Assembly: GCF_033153115.1 (NCBI RefSeq)
Contig: NW_026889803.1
Span: 62,496,001 to 62,560,000 of the forward strand
Direction: 5' to 3'
Length of the DNA stretch: 64,000 bases
Origin: Saccostrea echinata
Lineage: Eukaryota
A program made the translations under genes and the position numbers. Position 1 is the first letter of the stretch, and every line of letters starts with the position of its first letter. The notes beneath the pieces are model-generated. The model was not told where the DNA came from. It did not search any database and saw only the letters and a list, made by a program, of their open reading frames with translations. Below are positions 1-64,000 of this stretch, in pieces.

Positions 1-12026: not shown

Positions 12027-13044
12027 TCGACAATAGAACAGCAAAATTGTACCAAAAAGAGAGAGAGAGAGAGTTTTAAAATATTTACATGTATGTATTT
12101 GATACCAAAATTTTAATAAATTGATTGCGATATAGATCTGTAAAATAGGAGAATTCATATCCATGCACAACTTTGATTAACCTACACATTTCAAGGACAT
12201 CTAATAAGCGATCTGCTAGAAGAACTCGTATTTATTTTTTTTTTTCCAGAAGTCCAACTTATTCTCAAAGGCTTACTCTATAAGGTTGGAATTCCTCAAA
12301 ATCACGTTTCAGTCTTTAAATGGTCTTTACATTTTCAGTCAACGAAAGAGAATTGAATTTATTCTATTTCTGTTGGATTCTTAAACTTCAGGAAAGTCCT
12401 TACAAAGATACATGCAGATTCAGCAAATTCTCTACCAATCCCCTATTTTTACTTCTCACAAAAATATTTTACTGCTGTGAAGGAGAAACTTAAGACGCAC
12501 TATATGCTTCAACCTATTCATAAAATTGTGTAAATCATTTAAATTATGGATTTTAAAATCTCTGATGAACTCTTGCATTTTTGAAACATTTAAAATCACT
12601 TTTTTCAAAGTCAATAACATAAAAATGCATAATTTTACAACACTTTATATAGCCATTCCTTACAATAAATAAAGATTAGGTGTTTTGATATCATAGAACA
12701 CCTTCTCCAAAGAAATGGAACTTGGGAAATTTCTTGTCTTGTGACTATTCATTATACAATTAATTTCTTTAAAAAAAAAACAGTCTGCTTCTACAAACAA
12801 GTACGCCGAGATAATTCTTAGAAATATGCCGTAGTTCCTCTTTCACAAGATCTATGTAGTCTTTAGCCGTTAGAATTTTGATGGGACATAATATCCTCCT
12901 TCATTAGCAGACCTGTATGTTTTTATAATCCTAAGAAGCAAACTATTCGAATACTACTACATGAGAACAAGAAAAATCCTGCTGTGGGCTTTCACAGGGA
13001 TATATCGATGACGTTTTATCAATTTACAATAATTACTTTCATTC

Positions 13045-14185
13045 GTATGTTGACTCGATATATCACAGTGAATTCGAAATAAAAGACAACACAGAGTCCA
13101 CAACATCTGTTTCATATTTGGGTGCTTTACCGAGACGATAATGGCCAACTAACAACTAAACTGTATGACAAACAGATGACGTCAACTTTTCCATGAAAAT
13201 TGAAGACAACGAACAGTAATCATGTTGAAGGATTTAATAAAACAATACACATTGTCAGCAAACTATTACAACATCAGAGGTGGGATCAGATGCCATGAAG
13301 GAGTAAGCTTTCCCTGTCAAGATATCACACCCGCAATGTGTCCTTTGTCATGATCATGTAAATAGAGAAATACGCAGCCAATTCAGTATGAAAAAATGGC
13401 CCATCAATTTGTATGAAAGACGTTAGTCAACCGACCTAACGACAGAATGATTTTGTAAACAGTCATTGTATCGACCATAGAATTTGCAAAATGTTGACTG
13501 CACATGAGATCATTGATACCCTTATATCATCAACTTATTTGTTCGTACATATAACATGCTCTTGTGTATCGAATCACCAGGCAGACACAAACCCAATAAA
13601 AGCAAGTTTGTAGATGAAAATGAGAACATTTGCTTGCTTCACTCTTATTAAAGAAGCAGTTGTCTATGATGTCAAATAGTCTGGATTTTTTATCTATCAT
13701 GGGGACTGGTTGTTAAAAGTGTTGAAAAATCAACATTTCTTATTTATTTACTATCATTCCACTATCACCTTCTTAATGTGTTTATGTATCCAAATGTATT
13801 CGATACGCAACAGCATGCTCTGAGAGGAAGGGTACTGGCAAATAAGTAGATCTTCCATGAATTTCAACAACCTCGATTAAAGTCAGAATTCGCAAATTTT
13901 ATATGGGCGTTATAATGTCATAGTTTGCAAATACAATCTATCATTAGGTTATATTATTGCTTGCATTTTTTCATACCCATTGTTAGGCTATTGTTTAGTA
14001 CTAAAATACTCCGTCTACCGGATCAATACATAGAGCTCGTGGCGGGTGTGACTGATCGACAGGGAATGCTTACTACTCATAGGCATCTGATTCTGAGTTT
14101 CCAGGGGTCTGTGTTTTATGTCTTGTTCACAAATTTGTATTTTTTTGATAATTTTGAGGTCATTCACTGTTATTTCCACCTTTTT
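13045..14185. mobile_element. Cluster of Penelope-like (Naiad-type) fragments in +/-/+ arrangement
   Basis: 13045-13195 (+) is an RT piece (EIKD.TES.TSVSYL..LTTKLYDK). 13197-13760 (-) is a 3' end plus an internally deleted RT. 13790-14185 (+) is a 3' end with the conserved motif. Confidence 0.75.
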
Positions 14186-15500
14186 TTTTTCATTTTGGTT
14201 GAAAATTACGTATACCGGTATATTTTGTAAAGAAAATTCAGTCGGTTGATCTAACCTGTGCCTCAACCTATAAACTATCGTGAAAAGGGCTACTTCTTTT
14301 TCAATTATTTCAATTCATAGAGAAAGATTACCAAATATCAGATATACACTAGTAGTATTTTAACTAGACCGTATGCCCTTGTCATTTCTGATTTCATTTC
14401 ATGTATTTTGATAGTCGTAGGACATCAAAAATTTTTGTATAATGAATTAATGAAAAGTAAACGAAAAAGGGTTGAAATTATTGAATAACCATACCAAATT
14501 AGGTGTCATGTTTTTTAACTGTGGGGTGCATTAGGTATGGGGAGTCTTAATAACATACAAGGGCTAAAGCTGTGGTGTAAAATTAAAGTAGCTCTCAATT
14601 CTCAGGCTGGGTATAGTATCCACTAAGTACGAATCTGATTATATTTCCCCTTTTTTGTTAAGTTTTGTAGATTGCCCTTTCACTGGTATATAAAAATACT
14701 AGTATTGTCTATGGTGAATATACATGTATGTGAAACGTTCGCTATATATAAGTGAAAAATGGTACAATATTGATTGCATATTAATTAAAGCTTTCTTTTT
14801 TGCGGATTAGAAATGAAATAAAATAAAATGATTTTGCCATAGATCTTTAGAAAATTCGAAACCTTCCTTTCTTAAGTGCTACTTGTTTAGTATGAATTGA
14901 CCATTTCGAACTGAACATGTATCAGTTTTTATGTTAATCTCAAGAATGAAAATATATTCAGTGAACAGCTTAGTAGAAAGAAAATTCAGTTTAAGTTTGT
15001 TTTTGGGGGTGGGTGGGGAGTTGGGACTGCAATTAAACAAGAGTTCGTTGACAAGCAAAAAGACCAAAGATAGGTCAACAGAGTGGCGTTCTTTAGCTCT
15101 GTTTCCTATTCGTATGTATTGAAGGAAACAGTCACCCCGCGCCCCCCCCCCCCCTTCACTTGGTTCCTACGGACATGGTGGAATTTAAATATATACATAC
15201 GTTATATATATGAGTAATTTTTGAATCAATTAATCATAGCTGTAAACGTCAATTTAATTTATATGTGTTTTTATGCTGTTGAATTTTGACCCGGTTTTAT
15301 GATCAAATTTCAACGATCCGGCTGAATTTTCAGCCGGATCGTTGGGTCTGAATTCAACGCTGATGGTCTCAATATTCAACGTTGGAAAAAGACCCCCCGG
15401 GTCAGTTTTCAACACGGGTCAAAATTCAACGTTACACCGGGGCTTCAAACCATCTATAAAAATGAATCCGATGACGTTATGACTCATTATATTTCAGAAA

Positions 15501-18500
15501 TTAATCAATTCTGTTGTTTCGTTTTCTATTTGTTGACATCCATATTCTGAGTTTTTTATCGTCTGCAACACTAGCTAAGACTTCCTGGTCACGTGGGTGG
15601 AAGGCAACAGCACTCACACCAGTGTGATGGTATAACCTGGAAACGATTTCATGCGAGTGACGATCCCATAAGAAAACAACATCCGGCTCGGATTCACTGA
15701 GAAGGAAACAAAATAACATGAAAACATAAAATCATACAAACAATTGTAAACATAAGATTGCAATATGAATTTTATCAATGTATACTATAGGCTTTAACCA
15801 ATGACTGTAAAATTAATACTTTGCAACGAGGTCATCAGACACACTAGGAAAGAAGTAAGATATTGTTAATGAATCGTCTGCAGGTTTGGGGTCACAAAAT
15901 AGGTCCGGCTGTTCTTCGGTGTTTTCCAGGCTGATAACCATGGTAACGACATCCTTCTCGTGTGTGACATAGCTTCCATCAGTTGAAAGTCGTCTCAAAT
16001 TGTATACCACATACCTTTCAACATTGATGAAGCCACATAACTTTGAATGTTTTAATTTTGAATTACATTATAGACAACTTAGTATAACTTTGACAAAATT
16101 AGGATTGACCAAAGATGATTACCCGATAGCATTTCCAAAACCTTAATTATAACTTATACTTCTAAGAAAAATCTCATTTAATTAATATTTCGAAGAATTC
16201 CTCCTACAAATAATTTTATATCCAAAATGTTTGAACGTGAGTGATGGATAAGAGGCACATTTGATTTTATCAATAAGTTCGAAATAGAGCCCTATATTTT
16301 AAAAAATAAGTTCGAAATAGAGCCCTATATTTAAAAAAAACCACACTTACTCAGTATGTCATAACATGTAGTTACCTGTGATTAGCTGACAGCTGAACTC
16401 CTAGACACGCACTATTTGTTAAAACAGTTTTGATTGGCTCCATCAGCAAGGTTTCTAACGAATCTAAGCTAACTTTATAGAAGACTGCTCCATTTCCACC
16501 AGATTGATATAGTCTCTGTATGTAGAGCGCTATAACCTTCACGTCTGTGGTAGAGCTGGCTTTTGGTTCATTTGAAAAACCCTGATTCCACTCTGACCAA
16601 TCTATGACTTTAACAAAATCAGGATCGATCCCCACTTGCTCCATTTTCAAAAGTTTTTTAGTATCTACATTTTGTTTTGAGAAATAGTCCGGGATACGGA
16701 GATCCGATGAGAGACAGTCATCTTCATCCAAGATGCCTTCGTAAAACTTAAATGGAATGCCATATTAAAAAGTTTGAAAATGTCATCCTTCGTGAACATG
16801 AATTCATTCAAAAATGAATCCCATGCACTTAAACAACAGTTACAGTGCAAAAAAAGTCTCACCTTGCAAGCGATTAATTCCACATCATACGGAGGGAAAA
16901 GATCGGATTTATATACATTCAAGAATGTCTCATTGTTCAGCCAAGTTCCTCTGAAATGACGTACTCCGGAATATCTGGCTGCCACGATATACATCGCTTC
17001 TAAAGGGAAAAGAGGCAAACATATAAATATTATACTACTGATGTGTACCGATATTGTTATAATGATGTTTTAGAGTACTGAATGTATCGGTATTCCAGTG
17101 ATATTTATGGTATGAAGCAAGGGACGAACCGATATTCATTTGATAGTTTTGCTTTTGAGTATTAGCTGAACCGGCAATTTTATATTAATCATGGTATAAA
17201 TTTTGAATTTACTAGATAAAGTAAATGCAAAATTTACACGATATATTTACGAGATATAATTCGGAGCATTGGATGTACCGATATTCTTATGATGTTAAGG
17301 TATGGAGTATTACATATTCTGATATTCTTATGATGTTAAGGTATGGAGTATTGCATATTCTGATATTCTTATGATGTTATGGTATGGAGTATTACATATT
17401 CTGATATTCTTATGATGCTATGGTTTAAATTATTGGGTGTACCGATGTTCTTATGATGATATGGTTAAGAGTGTTGAATGTACCGACATTCTTACGATAT
17501 TATGAATCAGAGCATTGCATATACCAATACTCTTTTGATGAAATGTGAAAATAACGAACAGGGATTCTCGAAAGTCCATATACACAATACAAATTATAGC
17601 AAACACGGCCCTCTGAAAATAGAGTTAGGATCAGGTGCCATGGAACAGTAAGTATCTCCTCTCGACCGGCCACACCCGCAGTGTGCGTCTTGTCATGATC
17701 GAATAAACAGAAAAATGTGTAAAAATAATGGCCTAACAATTTGTATTAAAGACGACAGTCAACATTTGACTTAATGAAAGATGATATTTGCAAACAAGAT
17801 CATTGTATTGACCATAAAATTTGCAAAATGTTGACTTTAAACATTATTGACACCCTTGTGTCATCAACTTGCTTGTCAATAGTCTGCCTCGTTTTTAGAA
17901 ATTGTTCTTACATAGAGCATGCTCTTGCGTGTCGAATCAATGAGAAACTCGAGCATCTTTTTAATATATACCTCGTGAATACTTTCGAGTAGAATCAGAA
18001 TGTTTTTTAAACAAAATAAGTTTGCAGAAAACCAATGACAAGGTTTGTGAATTTACGAGTTCCATTTTTATTTAAGAAGCAGTTTTCTATGATGTCGAAA
18101 GTCTGGTTTTTAATTTATCGTGGGGAATAGTTGCATAAAGTGTTGAAAAGTCGTACGTTTTGGTGCTATGAATTTTGGTAAAATTTTGTGATTTCAAATT
18201 TTCTAAACGTTCTTTGGATCCACATCTGATAACCACCACTTCTCTAATATATTGTTGAACAGTACACCTTAAGTTTCGGTAGGTAGTATTGGATGTACCA
18301 ATATTTTTAAGATGTTATTGTATAGAGTATTGCCTGTAACGATACTATTCGCCTTCGCTAGCCAATGTCAGGGGATATACGAATTGGGCACTTGGCTAGC
18401 GAAGACGGATACTCTTACGATGTTATGGTTAGGGCTGTGTATTGAGCAAAATATTTCGATACGATATGATATTTTATAAAGCGATAGGCGATATATTGGA

Positions 18501-21478
18501 TTATTTATTAAGTCTTTCAAAAATGTCTTGTAAATGACATTTAATGCATAAATTTGATAAAAACTGGGTGAGTCTAAATTAACATGTTAAAATATAGTTA
18601 TCTGCGTATTTTGTAATAGTTATTTCAGATGTGCTATCTCCTTAATGTTTATTTCATTATTGACCGGTTTTAATTCAAAACAGTTAAAAATAATATTAGG
18701 TAACTGAAATTCCCAACTTTTTTTTATAGAATTATAAGGAAAACTGCCTGTGCGATACGTATTGGAAGTTATTTTTTCGATACGATACATTCCTGAATAT
18801 CGATACGTATTGAATATTCGATATATTGACACAGCCCTAGTTATGGTACAGAGTATTACATGCACCGATATTCTTTTCTTGGTTTATCTCAATATCAATG
18901 ATGAAACTATTGGTCTCCGGTAGTGAAATAATGCCCCTGACATACAATGAGCAAGGTGAAATGTTGAACCCCCTACACTACATCATAATTGGTAATAAAA
19001 ATTTTCAAAAACATAATAACTGAGACTATAAGACATACTGTTTTACCCCTTTCGATGGAAAGCACAGCTACAGCACTTTGAAAGTCGATGTTTCTGCCGG
19101 TAGAGTGGACAAGAAGATGTGTTTCTGCATCGTTAAACTCAACGTAATTCACATAACCATCTTCATTTGTAATTTTCTTAGAGTGAAGCAATACTGTATC
19201 AATCCCATATTTCCAAATCTGCAAAATATCGCGATTAAAAAAGCTGAGATATTGAAACCAAAGCCTCGATCTCGATCAAGTAATCGCTAATTAAATACTT
19301 TTATTAATGAAACTGAAAAATATAAAAGATTTAAGTTTAAATTACAAATAAAGACAGCAGAACGCCTACACTTACATTTACAATACCGTCTGCACCACAT
19401 GTAGCAATAAGACATCCACTGTTTGAAAAGCAGACGTTGTAGACCTCGTCCACGTGACCTGTGCATGTTTGGTGCAGATGCACTGGAACGTGACAAGTTA
19501 GACGTTTTAGCTCCAACTTCCAACTATCTTCCTTGCGCAGGTACTGACGTCCAAGTCTTTTGAAAGTCAGATTTTTCCACAAACTTTCATCATGAGCAAC
19601 TCGATACCAATTCTAAAACAAAAACGCATAACGAAAAATTAACGAAAAATTTTGACCCGATAATTCATTTTTTCAAAATTGAATACCGAGACCAACGATG
19701 TGGAATTTAGACCCTAGCCCGTTGAAAATTGAGACGTATCGTGGAATTTCGATCATCAAACGGGATCTAAATTCAACAGCATTAAAACAAATCATAATGA
19801 ATTGATGTTCACAATTATCATTTATTTGTTTAAAAATTATATACTTTTGGATTTATACATGTATTTTGCTTAATTATTTTCTTTAGATTCAGGGTTCGAA
19901 ATTCACTATATAGAACTCGCAAAACGCGAGTTAGAATTCCCAAATTGCGAGTTAAAAATTAGGTAACTCGCAAAAACTTGCGAGTTGATTTTTTTGCATT
20001 GATACTGTAGCAGAATTATATAATATGACAGAACACAATGCTTTTGATTTAAATCAGTAATTTAACTAAAAGTCACACTGTAGTTGTATTTTGTGTATTG
20101 TACAGTAGTTACTTTTTCCTTAAGTTACATGTATTTAATTTATATAAATTTAACTTTATATGAAAATTGCGAGTAGTCTTATAAAATTCCGAGTTCACTT
20201 TCTTGGTACTCGCAATTATTTGCGAGTTGTAATTTTAGGGAGTTTCTAACCCTGAGATTAATATGAACATTTTTCTGTCTGACAATACTTTAAATAATTT
20301 GAAAAAGACATGCTGGATGGATCCCTTGTAGATAACTATGGAGACGAGAAAAACAGATATTTGGAGAAACCATATTTGTCAAATGTATAAAATAAATAAA
20401 TAAGCATATTAAGACATTCCTGGAATGATTATTATTACTTCAGAAATTGATCCAAACATATTCGACGTACATCTTGTGCGATCATGGTGATTTCGAAATC
20501 AAAACTTTTCTCAGTCCTAAGACAGTGCAAGCCGACAAGTTTTTTTAAATTGTAGGACTATATACTAGTATCATTAGCTACATTTCCCTGAATTTCATGT
20601 TCATCTCTAGACTACATACTTCGTGCCTTGATCATGACAGGAAGACAGGAAGTAGAACGAAGTATGAGAAATAAATAATTAGTACTAAATGCATGTAACA
20701 TAAATTCATCGCCAGACCAGAAAAGATTTTTTTTATGTGAAGCATCGTACATTGAATCCTTCTGCTTTATATACAAATCTCTTTGCTATGCATTATTTTA
20801 CATGCCTCTCGGGGACCCTTCTGTATCAACCTCCAGACTGAACACAGGTTAAAACTGAAGTTAGGATCAATACACAACAGGGTCAATTTGTTGGGGTCAT
20901 AAGTTCCAAGAAAAAAATGACCCCGTGTATAAATATCACGACTTTTCGTCTCAATTTCCAACGGAGAGAAAGAATACCCCCAGTTCAATAATGATTCCAG
21001 TTAGTTTTCAATCCAGTAACGATCTAGGATTTTTTTTTATATCAAAACTGGTTATTAAATAGGCATTCTTAGTACTAAACAAGATTAATAAAGATGCAAA
21101 TTGTCAACCACTATGTATATACAAGTACTCCTCAGTACAAATAATCAAGTTTTTAATAAAATTTATGACCTGACATCATTCAACTCCTAATTATAACGAT
21201 TAAATTTGAGAAGGGACGTACCTTTGCTTTATATTTATATGAATAACAAATGCCTGGCATATAAACTATTTTCACGACCATAACAAGAGTGATATAAGAA
21301 CAAGAAAGTTACAGATCCAACTGATAGTATTTATCGTCATGTTTTCTTTGGTGTGTACACAATGTAAAAATGATCTTACCTTGCAAGTTCTGGCAGCATT
21401 ATTTAATTCTTGTACATTTAGAAAGGAGAAAAATGTCAATAAAATTGGATCCGTCAGGTCTTTCCACGGGTCTTCCAT
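15501..21478 (-). CDS. FBXW5: F-box/WD40-repeat protein, FBXW5-like; exons complement(15501-15696,15820-16014,16376-16746,16863-16999,19047-19218,19376-19612,21380-21478), ~468 aa
   Basis: F-box WKDLTDPILLTFFSFL..ARTCK/NWYRVAHDESLWK; WD repeat GHVDEVYNVCFS..G.LIATCGAD; FBXW5-like blocks LSANHRYVVYN and FLWDRH...VAFHPRDQEVLASVADD..LRIW. All introns are GT-AG, phases are compatible and the total is 1407 nt. It may be a divergent paralog. Confidence 0.8.
16276..16340. repeat. Short tandem duplication (~34 bp x2)
   Basis: ATAAGTTCGAAATAGAGCCCTATATTT occurs twice. Confidence 0.8.
17540..18240 (-). mobile_element. Penelope-like (Naiad-type) copy with internal deletion
   Basis: 3' motif at 17621-17680. 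The thumb region is joined at ~17940 directly to an upstream RT region (..TYDFSTL..TIPHDKLKTRL..NCFLNKNG..). Confidence 0.75.
18352..18406. mobile_element. ~55-bp mini inverted-repeat element
   Basis: CTTCGCTAGCCAA...TTGGCTAGCGAAGAC inserted in the 41-bp minisatellite. Confidence 0.6.
18430..18839. mobile_element. hAT-type MITE
   Basis: TIR TAGGGCTGTGT/ACACAGCCCTA, perfect 8-bp TSD GTTATGGT, CGATA subterminal repeats. Confidence 0.9.
19645..21015. mobile_element. Degenerate relative of the 11275-15436 element in FBXW5-like intron 1
   Basis: 20918-20980 is the reverse complement of 11345-11400 (CCGTTGAAAATTGAGACGAAAAGTCGTG); related forward motifs occur at 19650-19790. Confidence 0.55.
19890..20254. 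mobile_element. CAGGG-ended MITE with 5-bp TSD
   Basis: TIR CAGGGTTCGAAA/TTTCTAACCCTG, TSD AGATT, internal GCGAGT repeats. Confidence 0.85.
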
Positions 21479-21881
21479 TTCACTTGGAATCAAAGAAAGA
21501 TAACTCTAATTATGAATAAAAACAACAAATAGCAACCAAAACAAACCTAAATTGTGTAAAAAGAAAAAAAAGAAAGGAAACACAGTATAACGTTTACTCT
21601 TACTCGACTAACTTCCATCCTGATTCATTTGCCTGTCCTAATATGTGGTTATATTTTGCATTTTGAAAGCTTTAGCTTTTCCGTGGACAACGTTCGGTGG
21701 CTATAAATAATTAGATCTCGCTTTGAAACGACTTCCTGTGACAAGTTAAACAAATATTAACAAGAGGCCCAAGGGCCTTAACGGTCACCTGAGAACAACA
21801 ATTTAGAGGTAAATGAAGCTTTGTTGCCCACAAGCAAGAAAAATAGTATGATTAAGACCAAAATAATTGCATGATCTAGTA

Positions 21882-22235
21882 CAGGGCTAGAAATAATCAT
21901 TTTTTTCACTGGCCACTCGGGCTATCACTTAAATTTTTTACTGGTCAACTTAGTATTTTCACTGTCCCATTGGGCCAGTAGATTTTTAAAAGATTGGCCC
22001 AAAACCATAATAATAATAGTAATATTTTGTTTATATTGTGATACTTCACAGTAACAACTTAATGACAGAAATTGGACACACAACCCTGTCAAGTTAACTA
22101 GCCCGACCATGAATAAATTTTGTTATGCATTAAAAAAACACTGACCCAAAGGGCACATGCACTCTACAATGTACTAGCCCAGATTCAAAATTTACTGGTC
22201 CCAGACCAGCGGGCCATCAATTATTTCGAGCCCTG
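21882..22235. mobile_element. CAGGG-ended MITE with 5-bp TSD
   Basis: TIR CAGGGCTAGAAATAA/TTATTTCGAGCCCTG, TSD TAGTA; the empty site is visible in the 6586 copy at ~6720. Confidence 0.85.
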
Positions 22236-22245
22236 TAGTATCTAA

Positions 22246-22617
22246 TAGTGATATACCGATTAATCGATTAAATCGATTATCTAATCGAAATGGCCTCCGA
22301 TTATAGGTAATCGATGATAATTTTGATAATCGATTAATCAAAATATTAATTAAAAAGCAAATTATTCCTATGATTTTTCATCCATTCTTCTCTGAATTTA
22401 ACTAAATCCTAAATAATAATATAATAAATGAATTCAATGATACAAAAATATATCAAATATCAAGTATTTAGAAATCACTCCATAATTTTTACCAATTTAT
22501 TCTTAATTGAAAAATGAACAAATTTAATACTTGAAATCCATCGATTATTTATCGATTATAGTGCATCCGATTATTCCAATAATCGATTATGTAAAAAATT
22601 CCGATTTCGCATCACTA
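22246..22617. mobile_element. hAT-type MITE
   Basis: TIR TAGTGAT/ATCACTA, 8-bp TSD GTATCTAA/GTATCTAT, many TAATCGATTA subterminal motifs. Confidence 0.85.
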
Positions 22618-24030
22618 GTATCTATCTATCTTTCCCCCATTTATTACCATGCAGACTTTTAACAAAATATCTATGTTTTAACCTCATATTATTACCTCTC
22701 ACATTGGCCTCGATTGGCCTTTGAAGAACATTTAAAAAGATAAGTTATTTTTGTTTCACTTTTATTGATCTATTATTTCCAAGTCTACCTGATCATTAAA
22801 ACTATGAAAGTACTTTTTGTATTATACAATAAATGTTCTTAAATAAATCTCTTATTCTATTAACCTTTCAAATACATTATCTACAGTGATTAATTATCAA
22901 AGGTGAATGGCAAGGAGGAATAACTTCACTCAGTAGAATACAAATTAATAGAGTCCTTGCCAGACCAGATCACTTGACTAAATGGTCCAGATGTTCAAAA
23001 TTCTGATAAAAATAGCCTTGCTTATTAAAACTTTTACTCTATTTGCCTCCAATATGCCAAGGAGCAGAGAAGATTTTCGAAGAAATAATGCATTTTCACA
23101 ATAGATTTAACACTAGCCCTACCCTAACACCAGAACCCATGACCCAGGGTCTTGAAATTTAAGATTTGGAAGAGGTACCCTCATCATCATAACTATGCAA
23201 TTAGTTGAAGATTTTCGAAGAATTCACACATTTTCACTATATTATCAATAGAGCCCCCCCCCCCCCCCTTCAGAGAAACAACAGAACTCCTGGGATCAAA
23301 AGTTTTAAAAATTTTGTAAAACCATCCTCGCTCATCATAACTATACACTTGTTTCTTTTCTTTATAACCAGGAGTGAAAAAATATTTTGAAAGATATTAT
23401 GAATTTTCACTACATAATCAATAGAGCCCCCACCCTTTCACCAGAACCCCTGACCCTTTCACAATTTCGGAAGAGGCATTCTTGCTTATCATAACCATGC
23501 ACCTCCTTTGTTTAAATATACCCAGGAGCAGAGAAGAAGATTTTCACTATATGATCTATAAAGCCCCACCCTAGCATCAGAACCTCTGACCCTGGGGCCA
23601 TAAATTTCACAATTTTGGTAGAGGGCTTAAATAAATGCTTATTACAATCATGCCAACAGTTTGACTGCTTGATGTCTAGGAGTAAAGAAGATTTTTAAAG
23701 ATTGCATTAATTTTGTTGGTTTTAGCCCCACCCCTCAGGCCCCAGGGGGGCAGGTACCATGAAGTTCACAATTCTTGTTCTCCTTCAACCGTCGATGCTA
23801 TATGCCAAAATTGGTTGAGAGGTTTTAGAAAAGAAGCTGAAAATGTTCAAATGTTAACGCACGACGACAGACAAAAACGGATAGCAATAGGTCAATTGAG
23901 TGACTCAGGTGACCTAAAATGCAATCAAATTATGATAAAAGCCAACATGTAATATTGAAACTTTCTTCATACCTAAAGCTTATTAAATTTGAATAAAATT
24001 TGAAAATGTCTGTGTTTTTTTAAATTACAA

Positions 24031-24253
24031 CATGGCCGTAGGAATCTGGGGGGGGGGGCGTGCCCCCCCCCAATAATTTTGCCGATATATAGAATACTAT
24101 AGAAAACATAACTACTATATGCTTGTGCCCCCTCAATAATAACGTCTGATGACCTTTTTTTTTGCTTGTCAAGGAATTTTGGTAGTTGATAGTGCCCCCA
24201 ACTGAAAATGTATGGTTGTGCCCCTCAAAGTGAAATTGCTTCCTACGGGCCTG
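24031..24253. mobile_element. MITE (hAT-like ends)
   Basis: CATGGCCGTAGGA...TCCTACGGGCCTG, internal TGCCCC repeats, imperfect flanks TTACAA/TTACAT. Confidence 0.65.
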
Positions 24254-26239
24254 TTACATGTATTATTTTTCCAGGGGTGTCCCCTCCCCCCTAAATTTTC
24301 TCAAACATTATTTAAATGACGTCTTGAATATTATGCGTGGTACATGTAGGAACACATTGATGCTGTACATAGATAAATTTAATACTACTATGCATGATAA
24401 TCTAAAGAGAGAAATTACATGTTTTCAAGATAGATATAGGGTGGTTGACAGAGTGCGTGAACATTAAATTTACAGAGAGTGGTCAACAATGCTGTTTTGA
24501 TTCTGGGAATGAATTCGAACACATGGCTTTGTCGATCTTTAGGTATGTATGTAACAGACAAAGTAATTACTTACAGATATGCTTCTGGTTCAAGCGCGTG
24601 GCGTGGAAAGGTGATCCATTTTTAGATGTGTACGCATGTATCATGTTTATCGTTCATCAATCTCTTCTGTTGCATCCTCTTCGTTGCACATGCGCAATGG
24701 ACACCTGTGGCGATGATTTTGGCAAATATCTTTGATCTCCCACAAAAACATCTTTAAAATGGGGTGGATTTGATAATAATTTTATCTGAGAGCCGTAAGT
24801 ATTAATACGTTTAACCAAACTTTACTAATATCTGTCAGTTTCTTTAACCCTAATAGATCTTATCACTGCAAACCAGTAGACTCCATAGTTCCCTGTAATT
24901 AGCAGTATACGCCAGACGGTTCCCTCTGTAACTTCTGTATTTTGAGTTTTCTATAGGAGCAACACTACGTCCATACTTCTTTTGATAGATTTATGCGCCT
25001 GTAGATTGTGTCCAATGATTTCTTTGGGATTGGGAGTTTTTTCCTTAATCCACGTAATTTGTGATGGAGCAGACATTTGTTAAAACTCTACATCAATGTC
25101 ATCTGCAAAATATCTTAAATATCGAACGGACCATTGCCGCCCCATCTGTTTTCCTCATTTTCGAGTTTTCTAACAGGACCTGTCGAAGCACCTGCATGTC
25201 TGCCCAGCTTCAAATAAATCCCTGTGCTTCTTGCTTAAATATGAATTAAGACAGCCTTCCCCCATGCTAGCTTTACAAGGGCGTAAAGTCGAACCACAGT
25301 CGAGATAGGAGAAATTAACTTTATTTGATACCTCTCACGAACTTGAATACGTTCCATGCATGTGCCGACTAAGCATTTTTTTTTTTACTTACATATAATT
25401 ATTTTTTTAAAGTGTTTCTTGTATCAGATTAAAGTGAAACATTCTTCCGTTTTTTGTATTACAGTTTTATCCAACCTTCACGAAATATGACTCACTATCT
25501 AGAAATCTGCCTGTCGAGATAACTAAACACCCTTCATTCACCTCTCTTCAAATCAGAAAAAATGAACCTGTTACTATGACAATTGAATCTTTCTCCTCTC
25601 AAAATAGATTTGCACTTAAACCTGGAATTTCATGGCTGTTAACAAGATGCACTCTTTAAGCACCCTTTAAGACTATCTACATGTACATGACCTCTACGTT
25701 TCGCACATAGAATGCTATTAAGTTCGATATCAAATATACTAACTAATTCACAAAACAGAGGTCATTAATGAATAAAGTGATAATTGTTTCCCTTTTAGTA
25801 CAGAAAGTTAAATTTAAAGACCTCACAATAAAAAAATGTCTGAGGAATCGCAGAAATCCAATACAGATAGCCCGGTGCAGTCCTCCTGGTGAGTGACAGC
25901 TATTTAAATATGGCTCCTCCTTCAAACCGGTTCGCCTCTCCCCTTATCCTTTTTACCCCCTCAACTTATACTCTTTATACTGTATTATATACCCATGCCG
26001 TTTTTCATCACCTTTTTCTCCTTACCATCACTTACTCCGTACAAGGTATTTATATATGCTGCTATGCTGCCATTCAACCCATTTACTCATTACAACTATT
26101 TAGTAAGTCGAACAACATGAACAAGATTTCTACAAGTTTATATGAAATTGTATTACTTTTAATCAGTCATTATAAGTATACTTATTTATAACGACAGTGT
26201 CAGGATTTTATAACTGGAAAATATTTAGTTTGTGGTCCG

Positions 26240-26880
26240 ACAATATGCTTCCGATACCATATACTGTTCGACAGTCATACAAAAGTTATTCAGTCGTTGC
26301 ATTATGCTTCCGGTACTATAAAATGACCCATGTTTACTGTCCGACATATATTTAATATACCGAAGTAACACAGGTGTTACATGCTTCCGGTACTTATCCG
26401 CTTCCTGTCGAACAATATAGAAAGGCTGACCACCAGAAGGTGCCCTCAGAACTATAAAATAACCCCTGCTTACTGTTTGACAATCTGCCGGGACTATGAA
26501 ACGACCCCTGCTTATTGTCGGATACTAGTAATCTACTGGGACTATAAAACAACCGCTGCTTACTGTCCAATAATCTGCCGACACTAAAAAACGACCCCCT
26601 GCTTACTGTCCAATAATCTGTTGGCATTGTAAAACGACCCCTGCTTGCTGTCAAACAAGCTGTTGGCACTGTAAAACGACCCCTGCTTACTGTCCAACAA
26701 TCTGTCGGCATCATAGAAAGGACCCCCGCTTACTGTCCAACAATCTACCGGCACTATAAAATGACCCCTGCTTACTGTAACACAATGTACTAAAGTAAAC
26801 AGCCGTAATACATGCTACCGGTACTATAAAATAGACCCTCGTTTACTGTCCAGTAATATAACCATTACATGCTTCCACCA
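26240..26880. repeat. ~42-bp minisatellite
   Basis: Unit approximately CTATAAAACGACCCCTGCTTACTGTCCAACAATCTGTCGGCA; core 26450-26790 with degenerate flanks. Confidence 0.85.
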
Positions 26881-27144
26881 GTACATAATGAAATTTGTTA
26901 ACTGTTTGATAGCATACAAAAGTAACACAGACGTAACATATATGCTTCTGGGACTATATTATCCCTGTTTAAAATCGGTGTCCATAACGTACTACACTTG
27001 TATTCAATTTGATAAGTCTTGTTCGCTATTTTGAACTATATAATACCAACTGTTTGTCCTATAGGAACAAAATTATCCACTGATTGTTGTAAGGGTATTT
27101 GTAACTTCCAAGATTATGTACTATTCATCAATTAGTACTTTTGT

Positions 27145-28408
27145 TCGGCAGTGTTGTTTTTCACTCGACACTGTTGTCAAAAACATGTACTATTTGTCAC
27201 TCGGCACTGTTGTTCAGAACATGTACTATTTGTCACTCGACACAGTTGTTCAGAACATGTACTGTTTGTCACAAGACACTGTTGTTCAGAACATGTACTG
27301 TTTGTCACAGGACACTGTTGTTCAGAACATGAACTATTTGTCACAAGACACTGTTGTTCAGAACATGTACTGTTTGTCACAGGACACTGTTGTTCAGAAC
27401 ATGTACTGTTTGTCACCGGACACTGTTGTTCAGAACATGAACTATTTGTCACAAGACACTGTTGTTCAGAACATGTACTGTTTGTCACAGGACACTGTTG
27501 TTCAGAACATGAACTATTTGTCACAGGACACTGTTGTTCAGAACATGTACTGTTTGTCACAGGACACTGTTGTTCAGAACATGTACTGTTTGTCACTCGA
27601 CATTGTTTTTAGAACATGTACTATATGTCACTCGACACTGTTGTTCAGAACATGTACTATTTGTCACAAGACACTGTTGTTCAGAACATGTACTGTTTGT
27701 CACAGGACACTGTTGTTCAGAACATGTACTGTTTGTCACTCGGCACTGTTGTTTAGAACATGTACTTTTTGTCACTATACACGGTTGTTCAGAACATGTA
27801 CTGTTTGTCACTCGACATCGTTTTTAGAACATGTACTATTTGTTACAAGACAGGACGGTCTTTCAGAACATGTACTATTTGTCACAAGACACTGTTGTTC
27901 AGAACATGTACTGTTTGTCACTCGACATCGTTTTTAGAACATGTACTATATGTCACTCGACACTGTTGTTCAGAACATGTACTATTTGTCACTCGGCACT
28001 GTTGTTTAGAACATTTACTTTTTGTCACTATACACGGTTGTTCAGAACATGTACTGTTTGTCACTCGACATCGTTTTTAGAACATGTACTATTTGTCACA
28101 AGACAGGACGGTCTTTCAGAACATGTACTATTTGTCACAAGACACTGTTGTTCAGAACATTAACTATTTGTCACAAGACACTGTTGTTCAGAACATGTAC
28201 TGTTTGTAACAGGACACTGTTGTTCAGAATATGTACTATTTGTCACAAGACACTGTTGTTCAGAACATGTACTATTTGTCACAAGACACTGTTGTTCAGA
28301 ACATGTACTATTTGTCACAAGACACTGTTGTTCAGAACATGAACTATTTGTCACAGGACACTGTTGTTCAGAATATGTACTATTTGTCACAAGACACTGT
28401 TGTTCAGT
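27145..28408. repeat. 36-bp minisatellite (~35 units) with higher-order duplication
   Basis: Unit CAGAACATGTACTATTTGTCACAAGACACTGTTGTT; a variant block recurs ~253 bp apart. Confidence 0.95.
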
Positions 28409-28638
28409 TCAATTTGTATTTATTATTTATAATGAATTTTAATAAGTAGGAGAGCATGTACTAATGATTCACAATGAAAGTAAGATAATTTTCAAAAGTT
28501 AAAAAAAATAATGAAGAATATAATTATCCAAATAATAAGTTTTAGTAAGCTTATAAGCTTAAAATTTTTTCAAGCTTACAGGTTAAAAAAAAATTGTACT
28601 GACTAAAATGGTGTAGTGCTTCACCAGTAATATAAGAG

Positions 28639-28802
28639 GTCTGAGTACCTCTCATGCATACATCTGAATTAGTTCCATCTTGTTCCATATTTCCCCCCTC
28701 CTCTGTAAGGTGCTAGTGCACCAGTATTACCATGGGTCTGAGTACCCCTCATGCATACATCTGAATTAGTTCCATCTTGTCTTACATTCTCCTCTGTAAG
28801 GT
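28639..28802. repeat. ~96-bp direct duplication
   Basis: GGTCTGAGTACC(T/C)CTCATGCATACATCTGAATTAGTTCCATCTTGT...CCTCTGTAAGG occurs twice. Confidence 0.8.
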
Positions 28803-29565
28803 TAGTAGCACCGTGTATATCTCTCGACTGGTGACTTTGGTCATTCTCTCGGAGGCGGACTGTATTTGATATTAACCCTGTTACCTTTGGCAGTTTATGA
28901 TTGTAGAGGCAGCAGGTGACTGGGATATGGTTGTTTATCTCCCCAAGTACTGAATCACGCAGTATGAAGTGTGAGTACTTCGTGGTTGAACTCTTTAGAA
29001 AAGAAAACTTTTTGTTTTATGTAATATTTTAAAGCTCCACAACATTTAAATGTTTATTTTCAAAGATTATAAACTTGTGCGTATCTGAACATCCAAACAG
29101 TATTATTTTAACCAATAAGTATATATAATTAAACGATCAATTACAAAATTTACAACAGAATATGCAAGTCTGTGCGTTTTACAAACAAGTTGCAGATGCA
29201 GTGCTCATTGATATGAATTGGAAAATATCTACTATGCCTCAGCTTCTAAACATAACCATATGTTATGACTGGTAGACAATGAATAAAGGTGACAATAATT
29301 GTAGCTAGCCCGGAATTGTGGCATCTTGCACATGTGTATACCTGTTTATATTATGCAAATGAATGAATATAATTACGGACAAGATTTGATAGACGGAATC
29401 CAGAGATAAGGATTTTTTTATTTTATGACCCACTGAGAGCCAGTTCCCGAGACCGAACGCATAAGTAGTGAAGATAGCTCACTTGTGTATTCCTCCTAGC
29501 TGAGTTCCTATCGTGAAACATCTGCTGTTTTGCAGCTAGCAATTCTATGTCTGTTCACTGTTCAA

Positions 29566-29606
29566 CCGCCATTTTGTTCAAATCTTTCACCATCCAAAAT
29601 GGCGGC
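29566..29606. promoter_or_regulatory. Pair of inverted YY1-type motifs upstream of the TRIM gene first coding exon
   Basis: CCGCCATTTTG (29566-29576) and CAAAATGGCGGC (29595-29606), ~150 bp before ATG 29749. Confidence 0.5.
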
Positions 29607-29748
29607 GGGTAGCTGAATCACATTTGCACTGATGGGTTTCTTTGGCGCTTTGTTATTACGATAGCAGGTCTTTGTTGGATTTTCGAGCTCTTTGAAGTTT
29701 CCTTTCACATTAACGGTTATCTATCGTTGTTGCCTCTCTAAGTCTGGT

Positions 29749-32700
29749 ATGGACGATTCGGCTGTTATTGAGAAGCTCGGAAAGAAAAGGTTAGTGATTT
29801 TTTACTCGACCATGTGGCGCCTTGTTTAATGACCCTGTTTTCTCTGCAACTGGGTTTCAGAATTCGTCAAAATTACCTTCATTAAAGTATTTAATCCATT
29901 TTAAGTACAATGATATGTAAGGTTCTTTATTTGAGATCACCGAAATATAAAAGTTAGTTTGGTTACGACACGAAGGAAATTTTATTTTAAAATATAAAGA
30001 CTGGAAAAAAACCTATTTAAAAACTATTGAAGTGTGGCTGCCAAATCGCAGTCATGTATTCTATTTCAATAAGTTTATGCATTTTCTGCCCTGTTATCAT
30101 ATCTCTATTTGTGCCTGGGTTGTTTTACCTCAGTTGGTTACCAAGGCGTTTTGATAAAATTTCTCTGTAACATTTTGTTCTGGATACAAGGTGCGAAGTT
30201 TCACAAAGGGAAATTTTACAAGAATGTCTTTTCTTGGCATATTAAGGTATTTATGTAGAGCTTCACTAAGTGACAGCATTATTCAAGGCATTGCCTAGTG
30301 ATACATACGAGGATAGTTTTAGATATATTTTTCTTCCACCCACAGTTTATTTTACGTCTTTTTTAGATTTAGTTTATTTTCTTGGCATTTCTGGGTTATG
30401 ACGTGAGCATCATTAGTCATCTCGCTTTGTCGAAAGCACACTCCATTTCTTCATCTTTTCTGTTGATTTCACATTCATACAATATTCTAAGCCACTTAAG
30501 CTAAAACTTTAGGCACTCTCCGTACAACCATGCACATAATTTTATTTTCTGACCAGAAAGTTGTTATCGTGTGTATATACACTGCTTAAATTGAATCAAG
30601 ATATGTATCTAATGTAGATGAAAAGATTATCTTTTTCCCGCCGCTGCTTCAGCGGTGGATGATTAACAGTGTTATGTCATTAAGGAATTTTGTGGGTAGG
30701 ATTGCCTTGATTATAAGAATACTGAATGCTTCGTGTTCAGTATAACTGTTTTAGCTTGTTCTTATTGTTCACGAGCAATTGAAATATCTGTGGTTTTGGA
30801 ATTCTTTTGATCATTGCATTTCTAGGTAAGGGCTTATAATTGTCTTTCATGTTTTATTTCTTTTTTACTAACTATTAGGACTTGAAACGGGAACTTAGTA
30901 ACTCATTTCGTGAACAAAATATTTCCACAGTAAATTATCACAGACTCCATGCTTTAATAACTCATATTCTGTCTTACGGTTTACTTTTGTCGGAATTCCT
31001 CTGTTATAAGTATGACCGAAATAGAAACAATAAGTTATTATTACCAGGTGTTATGGTAATAACTGTAAGACCTGCAGGTCTTTCGTTCGTGCAGACAAAA
31101 CTCTTTCTGAATGAATTTTTCTTTCAGTAAGATTTCAGTTTATTCGAGTCGTTTTCCTCTTATGTGATATATGACATAGAACACGACTGTGACGTAAGCA
31201 CAGGAGATAACCCCCTGCTGATATTTAGATAATTGCCACGCTCTCAGCTGCTAGTTTTACACTCACGTGTTCGTAATGACCACATTGTGGAGATTAATGA
31301 TAATCCTGTGTTAATTAATGATAGAATATTGCCTGATTGGTCTTTTTTTTCTATGATATTTTTTTATTTGTAATAATATGTTTAGAAACAAAAAGGCTAC
31401 CGACTGGAAGATAACATTACACGCACCGTTTATAAAAAAGCTCATCCTATCTTGAAGAAAATAAGATCTGATGTTATATGCAATATCCACTTCTCTTTTT
31501 CTCTCTTTACCCCCTTATAACCAATTCATAATACTATTTAACCAACTTATTTAATATTATCAATATTTCGTAGTAGGGAATGAGTGGGTATAAGTCTAGA
31601 TATACAAAAACATGATGTTCATCTATGAGTGTATTTTGTTTGTAATTTACTATAGAAAAATGAAAGTTATAAAAGAGAACAGAAGTTAAAATGTGCAAAA
31701 GCATGATCTTCAACTACGTCTGTATTATTTGGAAAATATATGAAAACGGAATTTGTGTCGCAAATACACCGCAACATTTAAAATTTAATCATACATTTGT
31801 ACAAAACTATTAACAAGAATTTTATTCCAACAGAAACATATTGCTTCCGGTTGCTATTTGTAGTTACAAGCAGACGATTAATTATCATGCAGGCAGATGC
31901 CTTTATAAGACTTCTTGATTAACGATGCTCAACATGCTTCAACTAGCCTGGATTAACAAATATATAGCTGGAGTACACTTTCTTTCAAATAGCCATCCGA
32001 GCAAATTTATCGTTTTATTGTGTGTGAGAGAGAGAAAGATAGAGAGACCTTATATCCATTGATTTCATTATGCTTATAGATACTTCATTATGCTTACAGA
32101 TACTTGTACAATCAAGAAGTCCTGTGTTGGCTTAATTGTTTCATAAACGTACACATTATAATTAACCCCGTAATCGGCCGCCTAAATGCTGTGGCTCGTG
32201 TCAATGTTATATTGACACTACCTGAAAACTTTTGAATAGTCTCACAGGTGCCATGTCTTGCATGTCAGTGGTTGCGTAAAATGAAAAGAATGTTTCGTAT
32301 TTCTCCAAAGAGTTAGCCTGTGATATTGAACAAAGCATTGCTCTTTTAATTTTAATTTTCTAAAAGGTATGGTTTCGAATCGGTATATGTAAAAGGAAAA
32401 GAGATCACATCTCTTTGACATATAACTATGCCAATACGTAAATAGTTTAATTTAAATATACGTTGCATTGAAAATTGATTGACGGATTCTAAAATGCTCT
32501 TATACAATATGTCTGATACATAATATCTTTGGATATGCAGGAGGATCTATATACATATGCAAATTTCTTTACTAAAAATTAAAGTGTCCTTTCCTTTTTT
32601 CTGCAGGTATCGTCGAAGACAAGAAAGAGAGCGCTACCACACTACCGCCATTGACATTAACCAAATAAACGCCGCCGCAATGTCCGCCTCGACCACCACC

Positions 32701-34347
32701 ACCGCCACCACTTCAACTTCCACCCCCGGGGGTAACAAGCTTGCGCAGGAAATTAACGACGAATTTCTTACATGCAAGATTTGTTTGGAATGCTACAAGA
32801 ACCCAAAATGCCTCGACTGTCTGCATACTTTCTGCGAACAGTGCATCGATAACCATATCATGAATGAATGCACCTATAAGAAGTATAGCGACTACCGAGA
32901 ATTTACATGTCCACTATGTCGCAAAAGAACACAACTACCACTAGGTGGCGTCAAGAAACTTCCGGACAACTTCCTTGTTTCGAGTTTGTCAGAGCTTGTT
33001 CAGCGACAAAGACCTTCCAAATTTCCATTCTGTGACATCTGCAAGCTTGTCAACAGAAAGCACAGAGAAGCGACTTCAAAATGTTTAGATTGCAACAAGC
33101 TACTCTGTAAACAATGTGTAGAAATGCACAAAGAAACGAAAGTCACGAAAAATCACAGCATTTTTGATGTAGAGATTGAAAAAGATATTGAATGCAAAGA
33201 ACATTCGGAGGAGGTTGTTCGTTTTTACTGCGAACCTTGCGAGGCTTGCATCTGTGTTCTCTGTACGTTCAATGAACATAAGGATCACGAAATCACTCAG
33301 TTTTCGGAGGCAGTTGTTAAGTACAAGGAGAATATTCAGTATCTTCTCGACGACTGCAAGGAAAAAATTGCTACATACGACACTCAGCTAGAAGCTTTGT
33401 CTAAATGTGAAACCGTCATTCGTAGTACGGAACAAAAGGTTAGAGACACCGCTATCCAATTCATTGCTGATATTCGAACGAAGGAAAAGAAATTGATCGA
33501 TGATTTACACGAGATCTATGGATCAGACGTCATGGATTATGTCTCAAAAAGAAACGATATGCAGACAAATGTGGATAGCTTAAAGAGCACGTGTAGTCTA
33601 ACTGAATTGGTTTTAAGAGGCAAAGACATAGAACTTTTGCTTCTCAAAAAGCAAGTTCAAGAAAAATTGTCTGGATTATCAGAGATTGAATTGCGAGAAT
33701 TGCCAAAAACTGTGGAGAAGAATATCATATTTATTCCAGGAGGGTTAGACATGGGAAGCTTAGAAGACGCAGATAACTCACAGCAAGGGAAAATTCGCAA
33801 CCAGAGAACGTTTGCAAGTATAGGATCACAAAGAAATGTCCCCGCCGATCCTCCAAAATTTTACCGTACATTTTCGACACAAACGGAAGACGTTTCGGAT
33901 CCAGAGAAGCCTACTTTCGTAGAGATATATGTACAAACGGATGTTTTCGGAGCTGGAACCAATGGCGAGACTACTGACAAGTCAGTAGAGACGGACAAAG
34001 TCGATTTTCAAGACAAAGGGGTCAACACACGATCACGCAGCTTACAGAGTGTATCTGGGATACAGCCAATTCCAAGATCGTCCTCACGTGACGAGAATAA
34101 CGCCAATGGCGAGACGAACTCCCATGGAGAACCAATGTCTCCTACTACTGCAAGAAGACATAGAAGGCGTCGCGAACGTCCAAAAATCGAAGTCTCTTCC
34201 CGACCGACCACTAACCGACCGTCGACACAAGGGGTGATGGTAATGAACTCAGGCGGCGGAGGAGGAGGAGCATGCCCAGTTCTAACCTACAGTAGTAGCA
34301 TCGACGAGAATTACTTTAGTCCAGAGGGCAGTATCACGTCTCCATGA
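29749..34347 (+). CDS. TRIM-family E3 ligase (RING-Bbox1-Bbox2-coiled coil; TRIM56/TRIM2/3/45-like N-terminus, disordered tail); join(29749-29789,32607-34347), ~593 aa
   Basis: RING CKIC..PKCLDCLHTFCEQC..CPLCR; B-box1 CDIC..CLDC..LCKQC..H..H; B-box2 CKEH..FYCEPC..ICVLC..HKDH; then a coiled coil. Upstream exon MDDSAVIEKLGKK-ag|GT joins CAG|G in phase 2. The first exon is less certain than the main exon. Confidence 0.88.
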
Positions 34348-35404
34348 TAAAGGCTTCGCCTAGAGTAGTTTTTATTATGTTTTAGTGTTCTAAGCATCGT
34401 TGATAGAAGAGGAGCCAAGGGAATACTTTCAGATTTTCGTAAATTATGTTGTTGTTTAATAGAGTAACAATGTATGTAGCGCCTGAACGTACAGTCATAT
34501 TTATATAAGCATAGTAGATCGGCATTGACAAATACTCATTTAGTACTCTGACAAAATGTACCCTAGACATAGCACAATGCTAGTAGTTTTTCCATTTGAC
34601 TGCAGGCCAATGTTCTCTCCGTGTAAAACTTGTGCCAAACCATACACCGATTCCTGTCCATACAAACAACAAAGGGGATGAATAGAACCGTTCTCCATCC
34701 AGTGTGTTTTGTTACAACCTTGAAAATTAGTTCAATATCTTCCAATGTATATTTGTACACAGCTATGCAAATTTTCATCCAAAGTTTATTTTGAAGGAAA
34801 GAGTTTAAATTGTTATTTTAATAGATGTGATATTTTAGATAATATATTCCATATATTTATGATATATTTTATATTCATCTGCCTCTGTCGTGACCAGTAT
34901 ATGGATTGTCACGTGATCAATATCGTCTGCTTTAAGACTCGTCATACAGATGATATATTTACAAAAATCATCAAAGAATTAGTTGTCAAAACTGTAATTT
35001 TAAATCATTTTAGTTCTATAAGAAAGTAGTTAAAGACAGACGATGTTGGCAAATTAATCTTTGGTATTATAGAAAGAACGCTCCATTGTGGACTCTTTTA
35101 TTTAAACAAATAGGGTTAGTGTGTACTTAGCAACATAGCTTTTACCACTTTTATGATACACATTTAGATGTTAACTTGTTAGAAACTGTTCACAATAAAC
35201 TTATCTGTGATAGTGCTTTACTTATTAATGGCTCTCCTGGGCTTCAAAGAATTTTCCTCGTCGTCGGAGTGTCCTCTGTATCCTAACTTTCTTCAGAACT
35301 TCAGGCCAGTTTTAACCAAACCTGACAAAAAACAAAATTTGGTAGCAATAATTAAACTCTCTTCAAACAATTGGGCATGTCTTATGTTAAGGGAAAGTAA
35401 TGAA

Positions 35405-35600
35405 AAAGGGTGAAGATAACCAAAAGTAATCGGTCTCAGAAAAAATCTACAAAAAGTACAAATCTGAGACCAGGGCATAAACACGGACCCCTGGAAATTC
35501 CAGAGGTGGGATCAGGTGCCTAGGAGAAGTAAGCATCCCTCGTTGACAGGTCACACCAGCCTTGAACCTTTGTATTGATTAGGTAAACTGAACATTAAGA
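35405..35600 (-). mobile_element. Penelope-like 3' end fragment
   Basis: AGAGGTGGGATCAGGTGCCTAGGAGAAGTAAGCATCCC..GGTCACACC motif and tail. Confidence 0.75.
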
Positions 35601-37484
35601 CATATAGCGAAAATAGTTTTATTTTTAAAATCACATAAACAAATCATGACCCCATGCAGAAAAAAAAATATTTGAAGTTTTCTATACAAACATTTTCATG
35701 TAGTGGAAATAACGATAAAAAAAAAGAATGGTTGGTCGGGCAGAAAGGAGTTCAAAGTTTTATATATAAACAAACAGGAAAAAATCTTACAGAAAATTAT
35801 CTACATCCTACAAATTATCAAATGTAGGTATCTTAAATAGTGAAGATGGGATTTCAATATCCTTTACACGTTGGGCCACAGGTTCTAAATTTTATGTAGG
35901 AATATTTTTGTTATTCTTTTTTAATCAAAACTATTATCTCCCTCTCAAGATAAACAAAATAGCACATATGTTCAACAGTATAATATCAGGTCTGTGCAAG
36001 TAAGTGTAATTTCAGCATCCCCCACTCCAGAGTCAAAATTGTCTAAGCACGAATATTAAGAATTGTCAATCTATTTAGGCACCTGTCCCTCCCTCATTCA
36101 AAGTCTAACAAATAATTGTATTTAAAATATTTTTTCCAAGTTCATATCCGATACTACACAGAGTGAAGACAACTATTCCTTCTTTAAATCAGAAAAAAAG
36201 AAATATGTTAAAAATCTTAAGGGTTTTAAAATATTAGTTTACGGAGAAACTACGTTCATAAAATGGAATTTTGATATCGTATCTCTGAATATATGAATAA
36301 AACGAAAAATTTTCGGAGACGTCTCCCCTCCCCCAAGAGTCAAGACCTCCAGTTAATGTCCAACAAAGCAGGTCAGTGGCAGATTTTTGCGGGGGCACAC
36401 CCCAACAACCCATTAAGAAAGTCTTGATAAAACTCACATTAAATTTTTGTGAGCTCTATTGTCATTTAAACTTGTAAAAGTTTGCGCCCCATTCTTAACA
36501 GTTAAATCACGAATCCTCCGCTTGATGTTTTAACATCTATTAATAATATTGAAGAAACTTATACGTTAGAAATACTTTATCGCATGATAAGGAAGATTAT
36601 CTACTGAAAGATAATTTTATAACGAAAAACAGATGTGGTCTCCTTCGGAACATGTGTTATTATTACTCTAGATAAAAAATAACATTACTGATTTATTGAA
36701 ATATTAAATCTCTTTCAATATCAGGGCTTGAGAGATTTTTTAAAATGACATAAATGAAAAATTTTACTGTTTGAATATTTTTTAAATATTACTGAAATGT
36801 ATGTTGTAACTTAGTATTAAACAAGATTCAACTATCAAAACTGGAATTCCTTGATTCCTACAAGAACAACCCTCAATGAGGTAAACTTTGCTGTAAATCC
36901 TATTTCAACATTTCAACAGTCCAGCTGGAGACATCATTTCTGGTGATGTGGTACCGGTATACCACAAAATCATTTTTATGTCACTGAGGTCAATCTGATG
37001 TCATATTGCTATGCTACGCACTGCTATTCTTTTCTGTCACTGTTCATTGTCGATTGTAAACTTTTGAACATTTTCAGTTTCCACTCTGAATTTACTGAAC
37101 CAATATCAACTAATTTTTGTATATAAAGCATCTAAGGACAAAGGCAGACAAATTTTATGGCCCTTGCTCCTGAAGGGTGGGACCAAAACCATCAAAATTA
37201 TTGCAATAAATGAAGGAATACGTTGTTTAACATCAAAGACAACTGCTTCCTCAATAAAAACGGAACTCAGAAATTTCCATATCTTCTGATTGGTTATCTA
37301 TAAAATTACTTTGTTAAAAATCACTCTGCTTCTACACACAAGTACTCTGAAGTTGATATCAAAAGGATGCTGGAGTTCTCACTGACTACATTAATGAAGT
37401 ATTCGGAGACCAGGTCTTCCAACAAATTGTTGGAATTTCGATGGGCAATAATTATGCTCCTTTATTAGCCGACCTGCTTTTATT

Positions 37485-37820
37485 TAAGGAATAACTGTCT
37501 ATTTTTATTTTTGGTTTTATGGTGTGATCAAGTGATTGGCTTGCGTGATAATTTGCATAAACGCCGAAGGTGTTTATGCATAAAATAACCAAGCAAGCCA
37601 ATCGCTTATCATCATCATAGAACAAAAAACTGACAGTTATTCCTTATATTTACATGATTCCGTTCACGTGCTCGATCCTAACCCCGCCCAATTCTCTTTC
37701 TCGCTCCGCCCGTGATTTTTTTTACAACGCCTATCGATTAACTAAGAGCCTTATGAAGAAGTAAAGGTTTTAATGATCTGTAGTTTTATCTCGGACAAAG
37801 AAATTTGAAATGTAAATATA
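37485..37820. mobile_element. ~335-bp hairpin element with an internal complement of its end-start junction
   Basis: Interrupts the RT codons L|YSYE. It starts TAAGGAATAACTGTC, ends TGTAAATATA and has internal GACAGTTATTCCTTATATTTACA at 37632-37654. Confidence 0.8.
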
Positions 37821-52380: not shown

Positions 52381-53258
52381 ATATAACTGCAAAGCATCAC
52401 TTTTATCCGTAATTTATCAGTTTACTGAAGGTGTATCTAAAGAGGAGTACAAAAGAGCATTTTAGAATTGCATTTCACTTCTGGAGAAGTCTGTGCAATA
52501 TACCAGTGTTTAGGTAGGTAGGTAGGTAGGTAGGTAGGTAGATGCAATGAGCACCACAACAAAACTGAACTTTGACCAAGATAGAGCTTTATTTTGAAAT
52601 GTATTAGTTTATTTGAAATATTTTCAAAGTTCATAACACATTCTCAAAAACAGAGAAAAAAAAAAGACTGTATCATTAAATACATGTACATGTATAATTA
52701 TGTGAAATTCAAATCTATCATAAACAATATTTTAGAGAAAATTAACATTAGTATTCACGTGATAATAAAGCCTCTCATTCTCTCTCTCTCTCTGGCGACA
52801 TTTTCAAACTTTTTTTCAACTAGAATCGAACACTGCTCTTTTTTTTTGTGGGGGGGGGGGGGGGGGTTTACTATTGTTGAGCAAATAGGACACCCAAATT
52901 AAGAGATTTTTGATCGGGATCGACATACCCAATTATATTTTTGTAAATAGCATAAGCGGTCACCGTCATAACCAAAACATTCAAAATTTTGATTTTGTCT
53001 TTATATTCTCCTTTTATCAGGGGGAAATATATGGCACTCTAAAACATTTGCTTACATTGAGCATTTGTGATTTTGTATTGTGTAGTCACCTGAGACAATA
53101 CCGCAGGCAGTACGCAAAGAGATCGCATTCGAGAATATTGTTCACAACAGCATGTTCATACTTGTGCGAGGAGCAGGTCGCATGAATAAATGAATAGTTG
53201 AGACAGTGCGTCTTTTTTCACATGAATTAACTTCATGTACGTGTAATAAGGACTTATT

Positions 53259-56200
53259 ATGGCATTTCAACAAAACCAACTACAGTTCAACGTTGGTGTC
53301 CCAACATACACAGAAAATTTAGCCTTTCGTCACCATCGACCTGGAGCAATTATCGTAGAAAAACCTGTTGTACAACAAGCTTCGTCTGTGTTTATCCCGC
53401 GACAAAATGTTTCTCACGTCACTCGAGGTAAAAATTTCTTTGTCCATTCTGTTAAGTATTTTTTCCACTCTATAATTATCGCTCTAAATTTTAAACTACA
53501 TTTTATCAATTTGTCTTTCTTTAGACTGAATAGAAACATATACTGAATAATGAATGAATTCCAAATTGTTAATAAATATTATTTATTTGTGTTATAATTA
53601 TTTCAGAGGTTAATTCAAGTTCCTTGTCAAGTGATAGAATGGAAATAGCATTGAAACTGGCCCAGAGAGATATAAAAAAACAGAGAGAATTAGAGAGAAT
53701 GCAGGCACTGAAAGGAAAAAGTAGATCTCCATCACCAAAATCATCTCGGACAAGGACAATTCCAGGGCAAAGATTTTGGAACAAAAATCAAAGAAGGCGT
53801 GATCCCAAAAAGGAAAACCGAGTTTTAACAGTACGAGAGCATGACAGGAATCGCCAACCAAAAGAAACTCGAACACAGACCCCACCCAGAGCACCAAAGT
53901 ATGAGGGGAGGGTACCAGATCCAAACTTTCCTGGTATATAATATCTCTTGAGTATCATCTTAAGATTTCACTTTTGTAAATCATGCATTGATGTAAGTGT
54001 TTTGCTTGAAGTTCAGCTCTTATGAGTTATGAGATAGGATTTAATGTAAGATTTTTGCTAAAATTTTTGTATTTTGGTTTGATAAAATAAAACAGTTATT
54101 CAACCAATTTGGGTCAACAGTGGAGTATTTTGATATCAAATTATGTTTTTCTTTTTTAAAATTATTATTATTTAGTTTCATCGAATTCCCCACCATCAAA
54201 AGACACAGACTTAAAAATTTATCCAATAAGAAAGCTTCCTCCAAGTGACCAGCCAGCCAAAGAGATCGAAAGGCTTCAGCGAGAAATGGAATCTTATTTA
54301 CAGCAGATACAGGTCATTGAGCAGAGAGCAATGAGGGGTAAATATATGTTTTATTTATTGACTTCTCTTTGAAAGATTCAAGGGGTATCAAAGGGTAACA
54401 TACAAACTATTTAGTTTTGCTCTAAACCTGTATGAGAGTATATAAAGAGGTGAACACCAAACAAAATTAATGAGCTGTATCTCTTAGCTAAAAGGTTTGA
54501 GGTGTCATAAGGACCAAAAGCTTGCTTTATTTTATCAGTGATTTTTTTCTACCCATTGGGAAAGGGTCTGATACTGGTTCAATTGGGAAAAATAGCATCG
54601 AAGTAGAACAAAGAATTTTCTTCCTGTCATTTAAACAAATGAAACGTATTTTGCGTTTATTATAACCTCATTACCTATTATTTCGTGTTTTAAAGAATAA
54701 ACAATAAGTATTTATTGTTTTTCATATCAATGTCCCTTGTTGTCACATTTTCAAGCTTTCAGTTTTTCAAAATGTAGGACACTACGCTGTCTACACCATA
54801 GGTCCCGGCATATTACGACTTATCTCTACTTTCGAATTAAGCAGAAGTGAAACAATTACTGTATATACTCAGCTATAAGTCAGTTTTTTGGGAGTTAAAC
54901 TTTGGTCCAAAAATCTTTGTCCGACTTATAGGTGAGTTATAAAAAGACTGGTATTTTAGCGGGTCAATCCATCTAATATAAACCTAAAAAATACAACTGA
55001 CTTAAGCGGACCGACCTATAAGCGAGTATATACAGTAGTCAACTTGTACAGTAAAATATGATGTCTTCATAGTCTGTTGCTTGGCGGTGGAATTGGGAAT
55101 TTTTAGTCTCAAAACTGGGAAAAACTAACGTTTTTTGGCATTGGGAATGGTACCGTTTATCGGTACCAGTTATATAAGGAAAAAAAATGTTGTTTATACA
55201 CGTATTTGGGAATACAATTTAATCAAGAGATTAACAAAAATAAAATGGACATTAAAGGGTAAAAAAATGTGGCTTTCTATTTTGGTGTATGAGTATATAC
55301 ATTGTCATCATGCTTCTAATGTATTCATGTTGTGGTGTAATTTAAAAAAAAAATATTAGCATACATTTTTTTTCTTGAATTCAGAGCAGTCCATGGATTT
55401 TCTTCAACACAAGTCTAAGAAGAAGAAGGGTTATCTCCCAGACGAGGAGGACAGTGAGAGGAAACAGGTTCGAAGTGAAGAGATCCAAACTCGAGCTGCG
55501 AGACAGCTGTATGTTCTTAGACAGCAGGTACGAGAGGTTCAGAACCAGCTAATCAGAGGGGAACCAGACAAACTGAAGCACACTAAGAAAGTAAGAGAAA
55601 GTTTTGTTTTGAATTTCTATTCTGGAAGAAAAAAAGTAATTTGGTAATGAATTGAATGATAAAATATCACTGGAATAAGTGGTTGTTCTGAGATGTGATC
55701 TAGACAATCATTCTATATTATCTTTTCATAAGCATGAAGTGATAAAAAAAAAGTTCATTGTTAAAACATAGAAGAAAAGTTGCAGAAATAATATGTCAAG
55801 TAATGGGCAGTTTCATTTGTTTAATTAAATGTACAGAGCCAGATCATGGCACGTTTGGCCGCAGCCCACCGTGGAGCGGTGAGAGCAGTCCAGTCATTTG
55901 TAAACAGCTTACCCTTCACAGATCTACAGAGAGGACTACCCAGCAGTTACCAGGAGTTAGCCCTCCTAATCAGACAGATGTCACTTCTGAGCACCCAGCT
56001 TAGTGTGGATGACAAGTCCAGTGTCCATCAAGATCTGCTGACCATGCTGGACAGAGTAGATGTGCGTATTTATATTACAATTATATAGTATTTTGAAAAT
56101 TGTTATTGAAATACTTTATTAAGTGGAAGAAGGTTATTTAAGTGCAAGAATTTTTTAAAAGAACTTTCGAAGTATAAAATTAAGATGATTACATGTAGTT

Positions 56201-59200
56201 CTAAAATTTTAAGCATTGTTTGCCTTTTTTTGCAGGAGTTGAACAAGGCTTGGTGTGCAAAAGTCCAGACCTCTGGTAAAGCAGAAGGTGGTTCTCGACA
56301 GAAGTCCCCTCCCCGGCCTCCATTTGAAGTCCCCAAACCTGTCAATCAAACCAAACCAACATTTGTATCACATAAAGGCAAAGAGAACAGAGCTAGAAAA
56401 GGTACATCCTCCTAATATACTGACATGTAGACTGATAACATATAAAAACTAATACATTGTGTATCAAGTCATTATTTTGTACTACTTGTTATGAACATAA
56501 CAGTAGATTTTTTTGATTTTTTTGTTTTTTATTTTTGGTTAAATAGGTGTTTTGATCACCAGGAAACCAGCCAAAGTTACAAAAAGAGCACAGCAAGGTT
56601 AGAATTATGTGTTCTGATTATTTTGTCATAAAGCATTTGTACAAACTAAATTACAGAATACCTTTATTTGCAAATCCCTAGTTGGACATATCTCTTATAG
56701 AATACAAAACTTTAGGGAGGATATAGATCTCTTCATGTCCTTCCTGCATTGTAATTTAACTTAGAATGTCTATAACTGAAGTTCTGCCTGCCATCTGTAG
56801 GTAGAACACTGACACCAGAGAGGAGGGCAACTCTACAGGCCGGAATAGCAGCATTGATGCAGGGAGATAAACAGAAGAGCCTCACTGATCTTACAGAGGG
56901 AGGTAAACAGACTAGCAATGCTGGAATGGCCTGGGAGATTCCAATAAGTAAACCCAAAAAGAGCCTCATCATCCCAGGAAAATTACAAGTAAATTGTTCA
57001 TACAAAGTTAGAGCATATGTAATAATTCAGTGTGTAGATCATATAGTGGAATTATAGTGACTAATGTCACTCATATAATTTGAAACAAAAAATAGGATTT
57101 CTCTTTTTATTGCCATTAAGGTATGAAATTGAAGAAAACTTATCTCATACAATTGTATTTGTAATTTAAGCACTAATAGAATTTACCTTTGTTTGCTCAG
57201 GCTAAACGAGACAAGGCTCAGAAACCTGTGATCAAGTCTGTGCCAGAGACACATTATGCTGACCCCACCGTGGCCTCCCAGCTCAAAGTGACCACCCCTT
57301 ACTTACAGGGAACAGTCTTAGAGAGGTCGTTTTCTGCTCCTCCGTCCCCAAGGTAGGTATCCAGTAAAGGTACCTAGCTAAAAGATTTATTTGTGATCAT
57401 GTGAAATTTCAGGATATTGTTTAAATGTTTTGTTTGTAATATTTTTTTATAGAGGTTACAATATCAGTCCAGATAGTCCTTTACATGGAGCCTGGAAACC
57501 TGCAGGTAAAACTCCAACTCAGACGAGGAGAACTCGGTCTCAGAGTCCACAGTCTGCCCGACGAAAGATTTTGTCACAGGACGTAGATGAAAGTGTTATT
57601 CAGTAAGCTTTTGCTATTTCATTTATACTTTGTTCTTCAGCTATGGAGGATAAAAAGTTGATGATGTTAGGGTGATACTAAGACAAATTTGAATGAAACA
57701 ACCACAAAAATGACCACTTCTCACTTTCAGTTACTACCTTGAAGACTTTACTCTTTAAGTGTTTGTGATGGAAATGATTATTTTATCTCCATTGGAGATG
57801 TACAGTGTTCTGTATCTCTTGTACATATTTGTAGACATAAGAATTTTTTTTTCAGAAACCTCTACCTTGATGCCTTTTCTAGCCCGAACCAGGTAAGACA
57901 GATTTTGAGATTCTGAATATTAACACTATACTTATATACTACATTGTTTAAAGGATTGATGAAACCTGAGAAAATAATGTCCATAAAATGGTTAAAATTT
58001 TCCTATGAATGAAATTCTACAATGTAAGAACAGTATTTTAAATAGTTTGGTAAACAAGTTTTTATGTTCTACTATTCAGGCATTTCAAGTATGAACATAT
58101 GTTTGAACTAAATATAACAACTTCATAATTTTGATACCTAACTTTTTGCAGTCCATGGAGTTACAGAACAGAGGAAGATCTCCCACCAGACAAAGGTGAG
58201 GACATTACAGTTGTTTAAAATCACAGAAATCACATATAGTTTCTTTTTAAGTGTATTTATTGTTATAAAATATATTTTTATCCTGCTTGTAAAATATCTT
58301 TCTTTCTTTTTTTAACCATAACAGACGTCAGTTCAGCAGGTCCCCAGAGGGTTTAGTAACGGAGGCAGAGATGGCAATCAGAATGAGACTGAAACCATTG
58401 TTGGAACAGGCTGAGGTACACAAAATCAATTTTTATAACTGTTTATTTTCAAATTTAATGTTATAAGACTGAGCTACTCAGATTTATACAGTCCCTCTTG
58501 TACTTGTATCTGCAATAACTCGGGTCATCGTAATTCACAGTAACTTTCTGTTTTATGTATACAATAACTATGCACCTGTAATGCTAGTAACTTTCTGTTT
58601 TTTACAGTTGAAAAGTAATCATAGTCTGTTATTTGTAGAAAATGGCAGCCAGACAGGAACGTTTGTTAGCCACAAAAGATGTCTCTGCAAGACAGAAGTT
58701 AGCAGACAAGGCATACAACAATGTAAAGGGAACCTTTCATAGTCATAAACATTTTGTATCAAGCAATATAAAAAGCAACAACAAGCTTATAAATACAGCT
58801 TTTTTGTTACATATACATGTATTACTGTTGTAAATATCTATACATAACACTGCATTGAGATCTATGTACTTTAAAGTATTTTAAATTTATTGTTTAGAAT
58901 TATTTCTCTATGTTTCAAATTGAAAATCTGGATAAGGTGCTATAAATAGATGTTCTTGTCTTTGAAGGTTGAAGCTCATGGAGACGTTCTCGCTGAGATG
59001 ATTTTGAATGACATCATCAGGGACACTGCCGAGGAACTGGAGAATTTAGAAATGTCCGAGCGAGCCGGGTGTGAAGCCATCAGACTACAAAACAACCCCA
59101 CTCTGGAGAACGTGTTCCAGAGACTAGAGCAGATGGAGGTATGTGGGTGTATGTCAAATAAACACACAGTCAAACCTTGTTATCTGGAACTTCATGGGGC

Positions 59201-60980
59201 TGAGATATTTGAGGATCCGAGATATTGAGGTTAAAATACATAAAGAAAAAGTGGTTGGGACTTCAGACCACTTCAACATATCCATGGTATTTGAGATATC
59301 TATGTTAGAGATGCCAAAATTTAACTTTATTATATTGTGGCAGACTTTCTAAAACATTCAGTGCAGGTAAAACATTTGTATTTAGAACATCTGTAGCCTT
59401 CAAGTGTACATCAGAAGTACATTATTGTAGATTTCTTCTTACAGTGTCTTGAAATGTTTTTCTTTTCTTGTCTTAACAATGTAACAATGAAAATAAAAGT
59501 GTAACCGAAATGAATAATAACAAAATGTTAAGGTTTTGAGGAAGTAAGTCAACAATCAGTTTGTGAAAGAAGCAAGATTTCCATTTCATAGAGTGTCGTT
59601 CAGTTACATATATTCTCATGTGGTCTTTTATCATTCAGCAAGAGCAGTTTGAGATCAGAAGGCGCTGGGCCACACTGGAGTTTGAGGAAGCAGGATCAAA
59701 TCTGAGGTCCAAAAGACAAACTGGTCAGTCACTTTATGTTTACCAGATTATATTGTCATGCCTAGATTCTTTTTATGTGTAGCCATTGGTACTAGAAGTT
59801 AATTTGTTTTACTTAGTTAAAAGATACTATTAACATTAATTGTTATTACATGTACAATGTACTTGTTGATGGAGTTTGATTCAATTTAGGCACAAGAAAT
59901 ACATCTTAAAGCTTAAAATGTAAATATAAAAATTAAGTGAAGGTTTTGGGGTTTACGAGGTATTATGTACACCAGAGGACATGGTTATTCAGTGACACAA
60001 AAATTATCTTTCAGCATTATCTCAAGTTTCTAAGCCACATGCACCTGTTGCCATGGAAATCACCAGGAACAGTGGGCCTAGCATAATTGGCCAAAAGAAC
60101 TTGTATGTATTTGGCAGAAAAATTATATAAAAGTGCTCTTCAATTTCAGAATGAATTTTTTGTAAATTTAATTTTTTTGTTTGTCATGAGAAGAGCATAT
60201 ATGTATGTAGTGCAAGAGTGAGGTAAACTTCATTATATTACAGGTATCAACAAGAGTTCAAGGAAGACCAGCCAATCATATTTACAAAATTCAAACCTGA
60301 ACCAAAGTTTGTACAGAATAGAGTTGTACAGGAGGAGGAGGGTGCCAGTATAGGAGACACCAGTAAAAAAGTGGAGATAACTCTGGCTAAAAATGTGGTG
60401 GATAATATCCACAGTTATGTGGAGAAATATGAGAGACATTTGAGGAAAACATCTCACCAGATTCAGGGGAAATTTGATCCATGGAAATTAGTAGAAGAGT
60501 AAGCAAGCTTTCATTGATTATAATGTGAAAACAACATCTTCATTTGATGAAAATTCATTTAGAAATTATGATTGATTTTAAATATTATAGAGAAGTGCTA
60601 TCACCTTTTTTGTGATTTACAGAGTTTCTGATCAAGTATTAGAGGATTGTTTGAAGGAAGTGTCTGAGGAGTTGGAGGATATTAATGAAGCAGCTGTTAA
60701 CCAACTCTGTAAATCTGAATTCATGATCAATACCACCCTGAACAGCACACAGACTTCACCTGGCTTCACCCCCGGGGGTTCACCCCACCAGAGCCCCACC
60801 CACTCTCCAGGTGGGTATGTCTCAGTGGCCTCTCCTAATGGGGCTGTAAAGGTGGTAGCCTTCAGTGAAAAAGAGGATCTAGTCTCTGCCTCTCAGGAAG
60901 AACTTACAATATCAGAGGAAATGACTGAAGACGATGAGGATGAGGATGATTATGAAGATGATTATGAAGAAGAGAACTGA
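53259..60980 (+). CDS. KIAA0753: Protein moonraker (KIAA0753/OFIP) homolog, 19 exons: 53259-53427,53607-53933,54176-54337,55385-55590,55837-56061,56236-56401,56547-56597,56801-56988,57201-57352,57453-57602,57856-57892,58152-58195,58325-58415,58639-58722,58968-59138,59639-59723,60015-60102,60244-60498,60623-60980; ~1002 aa
   Basis: Diagnostic blocks QNQLQFN..PT...NLA.R...P.AI..EK, S.DRMEIALKLAQRDIKK, RLAAAHRGAVRAVQSFV, PTLENVFQRLEQME..Q.EIRRRW and YERHLRKTSH...GKFDPWKLVE. All introns are GT-AG, phases are compatible and the total is 3009 nt. Confidence 0.9.
54859..55035. mobile_element. Tc2/pogo-type MITE with TA TSD
   Basis: TA-CTGTATATACTCAGCTATAAG ... CTATAAGCGAGTATATACAG-TA. Confidence 0.85.
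59167..59328. mobile_element. Degenerate pogo/Tigger-like MITE
   Basis: CAGTCAAACCTTGTTATCTGGAAC start, internal TTGAGATATC repeats, decayed right TIR. Confidence 0.5.
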
Positions 60981-62679
60981 TGAGTGTAGTTGATGTAAAT
61001 TCTAATGAGTATATTTATAGGCATGTAAATTATTTTAGTTTTATAACTTTGTAATTTATGTATAGTTATATATTTCAAATTATTTGAAAATACAATCTGG
61101 AATCTATATATTTACACATTTACATGTAGAAAGTATGAAATTGAAACAAAAATTCGAAGAGTTTCGGTAAATAATAAAAATTAATCCTCTATCTCTCTAT
61201 CTTGAACTGTAATATACACTGAAATTTTTTCTGTTCAATAAATCAATATTTATTACATTTCCTATATTGAAATATTTTCACTGTGAAGATATAAAAATCA
61301 TGACTGAACTCCAGATTTTTCTTCCCTTCAGGAAAGTGTTATAATAAAGAAATTTTTTTCTATAAATAGCAAGAGTAAATAAACCATTCTTACATGTATG
61401 ATTAAAACTGCCAAAGTTTCTCCAAATTGTTAATATCCAAGTTTACATTTTTCAGTCTATATTTTGCTTAGATATTACGTCTCTCAACTGCTCAGCTATG
61501 ATGTCATAGCCTATTAAACTGCATAACAAAAAAGAAAAACCAAACAAAATGTTCACTTGTGAGACAGGATTTTTTTTTTCACTTGTGCTTTGCACTTGTA
61601 AAAATATTAAATTGAAAAATTTAAAATATATTAAAAAATCCTGTCTCATTGATGAAATAAATTCCATATCCAACTACAAAACATTGAGTATCCTCTGTTT
61701 TAAAAATGTATGTACCGGTATATTGGAATTGCTCTTGAAATTTCTTGATAGTAATTTACTTAAATAAAAGATAGTGTATAGAAGTTTGGTTGTACAAACA
61801 TTGTTTGAATACCTGTTTTATGCTTCAGCAGTGTTCCAAGAAAGGTTTTCTTCTGTGATATTTTTTTTTTATAATTTAACTCTTAAAATGAAGTTATTTA
61901 TGTTAAATAAATCTGTAATGTATAACGTGTATGTACTTGTATTTAGTATAATTAAAATATTGGTAATTGTTGTAATTATCAGGACTTTTCTTTCCTATTC
62001 AACATATTTCCATTTTGATTTTGCCAAGTTGTTTGATGGCCTATTCCCTTTTTCAAGGTGAAATAAATAAAACAAAAATGTTAAGACAGTGTCATTTATA
62101 ATTCACAGATGCATAAAAGATAAAATTATGTGGAAGCTTCCTCATGTTGTTTAGATTAACATCCCATCCCCTTTGATTTGTCTGTTCTCGGGGGACCAAA
62201 TCAACAAACATTGAGGTCTTTTTTGTGAAAATACTCTAAAATGCTTTTATTTTTTGTGGCTAATTTGAATCAATCTTAAATGATAAAAAAATGTTCGAGC
62301 AATGTGTTAGTCACCGCATAAATATAGGTTTCTTACATGACCACAATTCATTGAAAAAGCATAATCAGTTAACGAAGTTTTACATTGTTGTCATAAGTGT
62401 TCAAAATATTCAATTTATACCGTTTATGTTTGGAAAAAAGTTGAAAACTAAAATATGCAAAAAATTCGTTAAAATCAACATAAGTTATAAGGTATCGTTG
62501 TAAAATATCGGGATATAAATAAGGTTGACACGTGATCAGAACTTCCCTAAAGCCGCTTTGTAGTAGATATGATCAGTAATCACACTGTTAACCCGTACAT
62601 GTATTTATATCCCTGTAGATATTTTTATGATACCGTATTTTTTTTAAATATTAACACGTCTTGCATATAAATAACAAGT

Positions 62680-62985
62680 TAAAGAACATTAATAACATGT
62701 ATTAAACATAATTCACAAGATTTAGAAAATCAATAACAAAGTACAAATTCTTCGAGTATAAATCTCACTATTTTGCTTATTAATAACACGTTTACGAATA
62801 TGAATAACAATTATGAACCTAAATTTACAGTGTAAATCTCAAGTTAACAAATTCTTAGAATATAAATCACAATACACGTATTTCGCATATTAATAACAAG
62901 TTTACGAATATGAATAACAATTATCGAATATAATCACAATACTTAGAATATGAATCAAGTTTACGAATATAAATAGCAACCTTTC
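62680..62985. repeat. Degenerate short tandem repeat
   Basis: Recurrent AATAACAAGTTTACGAATATGAAT / AATCACAA units. Confidence 0.7.
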
Positions 62986-63015
62986 TATTATAATATATAT
63001 TTAAAGTAAACAACA

Positions 63016-63348
63016 TCATTCAATCTCATCAACTTCCTGTAAAGTCAACTGAGTGCCACTGATCTGTTGGGATTTTGACTTTCTGGTTGACCTTTGATTT
63101 TGACCTTGTTTTAAGACCTTTAATTCTAACCCAGAGTTAGTTGCCTCTGCTTCCCTCCTCTCGTTAGTTACATTTTCAGACTTTGATGCCTTATTTGTTA
63201 CAGGATGCCCCGACATGTCCGTTATATCTGGGTAATATTTTTTATCATCAAAATAGTCCCAGTTGTCAATGATCTCTGTTGTACAGCCATCTTTATTGCT
63301 TTTAAGTCTGTGTACTGGTATCGACACACTGGACGAACTGCAACCCAT
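63016..63348 (-). CDS. Small hypothetical protein (~110 aa) with N-terminal MGCxxS myristoylation/palmitoylation motif
   Basis: ORF MGCSSSSVSIPV...EVDEIE*, hydrophilic and more GC-rich than its flanks, preceded by the splice acceptor TTACATTGCAG at ~63379. Confidence 0.55.
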   Translation of the reverse strand: MGCSSSSVSIPVHRLKSNKDGCTTEIIDNWDYFDDKKYYPDITDMSGHPVTNKASKSENVTNERREAEATNSGLELKVLKQGQNQRSTRKSKSQQISGTQLTLQEVDEIE

Positions 63349-63654
63349 TGCTGACAATAAGGAAATGGACTTTTCTCCTGCAATGTAAGAGGAGATATAT
63401 CAGATGTCATTAGAGTCGGACACGATGGAATTGTTGATTAAGGATATCTAAATTAATGCTGGAAATGCGTGATAGTAACACTTATTCAAGCGGAGAGAAC
63501 AGCAGTGTATATATGTATATATAAATTTTCATAAATTCCCACTGCTTGATGTATTGTCTCTCTTAATATTAAGGTTGTCTCTTCACATTAACCCCTTTAA
63601 TCTTTCTATATTAGGTAATTCATACGAATCTTGATAAAATTGTATTCAATAAAT

Positions 63655-64000
63655 AAGATGAAGATAAAAGGAGATCAGTTTCATAAACCTCAGAGTAGGA
63701 GACAGGTACCTAGAGGAGTAAGCCTGTCGACCGATCACACCTGCCGTGATCCATCTGTACTGATCAGGTAAACGGAATAATCCGTAGTTAAAATTAGTAT
63801 GAAAATAATTATGAAGTTAAGTCAAAATTCGACCCAACAACAGGTTGTGTTTGCAAAAAAAATTATTATAACGACCATAGAATTTGCGAAATGCTGATTT
63901 TAAGCTAGGTTGTTGAAATCCCTGTATCATCAACTTCTTTGTCACTAGACTGTTTTGGCCAAAAAATTGATCGTTCTCAGAGCATGCCCATGAGTATTGC
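63655..64000 (-). mobile_element. Penelope-like 3' end running off the window
   Basis: Degenerate 3' motif at 63692-63746 and a thumb region (..AFRKFYGRYN..). Confidence 0.75.

Follow-up and report, generated by a model that had tools for sequence, protein, structure and literature searches.

A high-copy 336-bp repeat of Saccostrea echinata is very probably a non-autonomous Crypton whose ends suggest recombination as a folded single strand

The window analyzed here (the whole stretch of 64,000 nucleotides of Saccostrea echinata DNA) carries at positions 37484-37819 (+ strand) a 336-bp repeat that we consider, with little doubt, to be a real, high-copy non-autonomous Crypton. The repeat is likely moved by the tyrosine recombinase (YR) of CryptonA-type elements that reside in the same genome and share its end layout; their assignment to CryptonA, as opposed to CryptonV or other animal groups, is tentative. 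Further, the arrangement of its parts leads us to favor, on balance, a mode of movement in which the element would recombine as one folded DNA strand, much like an integron attC site. The preliminary description of this DNA had already proposed a non-coding, multi-copy passenger of a tyrosine recombinase and not a miniature element (MITE) with terminal inverted repeats (TIRs) and a target site duplication (TSD), and that proposal is supported by the genomic copies, the YR-encoding relatives, and the empty sites. For this single copy, inserted as it is in a dead retroelement, there is no evident host function.

The element sits inside a decayed fragment of a high-copy, RT-like retroelement (37206-38403, + strand, composed of 37206-37483 and 37820-38403), and the split of an RT reading frame that had been read from the sequence is borne out by paralogous copies of this host repeat, 9 of 11 of which read through the insertion site and 2 of 11 of which have small deletions there. 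This fixes the insert at 336 nt, with nothing duplicated, and the empty paralogous sites place its extent one base to the left of the ends first given (37485-37820). The Pfam RVT_1 match of the host repeat, found on a paralogue, is weak (E 0.046); judging by its motifs the repeat may be Penelope-like, and a first look at the genome returned 4,494 candidates for it. Elsewhere in the window, a 607-codon open frame with RING and B-box domains (32524-34347, + strand) marks a TRIM-like gene, and a second, unrelated inverted repeat of 111 nt that is 82% complementary lies at 11904-12014.

The internal 23-mer of the element occurs at 745 exact sites in the genome and the main right-end 20-mer at 708, with no match to the reversed control of either; such numbers greatly exceed chance, and the repeat is not single-copy, the outcome that had been named as fatal to the proposal. 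A genome search gave 1,390 first-look candidates, and the 40 that were scored are all full length at 79-100% identity. The copy in the window is diverged (86% identical to its best match and 79% to the main, 347-bp subfamily); the median nearest-neighbor identity among copies is 98.8%, which indicates that the family spread recently. Boundaries were examined in 91 complete copies from 102 loci, 70 of which had been picked by the internal 23-mer; 86 of the 91 start with TT and 90 end with TAT, an end that the right anchor overlapped. The left flank is other than TAT in four copies (L007, L028, L162, and L194), which pins the cut position and hence the element at 37484-37819. In an empty-site set of 15 copies, from which 3 microsatellite and 4 tandem self-matches had been removed, the commonest offset was 0 for 13 copies (2 of these 13 being weak matches) and +4 and -2 for the other two. 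Filled and empty sites thus differ by a clean insertion without a TSD. Among 79 target sites, a 3-bp duplication was found in 2 and one of 5-6 bp in none, and TSD models of 1-6 bp were rejected on the flank counts and on the empty sites at offset 0; a 2-bp match that 30 of 79 sites show once the boundary is shifted does not amount to a fixed duplication. The element has neither terminal inverted nor terminal direct repeats, its ends not being inverted copies of each other, and with TIRs and a fixed-length TSD both lacking, a TIR/TSD MITE was discarded. Spy transposons, which the excerpt consulted describes as making no TSD, were set aside because the element is without TIRs. We note that one copy is nested in another of the same family at offset 0 (L002/L044) and that copies of different families lie within (TA)n microsatellites (L016, L169, L200, L218, L077, and L242), in a manner that fits the target consensus described below.

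The left end of the element begins with a 7-nt spacer, TTAAGGA (37484-37490, + strand), which is predicted to form the longer side of a 2-nt bulge in a folded site, followed by a left-end arm (37491-37499, + strand) that is a predicted recombinase-binding arm and resembles the right arm of the target consensus. These parts largely fall within a long hairpin, the 5' arm of which (37485-37565, + strand) is supported by folding and by compensatory pairs across copies. The hairpin is capped by a C-G-closed GAA triloop (37566-37568, + strand), a mini-hairpin type of loop according to the account available in PMC13037366, and its 3' arm (37569-37645, + strand), identified by folding, terminates in the left-end half of an internal, inverted copy of the end-to-end junction. 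This mirror copy (37632-37655, - strand) is made up of a left-end arm (37632-37640), a 5-nt spacer (37641-37645), and a right-end half (37646-37655). A non-coding body without any open reading frame of at least 100 codons follows (37656-37809, + strand), and the right end (37810-37819, + strand), a predicted arm beside the cut, is complementary to 37646-37655.

The mirror copy had been described as an exact inverted copy of the junction formed by joining the two ends over a shared TA. As claimed, the 23-mer at 37632-37654 is complementary to both ends, over 15 nt on the left (37485-37499) and over 11 nt on the right (37810-37820), but the internal copy falls 2 nt short of the true head-to-tail junction. 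A gapped junction pattern has four matches in the genome, namely three tandems, all of which carry the longer form, and an internal copy. The mirror copy is therefore not an exact circle junction, and a shared TA core is ruled out by the empty sites as well as by the tandem junctions. The single genomic match to the junction form originally proposed (L117) turned out to be an internal copy read backwards. In every family in which junction and copy could both be measured, the mirror copy is 2 nt short. The tandems in themselves were rejected as proof of circles, since in 3 of 3 a member of the T-A subfamily lies on the left and a member of the A-T subfamily on the right; members of different subfamilies fit re-insertion at the right junction and not a rolling-circle concatemer.

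The single hairpin with a GAA cap that had been recognized in the first part of the element holds: the first ~165 nt fold with -46.7 kcal/mol as DNA (z -11.2), and 0 of 200 shuffles were as stable. Two arm positions co-vary between subfamilies, one being A-T in 57 and T-A in 14 of 76 scored copies and the other T-A in 71 and G-C in 4 of 75. The fold also appears to favor one strand. Mismatches shared within the arms of 17 families, read on the top strand, are G.A in 24 cases versus T.C in 2 and G.T in 11 versus A.C in 3, although the G.A count is not independent (tandem pairs in families A, B, and D contribute 15 of the 24) and the query family itself has no G.A mismatch, only one T.T and one A.C. 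The top-strand loops are GNA/GNNA or T in 16 of 17 families, and GNA-type mini-hairpins have, in the portion of PMC13037366 consulted, a much higher stability as DNA than as RNA. The two strands differ little in energy, and the bottom one is favored in 3 of 17 families. The strand favored by the fold is the one that the target geometry predicts to be cut, and the hairpin predicted for the element is imperfect, with unpaired bases on one strand. Flipped hairpin tips, comparable with flip/flop isomers, were observed in the query family (L005, L167, and L150), in family C (L109), in family E (L084 versus L085), and in L111.

To define the target, 12 of the 91 copies with microsatellite or tandem flanks were removed, and the remaining 79 sites yielded a consensus of A at -2 and T at +8 (71 sites each), T at -3 (59 sites), and A at +9 (47 sites). 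Complementarity between the arms peaks at a spacer of 6 bp (0.51 versus 0.28-0.36 at other lengths; n = 79), and the short derivatives of families A and D likewise reach 0.58 (n = 16; 21 of 22 loci scored) and 0.55 (n = 23; 26 of 27 loci scored) at this length. The target is thus two-fold symmetric about a 6-bp spacer, and the element is inserted at the left edge of this spacer; at the site in the window, the left arm of the host DNA is 37478-37483 (+ strand), and the 6-bp spacer (37820-37825) and right arm (37826-37831) follow the element (37820-37831, + strand). Cre and XerCD sites usually have two arms around a 6-bp overlap and are cut on the top strand at its left edge. Measured from the cut, the query family, family A, and family D have a spacer of 7 nt in the junction, 6 in the target, and 5 in the mirror copy, with the cut uncertain by one base in A and D, where element and target alike have A as their first spacer base; C, C2, L098, and L100 have, by eye, the same spacers of 7 and 5.

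The two junctions inherit their spacers differently, the left keeping the 7-nt spacer of the element and the right that of the target. Among 69 copies picked only by the internal 23-mer, the left junction has the element spacer in 61, is degraded in 2, and has no left arm in 6, so that the target spacer was found on the left in 0 of 63 scored copies. After standard two-strand exchange by a YR, many copies should have the target spacer at their left junction. The element spacer follows the right end in 9 cases, set against at least 708 right ends; three are tandems and six are not, two of the latter being identical, which gives 5 distinct non-tandem events genome-wide. In the six non-tandem cases, the left junction also carries the element spacer in 3 and is unscorable in 3. 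The first six bases of the element spacer are present on the right too in 2 of 79 targets, where 0.16 would be expected (P ~0.01). These two-sided cases exceed chance and count against a strictly one-sided exchange. Right junctions at which the element spacer comes next although no second copy is present were recorded at L004, L176, and L289-L293.

Candidate partners were sought through DUF3504 matches in the genome (309 candidates, 150 scored), from which 80 recombinase loci were taken. At 46 of the 80, the 1.3 kb downstream of the open reading frame contain a long hairpin, at least 3 of these hairpins coming from other repeats; the other 34 have none nearby. In the multi-copy families A, B, C, C2, D, F100, F104, and F105, whose right ends were set by copy boundaries (for D also from its tandem), the inverted far end comes directly after the inner arm. 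The long elements measure ~2.0-2.9 kb, the recombinase is the sole frame of at least 200 codons in the 7 loci listed, and no RT or RNase H was found in them. DUF3504 scores above the cut-off in 6 of 6 recombinase proteins and Phage_integrase in 5 of 6; the catalytic R-H-R-(H)-Y residues are present, by eye, in the frames of families C, C2, and A, and the HxxR motif was located by script. Alignments with homologues reveal an intron-like gap within the gene that is kept in near-identical copies of families C and C2. A 510-residue homologue of the recombinase has a predicted structure (pLDDT 79) with a fold nearest to Cre; in the structure search, the integron integrase ranks 48th and was not singled out as the closest fold. 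The nearest named homologues are oyster, scallop, and mussel proteins, and a protein combining DUF3504 with a BTB domain of the KCTD1 type (P0111) is among the homologues. Of the kinship with DIRS elements and Cryptons suggested earlier, the Crypton class stands (YR only, with an intron) and DIRS does not.

The long elements most similar to the repeat in the window share end motifs as well as the layout with it. In families C and C2, the last 9 nt are identical to those of the query family and the first four bases are the same; L143 agrees with that family at 18 of the first 20 positions and in the tip of the hairpin, and its coding region is split over two frames. End motifs and layout are common to the query family and to C, C2, L100, and L143. 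The search for long, YR-encoding copies that had been recommended succeeded as regards the layout but not as regards a parent: no intact, near-identical element with the query's exact ends was present among the 80 loci or found through a protein search with L143, the nearest being L143. L150, considered as an autonomous parent, proved to be one of the short copies, which had inserted next to a recombinase gene. Other Crypton-like families likewise have short hairpin elements that cluster beside recombinase elements (L085, L099, L110, L114, L131, and L147). At the family C locus L092, positions 4190-4289, 4 of 4 runs skip 100 nt with GT..AG ends antisense to the recombinase open reading frame, and one contig passes unspliced through the sense intron; the contigs carry no strand, and the gap is possibly a spliced antisense transcript or else a deletion allele.

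We note that the mirror copy tracks both termini, as had been proposed for verification. When the mirror copies of nine families (including the query family) were compared with right ends, own-family matches summed to 103, a value reached by 6 of 362,880 permutations, which is not a clean probability because the families are related. Single-base changes in the mirror copy and in the end move together between C and C2 and between the long and short forms of A. The query mirror copy matches its own right end at 10 of 12 nt, and the ends of related families match it no less well.

From these observations, we propose the following mode of movement. The top strand, freed during replication, would fold from the GAA loop, and pairing of the mirror copy with both ends would create a recombinase site of two arms and a 2-nt bulge. 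The ends would then presumably be joined by the recombinase into a top-strand circle. The circle would exchange solely its own strand with the top strand of the target, and host replication would resolve the junction. In such a scheme, the 2-nt bulge may relax the requirement for homology between spacers, and the recombinase would act poorly on the double-stranded forms of 7 bp and 5 bp, thereby setting the direction of the reaction. The donor would not be lost (copy-out, paste-in), so that copy number would rise, and a 6-bp site would be restored at the right junction, in keeping with the three tandems. No end-to-start joint was seen in contigs of public runs, a kind of data uninformative on absence, either on a family C element among the 2 joints listed for it or on the short element among the best 15 of 59 joints.

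The published proposal for Cryptons, in the parts of PMC3212892 consulted, is movement as a double-stranded circle (the Goodwin model), in which case the mirror copy would be an accessory binding site or an aid to cruciform formation and the one-sided spacer would arise from biased repair. The Cre-like fold and the few copies with the element spacer at both junctions agree with such an exchange, but it should often have left the target spacer on the left, where none of the 63 scored copies has it, and the element spacer is present at no more than 9 of the right ends, which number at least 708; moreover, the fixed 7/6/5 spacers, the strand bias of loops and mismatches, and the compensatory pairs would go unexplained. 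We therefore regard a non-autonomous Crypton moving in this way as unlikely. A functionless by-product of template switching at a palindrome would account for the mirror copy without any role in movement, and the tips flipped in a few copies show that palindromes do rearrange; however, the right-end half of the mirror copy lies outside the hairpin and nonetheless tracks an end 0.2-2.7 kb away across families, and 88 of 91 copies retain the core unaltered (that very 23-mer had served to pick 70 of the 102 loci), which makes such an origin highly improbable.

Two further readings place the element in other classes. It could be a DIRS-like retro-passenger, its RNA copied by an RT in trans and its mirror copy serving as the internal complementary region (ICR) that closes a cDNA circle. 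Complementarity to both ends is what the available account of the DIRS ICR describes (PMC6681497), and the folding strand, being antisense to the recombinase mRNA, would be the strand of a first cDNA. Against this, the partners are only ~2.0-2.9 kb long with the recombinase as their one sizeable frame, near-identical copies of C and C2 keep the intron-like gap in the gene, inverted terminal repeats are missing, and a circle templated by the ICR would have 334 nt, yet 336 nt were inserted; we consider this very unlikely. Insertion without target duplication, AT-rich targets, hairpins, and tandem copies are also what a rolling-circle passenger of the Helitron/Helentron type would display, but the long elements found with these ends encode a tyrosine recombinase and not Rep/helicase, the target is symmetric about 6 bp, and the mixed subfamilies of all three tandems fit re-insertion, so that a passenger of this type is scarcely credible.

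If recombination as a folded strand is correct, it could extend beyond this family. Whether animal Cryptons as a group are single-strand copy-and-paste transposons, in which the two ends and the mirror copy form an integron-like folded site with a programmed bulge of 2 nt (7/5 versus the 6/6 of the target) and a Cre-like enzyme swaps one strand only, is in our judgment evenly balanced, as is the corollary that the DIRS ICR may descend from this device. Because ends, target consensus, and spacer rule are defined in three unrelated families, oligonucleotides and a single protein would suffice for testing the mechanism. Should it prove right, eukaryotes would own a folded-single-strand recombination system akin to integrons, the copy numbers of Cryptons would be explained, and an origin for the DIRS ICR would be suggested. 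The signature of a hairpin plus a mirror copy also lets unclassified palindromic repeats be assigned.

Among known systems, the closest are the CryptonA elements and their derivatives. In the portions of the two accounts consulted (PMC3212892; Kojima 2018, PMC5753468), these are alike in having a YR with DUF3504 as the only enzyme, an animal host, no TIRs, long elements of ~2-3 kb, and short derivatives that measure 350-550 bp and are far commoner. Kojima and Jurka 2011 (PMC3212892), as excerpted, found animal Cryptons without terminal repeats, which they listed as n.d., saw no conserved DNA between the Cryptons of different species, and cited a circular excision model; in the sources searched, insofar as their text was accessible, how Cryptons move was not shown. 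Compared with the published animal Cryptons as described there, the elements reported here stand out by their terminal hairpin and junction mirror copy, by a target that is both defined and symmetric, and by one-sided inheritance of the spacer. The layout of hairpin and mirror copy was not found for Cryptons in the open-access literature searched, and Repbase entries may already note hairpins. DIRS elements (PMC6681497 and PMC13465315, as excerpted) are alike in an internal stretch complementary to both termini and in integration by a YR, whereas here there is no RT/RNase H, there are no inverted terminal repeats, the partner bears an intron, and the mirror copy is 2 nt short and lies beside a terminal hairpin. 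Certain bacterial YR elements resemble our proposal in that one strand is circularized and no empty donor is left; the features described for these elements of four core genes, in the summary available, do not include a mirror copy of the junction. Finally, the recombinase fold here is nearer to Cre than to the integron integrase IntI, and the proposed site differs from attC in being eukaryotic, self-encoded, and built from three places of the element. Its common ground with integron attC sites (PMC2727003 and PMC4792948, in the parts consulted) is a YR whose predicted substrate is a folded single strand that has unpaired bases, and with attC and the CTX phage (PMC3442271, likewise in part), the predicted exchange of one strand with a duplex target that replication then resolves.
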